A stretch of DNA of 64,000 nt, taken from Octopus vulgaris (lineage: Eukaryota). This document shows positions 1 through 64,000 of the stretch, in pieces (position 1 is the stretch's first letter; each line of letters starts with the position of its first letter). The notes beneath the pieces are model-generated. The model was not told the DNA's origin, ran no database searches, and was given only the letters and a program-made list of their open reading frames with translations. The stretch spans positions 36,890,001 to 36,954,000 of the forward strand of contig OX597838.1 in the NCBI GenBank assembly GCA_951406725.2. The letters are read 5' to 3'. A program made the translations under genes and the position numbers.

Positions 1-2433
<2,433 letters not shown>

Positions 2434-2628
2434 CATATGTATTTATAAATATATATATTTGTCTATACATAGGTGTTTCTAAACGCATATATATAGGTGT
2501 TGTGTATATACATGCATATATATGTGTGTGTGTGTGTGTTTATGTATATGTACATACATATATGCACACGTGTTTCAATACATACATACATACACACACA
2601 CATACATTATATATATATATATATATAT

Positions 2629-2721
2629 AAAAGTTAATCCAAACAAGAAAGCACAAAAAAAACAATGCGAGGACATGGAACAAATATAGTATTATTGGAC
2701 GCTCAGGAAAGAAGGAAAGAA

Positions 2722-2725
<4 letters not shown>
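2629..2725 (-). mobile_element. 3' tail fragment of hammerhead-bearing repeat family C
   Basis: Near-identical to 47915-48010 and a diverged reverse complement of 17800-17880; embedded in TA repeats. Confidence 0.7.
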
Positions 2726-2764
<39 letters not shown>

Positions 2765-2928
2765 TATATGTGTGTGTGAGAGCAAGCCTCGGTTAAAACA
2801 GCAATAAAAAATGTTATGGGCCTTTCATCTTAGTCACTCTAATACCCACTTTGACTTATAAAATCTTATTGAGGCCCTACTTCACATGCTGAGTTCCATT
2901 CTGTCCCTAGAACCAAACACAACACATG

Positions 2929-2959
<31 letters not shown>

Positions 2960-3730
2960 ATACCTACACATTCATATATATGTATAATAAAGACAATAAA
3001 ACAAATACAAGCCTTAAGAACATAGACCAACACCAGTCTCTTTGTGGTCTGTTTGATCATGTATGTATGTATATACATATATATATACACATATATATAT
3101 ATATATATATACATATATAAATATACACACACACATGCATGCATGCAAGCAAATATACCTATCAATAGACATGTATTTGTACCGTTAATGATATCTCTCT
3201 CCGTCTCTATATATATATATATATACATATATGTATGTATATGTAAATGTGCCTGTTTGTAATGTCCATGCTTAATGTCCGTTTGTTCCTTAATTTGCGA
3301 TCGTTTAGATGTATGGTTGCAGTTATTAGCTGCATCTGTTGCTCCAACATGTGTCGTAGTCTTGTTGTTGTTGTCGAGGATAATTGTGTTTATGACAAAC
3401 GTGTGTTTGTGTGTGTGTGTGCATGTGTGTGTGTGTGTAAGTCTTGGTATGCGTGTGCATGTGTGCATACTAGCATGCATATCGGTTACCTTTTTCTTTT
3501 ACCTTGAACATGTTTCCAACATTGGACTGTGGCCATGCTGGGGTACCACCTTGTAGGGTTTTGCTGAACAAATTACCTCCAGTACATATTTTGAAGTGTG
3601 GTACTTATTGTAATTCAGTCTTTTACTAAACTGCTAAGTTAATGTGATGTAAAGAAACCAGCAGTGGTTGTCAAGTGATGCTGGGAGACAAACACATACA
3701 TACATGTGTGTCTGTATATATATATATCTA

Positions 3731-3760
<30 letters not shown>

Positions 3761-3761
<1 letters not shown>

Positions 3762-4059
3762 CGGAGTAAACACATAAATGTGAAACAAGGTGGAAAAAAG
3801 AGTACTCAAATACCAGTGGTAGAGTAATATGCTTTATTTTAAGCAGCAGAAAATTCAACAAAATCTGTTACTCTGAGTTTCTCGTTGCCGTTCATCAGAC
3901 AGTTTTTTCTAGCAAAAACTGTCTGATGAACGGCAACGAGAAACTCAGAGTAACAGATTTTGTTGAATTTTCTGCTGCTTAAAATAAAGCATATTACTCT
4001 ACCACTGGTATTTGAGTACTCTTTTTCCACCTTGTTTCACATTTATGTGTTTACTCCGG
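3761..4059. mobile_element. Palindromic (fold-back) element, family A, about 145-bp arms, hammerhead motif in each arm
   Basis: Near-perfect inverted repeat centred on ttttttCTAGCaaaaa and flanked by TA repeats; related copies at 39426-39653 and 46741-46873. Confidence 0.9.
3915..3961 (+). ncRNA. Minimal type-I hammerhead ribozyme motif (mirror copy on minus strand at about 3860-3906)
   Basis: ctgt-CTGATGA-a-cg(gcaa)cg-a-GAAA-ctc(a)gag-TA-acag: stem I ctgt/acag, GNRA-capped stem II, near-palindromic stem III, GUA cleavage triplet. Confidence 0.75.
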
Positions 4060-4068
4060 TATATATAT

Positions 4069-4465
4069 GGAGTGGCTGTGTGGTAAGTAGCTTGCTAACC
4101 AACCACACGGTTCTGGGTTCAGCCCCACTGTGTGGCATCTTGGGTAAGTGTCTTCTGCTATAGCCCCGGGCCGACCAATGCCTTGTGAGTGGATTTGGTA
4201 GACAGAAACTGAAAGAAGCCTGTTGTATATATATATATCTATATATGTATGTGTGTTTGTGTGTCTGTGTTTGTCCCTCTAGCATTGCTTGACAACCGAT
4301 GCTGGTGTGGTTACGTCCCCGTCACTTAGCGGTTCGGCAAAAGAGACCAACAGAATAAGTACTGGGCTTACATAGAATACGTCCCAGGGTTGATTTACTT
4401 GACTAAAGGCGGTGCTCCAGCATGGCCACATTCAAATGACTGAAACAAGTAAAAGAGAGTAAGAG
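4069..4465 (+). mobile_element. tRNA-derived SINE, family 1
   Basis: A box TGGCTGTGTGG, B box GGTTCAGYCCC, CORE-like ttgggcaagtgtctt segment, internal TA/TG microsatellite, tail gtcaaatgactgaaacaagtaaaagag; more than 20 copies in the window. Confidence 0.9.
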
Positions 4466-4759
4466 TATATGTATGTATTTTATCTTTTATTTGTTTCAGT
4501 CATTGGAGTGTGGCCATGCTGGGGCAGTGCCGTGAGGAATTTTCACTCGAATGAATCAACCCCTGCACTTGTTTTTGTTTTAAAGCCTTGTACTTATTCT
4601 ACCAGTCTCTTTAGCTGAACCACTAAGTTATGGGGGACATAAACACACTAACCCCTGTTGCCAAGTGGTGGTGGGTCACAAACACAAACACATGCACACC
4701 TCTGCATGCACACACACACACACACACATGTATATATTTACATGCAGTTAAAAATATGT

Positions 4760-5395
4760 CCGGGCTATCTGGACTCCTGTCTTCGCTGTGAACAGGGATT
4801 AATCTTCTCTCTTCGCTTCTTTGCACCACATGGGCTCAACTCTCCTCCCCTCTTCATCTAATTCTCCTCCCCGCTTCATATAATCCTTCTCCCCTCTCCT
4901 CTCTTCCTCTCACTCCTTCTTCCTCCCACCCACCTCTCCTCTCTTGCTCTGACTCCTACATCTTCTCTTCACTCCTACCCTCCTCTTCACTCCTACCAAC
5001 CTTCTCCCTCTCCCTTCATCATCATCCCTACACAATCCAACCACACCTTTTCTATCCATCCCATCCCATCCCTTACGTCCACTCCCACATACCCCACCTC
5101 TACCCCCCTCACCCTAACCCACATCCCATCCTAGCTTTCCCCACTGTTGCCTCTCCACGTCCCAACACCACCACACCATACACCACATAACATTACATCA
5201 CATCACCATGCACATACTAGCACTGACCACTTCCCAGCCCCACACCATCATCCACATACCTACACATGCACACATCAAGGTCACCAGCCCTCTTCCACAT
5301 GCACGTGCATCTTCATTTTGGGATTACCGCTACTTTATTATCTCCCCTTCTTCCAAGCTCTCTTAACAAAATCATCTTCGCCTTACCTTTAACAC
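4760..5395 (+). mobile_element. Penelope-like element 3' fragment: GIY-YIG C-terminus plus pyrimidine-rich 3' UTR
   Basis: Translation RCEQGLIFSLRFFAPHGLN resembles the E..LIF.L.TL.P.GLN C-terminal motif of PLE endonucleases; followed by C/T-rich sequence. Confidence 0.5.
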
Positions 5396-5779
5396 TTAGA
5401 GTATCCCATCAAAGGTAATGTTTTTTGGCTTAATAATAGATTATCTCATGACTGAGATTTCAATGATAATGATTGTTCATTTTCAGAATGGAATCATATT
5501 TATGACTATAATTCAATGTGTCCATTGTTATTATCAGCTTTTAAGCCCTGGTTAGCAAGAACCAATAGAACTCTAATCAAAGACGTTCCAGAAGTGACAA
5601 ACCAGTCATATATTTAGTCACAGTACAGCTAGGACTTTAGTATCTAATCTACAGGGCAGACCATAAATTGGGTCCAAATGTAGTTAAAGGAGACCATATA
5701 AGATAGGATGAAAGATATATAGATATTTATATGCGTGTGTGTATGTGTGTATGTATATATATATATATATATATATATA

Positions 5780-5941
5780 GGTGCAGGAGTGGCTGTGTGG
5801 TAAGTAGCTTGCTAACCAGCCACATGGTTCCGGGTTCAGTCCCACTGTGTGGCATCTTGGGCAAGTGTCTTCTGCTATAGCCCCGGGCCGACCAATGCTT
5901 TGTGAGTGGATTTGGTAGACGGAAACTGAAAGAAGCCTGTC

Positions 5942-5986
<45 letters not shown>

Positions 5987-6200
5987 TGACTGTCTGTGTT
6001 TGTTTCCCTAGCATTGCTTGACAACCGATGTTGGTGTGTTTACGTCCCCGTCACTTAGCGGTTCGGCAAAAAGAGACCGATAGAATAAGTACTGGGCTTA
6101 CAAAAAGAATAAGTCCCGGGGTCGATTTGCTTGACTAAAGGTGGTGCTCCAGCATGGCCGCAGTCAAATGACTGAAACAAGTAAAAGAGTAAAAGAGAGT
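5780..6200 (+). mobile_element. SINE family 1
   Basis: Full-length copy, A/B boxes through tail. Confidence 0.9.
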
Positions 6201-7154
6201 ATATATATATATACACACACACATATATACATATATAATACAGGATTAATTCAAAACAATGTGAATAAATAAGCTTTTCATTTGACAAAGTAATCTGAAT
6301 AGTGAAGGGATAAACTTATGAAGGGTACATTACAGGTACCAGATCTGGCTGGATTGAACTTATAAAAGATAGAATATAGGTACCAAATATGGATAGCTTA
6401 AATGCTAAAGGATTAAAGCTGGTGAGGTGGTATTTAAAAGTAATTTTGCTGCTACATCCAAGAGAATTTTACCAACCGCCTGGCACCTTCCTCATTTATT
6501 CCCTTAGATATTTCATTCTTCATTCCATCAATCACACCCTTTTTATATTTTTCCTATCATTTCTACCCCGTCTTTTTTTTTACACTTCCCCCCACCCATG
6601 ATATATTTATTTATCTATTTATTTATTTTTATTTTTTTAATTATTTTGGTCATTTCCCCCCACCTCCATCCTGCCACCCACCACCCCCGGCCGGCATATA
6701 AACTCCCACATCCTTCCATTATACTTCCCGGCCCCCCTCCACTACTGCCCATTAAATAATGAATCGTCAAAAGAAACCATGAAGTCAACAGCGAAGGCTT
6801 TTAATCTGACAAGACTCATTCTCGATTACCGTTCAATTGGTTGGGTAAATACTTTCTAGGAAATGGAATATTCCCAAGAATATTGATTTTGTTTTTAGAA
6901 ATAATGTCCCCCAACACCACCACCACCACCTCTGAATGTCCCCCACTGCCGTCTCACTTTCTCTTGCTCCACTGTTTCCCCCCTCCCCCACAACAACCGG
7001 CCCAGTGCCTCACCGCCCCGCCCATTCTAACACTTAATCTTCTCGCTATACATATGATCCCACATCTCACCAGTGGAAACGGGGCTGGAATATTCCATAA
7101 GCCATACGAATTTCCAAACATCATTTATCTAATTAAAAAAAAAAAAATACTGCT

Positions 7155-7185
<31 letters not shown>

Positions 7186-7248
7186 CACATGTCTGTATGT
7201 ATACTTATATGTGTGCATGTATATTGTATGTGTATGCATATACATATC

Positions 7249-7279
<31 letters not shown>

Positions 7280-7401
7280 ATATACATAGAACTGTATATA
7301 TGTAAATATGTATATTCATATATAAATATATGTATGTATGTGTATATATATATATATATACATGTATGCAAGTATATATATATATAAATACATATATATA
7401 C

Positions 7402-7456
<55 letters not shown>

Positions 7457-7469
7457 TATATATACTTGC

Positions 7470-7500
<31 letters not shown>

Positions 7501-7570
7501 TGCATACATGTCAATATATGAATATATGTGTACACACATATTTATACATCTGTATATATGAAAATATATA

Positions 7571-7602
<32 letters not shown>

Positions 7603-7924
7603 ATATATATATATACATATATATATGCCTATATTGAAAGGATACATTCACATCTATATATAATCATATTTATACAGACCTGCACACATTTTTGGTCATT
7701 TGATGCTAAATCCTGCTCAATGCGGCACCGTTTCTGTGTTTACCCAAACATGTTCTTTCACACAACCTGTATTAAATGATAGAACGGGAGAAAATCCAAT
7801 CATTGTAATGAGTTCCCTCCCCCTTTTTATCTCCTCTTCTGTGTTTGTGGAATGATTTCCTCTCTACATTATTTGCATACACACAACACAGAAACATGGG
7901 GGCACACTGATATATATATATAAT

Positions 7925-7957
<33 letters not shown>

Positions 7958-8100
7958 CATATCCTGATATACATATGTATATACTATCTTCAATCTGGTT
8001 CTTTCTCTCTTCCAGGACATCATATCTGGGCTCACAACGTATGTAAAGTAATCATGCACACATATATACATATTTGTGTATATATATATATATATATATA

Positions 8101-8510
8101 GGCGCAGGAGTGGCTGTGTGGTAAGTAGCTTGTTTACCAGCCACATGGTTTCGGGTTCAGTCCCACTGCGTAGCACATTGGGCAAGTGTCTTCTACTATA
8201 GCCTCGGGCCAACCAAAGCCTTGTGAGTGAATTTGGTAGACGGAAACTGAAAGAAGCCTGTCGTATATATGTATATATATGTATACGTGTGTATATGTTT
8301 GTGCGTCTGTGTTTGTCCCCTTAGCATTTCTTGATAACCGATGTTGGTGTGTTTATGTCTCCGTTACTTAGCGGTTCGGCAAAAGAGACCGATAGAATAA
8401 GTACTGGGCTTACAAAAGAATAAGTTTCGGGGTCGAGTTGCTCGATTAAAGGCGGCACTCCAGCATGGCCACAGTCAAATGACTGAAACAAGTAAAAGAA
8501 TAAAAGAAAA
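8101..8510 (+). mobile_element. SINE family 1
   Basis: Full-length copy. Confidence 0.9.
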
Positions 8511-8524
8511 CATATATATATACA

Positions 8525-8755
8525 CTTTTACTTGTTTCAGTCATATCACTGTGGCCATGCTGGAGCACCGCCTTTAGTCGAGCAAATCGAACCCAGGACT
8601 TATTATTTGTAAGCCTAGTACTTATTCTTTCGGTCGCTTTTGCCGAACAAAGAGAATTTTACCAACTGCCTGGCAGCTTTCTCATTTATTCGCTTAGATA
8701 AGTTACGTGGATGTAAACACACCAGCATCTGTTGTCAAGCGATGTTGGGGGGACA

Positions 8756-8804
<49 letters not shown>

Positions 8805-8982
8805 GTATACATATACATATATACGACAGGCTTCTTTCAGTTTCCGTCTGCCAAATCCACTCACAAGGCTTTGGTCGGCTCGAGCTATAGTAGAAGACAC
8901 TTGCCCAAAATGCCACACAGTGGGACTGAACCCGGAACCATGTGGTTGGTAAGAAAACTACTTACCATACAGCCACTCCTGT
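8525..8982 (-). mobile_element. SINE family 1, tail-to-tail with the previous copy
   Basis: Reverse-complement copy with a short internal insertion at about 8650-8698. Confidence 0.88.
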
Positions 8983-9267
8983 ATGTATGTACGTATATCT
9001 GCATTTCAATGCTAACTTTCTATACTTGCATGAATATACACCCGGTACAGATGCTCCCATACTTACTCACGTATGGACATGTGTACATGCACACACACAA
9101 ACACACACACACACACACACAAACACACATGCATACACATATTCATTTAAAGGTACATACATGCACACTTATGTATTTTTGTGTGTGCTTATATAAGTAT
9201 ATATACACACACATACTACCCATATATGTACATGCATACACACACACACTCATATATATATATATAT

Positions 9268-9487
9268 ACTCTTTACTTTTTTACTTGTTTCAGTCATTTG
9301 ACTGTAGCCATGCTGGAGCACCGCCTTTAATCAAGCAACTCGACTCCGGGACTTATTCTTTTGTAAGCCCAGTACTTATTCTATTGGTCTGTTTTGCCGA
9401 ACCACTAAGTAACGGGGAGCATAAACACACCAGCATCGGTTGTCAAGCAATGCTTGGGGGACAAACACAGACACACAAGCACACACA

Positions 9488-9519
<32 letters not shown>

Positions 9520-9800
9520 CTTATATACGACGGGCTTCTTTCAGTTTCCGTCTACCAAATTCACTCACAAGTCTTTGGTCGGCCCGAGGCTATATTAGAA
9601 GACGTTACGGTATACATTTTTACAAACCAAGGACGTTATATAGACCTCCTTGACTCAAGTTAGAGAAAGGGTGCGTATTATACACAAGGTTTAGATTTTT
9701 CAGAGGTACAACCCCCTAAAAATCCCCTGCGTAGTGGGACTGAACCCGGAACCATGTGGTTGGTAAACAAGCTACTTTACCACACAGCTACTCCCGCGCC
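9268..9800 (-). mobile_element. SINE family 1 interrupted by a 130-bp fragment of the pogo-like MITE
   Basis: SINE homology at 9268-9603 and 9732-9800; insert 9604-9731 matches 29345-29478. Confidence 0.85.
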
Positions 9801-10237
9801 TATATATATATATATACACACACATACGTACATGCTTAGCTGTCTGAAACTTTGAAGTCACTGTCGGCAATATTCCTGTGTAAGAATGATAAATTTGTAC
9901 TCTACAAAAGTATAGCATAACCAATCAAATTAATGTAAAATTGTTTTTATTATAACTAAACATAAAAACAAACATCAGTACACACACACACATACACACG
10001 CACACACATACACACACACACACACACACACAGAGTTTGCTTAGAGATATGTTAGCCTCATAAAGGGATGTTTACATCCAAGGGTATACTGGTTCAATAC
10101 CTGATATTTTGCAGAAATGAAATTTCCTTAAATTAATAGGTATATATTAAGCATATAATTCATGTTCAGTTAATTAAAAGAAAGGAAATGCAGAGTCGAA
10201 CGATAATTATTTATTATCAAAAAATTGGTAATCTCCA

Positions 10238-10335
10238 CTTCTTACAGCTGTTTCCATTAGTGTCAAATGGTAATTTAGACATTTAGGCTTTATATTTGTA
10301 TTTATATGTTATGAGCCTAAATTCATCAGAGAAAA
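10238..10335 (-). ncRNA. Hammerhead ribozyme motif with enlarged stem II region
   Basis: Minus strand: ttct-CTGATGA-[68 nt including tttaggct/agcctaaa hairpin]-GAAA-cagctg-TA-agaa. Confidence 0.6.
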
Positions 10336-10724
10336 AGACATACATTAAGATGTTTGCATGCTGACCCATCAGGTCATACCAACAGACTAAGTATGTGGAT
10401 GTATTATTTTTATTATTGTCCATATTGATTTTAGTATAACTCCTAATTTGTTCACAATTATATCATCCATTAACGACAGAAAATTAAATAAATTCTACAC
10501 TAATAGAAATATCTAAGACAATAATTCTTCTCAGCTAAAACCTAATCTCCCAAACTTAGACAACAATAATAATAGCAGCCATAAATTCCCTAATGATGGA
10601 AGGAAAATAACCCATACTTCACTCTTAATTGTAACTCTTCTAAGAAATATACACATTAAAATGTAAATGGATGCTGTGACTGCAAAGTTAAAACTAATTA
10701 TAAATTTTAAAATTCATGTAAGAA

Positions 10725-11135
10725 AGATAACGTAGTCTACCAATGTACAATAGAATGTACAGTAGAATTTTTAGTCTACCAATGTACAGTAGAATCTCAG
10801 GAAAAGAATACTAATATATAGGCTCTACCAAAAATAGGAATAAAATCAGAGTCGTTATTCACCTACAAAGTTTTTAAAAGAAACAAAAAAATCAACTCCA
10901 CTGGGTTAAGTAAGTTCATATGGGAATTAAAGGATAATAACATTGAACTTAAACTTAGATGGGACATTATTAGTTCTGCAATGTCTTATAGAGTCTCCCC
11001 AACAGGTGATGTAGCTTGTGTACCAAAGTGTCTTTTAGAAACCTTACATCTAAAAAAATTTTACTTAACTTATGAAATGAAAGCAACTATTTCTTGCATT
11101 CATCAAGCAAAATAGGTATTCTCTAAGTTTAATTA
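10725..11135 (+). pseudogene. PLE GIY-YIG endonuclease remnant
   Basis: Motifs VVYQC (10732), YIGST (10815), STGLSKFIWELKDNN..W.II (10897-10975), with frameshifts and stops. Confidence 0.8.
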
Positions 11136-11475
11136 ATGAATATATAATTTTGACCTTCAAATTTTGGGAAAAAATGCAGATTATACACGAGGTTTTTAGG
11201 TATATGCAAAATATATGTACTTATGTGAAAGTATGCATATCTGTGCACAATTATGTATGTGCATGTGTGTGTATGTGTATATGTAGATAGGTATATTTAT
11301 GTCTATATGTATATATATATATATGTGTGTATGTATATATTTATATATATACACAAAGTATGGGGGTTTATTTCACAGGTGATCTAGGTAAGTGCTGTAA
11401 TGGATTACTAGGGCTCCAAGGTTATAGTTGAGATGGTAGTTATGGAGCCATTGTAGATTTCCAAAGTAGCGAATA

Positions 11476-11621
11476 TGTAATTGTTAAAGAGGACAACAAA
11501 CATTAAAGCAAGGCAAACACCTCAAGTTGTATATACGATATTATCATTCCAATAAAAATATCGTATATGACTTGAGATGTTTGTCTTGCCTTAATGTTTG
11601 TTGTCCTCTTTAACAATTACA
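11476..11621. repeat. Inverted repeat with about 68-bp arms
   Basis: tgtaattgttaaagaggacaacaaacattaa... versus ...ttaatgtttgttgtcctctttaacaattaca. Confidence 0.85.
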
Positions 11622-11887
11622 CACACACACACATGTATATATATAAAATTATAACAGTCATCTGGCTGCTATTTCTAATACTTTCGGTATGTGGTCTAGC
11701 AACCTGTTGCAAAGACCCTCATTGTTATAATTATATATAATTTTACCGAATATGGTCCTTTTCCATACCGAAAAACTACTTGGTGAAATTTGTTGATTTT
11801 ATTAAATTAATTATATTTCACCCTTTATCTGTATGTATGTATATATATATATATGCATGCTTGTATGTGTATGGGTGTGTATATATA

Positions 11888-11942
<55 letters not shown>

Positions 11943-12084
11943 ATGTATGAGTGTGAGTGTAGCTATATATGAATGTATGTATAAACATGCTATTATTAAT
12001 GCTAGTCCTATGACCACATAATTCCAAACTCTTCCATATTTTGAACAACCATTAGGACCAGATACATTTCTCTCTAGAGATGCT

Positions 12085-12728
12085 AGGAGTGGCTGTGTGG
12101 TAAGTAGCTTGCTTACCAACCACATGGTTCTGGATTCATTCTCACTGCGTGGCACCTTTGGCAAGTGTCGTCTACTATAGCCTTGGGCGGATAAAAGCCT
12201 TATGAGTGGATGTGGTAGACGGAAACTGAAAGAAGCCCGTCGTATATATGTATATATAAAGATTTTCTAAACGATGAACTTTTATTTTACATTATATATT
12301 ATATATTATTTATATGCTTCCTATATATATATATATATTTTTATATATTTTTATATACCTATATATTTATATATTACTTTATACTATATTTTACGTATTT
12401 ATTTTCTAGGTGTTGTAATGTTTTTTAAAAAATATATTTTTCTTAATCGCTAAAGTATTAACTTTTAACCGTGATGAACTGTATTCACACATTTTTTCTC
12501 GCACTTTCTTATATGCTTGTACAGATGAGTTATGTTTCATCTTCCGTGATGTTATAAATGTATATTCTATGATTAAATGTTCAAAATATGAAATGTTATG
12601 TGGATGACCTTGCATTTGTTTGTTCTGTAACCTTGGTTTAATATATTTGTCTCATTCTATTGAGCACTTCTATAGCAGTCCTATTAAACATTTTGTTCCT
12701 GATAAGAAACAATCACTGTATTATTGTG

Positions 12729-12759
<31 letters not shown>

Positions 12760-12912
12760 ATATGTTTGTGTCTGTGTTTGTCCCCCCCCCCCAACATCTC
12801 TTGATAGAATAAGTACTAGGCTTACATAGGATAAGTCCTGGGGACGATTTGCTTGACTAAAGGCAGTGCTCCTGCATGGTCACAGTCAAATGACTGAAAC
12901 AAGTAAACGAGT
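12085..12912 (+). mobile_element. SINE family 1 split by an AT-rich insertion
   Basis: 5' half at 12085-12250, 3' part at about 12760-12912. Confidence 0.75.
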
Positions 12913-13309
12913 ATTGCATATATTACCCTAGTTTAAAATTTCCTCAACCAATGGGCACTGATTGATTAATATTAGCTCTATTTTAATTTTATATGTTTGT
13001 AAATGGGTGTATATATATAAGTATTTGCATTTTTGTAAATATCTTATAAATGGACATCTTTGTTCTTTTTTATTTTTTCTTCTTTTATCTTATTTATTCA
13101 AAATTTTCTTCATTTATTAAATTTCCATTTTTTCTTTATTTACTTTTCTATTCTGAAATATTCTATCCTTTACTTTACTTTATTCCTCATTATAATCTAA
13201 TTAATCTGTTAACCCTTCACCCACACACAATAATAAAAATGATACTTTTTCATTTTTAGTCTGCTGGTATGAGCTGATAGTTTGGCATTTAACATCTTAA
13301 GGTTTATCT

Positions 13310-13408
13310 TTTTCTCTGATGAAATTATGCTCATAACATATAAATGCAAATTTAAAGCTTAAATTTGTGATTTACTTATTGGGCACTAATGGAAACGGGT
13401 GTAAGAAA
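13310..13408 (+). ncRNA. Hammerhead motif with enlarged stem II; diverged partner of 10238-10335
   Basis: tttct-CTGATGA-...-GAAA-cgggtg-TA-agaaa; stem III partly decayed. Confidence 0.5.
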
Positions 13409-13496
13409 TAACGATTACCAATTTTTTAATAATAAATAATTATTAACCTTCAGCTCTCCATTTCCTTTCCTTCAATTAACTGAACATACATGTATA

Positions 13497-13894
13497 TCTA
13501 TATATATAAAAGTAAGGTTGTGTGTCTGTCTCCTACGATTTAGATTCCTAACTACACCCACATTTTGCGGTGCAGTTTAACCAAAAGCGGGTATCTTATA
13601 GTCGTGATTCATATCGAGCCCTTCTGGTTATTAGCGCATGTCTACGATGAGTCTACGATTTAAAAAAAATTTACCATCATTTTTTTCCCATTTATAATGC
13701 ATTTATTTTTGCTATTATATAAGGGAAGTAACTCTCTAAAAATTTATTATTAAATCTCAGAACGTAAAAAACTACAGTAACACCCCCCCTTTGTGGTTAG
13801 CCATATTGAGATGGCTATTATACGTTACATCTCTAAAAAGGCTTATATAGTTATTTCCCTTACAAACCCAAGCAACGCCGGGCGATACTGCTAG
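13497..13894 (+). mobile_element. Non-autonomous Helitron
   Basis: 5' TC(TATATATATAAAA), subterminal hairpin ccc-a-agcaacgcc-ggg, 3' CTAG, inserted between A and T; second copy at 43189-43580. Confidence 0.8.
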
Positions 13895-13904
13895 TATATA
13901 TATA

Positions 13905-14178
13905 AAAGAATTTTTTGCACAATAAGATAAAAAAACCAAGGCTGTGTAGATATTAGAACATTTATAGATAGAAGGTCTTACAGCTGTTTCTAGGATATTT
14001 ATTAATAATATCCTTTCATCTAAACTAACTATGACTTAACTATCCTCTCACACCATCTCCGATGAAAGGATATTATTAATAAATATCCTAGAAACAGCTG
14101 TAAGACCTTCTATCTATAAATGCTCTAATATCTACACAGCCTTGGTTTTTTTATCTTATTACGCAAAAATTCTTATAT
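13905..14178. mobile_element. Fold-back element, family B (arms about 13905-14020 and 14061-14178), with hammerhead motif
   Basis: About 115-bp inverted arms with a 40-nt spacer; longer one-armed copy at 46943-47245 on the minus strand. Confidence 0.88.
14056..14105 (+). ncRNA. Hammerhead ribozyme motif, CCGAUGA core
   Basis: tct-CCGATGA-a-aggatatt(attaata)aatatcct-a-GAAA-cagctg-TA-aga; 8-bp stem II, loop-less palindromic stem III. Confidence 0.7.
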
Positions 14179-14184
14179 ACACAT

Positions 14185-14519
14185 GCTGACGTAGAACCAA
14201 CGTTGAACCCTTTATTCACAATATTACCGAATCTGGAACTTAACTATGGTCTGTCTATAGCGCATATTCAGCATTACCTGACACCTTTGGGTCTCAATGA
14301 CACCATTATCTCTTATATATATAATGTTTATAATGGACGCAGTTTGTGTGTCAAATAGCTAGCTTAAGGCGATGGCCTCATGGAGCTAATCAGCGACAGC
14401 TTTAGTCTTATACTTATAAGACTGCCATATTAGTATGGCGATAACTATTAATTTCCAGTAATGCTGTCGTAATCTCCTTTAGAGAGACTTAGTAATTTTA
14501 ATATTTCTATTATTCACAC
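14185..14519 (-). mobile_element. Possible solo LTR
   Basis: On the minus strand starts TGTGAATAATAG, has AATAAA about 30 nt from the end, and ends ...ACGTCAGCA (TG...CA); no clear target-site duplication. Confidence 0.3.
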
Positions 14520-14981
14520 ACACACACACATATTATTCACACACACATATATATATATATATATATGTATGTATATGTGTATGTTTGTGTGTCTGTGTGT
14601 GTAGATATATATACACATACAGATACAGAAGCACACACACACACAAACACACATAGACACACACATATAGATTCATCCTATAGCTCCCTCTGTTAATGCA
14701 ACTTCAGTTACAAACAGGAAGAATATAAGGGCCAGTTGTCATTTCCTATTTCACTGGCCCCATTCTGTACCAAGAGAATAAGGAGCTCATCAACAACAAC
14801 CATGAATTTGACATCAATCAGTGAATTATCAGAAATCCTTATCCAAAGTAGACGTAACACTTTGCAATGTTCTGCTTTCTCTTGTGCTCTGTGTTTGAAT
14901 TCAGGGTCAGATCCAAGAGGTGGGAAGCAGAAATTCTTATCCAAGATAGATGTAACTTTGCAATTTTCTGGTACATTTAAG

Positions 14982-15270
14982 GTGGCAAGCTGGCAGAATT
15001 ATAAGCACACTGGAGAAAATGCTTAGTGGCATTTTGTCTGTCTACATGCTCTGAGTTCAAATTCTGTCAAGGTCAACTTTGCCTTTCAGCCTTTCAGGGT
15101 CGATAAAATACGTACCAGTTGAATACTGGGGTCGATGTAATCGATTTTCCCACTCCACTGAAATTGCTGGCCTTGTGTCAAAATTAGACAGAATTGTTGG
15201 CATGCTGGGCAAAATGCTTAGTGGTGTCTTCACATTCTGACGAGGTCAGCTTTACCTTTCATCTTTTTGA
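14982..15270 (+). mobile_element. SINE family 2 (tRNA-like head, conserved gactttgcctttcatcctttcggggtcgataaa central domain), one copy plus a partial
   Basis: Homology to 36801-37028. Confidence 0.75.
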
Positions 15271-16072
15271 GCGCAGTTCAATTTTCATTTGCCTAAACTT
15301 TAAGTGACCCATTTTTGGTGGTTCTACGATTTGTTGGCTAGGAGGAGATGTGCCGGGAAGTTAAACACACAGACACACAAGTTCGAGTTTTATATATATA
15401 TAGATAAACACTATGTATGCACATGTGTGTGTGTGTGTGTGTGTGTTATCAAAAAATGACCTTAAAATCCCACATTTCCACAAGAACAGTTTTTAAAATG
15501 ACACAAGTACATCCCAAAATCCATTAAACTTGGGAGGTCCAACGAAAGCTATGGGCATTAACTACACTTTCTCTTTCATATTAAATAAACACTGCGTTCA
15601 TACACACACACACGTGTGCGTGTGCATGTATGTATGTGACAGAGAGGTGTGAGTGTATATGTTAAACAAATGAATTATGAAGAATACAAAAATATCTCCC
15701 TGAACAATAACCATCTTTTTTTTTTTTATCAATAACGTGTAATAAAGGGCGTTTACAAATTATGCTTCATAAAAGGGGATCTACAAAAATATTCCCTTAT
15801 ATTCACTCATTCTCTATTAAAAATCATTTATCCCTTGTAGCAATTTTGCTGAATTTTTGTCATCATTTGGGAGAGGGGGGTATTTTTTGTTTGTTTTAGT
15901 TTTCTTTTTTTTTGTTTTGTTTTTCGGTATCCTGTGCTTTGTTTTGTTATTTGATTTATATTTTCTTTTTGTCCCTTTTATATGCTTTGTGTACAGATGC
16001 TTACACACACAAGCATACACGTGTATATATTCACAGATATATATAAACACATGCATGCATACATATACATAC

Positions 16073-16127
<55 letters not shown>

Positions 16128-16395
16128 TATAAATATGTGTATACACTTACACACACATATATATATATATGTATGTATGTGTGTAGTATATGTAATATAT
16201 ATATAGGTGGATGTGTCTGTGTGTATATAGATATATATGTATGTAATATGTATATATGTAATATATATATATACATATATGTATTTATTTGTGTATGTGT
16301 GTATATATAAATATATATACACATACATAAACACATGCTCATGTCTGTGTATGTATGCACACATACATATATGTATGTATTTATGTGTGTGTGTG

Positions 16396-16455
<60 letters not shown>

Positions 16456-17240
16456 CATGCTCATACATATACACATGCTCACGTCTGTGTATTTCTGAAC
16501 CAAGCCCAGAATGCGCAGCAATAAATTATAAATGCATCACACATGCAAACACCGACACATACGCAACTCGTAATTTACATGCATTACTAACTAATAAAGG
16601 TGGCTAGCTGTAAGATATTATTAATGCTGTGTGTACTTAGAGCGTTGTTTGCCGGATAGCTAAATGGTATGTTGCAGCAACGGTGTCATCTTGCTGCATA
16701 TTTAAGCATGCATATTCCCCACTGCACAAAAGCACTACAAAGCATCGAAATTTTCACCGATACAATTTCGCACCCCTGCCCCACCACCACACGCACACAC
16801 ATCCCGCCTTTCAAAGGATCGTAAATTCTATTGCTTGTGTGTTGTATTGTATTGTCAGGACGAATATCACTTTTGCTGTAAATACGGCGTGGAAGTATGA
16901 AATATGAAAAAAAAAAAAGAAAAAGGAATAAAAAAAAATATTCTCCATACTTTGTGTCTGTGTAGGTGCGTGCATGCATATGTGCATTTTGAGAGACATT
17001 TTTTTTGTGGTATATACATCACGCACACACATACGTATGTACAGATGTGTGTATGTATGTATATATATTTTGTTTGACCTCATTCTTGCAGAATACATCC
17101 AATCCCATACTGAATATGCTTGGCAATATAACCTAGTCTTAAATGTCATTGTTGATGCACCAGAGCAGCCATGCCAAAGCAGCATCACAATGAAAGCCAG
17201 CACTAGGATTTATCCTTTTGTTTTTTGCAATATATATATT

Positions 17241-17408
17241 GGAGTGGCTGTGTGGTAAGTAGCTTGCTAACCAACCACATGGTTCCGGGTTCAGTCCAAC
17301 TGCGTGGCATCTTGGGCAAGTGTCTTCTGCTATAGCCCTGGGCCGACCAATGCCTTGTGAGTGGATTTGGTAGACGGAAACTGAAAGAAGCCTGTCGTAT
17401 ATATGTAT

Positions 17409-17444
<36 letters not shown>

Positions 17445-17641
17445 TTGTGTGTGTTTGTCCCCCTAGCATTGCTTGACAACCGATGCTGGTGTGTTTACGT
17501 CCCCGTCACTTAGTGGTTCGGCAAAAGAGACCGATAGAATAAGTACTGGGCTTACAAAGAATAAGTCCCGGGGTCGATTTGCTCGACTAAAGGTGGTGCT
17601 CTAGCATGGCCGCAGTCAAATGACTGAAACGAGTAAAAGAG

Positions 17642-17642
<1 letters not shown>
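17241..17642 (+). mobile_element. SINE family 1
   Basis: Full-length copy. Confidence 0.9.
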
Positions 17643-17692
<50 letters not shown>

Positions 17693-17699
17693 ATGTGAC

Positions 17700-17880
17700 T
17701 GTGTGTGTATCATTGGCAATTTTTTTTGTCCGTCTTCCTTTCCTTGGATCTTTCCTTTTTCTATGTTTCTGACAAAGTGCTCCGCTCGAAACGTTAAATC
17801 CTCCTGTCTTTCCTTTCCTGAGTGTCCAATAACACTCACGTTATGTTTTCTTTTTGTGTTTTCATGTTTGGATTAACTTT
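17700..17880 (+). mobile_element. Hammerhead-bearing repeat family C (PLE terminal-repeat-like)
   Basis: gttt-CTGACAA-a-gtgc(tcc)gctc-GAAA-cg-TT-aaa at 17765-17798; homologue on the minus strand at 47915-48110; flanked by TA repeats. Confidence 0.7.
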
Positions 17881-17904
17881 ATATATATATATATATATAT
17901 ATAA

Positions 17905-18110
17905 TCACAGCTGCCTTTGCCTGATCTTCTCACTAAATTTAGGCAGGCCTCCACAAAGGCATTCAATTGTCATGAGTTGCTGCCATTTCATATTTAGGGC
18001 CATTCGTAGCATCCTTGTGCAGCATCCATTTAGCCTGTTCGTTAATTTTTGGGTCAGTGTCCATGTTTCACTGCCATATAAAAGCACTGATTCGACAATT
18101 GCAATGAACA
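17905..18110 (-). pseudogene. RTE-like LINE fragment, post-RT region
   Basis: LLYGSETWTLT...RMLRMALNMKWQ...LPKFSEKIRQRQL. Confidence 0.8.
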
Positions 18111-18935
18111 GCTTGGGCTGTTCCTGTTTTAGAAGAGAGGGTGACTGGGATGGAGTTGGAAATTGGCGATGAGGTGTCAGAGTGAACCTTTAAGGTACAA
18201 GGTGGGTAGAAATGCGTAGGACAAGGATGCGAGAAGTGAGCTGGGTTAACCTTTCAGTTGGAAATCCTTTCATGGAGTGTAAACATGTAAAATGTACATA
18301 GGTTAACCATGTGTTGGTGAGATTGTTAAAATTTGGAATAGTCTAAAAATGACATTTTTCATTCTGTTAAAGTCTATTTTAATTCCAGATGGTTGATTCC
18401 TTACATTTTTTTTTTTGCATTTAAACCGCATTTAATTAATTAAAATTGCGAAATAAACTTCACAAAAAAATGTATATCATCATCAACATCACCATCATCA
18501 TCATCATCAACAACAACAAGATTTAATATCCGTTTTCCATGATGGCATGGGTTGGATGGCATGACTTCAGGTTCCAAAATCTGTTTTGGTTTGATCTCTA
18601 TGGAACCTGGCGTGGCCCTTGGCCTTGCCATACATGCAAATATGGTCAACCCGTAATCCGACAGACTATTTGGGAAGAAAGTGTGTGCATTAATACCAAA
18701 AGTCTTTTGGTAACCTAGGATCCATTTGTTTTTATTTTATAATGTAATGTAAAAAAAAAATTAAATTTTTAATACAATATATGCTAGCACACAATATAAA
18801 ATGATTAAAATATCAACAGGCTGGGTTACCAAGGTTGTGGGGTTGCAATTTATTTTCAAGAATTATTTTTACATTGATGGTAGCAAGGTGCAGACTCATT
18901 AATGCACCTTAATGAAATGTTTTGCAGTATTACGT

Positions 18936-19101
18936 AGGAGAGGCTGTGTGGTAAGTAGCTTGCTTACCAACCACATGGTTCCGGGTTCAGTCCCACTGCG
19001 TGGCATCTTGGGCAAGTGTCTTCTGCTATAGCCCCGGGCTGACCAATGCCTTGTGAGTGGATTTGGTAGACGGAAACTGAAAGAAGCCTGTCGTATATAT
19101 G

Positions 19102-19138
<37 letters not shown>

Positions 19139-19335
19139 CTGTGTTTGTCCCCATAGCATTGCTTGACAATCGATGTTGGTGTGTTTACATCCCCGTCACT
19201 TAGCGGTTCGGCAAAAAGAGACCGATAGAATAAGTACTGGGCTTACAAAGAATAAGTCCCGGGGTCGATTTGCTCGACTAAAGGTGGTGCTCCAGCATGA
19301 CCGCACTCAAATGACTGAAACAAGTAAAAGAGAAA
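18936..19335 (+). mobile_element. SINE family 1
   Basis: Full-length copy. Confidence 0.9.
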
Positions 19336-19364
19336 AAAGAAAAAATTACTTCTAGGTTTATATT

Positions 19365-21045
19365 CCGAGTTCAAATTCCACCGAGGTCTATTTTGCATTT
19401 CATCCTCTTGGGGTCAAGAAAATAAGTATCATTTGAGCACTAGATATGATATAATTGACTGGCTCCCCCACCACCACCACCACCACCAACTGACATTTCA
19501 GGCTTTGTGCTTATATAGAAACAGTAATAATTGTTTCTATATAGGCAGCAAGCTGGTAGAAACATTAGCAAGCTGGGCGAAATGCTTAGCAGTATTTCAT
19601 CTGTCTTTATGTTCTGAGTTCAAATTCCACCGAGGTCGACTTTGCCTTTCAGCCGACCAAGGCCTTGTGAGTGGATTTGATATTTGGAAACTGAAAGAAG
19701 CCCATTGTGTTAAGAAGCCCATTGTGTTAAGACCTCAGTCAAACCGTTGAACCCATGCCAGCAAGGGAAACGGACATTAATCGATGATGATGATGATAAT
19801 GATGATATGTACTTGTTATTTGTGTCTGTGTTTGTCCTCCCCACATCGCTTGATAACCGATGTTGGTTTGTTTACATTCCTGTAACTTAGCAGTTCGGCA
19901 AAAGTGACCAATAGAACAAGTACTAGGCTTGCAAAGAATAAGTCCTGGGGGTTGATTTGTTTGAATGAAGGCGGTGCCCCAGCATGGACACAATGAAATG
20001 ACTGAAACAAGTAAAGGTAAGTGTATATATTTGGGCCCCATGGAGGCAAGGACAAGAGACAAAGACCATGGTGATATTCTGTGCCATTGCCCATGTCATG
20101 TAGTTGTGGCCAGCCATTGCTGGTGTCTTGTAAATGGCACTTTTGCCAGTGGCACATAAAAAGGAACCCATTACATTCTTAGAGTGGTTGACATTAGGAA
20201 GGGCATCCAGTCATAGAAACCATGCCACAAGAGACTAGAACCTGGTGCAGCTCTTTGGCTTACCGATTCCAGTCAAACTGTGTAACCCATGCCAGCATGG
20301 AAAGTGGACGTTAAATGATGATGATGGTATACATATATATGTGATGGGCTCCTTTTAGTTTCCATTTTATGAAATCCACTCGTAAGGCTTTGGTCAGCTC
20401 AGGTGTACAGTCGAAGACATTTGCCCAAAATAGGTGTCACATTGTGAGACTGAACCAGAAACCATTTTGTTTCTGGTTCAGTCCCACAAGGCGGCGAGCT
20501 GGCAGAAACATTAGCATGCTGGGTGAAATGTTTAGCAGTATTTCATATGCCATTATGTTCTGAGTTCAAATTCCGCCAAGGTCAACTTTGCCTTTCATTC
20601 TTTCGGGGTCGATAAATTAAGTACCAGTTACACACTGGGTTCGATGTAATCGACCTAATCCCTTTGTCTGTCCTCTCTGTGTTTAGCCCCTTGTGGGTAG
20701 TAAAGATTAGGTATTTCGCCCATCTTTACATTTCAAGTTCAAATTCCACTGAGGTTGACTTTACCTTTAAGACGGCAAGCTGGCAGAAACGTTAGCACGC
20801 CAGGCGAAATGCTTAGTGGTATTTCATCTGCTGTTATGTTCTGAGTTCAAATTCTGCCGAGGTCAACTTTGCCTTTCATTCTTTTGGCGGTCGATAAATT
20901 AAGTACCAGTTACACACATGGGGTCGATATAATTGACTTAATCCATTTGTCTGTCCTTGTTTGTCCCCTCTATGTTTAGCCTCTTGTGGGCAATAAAGAA
21001 ATAAGAAACCATTTTGTTAAGAAGCTAACATCTTACCATACAGCC
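19365..21045 (+). mobile_element. Nested cluster of SINE family 1 and 2 fragments and (GAT)n-tailed retroelement 3' ends
   Basis: Family 2 at 19365-19510, 19545-19650, 20491-20770 and 20772-21005; family 1 pieces at 19652-20015; tails ccatgccagcatggaaagtggacgttaaatgatgatg at 19735-19805 and 20100-20326. Confidence 0.75.
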
Positions 21046-21543
21046 ATGCCTGCAGATGATTTCATAGCCCAAAGACAGAGAGAGAGAGAATAAGTTATGA
21101 TTGGAGGCAGACTTGTTCTGCTATTACTAGTATGATAGATGACCACTTAGATAGACTTCTCCACGAACCCCCACCCACTATTTCATTGGATCTCGATTCC
21201 ATTGCATTCAATTGTAATTCTATTGTGTTCTGTCATCATTAATTGACTCTTGTGAAAATGATTTCTTCGTCTTGGCACATTTTGAAAAGCTAAGCAGAAA
21301 ATGTTAAATCAATAGAAGTGATTATTTTGATTGGAACCAATTCTTTTGTTCCTGTTTTGGCATGTGTGGGGGGTGGGGTGGCGATGGATGTATTGTGTGT
21401 GTGAGAGGCAGGGGGAGAGAATGTATTTATAGTGTATGTAAATATCGATACATATTTATATTAAATACCACCATACTATACACACCTGCATTTGTATACA
21501 CAATATACTTTATAAAGATTATGTGTATGTGTGTGTATATATA

Positions 21544-21578
<35 letters not shown>

Positions 21579-21732
21579 ACACACATATGTGATGGGCATG
21601 TACATGTGGAGTTGGCATATATGTAAATATATATATGTGTGTGTGTGTGTGTTTATATACACATACACATATATGCATATATATATATATATATTATATA
21701 TATATATATACACATCAATATGTTTATGTACA

Positions 21733-21771
<39 letters not shown>

Positions 21772-21795
21772 GCACACATGTACACACACATGCAT

Positions 21796-21830
<35 letters not shown>

Positions 21831-22195
21831 CCTACAATTATATTCATGCACATCATGTGGATGGATAGGACGAAGTGTTCATTAAATCAAACACACACAC
21901 ACACACTATTACTCGCACACACACACACAACCACTCACACGTATGTAACTACACCATCTTTATTTTATTATGTTTTGGGTGTTTTTGTAAATTTTTATTA
22001 CTTTCCTGCGTATTTCATCTTTTATATAATTCGTTCATTTTTTTTGTTTTTGTTTTTTTTTTGTTTGGTAAATTCTTTCTTTTCTTCACATTTTCTTCTG
22101 CCTGTTTTATATCGGTTGTCATTTCTGGTGACATTAACAATGTCTTGTTCTCATTAAAACTTCTTGTTTTTGATCTTGTTGCTGTTATTGTTGTA

Positions 22196-23528
22196 ACGTC
22201 ATCATCCTCATCATCATCATTGTCATCATCCTCATCAACGTCATCATCATCATCATCGTCCTCATCATCATCATCGTCTTCATCATCATCATCGTCCTCA
22301 ACGTCATCATCATCATCATTGTCATCATCCTCATCAACGTCTTCATCATCATCATCGTCTTCGTTGTCCTCATCCTCATCAACGTCATCATCATCATCAT
22401 CATTGTCTTCATCGTTGTCATCATCGTCATCATCATCATCATCATCGTCTTCATCGTTGTCCTCATCCTCATCAACGTCATCCTCATCATCATCATCGTC
22501 TTCATCATTGTCATCATCCTCATCAACGTCATCATCATCATCGTCTTCATCGTTGTCCTCATCCTCATCAACGTCATCATCATCATCATCGTCGTCTTCA
22601 TCGTTGTCATCATCCTCATCAACGTCATCATCATCATCATCGTCTTCATCGTTGTCCTCATCCTCATCAACGTCATCATCATCATCATCATCGTCTTCAT
22701 CGTTGTCCTCATCCTCATCAACGTCATCATCATCATCATCGTCGTCTTCATCGTTGTCATCATCCTCATCAACGTCATCATCATCATCATCGTCTTCATC
22801 GTTGTCATCATCCTCATCAACGTCATCATCATCATCATCGTCTTCATCGTTGTCCTCATCCTCATCAACGTCATCATCATCATCATCATTGTCTTCATCG
22901 TTGTCATCATCCTCATCAACGTCATCATCATCATCATCATCGTCTTCATCATTGTCCTCATCCTCATCAACGTCATCATCATCATCATCATCGTCTTCAT
23001 CGTTGTCCTCATCCTCATCAACGTCATCATCATCATCATCGTTGTCTTCATCGTTGTCATCATCCTCATCAACATCATCATCATCGTTTTCATCGTTGTC
23101 CTCATCTTCATCAACATCATCATCATCATCATTGTCATCATCCTCATCGTCATCATCATCATCATCATCGTCTTCATCGTTGTCCTCATCCTCATCAACG
23201 TCATCATCATCATCATCGTCATCTTCATTGTTGTCATCATCCTCATCAACGTCATCATCATCGTTTTCATCGTTGTCCTCATCTTCATCAACATCATCAT
23301 CATCATCATTGTCATCATCCTCATCGTCATCATCATCATCATCATCGTTTTCATCGTTGTCCTCATCCTCATCAACGTCATCATCATCATCATCATTGTC
23401 ATCATCATCATCAATGTCATCATCAGCATCATCATCATTGTCATCATCCTCATCAACGTCATCATCATCATCATCATCCTCATCAACATCATCATTATCA
23501 TCGTCGTCGTTGTCATCATCATCATCAT
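22196..23528. repeat. Higher-order (TCA)n-derived minisatellite, unit about 45-51 bp
   Basis: Recurrent unit tcatcctcatcaacgtca(tca)n tcgtcttcatcgttgtc; open as poly-Ser on + and as Asp-rich or Met-rich on -. Confidence 0.95.
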
Positions 23529-23709
23529 TAGCATACCGGACAAAATGTTTAGCAGCATTTTGTCCGTCTTTACATTCTGAGTTCAAATCCTGCTGATGTC
23601 GACTTGGCCCTTTCCTTCTTTTGGGGTCGATAAGTACCAATTGAGAAATGAGGTGGCCTTGTACCTATACTAAAAAAAGGATTATTACTAATTACTGTTA
23701 TTATTAATA

Positions 23710-23932
23710 AGGCAACAAGCTGGCAGAATTATTAATAAGGCAACAAGCATGCCAGACATATTGCTTTGTGGTATTTCATCTGTCTCTTTGTTCTGAGTTC
23801 AAATTCTGCCAAGGTCATCTTTGCCTTTCATCCTTTCAGGGTTGGTGAAATACATACCAGTCAAGCACTGGGGTTGATGTAATCGCCTTGTCCCCACCCA
23901 CAAAGTTTCATGCCTTGAGCCTTTAGTAGAAA
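23710..23932 (+). mobile_element. SINE family 2, diverged, followed by (ATT)n to about 24080
   Basis: Homology to other family 2 copies. Confidence 0.7.
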
Positions 23933-24040
23933 GGATTATTATTATTTTCATTATTCTTCTTCTTCTTCTTATTATTATTATTATTATTATTATCATTATT
24001 ATTATTATCATTATTATTATTATCATTATTATTATCATCA

Positions 24041-24081
<41 letters not shown>

Positions 24082-24782
24082 GTTTTAAATTTCACTCTCC
24101 CCATATTTGCAACAGAATCAAAGAGTGTCAAAGACTCAGTGACAGTGTCAAATTGGGGTTTCAGAATAAGTTTACTCCCCAAGTGACTCATGGTAGGATT
24201 TAATCAGAGGCAAGAAAGTCTGAAGTAGAGCAAACCTTCATCCAGTATCCATCACTATCTGTAAGTGCTGACTAATTTGGTTGGGACATGTGGTAAGGCT
24301 CTTGGGGAATAGACTGACCAAGTAAGACCTTAAGACCTTAGCTCTTATGTTACTGTATTCCATTTGAAATATACTCCCTTTTTTAAAAATTTATTTTGAA
24401 AATAATGAAGAATTTATCAAGATAATTTTGTCATTATTAATTAAACTGGTGTTTCAAATTTAAAGATTTTAATTAAGAACATTTTGAAACAGGAAGTGTA
24501 TGCCACAGTTCCAAATGTGGTCTCAGGTGGGTTGGTATCACTAAGGTTTAAGGGAACACTTGAGAGCAGTAGCATAGGGGACACCAGAAGGTGAACTGAC
24601 ACCAGACAACCAACAGGGACATTCAACTGGAAAATGCAGTATGGAACTATGCAGACACAGTGGCTGTTGGTTCATCCTTCTTGAATACTTTGACTGCTTC
24701 ATGTGTCACCCAACATGGGAGCACCTGAACCAAAGCATAATTCTTGAAAGGATGAACAACCTTGTTAACCGTAGTCAAGGAC

Positions 24783-24822
<40 letters not shown>

Positions 24823-25283
24823 GAGTGAGATAGCAGTGCATGCCATCAAAGTGACACTGGGATAAAATATACGAAGCCCAATATACCCATCATGACTACC
24901 TGTCTGATAAAGGTACACCAGGCACATGCATCACAACCATATGTGCGCGACATGGTGATCTCATATCAAGATAAACAGCACATGACCTTTTAGGTGGGGC
25001 CCAGTTAGAATTTTCTTCAGGTTGAGTAGCCCATCCCGCTCAAAAGGTCCCTGAATAAGGGTTGTTTAAGGATGTTGAAAGAACCACCCATGTTTCCAGA
25101 GGTGAATTATTCAAACCCCAAAGAATCCCTCTCAACACATGGCTATAATGCTCCCCCACTACTTCTGCTCGTGATCAGAGATGCACATATTGTCAGCTGC
25201 TAAGGGACATGCTCAACTGGTTAAAGTCAAACAACTGACAAGCAAATCTGTGGTATTGAGCAGAATATTTGCTGTAGCCCATC

Positions 25284-25321
<38 letters not shown>

Positions 25322-25360
25322 GAGTGAGAGAGCAGTGCCTGCCATCAAAGTGACACTGGG
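24783..25360 (-). mobile_element. (TAA)n-tailed retroelement 3' end, with a second short copy of its terminus
   Basis: Terminus tgagtgaga.agcagtgc.tgccatcaaagtgacactggg occurs at 24822 and 25321, each after (TTA)n; internal part matches 34157-34283 in the opposite orientation. Confidence 0.6.
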
Positions 25361-25362
25361 TA

Positions 25363-25605
25363 AGGCAGCGAGCTGGCAGAATCGTTAGCACGTCAGGTGA
25401 AATGCTTAGCGGTATTTCGTCTGCCACTATGCTCTGAGTTCAAATTCCACTGAGGTCGACTTTGCCTTTCATCCTTTCTGGGTCGATTAAATAAGTACCA
25501 GTTACGCACTGCACTGGGGTCGATATAATCGTCTTAATCCATTTGTCTGTCCTTGTTTGTCTCTTCTGTGTTTAGCCCCTTGTGGGTGGTAAAGAAATAG
25601 GTATT
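25363..25605 (+). mobile_element. SINE family 2
   Basis: Full-length copy, ggcagcgagctggcagaatcgttagcac...aaagaaatag. Confidence 0.85.
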
Positions 25606-27508
25606 CAAGGACTGGATGAGGATTTGAACCAGATGCTGGATGAAGTCTACCATCCAGAATTGTTCCGCAGACATTTTTACAAAGTCTAATAAGCATTGAG
25701 TAGCATTATCCATTATCGGTGCTATAAATTCTCCAGTTTTGTGAATATAGAAAATTCATTCTCCTGAAATAATCCTATTTATATGTATATGTGTGTGTGT
25801 GTGTATGTCTATATGTGTGTATTTCTATATGTATGTGGTGTGTCTTCTTGTGTGTGTATGTACGTGTGTACGTGTCTCTATGTGCGCATGTCCACATGTG
25901 CATGCATGTGTGTATATGTGCGTATCTGTATGTGTCTGTGTTCAATGTTTGTGTGTGTTTGTATATGTGTGTACATGTCTATATATATTTGTGTGTGAGT
26001 GTGTGTGTGCATCTGTCTGCACATGTCTGTATGTATATGTCTGTGTGTGTATGTGTCTGTATATGTGTGTTTAAGTGCTTATATATTTATATCTATGTGT
26101 GTGTCTGCTTGTATGTGTCTGTGTTTATGTTTGTGTGTGTATGTGTGTACATGTCTGTATATGTATTTGTGTGTGTGTGCATGTGTGTATGCATGTGTCT
26201 GCACATGTCTGTATGTGTGTATGTCTGTGTGTGTGTATGTGTGTGTGTGTGTATGTGTCTGAATATGTGTGTTTAAGTGTGTATGTATTCATATCTATGT
26301 GTGTATGCGTTGTCTCCTTGTATGTGTCTGTATGTGTATGCATCTGTGTCTGTATGTGTGTATGTATATATAAGTGTTTGTGTGAATACATAATATATTA
26401 TTAAGTTCATGATTTGTTGGTGTTGTTTGGGTGTTTGTTATAGTTCTTGTTGTTGTTGTGGTTAGGTGAAAGCCTGAGCTTAGTCAGATAATGAATGCAA
26501 ATTTAGCCTAAAGAACCAAAAGCAAAAAAAAAGCAAAGAAAAAAAACCCTGGCCACAACAGAAAAAATAACAGAAAAATAAAGCAAAAACAAAAACAAAA
26601 GCAAAATGTTAATAACATCATCATCAGCGTAAAACACATCCATAACAACAACAACAACAACTAAAAGAAAACAATGATTCAACAAGAATACCATCTTCCC
26701 TTAGAGTATTTTTTTTACCACTAATTTGAGGATTTCTTTGTATGTGTGTATATGTAATCTATGCATGTGTCTGTCTATCACTCTTTCTCTCCCTCTCGGT
26801 ATATATATATATATATATATTTATATGCACATGTATATATATATTCATATTCATTCTCTATAATATATCTATATATACGTATATATATATACATATGCAT
26901 GCATACACACGCTCACATGTATGTGTGTATATATGTATACACACACACAAACAAATACATATATACATACATACTAACAGATTACCTGAATCCATATATT
27001 GTGACTTAAATTTACATATACATACATATTCACATTTGCATACGCACATGTACATACATACACACAAATACACACACACACATTTAGTTTTCATCATCAT
27101 CATCATCATCACCACCATCATTTAATATGTAATTTTCCATGCTTGCATGGCTGAAATGGAATTTGCTGAAACAGGCATTTTACAGCTGGGTGCCCATCCT
27201 GTTGCCCACACTCACCTGTTTCTGAACAGTGTAAAATTTCCCGGTGGCCAGACAGGCTTTTCATTAAAGACTAGAAATAAAAAAAAAAAAAACCTCACTG
27301 GTATGACAGTGATGCTAGTTGACCAGCATCACATGTTGCCGAGTCAGACACTCCACCGGTTATGACAATGCAGGTTCCAGTTAATCCAATCAATGGAAAT
27401 CATGAACTTAATGAGCAAGTGACTGAGCACTCCACAGACATGCATACCTATTTCTTTACTACCCACAACACAGAGGGAACAAACGGATTAAGTTGATTAC
27501 ATTGACTC

Positions 27509-27680
27509 CAGTCATTTGACTGTGGCCATGCTGGAGCACCTCCTTTAGTCGAGCAAATCGACTCCGGGACTTATTCTTTGTAAGCCCAGTACTTATTCTA
27601 TCGGTCTCATTTGCCGAACCGCTAAGTGACGGGGACGTAAACACACCAGCATCGGTTGTCAAGCAGTGCTAGGGGGACAA

Positions 27681-27713
<33 letters not shown>

Positions 27714-27714
27714 C

Positions 27715-27748
<34 letters not shown>

Positions 27749-27920
27749 ACATATATACGACAGGCTTCTTTCAGTTTCCGTCAACCAAATCCACTTACAA
27801 GGCATTGGTCAGCCCGGGGCTATAGCAGAAGACACTTGCCCAAGATGCCACGCAGTGGGACTGAACCCGAAACCATGTGGTTGGTAAGCAAGAAACTTAC
27901 CACACAGCCACTCCTGCGCC
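27509..27920 (-). mobile_element. SINE family 1
   Basis: Reverse-complement copy. Confidence 0.88.
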
Positions 27921-28786
27921 TATATTTATTTTGGTAAAATGCTTTTTACAGATACGTCTTTTTCATCTTTTGCTGTGGATCAAAATAAATAGATTTGATT
28001 ATGCGAGAATCTTAGCCTGTTTGTTGCAAAAACATGTTTTGATGGTTCTTAGGTCAGCACTTCGAAATTAGCTCTGACTTTTTAATTCAGCAGAGGAAAG
28101 TCTTTTGTTAGAATGCTACATTTCTCTTCTAAGCAAAATTAGCATATAGTGGAATCTGTGTGTGTGTGTTGATGTGTCTATATTCACACCACCTTTTCTT
28201 TTCTCCATTCTTATTCTCATACAGACATTAATCTTTATAATACAGAAATTCTATTTGTTACTATGTTCTGAAATATTAACATAAATGGTACTTTGTATCA
28301 ATAAAATGTTTTACTTAATGAATTCTTAAATACATGTCTTGTTGCCTAGACTAAGTTCCTGTACATTTCTTGGCCCTAGGACCGTCAACAGAGTAATGTA
28401 ATTTACAGTCATTCATGAAATGGGCCTTGCTCATAGATAAATTAAAGTACATCAATAGAGAAATAATTAGAAATAGGACATTACCTTAATCTATTTTCTG
28501 TTTTTGAGACAGAAGAAAAGCATCCAGCCCACACTGTTAAGTGGTTGACATTGAAGGGCATCCAGTTGTGAAAACCATACCAAAAATGACCTTGCCTGTG
28601 CTGGTGCCACATAAAAAGAACTCAGCCCATTCTGTGGGGTGGTTGGTGTTAGGAAGATAATCTCGTTGTAAAAACCATTCCAAAACATACACCAAAGTAT
28701 GGTGCATTCTTCTGTGTGTGTACATGCCGGATCTGGCATCTTACCCCTACCCTACAATGTCATTCTAAAAACTAAATAAATACATA

Positions 28787-29516
28787 CTGTAAATCCTTAA
28801 GTATAATCTGCATTTTTTTCTCAAAATTTAAAGGTCAAAATCCCTAGTGCGTACTATACACAAGGTTAAAAATGAAAAATATTTTCTAAATAATGTCTGA
28901 GTCTCTATTTGCTGTCTGGCAATGTTTATTCAGATGCATTTTGTGATGTTGGGCGCGAAAATACCTTAAGCTGAGCCAGAAAGCAATGAAGTCATAAAAG
29001 AATCATCCATAACTTGCAGTAAGCAACATTTGTTAAACGTTATTACTGTTATTTCTTTATTTTCTGCAAACAAAATGCACAAAAAAGCTACACGTTTGCA
29101 TTATGTTATATATACAATAATATTAAAGAGATGCAGCATGGATTTTTGTCAGTGAAGAGGTCACGGTCTTATTGTGATGAAAATATTTTGACAAATTAAA
29201 CTTTAATATTGAAGTGAATCGAACGGCTTTTGTGTGTTTCTTAAATGGCTTACAAACACCTTCCACGCTGCAATTGTTTTCGTTCCAGCATACGATCTCA
29301 GATCAGGTCACTTGCTATGCAAGTACATCTCCGTAATAATAAAGAACGTTACTGTATACAGTTTTACAAACCAAGGACGTTATATAGACCTCCTTGACTC
29401 AAGTTAGAGAAGGGGGTGCATATTATACACAAGGTTTAGGTTTTATCAGAGGTACAGCCCCCTAAAAATCCCCTGCGTGTTATACTCAAGGGCGGACTAT
29501 ACTCGAGGATTTATGA
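28787..29516. mobile_element. Non-autonomous pogo/Tc1-mariner-superfamily MITE, possibly with a nested MITE at 29123-29336
   Basis: Imperfect TIRs ctgtaaatccttaagtataatctgc / gcggactatactcgaggatttatga with TA flanks; nested piece has ends ttaaagagatg / catctccgtaa. Confidence 0.65.
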
Positions 29517-29954
29517 TAATCAAAATCTGAAAGCCACAAGATTAATACTTGATTAATTCAAAGCAATATGAATAAACAATCATTACATTTGACAAAATAA
29601 TCTGAATGTTAATGGGTTAAAGACTACAGTGAATGCTAAGTCTACGGAATCGGTCTCTCTGTGCTTCCTGGAGATATATTTGGTTGCAGTATTCCTTTTT
29701 ATATCACAGTTTATCATCTGAAATTGTTTTTGTCTGTCTCCTACTTAATAACACACATCTTTATTGGCCCTCTAACCTTTGTCATTCATTATAACAGAAT
29801 AACATTATAACAGAATAACAGAATATCACATTCTGGCATTCTCTTTTGTTTATTTCTGCTCTCTTCTCCCTTTGTCTGTCGGCTTCCCGCCGTTCAGTGT
29901 TGTCATCATCATTGTCAATGCTGCTGTCATCATTAACATCATCATCATCATCAT

Positions 29955-30076
29955 CCCCTCCTTCTCCTTTCTTCTTTCTCTTGCTTCTTCCTTTCTCCTT
30001 TTTTCCCTTCCTCCCCTCTTCTTCTTCTTCTTCTTCTTCCCCTTCTCCTCCTCCTCCTTCTTCTTCCTCTTCTTAT

Positions 30077-30110
<34 letters not shown>

Positions 30111-30129
30111 TTTCTTCTTCCCCTTCTTA

Positions 30130-30165
<36 letters not shown>

Positions 30166-30345
30166 TCTTCTTCTCTTTCTTCTTTTTCTTCTTCTTTTCT
30201 CCTTCTTTTCTTCTTTCCCCCTCTTCTTCTTCTTCTTCTTCTTCTTCTTCTTCCCCTTCTCCTCCTCCTCCTTCTTCTTCCTCTTCTTATTTTTCTTCTT
30301 CTTCTTCTTCTTCTTCTTCTTCTTCTTCTTCTTCTTCTTCTTCCT
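29955..30345. repeat. (TTC)n / polypyrimidine tract
   Basis: About 390 nt almost purely C/T. Confidence 0.95.
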
Positions 30346-30598
30346 CCCCACCGCCATACTGTCCACTACTCTGCTTCCCTCTTGATTCTGTCAATTTCCC
30401 AGATTGCAAGTGTTAAAGTATTTCATAACCATTCATCTTTTTCTCTCCATCTTTTGCAAATACTTCTTGCGGGGATTTCTTAACACTTCACAATTCTATG
30501 TTTGTCTCTTGGACTTCCCAATCTCCCAAACACTTGCCACACACACAAACACACACACTGGTACACACACACAATAAAATAAGACTTTTTAATATTTT

Positions 30599-30778
30599 GC
30601 GCAGGAGTGGCTGTGTGGTAAGTAGCTTGCTAACCAACCACATGGTTCCGGGTTCAGTCCCACTGTGTGGCATTTTGGGCAAGTGTCTTCTGCTATAGCC
30701 CCGGGCCAACCAATGCCTTGTGAGTGGATTTGGTAGACGGAAACTGAAAGAAGCCTGTCGTATATATGTATATATATG

Positions 30779-30809
<31 letters not shown>

Positions 30810-31008
30810 CTCTGCTTGCCCCCCTAGCATTGCTTGACAACCGATGCTGGTGTTTTTACGTCCCCGTTACTTAGCGGTTCAGTAAAAGAGACTGATAGAA
30901 TAAGTACTGGTCTTACAAAGAATAAGTCCCAGGGTCGATTTGCTCGACTAAAGGCAGTGCTCCAGCATGGCCACAGTCAAATGACTGAAACCAGTAAAAT
31001 AGTAAAGA
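30599..31008 (+). mobile_element. SINE family 1
   Basis: Full-length copy. Confidence 0.9.
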
Positions 31009-31464
31009 GTATGAGAAACATACAGCCTACGAAATAAAGTCACTTGATAGAAATATATAGAATTTGATACATGTTTACATGTAACTATGAATGTTGGTTT
31101 TGTTGAACCACATGTTCGGTCAAATTTACATAATGGATAAAAACCAAAAAAAAAAAGAAAAAAAGACTGAAGGATTTATTGAAGAGAATGCTGCATTTCA
31201 AGTGATTATCTTATTGTTTAAATCAACTGTTTTTTATTGTCCATCACAATTTTCATTGAAACTACTGAGAAAGAAATTTGTTGTGGGTTGGCAGATCAAA
31301 ACTAGCTCAGTTCTTTTATTTCGGGATTTGAGAAGTGTTGTGAAATGTGCCAAAACTCCTCATATATGTGTGTGAATATGTTTATGTGTGTACATGTGTA
31401 TGTGTGTGTGTGTGTACATGTGTATGTGTGTGTGTGTGTACATGTATATGAATGTGTGTGTATG

Positions 31465-31518
<54 letters not shown>

Positions 31519-32109
31519 CACCATCCAAGATGGCACATCTTTATATGTATGTGTGTCTTTATATGTATATATGTATATATCCATGATAATAAATGCAAAA
31601 TTCTGTCTGTCTGGGACCCCTGTATATCAGTCTACATAGATATATTATACCGTTTTGGAATCAGGGTAATCCCAGAATTGAAAATCTGCCCTTGGTTTGG
31701 TTCTTGAGCATCCAACATTGAGATCTCATTTAAAAGCAGTTGGGTTGCTATTTCTAGCAGGCAAAGTTTGCCTGATTCATACCATCATGGATGGCATTCA
31801 TCAGATGATGTCAGAGATTGAGGGGAGGGGAGATAAATGACATTTGCTTCATTAATTTTGCATCGAGATAAGAAGTTTGGGACAAACTGGCCAACAGTTG
31901 GAATTCAGCTTAGACTGGAACAATAGAATGATTGCATAACAGAAGTAATTCTCATCCATCCTTAACCCCTGATCAAACACCACCAGGTCATATAGTTGTT
32001 ATACATGTATTACAGTCATGCTATTTAGCTCTCTTTAGTTTTGGGGCAAAAGCTCAATCAGCCCCCTGCAGGAGCTAGCTGAAAAGTCTGCATGAAATGC
32101 AGCTTTTCC

Positions 32110-32363
32110 GTAGAAGAAAAAATTCAAATCGGACTACTTTAACACCAAAAATTATTTACATCAAAAAGATGCTTTTATTCTATGAAAATCCCTATTTTTT
32201 ACGATTTTTTGACTGCTGTGTCACCATTTTTCGGTGTATTTCAACCAGAAAAATGTTCACTTAAAGAGAATAACAAGCTACATAATGCAATATTTTTACT
32301 TTTCAAAAATTCCAATTCTGAATGGTCGAAACAGACCCGAGCAACGCCAGGCGGTACTGCTAG
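32110..32363 (+). mobile_element. Helitron-like 3' end
   Basis: Ends acccgagcaacgccaggcggtactgCTAG followed by T, the same terminus as the 13497 and 43189 family. Confidence 0.65.
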
Positions 32364-32859
32364 TATATATATATATATATATATATACACATAAATACAT
32401 ACACATTCATACACATGTATATATATAGAGAGAGAGATGTATACATGCACACACACACACACACACTAATTTGAAACAAGTTACCTTCACATCAGAACTC
32501 AGAACATTCTGCTGCAAAACAAAACCAGATCAATAATGTAGGAAACATCTGATCAAAAATTTAAAGTCTTCGGTGACTTTGCTCCGTCCCTCTCTGGAAT
32601 TTATCAATTTTATAGTGTTAAGTCGCAGACAATGAAGACTTATTTTATTTATTCATTTATCTGTTTTATTTGTTTTACAGTTTTTTCTTCTTCTTTTTGT
32701 CGTTCATGCTTTGCTTTTATTTTTTTTTTGTTTTTATTTTGTGTTCCGTTCCCCTGCTGTAAAATGTTCTGCGGTTTATTAGATAATTTATTTCTATTAA
32801 TGATAACAAGATCAGTGCCAACTCTTCATAGCCTATGTGCCTATGTGAAATGCAAGTGG

Positions 32860-32890
<31 letters not shown>

Positions 32891-33036
32891 CATGTATGTA
32901 TGTATGCATACGTATATAAATATATATACATATACACACACACACATATATATACAAACATATATATGTATACATATATATATACATATATACACACTCA
33001 TGTATATATAAATATATCTATATATGTATACATACG

Positions 33037-33078
<42 letters not shown>

Positions 33079-33186
33079 TATGTACACATGCATATATATG
33101 TATGCACACACAGACATATATATGTATATATATTCATATATATATATATGTGTGTGTGTGTATATATATATATATCTATATAATAT

Positions 33187-33231
<45 letters not shown>

Positions 33232-33301
33232 CATACATATATAGATACATAGATACATATGCATGCATACATACATATATACATAAATGAATGCGTATGT
33301 G

Positions 33302-33334
<33 letters not shown>

Positions 33335-33749
33335 ATTTATACACGCTGGCACACACACACATGATGGGAGTGAAACGAAAGTGAATTAAGTAAGAAATAA
33401 CTGCGACTGGCCAGTGGCATGTATTCAAGCAACAAAGGCCATTAAACTTCTATAAAAGCACTGCACAACATTACTTCTTGGTTTATTGTAATCATATTCA
33501 CTGGCAGAGAAGGTAGAAGAACCACCTGAAGTGGAGCAGGCCCAATACAGAGCCTTGTGGGACTCCACTATTAATCTCGTTGAATTTCCTCATTCACCAG
33601 CAGTCAACCAGGGCCAATATGGCCTTTTGGGGTCTTTATAAGATTTGTTAAAATTTATGGGCAATAATCTGTTTATACTTCCACACTACACCAAATATCG
33701 TTATTTTTAATGCAATTCATAATCACACAGTATAAAATTGTTTTGTTTT

Positions 33750-34128
33750 TTGTCTTTGGTCAGTAAGTGTTATTTCGTATTTGCTTCTATCTAGAAATCA
33801 AAGTAAGTGACTACTATTCCCTTCAAACTTTGCTTTTCTGACCTAGACATAAATATTTTGAAATTGACCTGTTTTCCAGTACATTTCAGATAGATTTAGC
33901 CCTGAGTTGTTGCAGCAGTAATAATCTGCTTGTCTTTGGTTAGTGAGTGTTGTGTCCTGTGTCCTTCTATATAGAAATCAAACTATTTGAGGGAGAGGTG
34001 AGATCTCAAGTAACCATTCCTTTCAAACTTTACTTTTGCGACCTGGACATCGATGTTTTGAAACTGACCTATTTTCCATTACATTTCTTATAGATTCAGC
34101 ACTGAGTTACTCAAGCAGAATCATCGTT
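33750..34128. repeat. Diverged tandem duplication, two units of about 180-200 bp
   Basis: ttgtctttggt.agt.agtgtt...tagaaatcaaa...ttcaaacttt...gacct.gacat...acatttc occurs at 33750 and 33930. Confidence 0.75.
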
Positions 34129-34303
34129 ATAGCAAATAATCTGAAAAATACAAAAATTGCTTGCCGGTTGTTTGACCATAACCACTTGAGCATATCCCTT
34201 AGCGTCTGACAATGTGGGCATCTCTGATTACGAGCAGGAATAGTGGGGGAGCATCATAGGCATGTGTTGAGAGGGAATCTTTTCAGAGGGATTTCTTTTC
34301 ATA

Positions 34304-34682
34304 GGTGTAGGAGTTATTGTGTGGTAAGTAGCTTGTTTACGAACCACATGGTTCCGGGTTCAGTCCCACTCCATGGCACCTTGGGCAAGTGTCTTCAACT
34401 ATAGCCTCAGGCTGACCAAAGCCTTGTGAGTAGACTAAGAAGCCCGTCGTCCATATGTATATGTATGTATGTGTGTGTGTATGCTTGTATGTCTGCATTT
34501 GTCCCTCCAACATCGCCTGACAACCGATGCTGGTGTGTTTACATCCCCGTAACTTAGCAGTTCGGCAAAAGAGACCGATAGAATAAGTACTAGGCTTACA
34601 AAGAATAAGTCCTGGCATCGATTTGCTCAACTAAAAGTGGTGCTCCAGCAAGGTCGCAGTCAAATGACTGGAACAAGTAAAA
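34304..34682 (+). mobile_element. SINE family 1
   Basis: Copy with a small internal deletion. Confidence 0.85.
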
Positions 34683-34908
34683 GTTTGAATAAATGTAACA
34701 AAAACAAAGTCTGAAGGTGATCTTAGCCATTTTTCATACTTTCAAGAAGAAAGCAAAAAGGAAATAACAGTTGTAACCCAAGGACAAAAATCGTGTTGCC
34801 CATCACTAGAGATGATATAACAAGATAAACACTGCAGTAACTGTCCTGCCAATAGTTTGCATACATTAAGCATAATACATACCATATTTTCCAGCATACA
34901 AGACAATA

Positions 34909-35305
34909 GGCGCAGGAGTGGCTGTGTGGTAAGTAGCTTGCTAACCAACCACATGGTTCCGGGTTCAGTCCCACTGCGTGGCATCTTGGGCAAGTGTCTT
35001 CTGCTATAGCCCCGGGCCGACCGATGCCTTGTGAGTGGATTTGGTAGACGGAAACTGAAAAGAAGCCTGTCATATATATGTATATGTGTGTGTCTATGTG
35101 TTTGTGTGTCCGTGTTTGTCCCCCTAGCATTGCTTGACAACCGATGCTGGTGTGTTTACGTCCCCGTCATTTAGCGGTTCGGCAAAAGAGACCGACAGAA
35201 TAAGTACTGGGTTTACAAAGAATATGTCCCGGGGTCGATTTGCTCGACTAAAAAGCGGTGCTCCAGCATGGCCTCAGTCAAATGACTGAAACAAGTAAAA
35301 GAGAG
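34909..35305 (+). mobile_element. SINE family 1
   Basis: Full-length copy. Confidence 0.9.
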
Positions 35306-35892
35306 TATGTAATGCCAGAAAATATTGTTGACACCTGCTTCTAAGAAAATGCCATCGTGGACAAATAATTCCTGTTATGTCCCTTTTTTTATAATTTCTG
35401 GGGGTAAACAAATAGGAAGAAAAGTTGCTGTCCAAGAACAAAAATTGTGTCACGCAGTGTATTAGCTGTTAATAAAAATATAACAGGACTTTCTAATCAT
35501 GTGGTTGATAAACAAGCTACTTACCACACAGCCACTCCTGTGCCTATACTAATACATCTGTTTGTTTTCTACACCACCTGTCTTCGTCTTTTGTTTTTTT
35601 CGTGAATTCTCCCTATACATATCAAACATACACACATATTCACTGCTGTGTATTTGCATATGAACACTGACATGCCCTCACAAATATCTGTATATAAAAT
35701 ATTGTAATATTTTGTATTGTTTTGCCTTCAGGGTTCCATAAGCAATTTGCATAAATGTTTGGAATATAACAATTGTAGATGTTCTCCATATTAATGTGTG
35801 TTTGTATGTGTATGTGCATATTTATACCTATGTTTATGCATCTGTATATGTGTCTGTGTGTGTGTATGTGTATAGAAGTACCTATTGCTATA

Positions 35893-36200
35893 TCACATGA
35901 TCACGTGACCGACCAGGCTATCAGATGTTGCTACACATCGCTGGTCACAATCCGCTTCACATTGTTTTAGCCTTCAAATGACGCCACCCTACTGGCTAAG
36001 TGAGCAGACCAACAGAAGAAAGAGTGAGAGAAAGTTGCGGCGAAAGAGTACAGCAGGGATCGCCACCACCCTTTGTCGGAGTCTTGTGGAGCTTTAGGTG
36101 TTTTCACTCAATAAACACTCATAACGCCCGATCTGGGAATTGAGACTGCGATCCTATGACCTCGATTCCGCTGCCCTAACCACTGGACCATTGTGCCTCC
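35893..36200 (-). mobile_element. tRNA-derived SINE, family 3
   Basis: Minus-strand head ggaggcacaatggtccagtggttagggcagcgg; homologues at 48768-49030 (+) and 55585-55874 (-). Confidence 0.8.
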
Positions 36201-36214
36201 ATGCTATTGCTCTA

Positions 36215-36645
36215 TGTAGATGGAAAATGCAAAAGAAAAGGGATCATGAAGACATGGGACACATTGAACTTCACAGATGAGATGATTGGCAATTTTGAGA
36301 AGGACTGAGAGAGAGCAAAGATGAGAGAAATGTGTGGTGTGAGGCTGCTTGATAAGAGGAGGACTGAGGACTTGATGGGGATGCTGGAGAGGGCGAATGG
36401 AGTGCAGTGGTATGAGGAGCATGTGTTGAGGAGGGTGCTAGAGTTTGAGGTAAATGGACAGCGAAAGTGAGGCAGACCAAGGAAAACATGGAGGAGACAG
36501 GTGGAAGAGGAGTTTGGGAGGGTTGGCTTGAAAAGGGAGGGGATGCCTAAAACTGGGCAAGATGGCGAGATGGTGTGAAGGTGGTTGCTATGGCATTGAG
36601 GTAGATCTGGCCACCCTCGTTAATGGGGACAAAACACAGGATGAT
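36215..36645 (+). pseudogene. RTE-like LINE 3' fragment
   Basis: RANGVQWY..HVLRRVLEFEVNGQRK*GRPRKTWRRQVEEE. Confidence 0.75.
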
Positions 36646-36800
36646 GAAGGAAACCAATCTGTATTGACTAAATTAAGGTCATAGAAGGTCTTTGCACTCG
36701 CATTATTCTGTCGCACTTTGCATCCTCTAATTCCCCCTCATCTCTTTTATCTATGGCAATATTCAGCTGCTATAATCCTTTGAGTGCAGAAAATATTTCT

Positions 36801-37028
36801 CGGCGAGCTGGCAGAATTGTTAGCATGCCGGGCGAAATGCATAGCTGTATTTCGTCTGTCGTTACGTTCTGAGTTCGAATTCCGCCGAGGTCGACTTTGC
36901 CTTTCATCCTTTCGGGGTCGATAAATTAAGTACCAGTTATGCACTGGGGTCGATGTAATCGAATTAATCCCTTTGTCTGTCCTTGTTTGTCCCCTCTGTG
37001 TTTAGCCCCTTGTGGGCAATAAAGAAAT
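36801..37028 (+). mobile_element. SINE family 2, well-preserved copy
   Basis: Head ggcgagctggcagaattgttagcatgccgggcgaaatgc, B-box-like gagttcgaattcc, conserved central domain, tail aataaagaaata. Confidence 0.88.
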
Positions 37029-37203
37029 ATATATATATATATATATATATATAAGCCAAAATGTCTAAGGGCAGAACAAGTGGACGATAACATATGGTCT
37101 CAATGAATAAGCTGGCAGAAAAGGACAATGCACGGCAGACTGGCTTAGAAGGCACAGCCCAAACAATTCTTGGAATGATGACTGTGCATTGCAGTTTCAT
37201 CGT

Positions 37204-37602
37204 GAGTGGCTGTGTGGTAAGTAGCTTGCTAACCAACCACACGGTTCCAGGTTCAGTCCCACTGTGTGGCACCTTGGGCAAGTGTCTTCTGCTATAGCCC
37301 CGAGCCGACCAATGCCTTGTGAGTGGATTTGGTAGACGGAAACTGAAAGAAGCCCGTCATATATATGTATATATATATGTGTGTGCGTGTATGTTTGTGT
37401 GTTTTTGTCCCCCTAGCATTGCTTGACAACCGATGCTGGTGTGTGTTTACGTCCCCGTTACTTAGCGGTTCGGCAAAAGAGACCGATAGAATAAGTACTG
37501 GGCTTACAAAAGAATAAGTCCCGGGGTCGAGTTGCTCGATTAAAGGCGGTGCTCCAGCATGGCCGCAGTCAAATGACTGAAACAAGTAAAAGAGTAAAAG
37601 AG
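37204..37602 (+). mobile_element. SINE family 1
   Basis: Full-length copy. Confidence 0.9.
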
Positions 37603-38153
37603 TATATATATACATACAAATACAATATTAAGTATTTTGTTTGGTTTAGTTTGGTTTAATTTAACTTTGTTAGACCTACTTGGTCCTATCTTCTGAATGA
37701 AGTGCAGATTGCAGTAAAATGACTGCCTTCAGTCATGCATGACCATGGGATTGCACTTAGAAAGTTACCCTTTAGAGGCACAAGTCTGAGCATAGTTGTT
37801 TATGGAAGCTAGCAGTCGCCCATGCATACCAGCCTTGCCTCTCCACGCCACCAATGTTGTCTGAGGGAAAGGCAACAGCCAATACAGCTTGGCACCAGTG
37901 ACATCACAACTCATTTCTGCAACTGAGTGAACTGGAGCAACTTGAAATATAGTGTCTTGCTCAAGAAAACAATACAGCCTGGTCCAGGAATCAAAATCAC
38001 TATCTCACAATTGTGGGTCCGATGCTCTAACCACTGAGCCATGCACTGGCGTAGTCTATTTCATCATGGTGTATGAGGTAATAATAATCAAAACATAGAC
38101 TGTTATTAACTGATGCAATGATTGTCACCCAACTTCGAATATATATGAACATA

Positions 38154-38318
38154 GGCGCAGGAGTGGCTGTGTGGTAAGTAGCTTGCTAACCAACCACATG
38201 GTTTCGGGTTCAGTCCCACTGCGTGGCATCTTGGGCAAGTGTCTTCTGCTATAGCCTCGGGCCGACCAATGCCTTGTGAGTGGATTTGGTAGACGGAAAC
38301 TGAAAGAAGCCCGTCGTA

Positions 38319-38377
<59 letters not shown>

Positions 38378-38595
38378 TTGTGTTTGACCCCCTAGCATTG
38401 CTTGACAACCGATGCTGGTGTGTTGGTGTGTTTATGTCCCCGTTACTTAGCGGTTTGGCAAAAAGAGACCGATAGAGTAAGTACCGGGCTTACAAAAAGA
38501 ATAAGTTCCGGGGTCGAGTTGCTCGACTAAAAAAAGGCGGTGCTCCAGCATGGCCGCAATCAAATGACTGAAACAAGTAAAAGAGTAAAAGAGAG
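38154..38595 (+). mobile_element. SINE family 1
   Basis: Full-length copy. Confidence 0.9.
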
Positions 38596-38865
38596 TATGC
38601 TTTCAAGTGAAATACGGTTTTTTGAAGCATTTTTTTCTTTTAAGAAACACAAAGAACAAGCAATGAAGTGGGAGAGAGAGAAAATGAAATATATATGGGC
38701 ATCTTTGTGGGGTAAGACATTAGCTTCTCAATCACATGGTTTTAAGTTCAAGCACACTGCAAGGCACCTTAGTCAAGAGTCTTCTGCTATACCACATGGC
38801 CAACCAGAACCTTGTGAGTGGATATGGTAGACAGAAACTGAAAGAAGCCAGTCGTATATAAGATG

Positions 38866-39189
38866 TATATTGTGTAAAGGATCACGGGTAAGGCCAGATC
38901 AATGTGAAGTGAATGCAAGGCAGATCACAAGAAAGCAAGTATGTATGAATTAATGTAGACTTACCTTGCATTCAATATTTTGGAGGTTATGACCCCATCC
39001 TTAGGAAATTAATGTATGTTGCACACACATCTGCAACATATGTTAATTTCCTGAGGATGGGGTCATAACCCCGAAATATTGAATGCAAGGTAAGTCGACA
39101 TTAATTCATATATACTTGCTTTCTTGTGATCTGCCTTGCATTTACTTTGCATTGATCTGGTCTTACCCATGATCCTTTATACAGTATAT
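38866..39189. mobile_element. Fold-back element, family D (about 155-bp arms), inserted in the internal microsatellite of an old SINE; hammerhead motif at 39047-39083
   Basis: Inverted arms around gcacacacatctgc; ttc-CTGAGGA-t-ggggt(cata)acccc-GAAA-ta-TT-gaa. Confidence 0.85.
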
Positions 39190-39425
39190 TCTACACAATG
39201 CTTTACAGTAACTATTATATACACTCATATGTATGTATGTGTGTTTGATTGTGTGTGTCTCCTCTTTGTGATTGTCTCTCCACCATCGCTTGACAACTGG
39301 CGTTGGTTTGTTTATGTTCTTGTAACTTAGTGTTTTGGCAAAGAGACTGAGAAAATAAGTACCATAAGACCCTGCAAGTCGGTGCCCCAGCATGGACACA
39401 CACACACACACACATATATATATAC

Positions 39426-39651
39426 TTTATTTAAAGCAGCAGAAAATTCAACAAAACCTGTTACTCTGAGTTTCCCGTTCCCGTTCGTCGGACAGTTTTT
39501 TCTAGCAAAAACTGTCCGATGAACGGCAACGGGAAACTCAGAGTAACAGGTTTTGTTGAATTTTCTGCTGCTTTAGATAAGGCATATTACTCTACCACTG
39601 GTATTTGAGTACTCTTTTTTCCACCTTGTTTCGCATTTATGTGTTTACTTC

Positions 39652-39653
<2 letters not shown>
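39426..39653. mobile_element. Fold-back element family A, asymmetric copy with CCGA-core hammerheads
   Basis: Same centre ttttttctagcaaaaa as 3761-4059; ctgt-CCGATGA-acggcaacgg-GAAA-ctcagag-TA-acag. Confidence 0.88.
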
Positions 39654-39690
<37 letters not shown>

Positions 39691-39708
39691 GCATATACAC
39701 ATATGTAT

Positions 39709-39741
<33 letters not shown>

Positions 39742-40511
39742 CACACACTCATATATATATGTATATGTATACACACACATATATAGATGTATATGCATGG
39801 ATATGTATATTACATGGAAAAAATGTGAGCAAGAGAAATAAGAGTAATAAAGTTATTACTCTTGGAAAAGTTCAAGACAAATTATTACATCTGGTAAAGT
39901 ACAGAACAAGAAATTTTTTACTTAAAATATTGCAGTTATGGAAAAAATTTCATATAAAATATTTAGATTTAGAAAATATTAGCGTTTATTAAAGCTAAAC
40001 ATTTTATTATAAGTTATTACTTCTATTTGCTATTACTTGTTACTTCTATTAAAAATTAGAAATAAATCAAAATATTTTTTGCACTTTGAAATAATTCATT
40101 TTTTTAATTATTAATTAATAATCAGAAATCTGAAAATAGGTTATAAAAAATAATGGTAGTTCATAATTAGTACAATAAATAGAATAATACAAAAATCGTT
40201 TATATATTACAGTAAAATCTACCTATAACTACAAATTCACAATAAAATTTGCTTGAGTTATTGCCTAAGTTACTGCCAAGTCTTCACATTTTTAGTCTTG
40301 ACTCAATGTCTATTTTTGACATAATGAATTTGCCTACCAGATATACTATTCTACTTTGTATAAAACTTTAGCTATATTGGTGCTTCTGGCTCTTATTTTT
40401 TAAGTAATCTAGTGTGTCAATATTTTAATAAAATGATGGTACCTTTTTTAATTATAATGTTACTTCGTAAATCAAAATCAAATAATTTTTGATATTCAAA
40501 TTTTATCCGTA

Positions 40512-40925
40512 GGCGCAGGAGTGGCTGTGTGGTAAGTAGCTTGCTAACCAACCACATGGTTCTGGGTTCAGTCCCACTGCGTGGCATCTTGGGCAAGTGT
40601 CTTCTGCTATAGCCTCGGGCCGACCAATGCCTTTGAGTGGATTTGGTAGATGGAAACTGAAAGAAGCCTGTCGTATATATGTATATATATATATAAGTGT
40701 GTGTGTATATGTTTGTGTGCCTGTGTTTGTCCCCCTAGCATTGCTTGACAACCGATGCTGGTGTGTTTACATCCCCGCCACTTAGCGGTTCGGCAAAAGA
40801 GACCGATAGAATAAGTACTGGGCTTACAAAGAATAAGTCCCGGGGTCGATTTGCTCGACTAAAGGCAGTGCTCCAGCATGGCCGCAGTCAAATGACTGAA
40901 ACAAGTAAAAGTAAAGTAAAAGTAA
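40512..40925 (+). mobile_element. SINE family 1
   Basis: Full-length copy. Confidence 0.9.
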
Positions 40926-41705
40926 ATTGCATCTCATCCTGTCACTTTTGTTAACCCACATCAGCAGTCTGACAACTTTTGTCACCTTGGTAGCTGGAGA
41001 GAAAAACCACACGAAGAAATCGAAAATGGAGCTAATTACTCCATGTCCACATGAAGCAAGATGTCTTGTAGAACATCAGCACAGCATTTACATCCTCCAC
41101 ACAGAGAGAACATGATCACAATCTTCCCTCACTGTTTTATCCACCGAAAACACTATCAACAGGAAGTGAGACATTAAAATCCTCTGTTTGATAGTCACAC
41201 TTTGATCGATTTTATTACAGCTTTCCATTCACTCACATTATAGATAAATTCTACACGGTTTTATTAAAAATTTATCTTCACATCCATTTACATTAACATG
41301 TATATATCTATACTCATTGTATTGTGAGAACGTCGGCACTTAATATTAATTTCAATCTTCTTTTATTTCGCCAACTGAAAGTATCTTCCATACACCACAC
41401 CATTGTATTCTAACAACTGATCTTAACGAGTGTTTTATTTGTTTTTAAATAATTAAAGTAACTGCAATAGTAATTGCAAAAATTAGAAAGATAAATTATA
41501 TCAAAAATTATCCATGAGCTTTTGCAATTTTATCTGAGACATCAGCAATGGTAGAACTCTTTGAATAAATATACCTGAGTAATTTTCGACTTTGAATATA
41601 TTTATTTAAGCATGTGTATGTATGTGTGTGTGAGTGCATGAATATCTGCTTACATGTATATTATGTGTGTATATTTCAATATATTTAAGCATATATATAT
41701 ACATT

Positions 41706-41745
<40 letters not shown>

Positions 41746-41827
41746 GAAAGATAGAAAGATAGATAGATAGATGCATATATATGTACATTATATATGCATA
41801 TAATAAATATCTATAATTCTACATACA

Positions 41828-41871
<44 letters not shown>

Positions 41872-42646
41872 CATATATACACACACCTACTTATATATAT
41901 ATTTATATATGTATTCACATATGTGCATGCATATACATTTATATATGCAAATATACATGTGTATGCCTGCAAGAAGAATATATATACATATCAACTTTAT
42001 ACACATAAACGCATATACATACCTGTATGTAACAGATGTGTGTCAGTGTATGTGTGTGCATGTGTGTATATATATATATATACACATACATACATACATA
42101 CATACACAATACATACATATATAGATATATACACATTCATATACACACATATGCACATTTATGTATGTGCAATGTGCATACGCATATATGCAGCGACTTT
42201 CCATTTGCAGGTTCCACAGAACAACCGTCAACATCCTCCATCATCGTGTTCTTCATGTTTCCCAGAAAACAGGGGAAGCGGTGAATATTAACTCTTAAAT
42301 AGTCACATTTCCGTTATTTCTCCAAGTCAGGCTTTCATCTAATGTACTCAGCGACCATGCCAACACCGGCAACAACAACAACAACAACAACAACGACGAC
42401 AGCAACGACAGCGGCAACAACAACTGTGTTGCCATTTTAATTAGAATTCTTCTCGATAACATTTACTGAATATTTGTGTGGTAGTAGTGTGTGTATGTGT
42501 GTGTGTGTGTATGTATGAGAGAGAGGGTGCGTGTATGTGCGTGTGTGTGGTTAATATACATATATATATATATATATAGATATACATGTCTATGTATATA
42601 GACATACATATAAACATATACAAATGTATGTATGTGTGTGTATATA

Positions 42647-42688
<42 letters not shown>

Positions 42689-43188
42689 CATGTACATATT
42701 TACATATATGTGTGTGTATGTGTACATATATATATGCACAGATACACAGACACATATATACACACACACAAATATATTTATAGCTATATCTGTACATATA
42801 TGTGTGTGTGTGTGTGTAGATATATTTATATACATGCATATATATGCTTACAAACTTGAACATATATATATGTATATTTTCTGGTATGTAAATATATATA
42901 TATATATATATCGCATAATAGTAACAATGGAGTTATTAGCGATAATTACACCACAGCTGGAAATTAATTGTTGGTGAGAATAAGGGATAAACCCACAAAC
43001 TTTTACCCTCATAGCCAACAGGTGGCATGACTGAAGGAGGATGACGCAGTTGGAAGCCGATGAACAGCACCAAGGGGAGATAATCCCCATAGTTTATATC
43101 TGTATCATTCACCCTTCCATGTTTTAAAGAGGCCATAGGCTAACACGTCTTAGGGATTTATGTTTTTCATAAAAAATGATTATATATA

Positions 43189-43580
43189 TCTTTATATATA
43201 AAAGTGAGGTTGTGTGCTGTCTGTCTCCTACGATTTAGATTCCTAACTACTCCCACATTTTGCGGTGCAGTTTAACCAAAACCGGGTATCTTATAGTCGT
43301 GATTCATATCGAGCCCTTCTGGGTATTAGCGCACGTCTACGATGAGTGTATGATTAAAAAAAAATTTAACATCAATTTTTCCCATTTTAATGCATTTTTG
43401 GCATATATAAGGGAAGTAACTCTCTAAAAATTTATTATTAAATCTCAGAACGTAAAAAGCTACAGTACCCCCCCTTTGTGGTTAGCCATATTGAGATGGC
43501 TATTATACTTTACATCTCTAAAAAATGCTTATATAGTTATTTCCCTTACAAACCCGAGCAACGCCGGACGATACTGCTAG
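43189..43580 (+). mobile_element. Non-autonomous Helitron
   Basis: Highly similar to 13497-13894; TC...hairpin...CTAG. Confidence 0.8.
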
Positions 43581-43587
43581 TATAGAA

Positions 43588-43980
43588 TATAAAATAATAT
43601 GTTACAATTACTCAATAGTCAAGATAAAACTCTGAGTTTCAGATGCCAAAGTGGAAATCCACAACACCATCTCTTCGGTTATCTGGCCATCTGAAAAAAC
43701 GCTATGAAAAAATACGTGTTTACTATGAAATTTCAATATTATTTTATATAATTATAACACAGTAATTTCCCTTTATATAACGGTATTTTTCATAGCGTTT
43801 TTTTCAGATGGCCAGATAACCGAAGAGATGGTGTTGTGGGTTTCCACTTCGGCATCTGAAACTCAGAGTTTTATCTTGACTATTGAGTAATTGTAACATA
43901 TTATTTTATAGATAAATTTCCTCTATTTACATAATATTGAGGTCTCTTTCTTTCTTTTGTTATCTTACCGTTTTTACCAA
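43588..43980. mobile_element. Fold-back element, family E (arms about 43588-43715 and 43783-43910), hammerhead-like motif at 43814-43876
   Basis: agataa-CCGAAGA-gatg...catct-GAAA-ctc(a)gag-TT-ttatct; 6-bp stem I. Confidence 0.8.
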
Positions 43981-44076
43981 TATATATATATATATATAGA
44001 TAGATAGATAGATAGATATCAATATATATGGAAAAAAGTCAAGGTAGAAAATGCTAAAATAATTTTATAAAAAACA

Positions 44077-44119
44077 TTTCAGTACCGGTTTCAGTCATTG
44101 AGACTTTTTCAACTGTAAG
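44077..44119 (-). ncRNA. Hammerhead motif, U3:A8 core variant
   Basis: Minus strand: cag-TTGAAAA-agtc(tcaat)gact-GAAA-ccgg-TA-ctg. Confidence 0.6.
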
Positions 44120-44186
44120 TTTGGAAAACAGTTAAATTTTGGAAAAATTAATTGAAAAGTTTTGTAAAAGAATATTTGCATTGTGT

Positions 44187-44583
44187 TCAAATACAAGGGG
44201 CCACCAACCTCTTGTGTTGCCCAGAAATCATGTCAACTGATTTCATCAGGAACTTTTGTGGGATGGAACAAGACACAACTTCAAGTTCTTCCAAAGTCTT
44301 TGGTTTAGTACAGTAGACTTTATTCTTTAACCAACCCCTAAGAAATAAGTCACAGGGTGTTAATCTGGGACTCCTGCACGGCCACTCGTTTGGACCAGAA
44401 CGATCCATCCATCTCTCGGGGAAGCAGGCATTCAGCTATTCAGAAACAACAAGAGCAATACCATTACAGATTAAATTTTTCATAATTCAAAAGCAAAAGA
44501 CGAAATGATTGAGAAAAAAATTACAATTAATAGATAATTCATCAGTATTTTAAAATAAGGAGTTACTTTTCAATCACCCTGTA
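44187..44583 (-). pseudogene. Tc1/mariner-superfamily transposase fragment
   Basis: WPCRSPRLTPCDLFLRGWLKNKVY..KPKTLEEL matches the WPPRSPDLTPCDFFLWG motif; TIR-like tacagggtgattgaaaaag end at about 44565-44583. Confidence 0.75.
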
Positions 44584-44754
44584 GTTTAAATTTAAAGAAA
44601 ACAAAAGATGAAGACAGGTGAAGGAACAACAAGCAGAAAAAATGGAAAAGGTTTTGATGTTTCGAGCCTACGCTCTTTGACAGAAAGGATTGAGAGGAAA
44701 AAATGGAGAGAAAAAAGCATGTAGGGATTAATGTTTCAACATGATATACTCTTA

Positions 44755-45170
44755 TTCTTTTACTCTTTTACTTGTTTCAGTCATTTGACTGTGGCTATGC
44801 AGGAGCACGACCTTTAGTTGAGCAAATCGACCCCGGGACTTATTCTTTGTAAGCCCAGTACTTATTCTATCGGTCTCTTTTGCCGAACCGCTAAGTGACG
44901 GGGTCGTTTCCACGTAAACACACCAGCATCGGTTGTCAAGCAATGCTAGCGGGACAAACACAGACACGCAAACACACACACATATATATACCGGCACTAC
45001 ATATATACGATTGATCGGCTTCTTTCAGTTTCCAGTCCGTACCAAATCCACTCACAAGGCATTGGTCGGCCCAGGGCTATAGCAGAAGACACTTGCCCAA
45101 GATGCCACGCAGTGGGACTGAACCCGGAACCATGTGGTTGGTTAGCAAGCTACTTACCACAGAGCCACTC
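44755..45170 (-). mobile_element. SINE family 1
   Basis: Reverse-complement copy. Confidence 0.88.
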
Positions 45171-45187
45171 TTGTGTCTATATATATA

Positions 45188-45455
45188 TACATTATTTATA
45201 TTCTTCATATTTGATGGATATTTGTCCTCATCTTGTTTGTTGTTAACACAATGTTTCAGCTGAAATACCCTCAAGCCTTCATCAGGTGGCTAGTTTTTGA
45301 TGGAGTTTCTCTATATATCTCCACCGAAGTCTAATGTCGGCTCCGTACTGATTAGATAATACAGTTCTGATGAATGCTGGAAGGTATATCAACTGAAATG
45401 TTGTGTTAACAACAAACAAGATGAGGACAAATATCCATCAAATGTAAATAATGTA
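45188..45455. mobile_element. Fold-back element, family F (arms about 45188-45285 and 45367-45455), decayed hammerheads
   Basis: Arms begin at CTGATGA; inferred consensus CTGATGA-a-ggctg...cagcY-GAAA-cg-TT-gtg, with the stem III CpG reading ca in one arm and tg in the other. Confidence 0.8.
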
Positions 45456-45681
45456 CATAATTCCTCTTCTCTTAAATATAGAACTGTATAATATACATAC
45501 TTTTGTTAAAGCTGCAAAATTTTGACAATAGTCTTACTTAGAACTGTAATAGAGGACACTAGAGGGCTTAAAATTTGGGCTGTGCAGTGTAGGGGCACTA
45601 ACCAACACCATTTGTTGATTCCCTGATTTGTGGCCTAAGATGTGTATGATCATGTACCGTCATGGTAAACTTGGATCAATT

Positions 45682-46082
45682 ACTCTTTTACTTGTTTCAG
45701 TCATTTCACTGCGGCCATGCTGGAGCACCGCCTTCTAGTCGAGTAAATCGCCCCCAGGACTTATTCTTTGTAAGCCTAGTACTTATTCTATCAGTCTCTT
45801 TTGCTGAACCACTAAGTTACGGGACATAAACACACCACCATCGGTTGTCAAGCAATGGTGGGGGGACCAAAGACAGACACGCAAACATATACATACATAT
45901 ATATATATATATACATATATACGACAGGCTTCTTCCAGTTTCTGTCTACCAAATCAACTCACAAGGCTTTGGTCGGCCCGAGGCTATAGTAGAAGACACT
46001 TGCCCAAGGTGCCACGCAGTGGGAATGAACCCGGAACTATGTGGTTGGTAAGCAAGCTACTTACCACACAGCCACTCCTGCA
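45682..46082 (-). mobile_element. SINE family 1
   Basis: Reverse-complement copy. Confidence 0.88.
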
Positions 46083-46549
46083 CCAATTGCATATCTTTGG
46101 TCAATTTCTTCTGTTATTACAGCCCCCCTCCCCTACAACAAACGGTATTATCACTGTTTGGTTTGTCATTGGGTAACAACAAATGATCTGTGTTGACATC
46201 TCCTGTCAACAAATTGCCTGTCAGATTTTTTGATTTTAAAATTACACTGAAATAAAAAGCCCATTAGTTGAGAAACTGGTCAAGGTTATTGACTGACAGA
46301 TCAGCTGACTGTGAAAATTCTACCTGAATTTCCTCTTATCTAAAACACGCAACTGTTTAAAATTAAAAGGAACAAACAAAGCATTCTCATTTACAGAACC
46401 TTTCCACAAGTACATATATTTGTATACATATACAAAATTTACATATTCATTTTCTTAAGATTTCATTAAATATATATTTCCTTCCTTATTTAGAACTCTT
46501 TTAAACATAAACATAACGATAACTCTGTTCAACATAAACATAACGTCGT

Positions 46550-46588
46550 AAGAAATTTGAAAAGCTAAATGCGAAACCGGTCTTTCTT
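46550..46588 (+). ncRNA. Hammerhead motif, U3:A8 core variant
   Basis: aagaaa-t-TTGAAAA-gc(taaat)gc-GAAA-ccgg-TC-tttctt. Confidence 0.55.
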
Positions 46589-46740
46589 CTAAACTATGTC
46601 ATTGTAAGGAAAAAAATTTTTTGTAATATTCTTCAGACATATTGACTCAAATATATATATTATTTAACCTTTAAGCCTTCTGTAGTTTTTTCACTTTTTA
46701 CTATTTTCTATACATTCAACCACGTGCTTTCACAAACCAA

Positions 46741-46873
46741 CTGTCGGCAACGTGAAACTCGGAGTAACAGGTTTTGTTGAATTTTCTGCTGCTTTAAATA
46801 AAGCATATTACTCTACCACTGGTATTTGAGTACTCTTTTTCCACCTTGTTTCACATTTATGTGTTTACTCCGT
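46741..46873 (+). mobile_element. Family A single arm, hammerhead core deleted
   Basis: Matches 3930-4059; ctgt joined directly to cggcaacg. Confidence 0.85.
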
Positions 46874-46942
46874 TATATATATACATATATATATATATCT
46901 ATATATATATGTATATATACACACATATATTTATATATCTCT

Positions 46943-47245
46943 AGAATTTTTTGCGTAATGAGATAAAAAACCAAGGCTGTGTAGATATTAGAACATTTAT
47001 GGATAGAAGGTCTTACAGCTGTTTCCAGGATATTAATTTATTATATCCCTTCATCGGAGATGGTGTGGGAGGATGGTTAAGTCATAGTTAGTTTAGATGT
47101 GCTACAAAATAGAGAGTGACGTGGAGGAACAAAATAGATGCAAGAAATGTTTGGATATTGAAGATGTAAATCCTAGTTTTTTGGCAGAATGGTATATATG
47201 CAGTATTCCAATATCCTATGAGTTAAGTTCAAAAGTCCAACAGAG
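46943..47245 (-). mobile_element. Family B single-arm copy with hammerhead at 47011-47060 and longer upstream sequence
   Basis: Minus strand: tct-CCGATGA-a-gggatat...atatcct-g-GAAA-cagctg-TA-aga; includes the spacer sequence of the 14-kb copy. Confidence 0.85.
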
Positions 47246-47316
<71 letters not shown>

Positions 47317-47586
47317 AAGGCAAAATGTCAGAAAGACAGGCCAGTTATTCCTCTACAATTTTTATATATCTCCTGTGTATATATATATATATACACTACC
47401 AAACAAACATGATTTTTATTGAACTCAAAATACGTTTTGGAGTCCTGTTCTGATAACTTTCTTAAATACTTTCTTGTAAACTGTTTTTAACATTTTCTTA
47501 TTATTATCAAAGAACGTATATATGTATTTTAATACTTTTCTGACAACCAATACTTAACACAACAAAGTTCATACAGGGCTCTACAT

Positions 47587-47634
47587 TTTACTTTTGACAA
47601 TCTTTTTCTAAAAAAGTGAAACCGGTCAAGTGAA
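47587..47634 (+). ncRNA. Hammerhead motif, U3:A8 core variant
   Basis: tttactt-TTGACAA-t-cttttt(cta)aaaaag-t-GAAA-ccgg-TC-aagtgaa; 7-bp stem I, 6-bp stem II. Confidence 0.65.
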
Positions 47635-47699
47635 TAAACATTTTAAAAATTGCATTTTCGAACCTTTTTCGTGTATATATATATATATATATATTCATT

Positions 47700-48250
47700 T
47701 ATTCTTTTATTGGTTTCAGTCATTTGACTGTGGCCATGCTGGAGCAGCACCTTAGTTGAACAAACTGACCCCAGGACTTATTCTTTGTAAGCCTAGTACT
47801 TATTCTATCGGTCTCTTTTGCACCAACATCAGTTGTCAATTGGTGGTGGTGGTGGGGGGAGACAAACACATGGACAACATATACATATACATACATATAT
47901 ACATATATATATATAAAGTTAATCCAAACAAGAAAGCACAAAAAAACACAACGCGAGGACGTGGAACAAATATAGTATTATTGGACGCTCAGGAAAGAAG
48001 GAAAGAAGGAGGGTTTAACGCTTCGAGCGGAGCTCTTCGTTGGAAACATAGGAGAAGGAAAGATCCAGAGAAGGGAAGACAGAGGAAAAAAAATCGCCAA
48101 CGGTACACATTTATATGACAGGCTTCTTTCAGGTTCCTTCTACCAAATCCACTCACAAGGTTTTGATCAGCCCAAGGCTAGAGTAGAAGATACAGTGGGA
48201 CTGAACCCAGAACCATGTGGTTGGGAAGCAAGCTTCTTACCACACAGCCA
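47700..48250 (-). mobile_element. SINE family 1 with a family C element (47915-48110) inserted in its TA tract
   Basis: SINE halves at 47700-47880 and 48112-48250. Confidence 0.8.
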
Positions 48251-48439
48251 CAGAGATGAGAAAGGAAAAAAGTATTCTTTTATGAACTTCATTAGCTTAC
48301 AACTGTTTTTGCTATAAGATGCAGAGAATTCCTAGTTGAGTGCCTCAGTAACAATCTGATAGCTTTATCAGAGCCTTGAATATGAAGCATGTGTATATTA
48401 ACGCATATGAATATTAATTTCTACACCAGATTATTAATC

Positions 48440-48755
48440 TTGCAATGCCTGAGCAATCCAACCAAAATGCAAATATATGGGAAACTACCACCTGTGTCAT
48501 CTCTTGTGAAAGGTAGGAGAGTCCAGTTTGCTGGACATTGTTGTAGAGCTGAAAAAGAGGTAATTTCTACTCTTCACCTCTGGAATCCATCTACTCGCAA
48601 TACCAGAGGGCGCACACTCTCCTACCCTGATGTAATCTCCAGGGATACAGGCATCCAGCAACAGGACCTCCGTAATGCTATGATGGACCGTGAAGTCTGG
48701 CATAGCATGGTAAATTCCATTGTCTCGACCACGGTCGAACGATGATGATGATGAT
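48440..48755 (+). pseudogene. RTE-like LINE 3' end with (GAT)n tail
   Basis: IYGKLPPVSSLVKGRRVQFAGHCCR...AMMDREVW followed by gatgatgatg. Confidence 0.8.
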
Positions 48756-48767
48756 GTGTGTGTGTGT

Positions 48768-49030
48768 AGAGGCGCAAAGGGCCAGTGGTTAAGGTAGCGA
48801 ACTTGTGGTTGTAGGATTGTGGTTTCGATTCCCAGACCAGGCATTGTGAGTGTTTATTGAGCGAAAACATCTAAAGGTCCACAAGGCTCTGGCAGGGGGT
48901 GGTTATCCCTGCTGTACTCTTTCGCCACAACTTTCTCTCACTCTTTCTTCTGTTGGCCTGCTCACTTAGCCAGCAGGGTGGCGTCATTTGGAGGCTAAAA
49001 CAATGCGAAGTGGATTATGACCAGCGATGT
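48768..49030 (+). mobile_element. SINE family 3
   Basis: tRNA-like head with B box ggtttcgattccc; homologous to 35893-36200. Confidence 0.8.
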
Positions 49031-49034
49031 GAGA

Positions 49035-50450
49035 GCCAGCAGTGACCTTCATGAGGCAGTGTGCTGAGTGGCATTGCTGTGTTTACTTCATTAGATGTGC
49101 AATTTGTGTTTTCATGGTCCCATACATGCTGTAGTCTGCAATTCTTGTCATGGACAGGAACAAAGAATCAATGTGGAATTTAGTGTTTAACTTGGGAAAT
49201 CTGCTCCAGAGACATTGAGCATTCTTTGGCAAGCACATGGTGATGAGGCGATGGGGTGTATATAACGTTTTGAGTGGCAAATGAGCTTCAAAAGCGGAAG
49301 CCAATGAGCCATAAGCGTCACCTTCAGAAATGTGGTAAAGGCAGTGAGCTGGCAGAAACATTAGCACACAGGGCGAAATGCTTAGCGGTATTTCGTCTGC
49401 CGCTACATTCTGAGTTCAAATTACGACGAGATCGACTTTGCTTTTTATACTTTCGGGGTCGATTAAATAAGTACCAGTTATGCACTAGGGTTGATATAAT
49501 CGACTTAATCCATTTGTCTGTCCTTGTTTGTCCCCTCTGTGTGTAGCTCCTTGTAGGTAGTAAAGAAATAGGTATTTCATCTGCCGCTACTTTCTGAGTT
49601 CAAATTCTGTCGAGGTTGACTTTGCCTTTTATACTTTCGGGGTCGATTAAATAAGTACCAGTTACGCACAATGGTCGATATAATCAATTTAATCCGTTTG
49701 TCTCTCCTTGTTTGTCCCCTCTGTGTGTAGCCCCTTCTGGGTAGTAAAGAAATAAGTATTTCATCTGCCACTACATTCTGAGTTCAAATTCTGCCGAGGT
49801 CGACTTTGCCTTTTATACTTTCGGGGTTGATTAAATAAGTACCAGTTACGCACTATGGTCGATATTATCGACTTAATCCGTTTGTCTGTCCTTGTTTGTT
49901 CCCTCTGTGTGTAGCCCCTTGTGGGCTGTAAAGAAATGAGAAATGTTGTATTGTGCATCGAGAATCTGTCTCCCAGGGCCAGACCATTAATTGAGAGTTC
50001 CACTTTAACATTTTGAAGCATTTGAGGAAGGACATTTGGCAAGAACGACCAGGTCTGTAGAACACGAAGGACTAGATTCTTCATCAGGACAATGCACTCT
50101 GTCGCTGAGCTCTTGCTACTTGTGAGTTTCTCACCAAAAACAACATGGCAACACCTCCACACCCACCCCCATTCATCAGATTTGACCCCTACGGACTTCC
50201 ATCTCTTCCCCAAGATCAAAATTCGGCTGTTTTAACACCATTGTGGAGATATGGAGTGAATCACAGAAGGTAGTCAAATCACTTACAGCAAAGGACCTCA
50301 AAGCCAGATTCCAAAAGTGGCAGGTAACTCTGGGATTAGTGTATTGCTGCGCAAGGTGACTGTTTTGAAGAAGATGAAGTTAAAACTTAGGTAAATACAT
50401 TATTTTTTATCAAACATAACAAGTCCAGGAACTTTTTGATACCACCTCAT
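49035..50450 (+). mobile_element. Degenerate mariner transposon interrupted by tandem SINEs
   Basis: N-terminal EQRINVEF..LGKSAPETL...HGDEAMG...FEW (49157-49300); C-terminal ILHQDNA and HPPHSSDLTPTDFHLFPKIK (50075-50220); TIR-like ggaactttttgataccacctca then TA. Confidence 0.8.
49340..49940 (+). mobile_element. Head-to-tail trimer of SINE family 2
   Basis: One full unit plus two about 185-bp head-truncated units starting at gtatttcatctgcc. Confidence 0.85.
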
Positions 50451-50575
50451 ATATATGCACACATACATATATTATTACTTAATACTTTTTAGTGTACGTG
50501 TAATATATACTTATACATATATATATATATATGTATGTATATATGTGTGTGTGTATATATATATATATGTATGTA

Positions 50576-50624
<49 letters not shown>

Positions 50625-50635
50625 ATATGTGTGTG

Positions 50636-50687
<52 letters not shown>

Positions 50688-50784
50688 GACATACATACAC
50701 ACACACATACAAAAGTCTTTTTCCTAGTTTGTTTTTATGTTTTCGTTTCTCGTTGTGTTCTACGTTTATTTGTGGTGTCCTGTA

Positions 50785-50835
<51 letters not shown>

Positions 50836-51419
50836 CATGTATATATACATATAGATGTAGGTACGTACATATATGTATGTATGCATATATTTTATTTATT
50901 AAATTATTATATATGTATATATATATATATATATATAGCTATAAAAGCTTTTGTGAAAGAAAAAAGTTCTACATATAACCACCTATATAATATTGTGATA
51001 TCCTTTGGGTTGGAAGCACTTAAATACTCCACAATAGAGTGTAATGGTCCTTCAGTTATATATTGCAGGCAAAAACTGTCCGTTGCAATTGGGTTCTCTT
51101 CGAGATTATGCAGAAGTTACGAAGGGGCATTGCAGTTGTTACATAATAAGGCATCTTACTGGGTTTTTCTCACTTTTTGAAAATACGCATGTGTGTGTGT
51201 GTGTGTTTATATATACACACTCATATATATATGTATGTGTGTGTGTGTGTATACACATATACCCATATATCCATCCATTAATATAAGTATAATGTGCAAC
51301 AAATGTCAATGGGCAGATTTTTACGCCTTCCATGTATATGTGTATATGTATACACACACACATATGCACAGATGTACATGTTATACTCGTGTGTGTGTGT
51401 ATGCATGCATGTATATATG

Positions 51420-51460
<41 letters not shown>

Positions 51461-51463
<3 letters not shown>

Positions 51464-51620
51464 GCTGTGTGGTAAGTAGGTTGATTACTGATCACATTGA
51501 TCTGGGTTCAGTCCCACTGTGTGGCACCTTGGGCAAGTGTCTTCTACTATAGCCTCAGGTTGACCAAAGCCTTGTGAATGGATTTGGTAGACGGAAACTG
51601 AAAGAAGCCCATCGTATATG
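51461..51620 (+). mobile_element. SINE family 1, 5' half
   Basis: A/B boxes through gaaagaagcccatcg. Confidence 0.8.
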
Positions 51621-52028
51621 TACATCGTAAAATAAGTCCCAGTTGGGCGGTGGGGGTCGATGCAAATGATTTACCCCTTCCCTGAAATTGCTGACCTTGT
51701 GCTAAAATTTGAAATCATCATCATCATCATCATCATTATTATTATTATTATTATTAGATGTAGAGTTAATAGCAGTAGTAATTCTAGGAGAAATTTTCAT
51801 GCGTGCGCACATGTGAATGCACACATAGCATTCTAATAAACATGCATTCATAAATACACCCAAATGCATACAGATGCACATATCTGTGCGAACACATAAT
51901 TGGATGATTATTTTCTCTCACAGCTGCCTTAAGTACCGTTTTTCTAGATTCCCAATGACGTCTCCACCTATGTCTGTGTGTCACACATATATGTACATGA
52001 ATACTTTTTCAGTGTGTGTGTGTATGTA

Positions 52029-52234
<206 letters not shown>

Positions 52235-52235
52235 T

Positions 52236-52266
<31 letters not shown>

Positions 52267-52794
52267 TATATTTATGTATATATATTTATGTATATATATT
52301 TATGTATATATATATATATATATGTATATACATATATATACACACACACACATTTGCATACATATATTTCATTTAACCTCTCTCTTCTTTTGCTTTTTAT
52401 TTTGGTTTTTAAGGGTTTTATTTTTTGTTTTCGGGGGTGGGGGTGGTGGAGAGAAATCAGGAATTTTTCTCCGAATAATATCATCTCAGAAAATACGCAA
52501 GTTTGCAGGGCAGTAAAATATTTGATGTAAACCCAACCAAAAGGTGCTGGTATCCACATTAAACTTCTCCAAGTGTGTAGAAACAGACATGCACACATGC
52601 ACACACACACACACATATATATATATATACACACACACAAACACATAGTTACCCTATATGTATATATATTTATGTATGTACATATATATATATAGATAAA
52701 CACACACACACATATTTATATATACACATAATTACCTTATACGTATATATATTTATGTATGTAGATATATATAGTTACACAAACACACACACAC

Positions 52795-52833
<39 letters not shown>

Positions 52834-52966
52834 TATTCATAGTTACCCTATATGTATATATATGTATTTATATATGTAGATACACACACACATACACACA
52901 TATGAATATTGATGTATATTTATGTGTGTGTATGTATGAGAAAGTGTCAGTGTGACTGTGTTTATG

Positions 52967-52997
<31 letters not shown>

Positions 52998-53836
52998 GTA
53001 TATTCAAAACGTGAAGCAGTTTCGAAAGAAATTTTTCTCTCCACACACATTCAGTTCAGGCTTTCAATTTCTTTTCCCCATACTGACAACAAACCTACAT
53101 ATTAAATGTACGGCCCGTCCTCACCTACTTCCGTGTCCCTTATACGATCGCATATCCGCATGCTACTCACACACTCTCATATACATAGACACACAAATTC
53201 CCACCCTGAGGGTCCCAAAGCATATTGCATTTATTCTTCATAAGTAAGGAAAAGTTGGGCAGGGTCTTTTTTTTTTTTTTGGTGGTATTTCTGTTATTTA
53301 TTAAAAGAAATATTCTTCTGTTATTTTTTTTATCATCTTCTGCTACTCCTCCTTGTTAACACTCTTAGATGCAACCTCCAGATATTTTCGCAAGAAACCA
53401 TAACTGCTATATACATATATGTTTGTGTATGCATGCATGTATGTATGTATGTATGTATATATGTATGTGTCTGTGTGCGGGTGTTTTTGCAAAGAAGGAA
53501 GTTGCATTATGGTCATCATCATCATCATCGTCATTATCATTAGCAGTAGTATTAGTATTGTCCATGATAACAGCAAAACTAGTGGCAGTAATATTAGTAG
53601 TACTTTGTACTTAGTTGGTCCTATTATTTGATAACTCAACATTTATTATTTCTGATATATATATCATCATCATCATCATCATCGTTATATATGCCTCCTG
53701 AAATGAAAGTTAGAACATTGGGAAAGTGGAACCCAAAATTTCTTTATGTACTCATATAAAAATTCATGGTCCACTCCTGTTCTGTCTGTACATATCTATT
53801 TGTATCAGCCTAACTGTCTTTCTACCTATCTCTCTT

Positions 53837-53911
<75 letters not shown>

Positions 53912-53922
53912 GTATATATATA

Positions 53923-54322
53923 GGCGCAGGAGTGGCTATGTGGTAAGTAGCTTGTCTACCAACCACATGGTTCCGGGTTCAATCCCACAGAGTGGCATCT
54001 TGGGCAAGTGTCTTCTACTATAGTCTCGTGCCGACCAATGCCTTGTGAGTGGATGTGGTAGACGGAAACTGAAAGAAGCCTGTCGTATATATGTATATAT
54101 ATATGTATGTGTGTGTATATGTTTGTGTGTCTGTGTTTGTCCCCCTTGCATTGCTTGACAACCTATGCCGGTGTGTTTACGTCCCCGTCACTTAGCGTTT
54201 CGGCAAAAGAGACCGATAGAATAAGTACTGAGCTTACAAAGAATAAGTCCCGGGGTCGATTTGCTCGACTAAAGGTGGTGCTTCAGCATGGCCGCAGTCA
54301 AATGGCTCAAACAAGTAAAAAA
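53923..54322 (+). mobile_element. SINE family 1
   Basis: Full-length copy. Confidence 0.9.
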
Positions 54323-54330
54323 AAAATTTA

Positions 54331-55564
54331 TTGGGTCATCTCACAAATAATGTGGGTTTTTTTCAGTTTTATGAGCTAAAACTCAGAGGGGACAGGATAA
54401 ACTATCTTCATCAACTTAAATGCAGCTAATAATTTTACCTTGTACTTATTCTTAGTGCAAGTTTTGAAGAGTGCAGTTCGATTTTAAATGTTATTTTTTC
54501 AAAGTTATAATGGAAGTGACAAAGGAGCATATTTAGCATATTTGGCTTTGGGAGTTCAATAGGGGCAATAACACAAAGGAAAGTGTAAGGAATATTGATG
54601 CAGTATATGGGGATCAGACAATAAGCATAATCCAGTGTCAACGGTGGTTCCAGAAATGCCAAGCCAAAAACTACAGCCGAGAAGATGAGTCTTGTTCTAG
54701 AAGACCTGTAGAGCTCAACGAGGATATCCTGCAAACCCTGGGGGAACAAAATCTCACCATAACTGTTGAGGAACTAGCAGAGAAGCTTGGATTTGGTCAT
54801 TCAACCATTCATCAACACCTGTGTGCCATTGGAAAAGTTAGAAAATAGAGTCAATGGCTTCCTCACAAACTTTCTGAGTCTATTCACACACAGAGAGGGA
54901 ATGTGTCCTTATCTTTGCTGTTATGTTTCACAAATGAACATTTTTTTCTAGCCAAAGTGACTGGTGATGAGAAATGGGTTCTCTATAAAAATGTCAAGCA
55001 CTGAAGACAGTGGGTAGGGAAAGGAGAAAAACTGGCACCCCTGGCTAAAGAAGGTCTTCACCCATGTAAGGTGTTGTTATCTGTTTGGTGGGATATGAAA
55101 GGTTTAGACGATTTTGAAATTTTAGACCCAAACCAAACGATAACAAAAGAGATCTACTGTGAGCTGCTTGGGCAGCTCAAGTCAGTGCTAGAAGGAAAAT
55201 GACCATCTTTGGTTTCAAGATGAAAGGTGTTCTTCCATCAGGATAATGCTTGGTCACATACAGCAAGGATAACATTTCAAAGGCTGGAGTAGTTGGAATT
55301 GGGAATGATGCCCCTCCTATCGTATTCACTGGACATGCAAAATATGAATTCTGTAGACGAGGTCAGAATAGTGCTGGAAGAGTATTTTTCATCATGGACA
55401 AAGGAAATTTGGAATAGGGGTTTTGCAAGTCTACCAGACAGGCTGGAAGGGCATTGTAGAAAATGAAGGAGAGTTTATTTTAGATTAAAAAAGAAATTTG
55501 TTTATTTTAATTTTGAAAAATAAAGGAAATATTTTAAAAACACATTATTTATGGGATGACGCAA
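54331..55564 (+). mobile_element. Near full-length degenerate mariner element (DD34D-type transposase pseudogene)
   Basis: TIRs ttgggtcatctcacaaataatgtg / cacattatttatgggatgacgcaa with TA on both sides; motifs VTGDEKWVLYKN, GLHPCKVLLSVWWDMKG, FHQDNA; many stops. Confidence 0.92.
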
Positions 55565-55584
55565 TATATATACTCACATATATA

Positions 55585-55874
55585 TCACGTGATCACGTGA
55601 CCGACCAGACCATCAGATGTTGCTACACATCGCTGGTCACAATGCGATCGCATTGTTTTAGCCTTCGAATGATGCCATCCCGCTGGCTAAGCGAGCAGGC
55701 CAACAGAAGAAAGAGTGGTGAAAGAGTACAGCAGGGATCACCACCCCCTACCGGAGTCTCGTGGAGCTTTTAGGTGTTTTCGCTCAATAAACACACACAA
55801 CGCCTGGTCTGGGAATCGAAACCGCAATCCTATGATCGCGAGTCTGCTGCCCTAACCACTAGGCCATTGCACCT
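55585..55874 (-). mobile_element. SINE family 3
   Basis: Homologous to 35893-36200. Confidence 0.8.
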
Positions 55875-56179
55875 CATACTCACATATATATACATATATA
55901 TAATATCTATAGATATAAGTTATATAGATCTTTATCTATTTCTGTATATAATACATAAGCATAAATATATAAGTTTTTGCCAGTATTTGATGGAACATTT
56001 TCTTAAAAGTTGTCAACTATATAGAAAAATATGATTTTGAAAAACAAAATGACACAAACCTTTTTGGAAAGATGTTTCCATATTGGGTGTAAGTGCTTTC
56101 ATCCATCATTCAACTTTTCAAACTTATGTGTAATGGACTCATCTTATATTGGTAGTTGCACTTCATAATAGTGTTGGAT

Positions 56180-57500
56180 ATTTGCGGTTTAGTTTCAAAT
56201 TTAGTAATCTTATTAAGTGTTTTTCTTTTACTTTTCATAGTTGATCATTTGCGTCTTTATTTCGGAAAAGTGAAATATTTGGAATTTTCCATTTGTGCAA
56301 ATGTCACTAAGAGATGAATCTTTAATTTACTGTTTGTGCACTCTCACACAGCTGGTTAGTTTTCTTCCATTTCACTGATCTGTCATTGTATTGTGTTGCT
56401 AGTGATACAGAAGATAAGACTTTTTGTTTTACATTTTGTTCTCCATGTTTGCATCCAACTTCAATTCATTCTCCTGAATCGGTTGGCTCTTCAATATTCT
56501 ATTATTTTACACATCTCGCACCATGTGTCTCCACACTTTGTTACCTGCACTTGTTTCTTTCTCTGATGTGTATCTCACCTTTGTTAGGAGTCTTTTGAGA
56601 TTCTGTAGTAGTCTTCAGCTATTGATGATTTGTGATTATTTAATAACTCGTTGGATATTCGATGATTGATATATAATTGGGAGTTATCATTTGGCTGAAT
56701 CAGTTATAATTGTCTCATTTTCTTTAATTATCAGAATGTCCAGAAAAGGACATACATTTCCTTTGTGAAGTGGCTCAATTTATGAATGCTATTTACTAAT
56801 TTAAAAATCTTACTTATGTTACAAAATATAAAGTAATCATCCAAGAATCTTTTCCAGTTTCCTATTAAATAGAACTGGAAATGTTGATTAGGATTCCAGA
56901 CAGGTATTGATTTTTTTCTTCTAGAAATCCCATTACCAGTGTTGCAAACTTTGGTCCAACTTTCATCCCCATTGCTGTGCCATATATTTGTACATAATAT
57001 TGGTTGTCCAAAAAAAGTAGCAGTCATGATACTTCAAGTATAAATTCTTTTGGGAATGACTCCTGAATTCTTTCTGTTTATTTGACTGTCCAGAATTTTG
57101 CTGCTTCTAATTCTAGAAAATGAGATTGTGTTGACACTGCTTACTTTGAAACTAACTAGGATTGTCTCTTCATCCACTCTTTCTAGAACATGGTGTAAGA
57201 AGTCCATGTAATTATTCATGAAACAGAGACAAATTTGCACAATGGTTTCAAAATTACTTCAAGAAAGTTGCTTAATGGATGGTTTCTAGATGATGGTCCT
57301 GTAACGTTTAGACGTAATTTTAGATTGGATGGTTTGTGGTTTTCCCCATATGGTGTATAGAAGTCCTTTAAGCTGACATTGAATTCTTTAGATATTAGTG
57401 GAATTTTGGTAATCAACTAAAGTTACCTGCTTTTACCTCAGGATTAGTGAGTTAATTGTCATTAAGTAGTGTTTCTGATGTCGGCTGGTCACAAAGTTCA
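56180..57500 (-). pseudogene. Penelope-like element RT plus GIY-YIG pseudogene
   Basis: Minus-strand fragments LRLNVTGPSSRNHPLSNFLEVILKPL, DFL...ILVSFKVSSVNTI (FDVxSLYT motif), GTAMGMKVGP, WKRFLDDYFIF, then SLIFCIT...RVHKQ*IKD (GIY-YIG-like). Confidence 0.8.
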
Positions 57501-58353
57501 TTTTTACTTTGTATTACATCCAACACCAGCAGTTTTCTGTCGCTTAATCAAGAGGAAGGAAGGCAGTCTCATGAACCATTACAAATCTTCTAAGGTTGCC
57601 AGGAGGGAAGAAGGAAGATATTTGTAAACTGAATAACCAGCCCAGAGGTTTACAAGTGAGTGGGCTCAGCTAAAAACATCCTAGGACCAAGCAGGTGATG
57701 GTGGTGTAGTGGGGGATGACCAGTACAGTGACAACTCCAAACAGGTTTCTGCCTTATTAAACATCCTCAGTGCATCATAGTGTCTCTGTTGCTGTGAGAC
57801 CACATACTGCCCAGGGACAATATATTGGGTTTTAGTGAATAAAGTCTAAAGTGATGTCATAATTTAAATGAATGCTTCCTCATTTGATTAGTCTTAGTCA
57901 TTCCCTTAGCCTTTCCTAACACCAACCACTCAGCAGAGTGGACTTTTTATGTGGCACAAGCACAGGCGAGGTGAATAGTGCTTTTTACATAGCACAAGCA
58001 CAGGCTAGGTCATATATATGCATATGCACGCACACTCACACACGCATACACATATCACCTGCTGAGACACTTCTGCACTGAGTGCTGAGGGATGCACTAC
58101 AGCACGTTGTATAGTTTTCTGTCCATGAGAGATTGATGCAGTGTGCGTTGAAACGATCATTGTGAGCAATAAAGTTTCCCGTGTATTCCAGTTTCCATCT
58201 CTACCATTTGTTTTGTATACACACAGACACAGACACAGACACACACACACACACATATATATATATGCATATATGTATATCGGGAACAGTTTTCTATTAG
58301 ACATCTTATATTGAAAACATGTCAATGCTCACATTCATCTATTTTTATCAAGA

Positions 58354-58399
<46 letters not shown>

Positions 58400-58456
58400 T
58401 ACATACAGATATATATATATGTATATACACACATACATACATATAGATATATATAT

Positions 58457-58489
<33 letters not shown>

Positions 58490-58496
58490 TATATAA

Positions 58497-58528
<32 letters not shown>

Positions 58529-58543
58529 GTACATACATACAGA

Positions 58544-58603
<60 letters not shown>

Positions 58604-59394
58604 AATATATATATATCTATATGTGTGTATATATATGTATATCTATATATCTATATATATATGTGTATGTATCTCTATATATATGTATATCTATGTATCT
58701 ATATATATATATATGTGTATGTATCTCTATATATATGTATATCTATGTATCTATATATATATATGTATGTATGCTTAAATATACATGCGTACATGCACAC
58801 ACACACACACACATACACACACTCACACACACACACATATATATATATAAATCTGTGTGTGCGTGTAAGACGTGTGAGTCTAGATATATATACGTACGCA
58901 TTTCAAAAATATATGCATGAGCGATTGTGTGTGTGTGTGTGTCTGAGTGTATATATGACTCGTGTTGATTTAGTCTTCCTCTTTGCTTTTTTTTCCTCCC
59001 CTCTTTGTTACTTTTAAAAATTCAATTCGTTTCTTTTTAATCTTATCTTCTGGTTCTTTAACCTTAATTGTATTCGATATATTGTTATCGAATTGTTCCG
59101 AGAACGACATTTTTGCCGAAGATAAGAGACAGACAGAAAATTTCTCGTGTCAATATGATGTATTAAAATGTCATTTCACAGTGTTGTAGCTTAGTTTAGC
59201 TTAACTCAGCTTAAAATAACAAATGATGAGTTGGAGGAGGAGGTGGTTGGGTCGGAGTGGGAATGTTCTTCTCAGGGTTGCCATCTGCATAAAAAACTTA
59301 CAGTCAAGTGAATGCTTATGAAAGTGAGACCCCCCTTTCCCACACCGGCCAAATTAAGTTTTTGTGATTTAAAAACGAAATGTACCTCTAGCAC

Positions 59395-60180
59395 AGGCAT
59401 GGCTGTGTGGTAAGAAGCCTGCTTCCCAAGCACGTGGTTGTGGGTTCAGTCTCACTGTGTGGCATCGAGTGTCTTCTGCTGTAGCCATGGGCCAACCAAA
59501 GCCTTGTGAGTGGATGTGATAGATGGAAACCGAAGGAAGCCTATATGTGTATATATCTATGTGTTAGTATTTGTCCTCCAACATTGCTTGACAAAGCCTT
59601 GTGAGTGGATGTGATAGATGGAAACTCAAGGAAGACTACTGTATATATATATGTGTATATATGGCCGTTGCCAGCCTCGTCTGGCCTCCGTGCTGTTGGC
59701 ACGTCAAAAGCACCATCTGATCGTGGCCGTTTGCCAGCCTCGTCTGGCACCTGTACAGGTGGCACATAAAAAGCACCCACTACGCTCTCGGAGGGGTTGG
59801 CGTTAGGAAGGACATCCAGCTGTAGAAACACTGCCAGATCAGACTGGGCTTGGCGTAGCCTCCTGGCTTCCCAGACCCCAGTTGAACCGTCCAACCCATG
59901 CCAGCATGGAAAACGGACGTTAAACAATGATGCTGATGATGATGATATCTATGTGTTAGTATTTGTCCTCCATCATTGCTTGACAAAGCCTTGTGAGTGG
60001 ATGTGATAGATGGAAACTGAAGGAAGCCTACTGTATATATATATATATATATGTGTGTGTATATATCTATGTGTTAGTATTTGTCCGCCATCATTGCTTG
60101 ACAACTGCTCGGTGTGTTTACATTCTGCTGACTTAGCAGTTCAATGACAAAGATGATAAAATAAGTACCAGGCTTAAAAA
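59395..60180 (+). mobile_element. Old SINE family 1 with internal duplications and an inserted (GAT)n-tailed retroelement end (59663-59945)
   Basis: aaagccttgtgagtggatgtgatagatggaaac occurs three times; insert ends ccatgccagcatggaaaacggacgttaaacaatgatg. Confidence 0.7.
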
Positions 60181-60189
60181 ACATGAATT

Positions 60190-60353
60190 AGGAGTGGCTG
60201 TGTGGTAAGTAACTTGCTTACCAACCACATGGTTCTGGGTTCAGTCCCACTGTGTGGCACCTTGGGCAAGTCTCTTCTACTATAGCCTCGGGCCGACCAA
60301 AGCCTTGTGAGTGGATTTGGTAGATGGAAACTGAAAGAAGCCTGTTGTATATA

Positions 60354-60403
<50 letters not shown>

Positions 60404-60640
60404 TACATATGTATGTGTGTGTGTGTATATGTTTGTGAGTCTGTGTTTGTACCCCCAACATTGCTTGACAACCGATGCTGATGTGTTTACGTCCCCATAA
60501 CTTAGCGGTTTGGCAAAAGAGACCAATAAAATAAGTACTAGGCTTACAAAGAGTAACTCCTGGGGTTGATTTGCTTGACTAAAAGGTGGTGCTCCAGCAT
60601 GGCCACAGTCAAATGACTGAAACAAGTAAAAGAGTAAAAA
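60190..60640 (+). mobile_element. SINE family 1
   Basis: Full-length copy. Confidence 0.9.
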
Positions 60641-61478
60641 AGAGTATTCTGGGTTGATCATTTTGATTAAAAATTCTTCAAGGTTGAGCCCCAGCATGGC
60701 CACAGTTTTAATGACTGAAACAAGTAAAAGATAAAAGAAAAAGAGATATCAAGATTTAAAAAAATACATCATTTGCTTTAATAATTAATCAGTTGTAATC
60801 ACAGTTGTGTGGTTAAAGAATTCATTTCCTAACCACATGGTTCTGGGTTCAATCCCACTGCATGGTATCTTGGGTGAGTGTTTCTTTTATAGTCCTGAGC
60901 TGACCAAAGATATGTGAGTGGATTCATGATGGACACCTGTGCAAAGTGTGGAGTCACCTCTTAATCACCATTGCTACCTGCCCCATTCTGACCTAGTACA
61001 GTTGTACCCTGTCAGAGTGCTATCTATGGGTGAAATAAATTTCCCAAAGGGTCCCTTTATTTTTGGTAAAGCCATACAGAAGGCACTTCTTCTAGGAGAA
61101 AGATACTCTGATGTGAAACTTGCAGCCAAAATAGCACCGTACTTTTTGAAATATATGTCACTGGGACCTTGTATGGTGACCAAGAGTGTGGCAAAGATGT
61201 TGTGCAGGCTTTTGTCACTTAAATCCAACGATGTACAAATGTTTCACTATCATTTCATTCTTTGATCCATTTTGTATCTGTCCAGCGATGATGGTTGTTT
61301 GGTGTGAAACGTCGTCTGTGCACATGCAGGAAATTATGAAAGTATATCAGAATCAGGCCAAATGTGAAATGGCTATCATCTGACAAGATGAGGCAATCAT
61401 CATATATATATATATATATATATATATTTTATATACATATATATATATAATATATTTTATATATATATATATATATAA

Positions 61479-61510
<32 letters not shown>

Positions 61511-61559
61511 TTTATATATATATATATAATATATTTTATATATATATATATATACATAT

Positions 61560-61601
<42 letters not shown>

Positions 61602-61604
<3 letters not shown>

Positions 61605-62151
61605 CAATAATAAATCTCTGAGCGAAGTATACACAGTAGCTGCAACACATCGTGAAGTACATTTGCCACTTAAATGTGGCTAACCCTTAAGCGTGAATGC
61701 TATTGTAGCTTGTAGCCCCAGGAAGATACCTCTTCCAGCTGGCTATTGACACACTTTCTGTGCCCTATCAGTATTTGTAAAGGGAAGTCATCCTTCCCAT
61801 CTTCAGCCTGACACGATACACATGGACCCAGGTTTCTGACTATTGACCCATCATCAGCATGTGACAAACGTCACTTTTCATCACTGGAAAAAGGATGTAT
61901 ATATTTGCATCAGGATAGCACTTCACATCGACAACCGGTGATTGTCACATGCTGATGACGGGTCAATACTCAGAAACCTGGATCCGTGTGTATCACGTCA
62001 GGTTGAAAATGGGAAGGATGACTTCCCTTTACAAATACTGATAGGGCACAGAAAGTGTGTTAATAGCCAGTTGAAGGAGGTGTCCTCCTGGGGTTATAAG
62101 CTACGGTAGCATCCACCCTTAAGCGTTAGCCACATTTAAGTGGCAAATGTA
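61602..62151. mobile_element. Fold-back element, family G (arms about 61658-61867 and 61942-62151), hammerhead in each arm
   Basis: About 210-bp diverged inverted arms next to a TA tract. Confidence 0.88.
61819..61863 (-). ncRNA. Minimal hammerhead ribozyme motif (mirror copy at 61946-61990 on +)
   Basis: cacatg-CTGATGA-tgggtcaatagtca-GAAA-cctggg-TC-catgtg; perfect 6-bp stem I and GUC triplet; + copy has stem II gggt(caat)actc. Confidence 0.75.
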
Positions 62152-63470
62152 TATGTATGTATGTAAAAAGCTTTTTTCAGTTTTTATGTAAAAAGCTTTT
62201 TTTCGCATTGTGATCAGCGATGTGTAATATCATCTGACAGCCTGGTCAGCCACATGATAAATTGATCCCATCTATGTACCTAGCTGTCTGTCTGTCTGTC
62301 TGCTTGCCTGTGTGTGTGTTCTTGTGACCTTGCCTGCCTTAGCAGTGTGTCACTATTTCAAACAAGTGCCATTCACAATCTTTCCATGCAAACATGTACA
62401 GCTATGGAGAAATAGGACACTGCTCGGAAACAGGTGAAGTTTGGTGACAGGAAGAGCATCTCATTGTAGAGTATCTGTCTCAAAGAGTTCTGTCAGAGCC
62501 GAACAAGCACAGGCCAGACTGTGTATTGAAACTAAAACTATTACAACATGCAAAACACACATTAACATTTCAAAGATGCACAGAGACTGTTAAATTCACT
62601 TAAATGCTTTTTCTTTGATGTTGAGTCAAAATGCTCCATGCACTGTGACCTGGCCACTAATGCACTGCATCTGGTTTGTGGTGACATTATCGATCTGCAT
62701 ACATAGGTTCCAGAGTTATAAATTCTTACATCTACGTTGGTAGGTATTCAGGGTGGGTGCTTCACAGTTGGTCGGTTAAATTGGTATTTGGTTTTATTTG
62801 CTAAAGGGTAAATAGCTAAATGTTAATAAAACGAAGTGGTGACATGATCCATTTGCACAGAGTCTCTCAACTTCACTTAAACCTTATTTTTTCTTTTTTC
62901 ATTTGGTGTCAAAATATTCCATGCATTGTGATCTAGATACAAACACGCTTCATCACAAAGCTGTGATAAGATCTATTTGCTCCCTATAAATTCTACACAT
63001 TCTTAGAGCGGATAGTGACTGTTTGGCAGGAGTGACTTTAAAGGTTGATATACATTAAGATCAAATATTCAGCCCTTTTGATCCAAAATCGCCCGAGACA
63101 GCTTCTGGTTCTATGATACAAAATCCCTGTTTTGATGCATATGCAACCAAAGTTTTATGTAGGTATGATTCTTTCAAGCACCAAATATGAGCAGAGAGTG
63201 CTGTCATAAACTTTTTGTCTGGGATACTAAAACATTGCTTAAACTGTTAGTTACCAGTCTTGAAATCATAATCGGTTATTTGTTTCTATTTTTTTTATAT
63301 ATGTTCTTTTATATACATTCTTTTTTTTTTTTTTTTTTGTTTCATTGAGCACAACCATCGGGGATTGAAACCAAGAAATGTGGAGTTCCAATTTGAGAGG
63401 TTTTTTTTAGTTCCCTATATACATGTGTGTGTATGTACATATATAAACACACACACACACATATAATGTA

Positions 63471-63501
<31 letters not shown>

Positions 63502-63502
63502 T

Positions 63503-63584
<82 letters not shown>

Positions 63585-64000
63585 TATATATGTTTATATA
63601 TATATATGTATCTATATATGTGTGTTTATATGTATATATATGTATATATATATATATATGAGTATGTATATGTGTGTATGTGAATATATATGTATATATA
63701 TATATGTATACGTATATATATGTGTATGTATGTTTGTGTAATATATTTGCATATACTCATACACACATTCCCCCCCCATCTGCCTGCACACAAACATGTA
63801 TGTGTGTGTGTGTGTGCATGTATGTGCATATATATGTAAGCCATTTCTAAATTTTCTTTCATGTAGCTAGGGAAATTAAAATATATTCAATTTATGTATG
63901 TGAATTTAACTTCTGCACTTTGTCGAAATGCTTCAACATTGCAATTACCTGAGACTTAATCAGTTTTGTCTTGCAAGAATACGTTATTATTAAAGTCACT

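Follow-up and report, generated by a model that had tools for sequence, protein, structure and literature searches.

The window analysed here is a 64,000-nucleotide stretch of Octopus vulgaris DNA. It contains three copies of a short repeat, referred to here as family A (Table 1). In two of the three copies, a 5′-truncated copy is joined head-to-head and inverted to a direct one, and a head-to-tail tandem arrangement was found in none (0/3). It was found that copy 1 (3761-4059) forms a 146-bp hairpin, the two arms of which differ only in the length of a T run (T6/T5). The minimum free energy of this hairpin is −255 kcal/mol, and none of 200 shuffled sequences folded as well. From the centre outward, each arm consists of a hammerhead motif and about 90 further nucleotides, and ends in (TA)n. 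In both palindromes, the centre is asymmetric, with the 6-nt loop TCTAGC and an identical T/C mismatch. Thus, the claim in the original prediction that copies 1 and 2 have the same centre holds down to the mismatch.

Table 1. Features of family A in the window
Feature	Positions	Strand	Basis
Copy 1 left arm, inverted, full length including the tail	3761..3907	-	Arm comparison
Copy 1 central loop TCTAGC, 6 nt (CTAG 3909-3912)	3908..3913	.	T3908/C3913 mismatch same in copy 2
Copy 1 right arm, direct; element 3′ end, then (TA)n	3914..4059	+	Arm comparison
Predicted type I hammerhead	3907..3967	+	Motif anatomy, constrained and free fold
Optional 65-nt tail, short end 3994 to long end 4059	3995..4059	+	Missing in copy 2 left arm; X1 contigs
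Copy 2 inverted arm, short end, without tail	39420..39500	-	Arm comparison
Copy 2 central loop, same as that of copy 1	39501..39506	.	Sequence comparison
Copy 2 direct arm, long end	39507..39653	+	Arm comparison
Copy 3, single arm without inversion, long end in (TA)n	about 46735..46872	+	Alignment to copies 1 and 2

The left arm of copy 2 ends 65 nt early, at an internal ATAT equivalent to position 3994. This short end is recurrent; in one public sequencing run (X1), 53 contigs pass into (TA)n behind 3994. The similarity of copy 3 to the other copies starts 3-6 nt downstream of the centre position, and there is no inverted arm. An 8-nt deletion takes out the CUGA core of copy 3, and its 3′ end is intact. 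TA repeats abut all five outer ends of copies 1-3 (5/5). Since the flanks are TA repeats, a target-site duplication cannot be delimited in the family A copies. BLAST and five fuzzy probes revealed no further family A copy in the window. A 31-nt core pattern had no match in metagenome, genome and viral collections. A 20-nt tail pattern matched 13 metagenome loci, all by chance over 21-29 nt, and had no match in genome or viral collections.

The predicted hammerhead has the core CUGANGA...GAAA...NUH with helices I and III. In copy 1, CUGAUGA (3923-3929) is followed by a weak helix II with a GCAA loop and then by GAAA. Helix III is palindromic (ACUC-A-GAGU), and GUA (3950-3952) puts the predicted cut at 3952/3953. 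An extended helix I runs from 3907 across the centre (TTC-TAGC) and pairs with 3953-3967. The turning point of the palindrome is the foot of this helix, 12.5 nt before CUGA and 42 nt before the predicted cut. All four palindrome arms have the motif, the core of copy 2 being CCGA, a U4C variant. Helix II consists of 2 bp and a mismatch in copies 1 and 2; the T allele of copy 3 makes it 3 bp. It has no G10.1-C11.1 closure. The reading frame from the ATG in the hammerhead core is just 17-29 codons long. Constrained to the active fold, the motif has −7.7 kcal/mol, which is above the minimum; the free fold, which prefers another pairing, has −12.4 kcal/mol. The Rfam hammerhead models gave no match at gathering score in the window, and there was no hammerhead among the 58 weak matches in 3880-4000. 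The Rfam miRNA matches in 3880-4000 were rejected as generic hairpin scores, all below gathering. Since the motif is not recognised by Rfam and its active fold is not the energetically preferred one, the ribozyme call is based on the anatomy of the motif and on the descriptions of minimal PLE hammerheads in the available text of PMC4209133. It had been predicted that a transcript gives a hammerhead-containing hairpin of about 145 bp. The folding analysis bears out the hairpin, but the hammerhead would not be presented on it: if the palindrome is transcribed as a whole, the antisense arm would precede the ribozyme and pair with it, and the hammerhead would be silenced.

Were the two arms of each copy made together? 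The arms were compared over the 81 nt common to all four arms of copies 1 and 2. Within a copy, the arms differ at no position in copy 1 and at five positions in copy 2; between the copies, there are 6-7 differences. Four of the four informative sites (3924, 3939, 3957, and 3981) group the arms by copy, and, the loop base apart, not a single site groups left arms with left arms. Three diagnostic differences had been reported to be mirrored in both arms, and so they are, with a fourth added here (3981 A/T). The four sites are common family polymorphisms, at 20-76% of summed depth in 4/4 runs. With the family allele shares of run X1, the chance that both second arms match at all four sites is p about 0.002 if the sites are independent, and up to 0.10 if they are fully linked. 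Since the arms group within copies at common polymorphic sites, they come from one subfamily per insertion. It is most likely that both arms of each copy were made together at insertion, as had been claimed. It does not follow that they were templated from one molecule, since the pattern would be no different with sibling RNAs of a single active source. The original prediction had also considered homogenisation of the arms by conversion within the hairpin. As an ongoing process, this is spoken against by the five unrepaired differences per 81 nt retained in copy 2. Per arm, these differences are similar in number to the two private changes in the unpaired 65-nt tail of copy 2, so ongoing conversion is disfavoured. 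The left arm of copy 2 has the family alleles 3927 C and 3934 G, and the right arm has neither. As a separate observation, copy 2 (39420-39653) has seven private changes, of which four are A>G when read on the + strand and not one is T>C; this hints weakly at RNA editing, the polarity of one site being unclear.

Is the centre fixed? Twenty of the 24 listed public runs contain at least half of the words of the stretch, and no RNA run containing these words was found among the listed runs. Contigs from four short-read runs (four studies) were mapped to 3560-4260, where depth means summed contig depth and not copy number. Position 3908 is covered in 4/4 runs at a summed depth of 10,431-35,208, which may include non-palindromic native sequence. 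The contigs covering the centre reach up to 16-31 letters beyond the 3908 variant. In contrast, any listed alternative joint has a depth of at most 252, and the canonical centre is about a hundredfold over any single one of them. I examined 15 of 300 joints, nine in the flanking SINE and six in the palindrome, and some joints in the runs went uncounted, so that the joint counts are lower bounds. One of the six (3851>3899, run X2) has the canonical centre and a left arm that is shortened; it was excluded from the count of alternative joints. The five other head-to-head joints have 1-2 contigs per run each, and one of them is present in 4/4 runs. A caveat is that, if a centre is afterwards lost by deletion, the resulting sequence is indistinguishable from a new turning point. 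The depth at 3908 is about 3% of the mid-arm depth in X1, and most family copies may not cross the canonical centre. Furthermore, 26-46% of the 3908 depth (23-32 contigs per run) reads G. This G probably represents a loop-free, fully symmetric centre, reversed mapping being an alternative. A fixed turning point just upstream of the ribozyme had been predicted. Its position 42 nt before the predicted cut is indeed non-random, but "fixed" is too strong in view of the five other joints and of copy 3, which has no inversion. The canonical centre is probably a hotspot, favoured but not fixed or obligatory.

In the twin-priming of L1, an inversion arises during insertion, possibly with both target ends priming, and non-overlapping parts are joined at variable points. 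In contrast, family A duplicates the same segment at a favoured point.

Self-comparison of the window lists many hairpins. It was revealed that five unrelated head-to-head families (38866-39188, 61658-62151, 43588-43910, 13893-14187, and 45191-45461) have a hammerhead-like core 19-71 nt from the centre. In 13893-14187 (family E), a 41-nt spacer (within 14014-14058) is native upstream sequence, common to a single copy at 46995-47099. The inverted arm of family E starts at a 4-nt CATC/GATG match, which is a fold-back-type junction. A turn of this kind, a small distance upstream of the ribozyme and at a short inverted match, is a general feature of the window rather than one peculiar to family A.

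The reading that I favour, with moderate confidence, is that the family A palindromes are head-to-head element ends in TA repeats and that a Penelope-like reverse transcriptase made them at insertion, its first DNA strand stopping near the foot of helix I and re-priming on itself there. On the basis of the anatomy and the PLE literature, target-primed reverse transcription would start from the long end and proceed through the ribozyme. The cDNA would halt a few nucleotides past CTAG, probably at or near the RNA 5′ end. By pairing of a few bases, its 3′ end would fold back so that the 6-nt loop is left, and extension along the first arm would make the arms identical at the start. The new arm would then be connected with the remaining TA flank, either by its long end or by the internal ATAT; both are seen as ends. 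Afterwards the arms diverge freely, as they have in copy 2. RNA read through a palindrome already in place would bring along a ready stem at this spot, and the centre would tend to recreate itself.

Between the arms of copy 1 there are no substitutions, and the 5/81 of copy 2 are in line with the two private tail changes; both agree with arms that were identical when they formed. The tailed arm of copy 2 is on the side that fold-back makes first, although this is one informative copy, with a 50% probability by chance. The centre at the base of the extended helix I, together with a copy 3 that starts 3-6 nt away without inverting, also supports fold-back. Hairpin strength was considered as a sufficient cause of the centre and rejected. 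The native stem has a stability of +3.3 to +0.3 kcal/mol for 1-4 bp and −0.9 kcal/mol at 5 bp, and 42/71 stop positions offer a stem of at least 3 bp. The stem of read-through palindrome RNA reaches −5.5 kcal/mol by 8 bp. Since a native stem of 1-4 bp is unstable and so many stop positions offer a stem, the site is more likely set by the template end or by read-through RNA from palindromes. Further observations go against fold-back. The G fraction at 3908, with its probable symmetric centre, suits two strands annealing at CTAG better, and the left-arm alleles 3927 C and 3934 G of copy 2 are missing from its right arm. No RT-GIY-YIG ORF linked to family A was found in the window; the Pfam match in 1/16 window frames was an unrelated RVT_1.

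The main rival reading, which I consider rather unlikely, is that both cut target ends primed reverse transcription, on sibling RNAs or on one RNA read twice, with a long and a short start, and that the cDNAs reached the same 5′ stop and annealed at CTAG. According to the available text of PMC11167929, the purified PLE protein of Anolis cuts both strands of the target and extends them; two reverse transcription start sites bound the tail, and the protein is a predicted dimer. The recurrence of the short end at 3994 in the 53 X1 contigs would agree with two such starts, but it is also explicable as microhomology joining at ATAT, and copy 1 has two long ends. The probable symmetric centre variant (26-46% of depth), the two family alleles private to the copy 2 left arm, and the joint 3866>3950, in which both arms begin at 3953 with a single base between, also speak for this reading. 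The orientation of the mismatch, on the other hand, favours fold-back, although copy 2 alone is informative here and the probability by chance is 50%. Family A is abundant and has an asymmetric loop base, two outer ends, and diagnostic arm sites, so that a count can separate fold-back from priming at both ends.

A third reading is that the inversion occurred a single time and that palindromic masters have been copied whole since then, the arms being homogenised by DNA conversion or by strand exchange in copying. This would explain the identical asymmetric loop without a special stop site, and the X2 joint 3851>3899, with its canonical centre and shortened left arm, also fits. The A>G bias in copy 2 (4/7 private changes) is weak evidence in the same direction, such as editing of a hairpin RNA might leave. 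However, conversion lags behind, judging from the five differences that persist between the copy 2 arms. There are also other turning points and a copy with a single arm, and five unrelated families in the window share the layout with their own centres. I regard a single inherited inversion as improbable. A fold-back DNA transposon (MITE), with the arms as terminal inverted repeats and TA as the target duplication, is very improbable. Copy 1, with TA on either side of perfect inverted ends, would fit if taken alone. In copy 2 the ends are unequal, and copy 3 is a single arm whose 3′ end is intact, so that matching terminal inverted repeats are found in 1/3 copies only; every arm is a hammerhead-bearing unit. 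An assembly or library artefact might be suspected, since the copy 1 arms are identical save for a homopolymer and no listed contig spans the entire stretch. It is the least probable of these explanations: the copy 2 arms differ at five sites, the arms of other palindromes in the window are 72-90% alike, and the centre is covered in 4/4 runs from four studies.

A second site was noticed at the predicted cut. In 3/5 alternative joints, one arm begins within 3952-3954, where the predicted 3′ cleavage product starts. Under random placement, such a coincidence has p = 0.005, 0.019, or 0.056, depending on the range assumed; the cut site was set beforehand by the motif, the 3-nt window was picked after the data, and the sample is five joints. 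One alternative joint is what would arise if a cDNA with its end at 3953 folded back across a loop of 5 nt. As a lead, the joints at the predicted cleavage site may hint at self-cleavage. Tentatively, and with more doubt than confidence, it may be proposed that palindrome centres record the starts of RNA templates, with a self-perpetuating main site at the helix I foot, re-templated by the palindromes, and another at the ribozyme cut. If true, this would be germ-line DNA evidence for in vivo cleavage by the minimal hammerheads of PLEs and for retrotransposition of the cleaved RNA, neither of which has been demonstrated for animal PLEs in the available text of the literature covered. In that of PMC11167929, no RNA reads ended at the cut, and cleavage was not needed in vitro. 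How PLE inverted ends are made and what PLE hammerheads do are open questions, as far as the available text of PMC8557442 and PMC11167929 goes. The family A junctions can show whether joints pile up at the cleavage site.

How does family A compare with known elements? In the available text of PMC8557442, inverted 5′ copies, optional tails, pLTR hammerheads, and TA targets are standard for EN+ PLEs. The inverted pLTRs of EN+ PLEs (Penelope/Poseidon, Neptune, and Hydra; PMC8557442 and PMC3846280, available text) resemble family A in the head-to-head 5′ copy, the tail, the hammerhead, the TA targets, and the junction palindrome. In contrast to them, family A is seen as a terminal repeat only, with no ORF. 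Its tail is 65 nt in length versus 30-40 in EN+ PLEs, and both arms of copy 1 are tailed. The junction of family A lies at the base of helix I, which is not stated in the available text of these two papers. Short palindromes at the inverted junctions of PLEs were interpreted as self-priming in 2013, and the available text of PMC3846280 sets this self-priming on an antisense template, which fold-back of the cDNA would mimic. Thus, of the predicted programmed fold-back step in place of random 5′ inversion, the non-random turning point stands, but the idea is not new, since self-priming had already been proposed. The structure of family A itself is ordinary PLE debris. The new details are the centre at the foot of the extended helix I and, as a lead, the 3/5 alternative joints that start at the predicted cut (p 0.005-0.06, small sample). 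A search by title and start of abstract, outside most of the subscription literature, revealed no publication mapping PLE inversion centres relative to helix I or to the cut. Three family A motifs were absent from one text supplement of PMC8557442, the sequence supplements of which could contain family A.

According to the available text of PMC4209133, the minimal type I hammerheads of metazoan PLEs share with family A the core boxes and a palindromic helix III suited to dimers, and Schistosoma has hammerhead pairs on opposite strands, 100-700 bp apart. In contrast to these minimal hammerheads, family A has a very short helix II, a long helix I, and two cores 25 nt apart. The animal non-LTR retrozymes (available text of PMC7229834 and bioRxiv 10.64898/2026.07.22.740005; for context, see also that of PMC6962438 and PMC3681739) are, like family A, short, abundant, apparently non-coding, and PLE-related, with a type I hammerhead. 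However, these sources define retrozymes by head-to-tail tandem monomers and circular RNA, and 0/3 family A copies in the window are tandem. Family A works like a PLE end and may be a non-autonomous or retrozyme-type derivative.

Other palindromes and repeats were noted in the window. A sixth palindrome (11476-11621) has arms of about 70 nt and no ribozyme core, and is possibly a 3′ fragment of another family. In 38866-39188, the centre appears, by eye, to be at the base of an extended helix I. The hammerhead-like core of 43588-43910 has a long helix II, and its helix III, ACTCAGAGT, is the same as that of family A. Long non-palindromic spacers with a central TATATA lie at 61860-61950, 43700-43790, and 45290-45360; they may contain a TATA box or reflect two insertions in one TA site. 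In 46735-47099, family A copy 3 and the single copy of family E stand tail-to-tail around one TA repeat. A 773-codon stop-free frame at 121-2442 (- strand) has an RVT_1 match (E 4.6e-32) and a weak PHD match; it is probably a LINE and is not linked to family A. A SINE-like repeat about 430 nt long, which contains a microsatellite, is very abundant; it is found at 4069-4692, 8084-8998, and about 20 other places, where some neighbours are inverted. A long tandem array of 9-15-nt units with a strong GC skew occupies about 22100-23600.

Follow-up and report, generated by a model that had tools for sequence, protein, structure and literature searches.

Minimal hammerheads carrying a U3-A8 core have been described in the Cercyon Penelope-like elements (PLEs) of Schistosoma, for which a dedicated descriptor returned about 1,300 hits (Cervera and de la Pena 2014, PMC4209133). 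According to the same paper, the minimal hammerheads of PLEs show weak cleavage, for which a dimer or dimer mimic is required. A natural C3-G8 to U3-A8 covariation was described by Perreault et al. 2011 (PMC3088659), where earlier in vitro activity is cited, and the 3-8 pair, dimers of PLE hammerheads and retrozymes are treated further in PMC3884650, PMC6765202 and PMC7229834. Since the U3-A8 core was already published in 2011 and 2014, the gain from finding it once more is modest, and the more interesting material reported here, namely the U3·G8 and C3·A8 lineages, lies outside the window.

The window, by which we mean the whole 64,000-nucleotide stretch analysed, is repeat-rich, A+T-rich animal DNA (about 32-38% G+C in the region) whose short interspersed repeats resemble those of octopus, and contains three hammerhead motifs, H1, H2 and H3, belonging to the families F1, F2 and F3. 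Like the Cercyon minimal hammerheads of Schistosoma mansoni described in PMC4209133, they are type I motifs in a PLE flanking repeat, they have a short palindromic helix III that implies dimers, and they occur mostly as single truncated copies, with U3-A8 present in more than 1,000 copies. They differ from the Cercyon motifs of that paper in having a cephalopod-like host and a Neptune/Nematis-type parent, and in that U3:A8 dominates the class with the ACCGGU palindrome. The U3-A8 covariants of PMC3088659 alter the 3-8 tertiary pair in the same compensatory way, but they are presented there as a rare variation with several examples, whereas here it is a family-level state in high-copy retroelements. 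Non-LTR retrozymes (PMC7229834) also place type I hammerheads in animal repeats and are resembled by a 359-bp tandem family found in this genome; unlike them, the window motifs are PLE tail stubs and not short tandem arrays. Taken together, H1, H2 and H3 are in our judgement probably minimal hammerheads that sit on the truncated tails of three related PLE families, whose normal pair is U3:A8, likely from one ancestor, and which are predicted to cleave the parent RNA slowly by means of ACCGGU pairing.

Hammerhead motifs in the window

A sequence descriptor that left positions 3 and 8 free found a UUGANAA core followed by GAAA-CCGG-UH at 44112 (minus), 46557 (plus) and 47594 (plus) of the window, which confirmed the three TTGAAAA or TTGACAA motifs listed in the earlier note. 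Type I hammerhead geometry was present in all of them, with the core boxes (C/U)UGAN(G/A)A and GAAA...UH lining a three-way junction that includes stems I and II, and with the palindrome ACCGGU as a short, dimer-type helix III. The difference in stems I and II among the loci, also remarked on in that note, is evident from their geometry (Table 1), and its description of U3:A8 as a compensatory core was correct. A stricter descriptor, in which stem II had to start at the core with three pairs, recovered H1 alone, and an Rfam scan of the window at gathering thresholds returned 0 matches. Because a search restricted to CUGANGA misses H1-H3 by the definition of its pattern, the proposed variant lineage is indeed invisible to such searches, but the variant itself was known already from the Schistosoma hits of PMC4209133.

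Table 1. Hammerheads and element tails in the window (first six rows, window positions), with related loci elsewhere in the genome.
Feature	Position	Strand	Basis or context	Stems and core	Predicted cleavage site
H1, family F1, minimal type I hammerhead	44077..44118	minus	sequence descriptor	stem I CAG/CTG, then a mismatch, then two more pairs; core TTGAAAA, U3-A9 at 44112-44106; stem II AGTC/GACT, 4 bp, 44105-44093; GAAA at 44092-44089, then CCGG TA	after A17, 44083 (from the hammerhead consensus)
H2, family F2, minimal type I hammerhead	46550..46588	plus	sequence descriptor	stem I AAGAAA/TTTCTT, one extra U ahead of the core; core TTGAAAA at 46557-46563; stem II GC/GC, only 2 bp; then GAAA CCGG TC	after C17, 46582
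H3, family F3, minimal type I hammerhead	47587..47634	plus	sequence descriptor	stem I 7 bp; core TTGACAA at 47594-47600; stem II U·U, then 6 bp; then GAAA CCGG TC	after C17, 47627
F1 PLE 3' stub	44030..44200 (ends approximate)	minus	(TA)n/(GATA)n tract at its end		
F2 PLE 3' stub	46484..46715	plus	matches the tail of the long copies L091 and L096 at 96% identity		
F3 PLE 3' stub	47322..47678	plus	matches L193 at 83% identity across 372 nt		
U3·G8 subfamily loci	L182; also L181, L183, L200				
359-bp repeat loci	L196, L221-L250; e.g. G000:C1:20002278-20004542, C4:80857199-80857949				

The stems are atypical. A G10.1-C11.1 pair and an additional nucleotide lying between 9 and 10.1 are frequent in the 2014 consensus and stand outside its descriptor (PMC4209133); the additional nucleotide is not shared here, and the pair at 10.1-11.1 is G-C in F2, where stem II has only 2 bp and an extra U precedes the core, but is replaced by A-U in F1 (G-C in a sister family) and by U·U in F3.

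Helix III consists of ACCGGU alone, which is not long enough for closure within a monomer; the self-duplex of ACCGGU was calculated at -8.3 kcal/mol. In monomer folds, H2 formed stems I and II as drawn, H1 kept stem II with stem I shifted, and H3 preferred a competing hairpin, while the full double hammerhead was absent from all four predicted dimer folds. Following the model of PMC4209133, two copies on a tandem transcript would pair through ACCGGU, and the paired copies may then cut slowly after position 17 and so process the precursor RNA. H2 and H3 share both their strand and the ACCGGU palindrome and are separated by 1,037 nt (window 46550-47634), and on a read-through transcript they could in principle pair with each other. 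Among the rows listed for four contig sets (X19, X20, X10 and X1, from organisms labelled C, D, B and A) against 46380-46800, no alternative letter reached 5% at 46557 or 46562; the ends, strand and level of these contigs are not readable, and the comparison has no bearing on activity.

Penelope-like parents of the three motifs

The earlier note had suggested a PLE as the parent, to be reached by extending the consensus upstream, and parents with reverse transcriptase (RT) and a putative Neptune/Nematis-type endonuclease were found for F1, F2 and F3. Copies of the three families have a fixed 3' end and a variable 5' truncation, and the window stubs are 5'-truncated PLE tails of about 170 (F1), 230 (F2) and 360 bp (F3). 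F2 has eight long copies of up to about 3.2 kb, one of which, L096, contains a reverse transcriptase domain (RVT_1/PF00078, E 5.3e-08, above cut-off), and F1- and F3-type frames align to the L096 protein at 50-58%. A CX4CX2C linker and a GIY-YIG-like C-terminus were read by eye in translations of the F2 long copies; the Pfam search of the F2 parent protein did not detect an endonuclease domain. Endonuclease-bearing PLEs of the Neptune/Nematis type have a CX2-5CXXC linker ahead of a C-terminal GIY-YIG domain. The layout read here (RT, linker, GIY-YIG-like end) matches the description of endonuclease-bearing Neptune/Nematis PLEs in PMC8557442, and the parents are assigned to this type by that layout. 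For F1, an endonuclease remnant lies colinear upstream of the motif in L028/L189, and the sister elements L181 and L186 are near-complete. For F3, L260 has a colinear ORF remnant upstream, L280 has an inverted remnant, and L185 is a sister element.

All motifs of F1-F3 are located in the PLE 3' region or flanking repeat (pseudo-LTR). They follow the ORF by 159-179 nt in F2, by 640-720 nt in F1-type elements, and by an estimated 1.1 kb or so in the F3 locus L260, and in L181 one motif occurs twice, 3,977 bp apart, flanking the ORF. A non-LTR retrozyme was ruled out for H1-H3, which are single stubs of three families, with no short tandem repeats of about 170-400 nt. Two further coding remains were observed: a long N-terminal coding region, a frame of 483 codons, which in an F2-lineage element (L181:6627-5179, minus) separates the RT from the upstream hammerhead, and a decayed PLE-type RT fragment at window 56919-57392 (minus), 32% identical to the F2 protein.

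State of positions 3 and 8 in the three families

Members of each dispersed family were retrieved with the motif and its flanks as query, ranked by similarity to it; 40 candidates were scored out of 107 (F1), 1,673 (F2) and 1,629 (F3), and the best 30 loci were fetched per family. Among the 87 best non-self copies of F1-F3, 83 had U:A at positions 3:8 and none had C:G. By family, U:A was found in 27 of 29 copies of F1 (the others being one C:A and one U:G), 28 of 29 of F2 (one A:A), and 28 of 29 of F3 (one C:A). When F3 copies were chosen by upstream sequence instead (30 loci, 5 of them without an alignable end), 23 of 25 had U:A, with one C:A and one U:G. The F2 motif rewritten with C3:G8 had 0 exact matches genome-wide. 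These data support U3:A8 as the ancestral state of each of the three families, and not as a product of CUGANGA decay. The expectation that a table of positions 3 and 8 would rarely contain mismatches is contradicted at the level of lineages, since elsewhere in the genome U3·G8 and C3·A8 have been amplified as subfamilies.

Genome-wide counts were obtained from the 2.8-Gb assembly with the pattern core-N7-20-GAAACCGGTH, each core being accompanied by a reversed control. TTGANAA gave 11,540 matches against 60 for the control, and the other cores of the ACCGGU class gave 179 (C:G, control 28), 297 (C:A, control 44) and 398 (U:G, control 36), so that 95% of the control-subtracted matches were in paired 3-8 states, a copy number dominated by a few families. 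Canonical CUGANGA searches would miss more than 11,000 motifs here, or about 94% of the ACCGGU class, and hammerhead counts for such genomes would therefore be too low. In the ACRRYYGU-palindrome class, with 7,646 matches (control 408), 74 of the 100 listed were C:G by hand count. At genome density, 0.26 U:A motifs are expected per 64 kb; the three in the window form a local cluster (Poisson p of about 0.0025, uncorrected for the window having been picked), and 40 unselected 10-kb stretches contained 0 motifs against 1.6 expected. Shuffling the window locally ten times produced 0 U:A motifs with a 4-nt palindrome, against the 3 present.

Decay at random from CUGANGA, or matches arising by chance in an A+T-rich sequence, would be in keeping with the low G+C content of the region and with C-to-T and G-to-A being common changes. 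This explanation is refuted by the family state of F1-F3, by the genome counts against their controls, and by the absence of C3:G8 copies in F2, and we regard its probability as negligible.

Number of origins and selection

The co-occurrence of both changes in three contexts had been taken in the earlier note as selection on catalysis and not decay. Decay is rejected by the copies counted above; three contexts, however, are not three shown compensatory events. The parent lineages of F1, F2 and F3 are 53-59% identical in protein and form three separate clades in the protein tree (support 99, 100 and 89%), with the branching among those clades at 43-59% bootstrap only. All Neptune/Nematis-type ORFs linked to an ACCGGU motif had U3, and one inherited switch would thus explain the three motifs and is likely more parsimonious than three. 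Among 50 loci taken from the ACRRYYGU-palindrome class, there was no close C3:G8-bearing relative for rooting; two of them, L282 and L285, clearly match the F2-lineage protein, and neither is tied to a C3:G8 motif. Three independent compensatory switches from C3:G8 to U3:A8, each fixed by selection on catalysis, would fit the separateness of the clades and their unrelated stems, and a switch did happen at least once more in this genome, as the 359-bp repeat holds both C:G and U:A. Against this account stands the uniform U3 of the linked ORFs, and we consider it quite improbable, compared with a single U3:A8 origin that would be common to F1, F2 and F3.

Stems I and II are wholly different between the lineages, yet they still pair, and in an F1 sister family the closing pair of stem II has changed from A-U to G-C. 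Such turnover with pairing kept would fit selection in transposing master elements, and it is there, not in the window stubs, that selection may act. In genomic copies, the core had 12 substitutions in 927 positions and the flanks 163 in 9,303, after CpG columns and columns with at least four variants were left out, and extra conservation of the core was not detected (p=0.35). This indicates that the window stubs are likely inert.

Mismatched cores elsewhere in the genome

A young sister subfamily of F2 has U3·G8. A 29-base sequence from it had 112 exact matches, and 99 of the 100 listed were U:G. Its copies are 98% identical, and one of them (L182:4573-2249, minus) has an unbroken RT-endonuclease frame of 775 codons. 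The subfamily is nested among U3:A8 relatives of F2 with 82% bootstrap, from which it follows that the change from A8 to G8 was likely derived.

The retrozyme-like 359-bp tandem repeat, a separate family with 353 matches, contains an ACCGGU hammerhead. Of its 29 distinct segments, which are mutually dependent, 13 were U:A, 12 C:G and 4 C:A. In a tree made with positions 3 and 8 masked, for which 24 of 28 segments were kept and 4 were dropped for low alignment score, a C3·A8 clade (0.94) came out between the group with U:A (0.97) and the one with C:G (0.98). Position 7 is C in most segments, which puts G8 in a CpG, so that a change of G8 to A could have been a fast first step. The repeat records a second, real 3-8 switch in this genome, and together with the U3·G8 subfamily it shows that single-step intermediates can spread.

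Since both the U3·G8 subfamily and the C3·A8 arrays were amplified, a Watson-Crick 3-8 pair is not strictly needed for spread. Could the motif then be inherited with its structure kept and its catalysis unneeded, as a dimerisation or protein-recognition signal made of ACCGGU and the stems, with the 3-8 pair drifting under weak constraint and A+T-biased mutation? The U3·G8 subfamily, with its matches and its open frame inside a U3:A8 lineage, would agree with this, as would the C3·A8 clade in tandem arrays, the atypical stems, and the Naiad PLEs, which according to PMC8557442 proliferate without canonical hammerheads. However, U4, G5, A6, A9, GAAA and UH occur together across lineages only 53-59% identical despite the turnover of stems; the search patterns required these nucleotides, but in the window families, which a similarity search brought up, they are the family state. 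Furthermore, the paired states make up nearly all of the control-subtracted matches, and U·G is still able to pair as a wobble. We therefore regard a retained signal as unlikely, and predicted slow cleavage by U3:A8 hammerheads of probable common origin as the better explanation of H1-H3.

The stepping stones of the 3-8 switch may have been kept as amplified lineages, namely the young U3·G8 PLE subfamily with its unbroken frame, and the 359-bp repeat in which U3:A8 and C3:G8 clades are joined via C3·A8. The core pair could then be crossed stepwise in living retroelements, and hammerheads with the same palindrome, such as H2 and H3, could complement each other as mixed dimers; we put this forward as a tentative possibility. 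The natural series of cores bears on the open question of the role of hammerheads in PLEs, and its members U:A, U·G, C·A and C:G, whose backgrounds are nearly identical, are ready constructs for asking how much cleavage a PLE needs. In the literature searched, which took in few subscription papers, no description was found of an amplified natural U3·G8 subfamily or of these cephalopod-type families.

Further mismatched motifs were encountered in other repeats. A repeat family seen in L198 and L199 has many identical copies in which C3·A8 precedes GAAACCGGTC, along with a few C3:G8 ones; no clear stem II was found in it, and what was amplified may be a degenerate motif. Another family with U3·G8, its palindrome being ACGAUCGU, is located at L312:2621-7463, where two motifs 4.8 kb apart flank a frame of 339 codons that is PLE-like but of a distant type.

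In the window itself, other hammerhead-like remnants were noted at 47012-47057 (minus), 39051-39080 (plus), 17769-17795 (plus), 44655-44685 (minus) and 48015-48045 (minus), the last two read by eye only. These five belong to repeat families different from F1-F3, their helix III palindromes differ as well, and their cores are mostly C3-type. A short G+C hairpin followed by CTAG lies at a repeat end at 43552-43582, resembling a Helitron 3' end, and the same repeat is found in L199.
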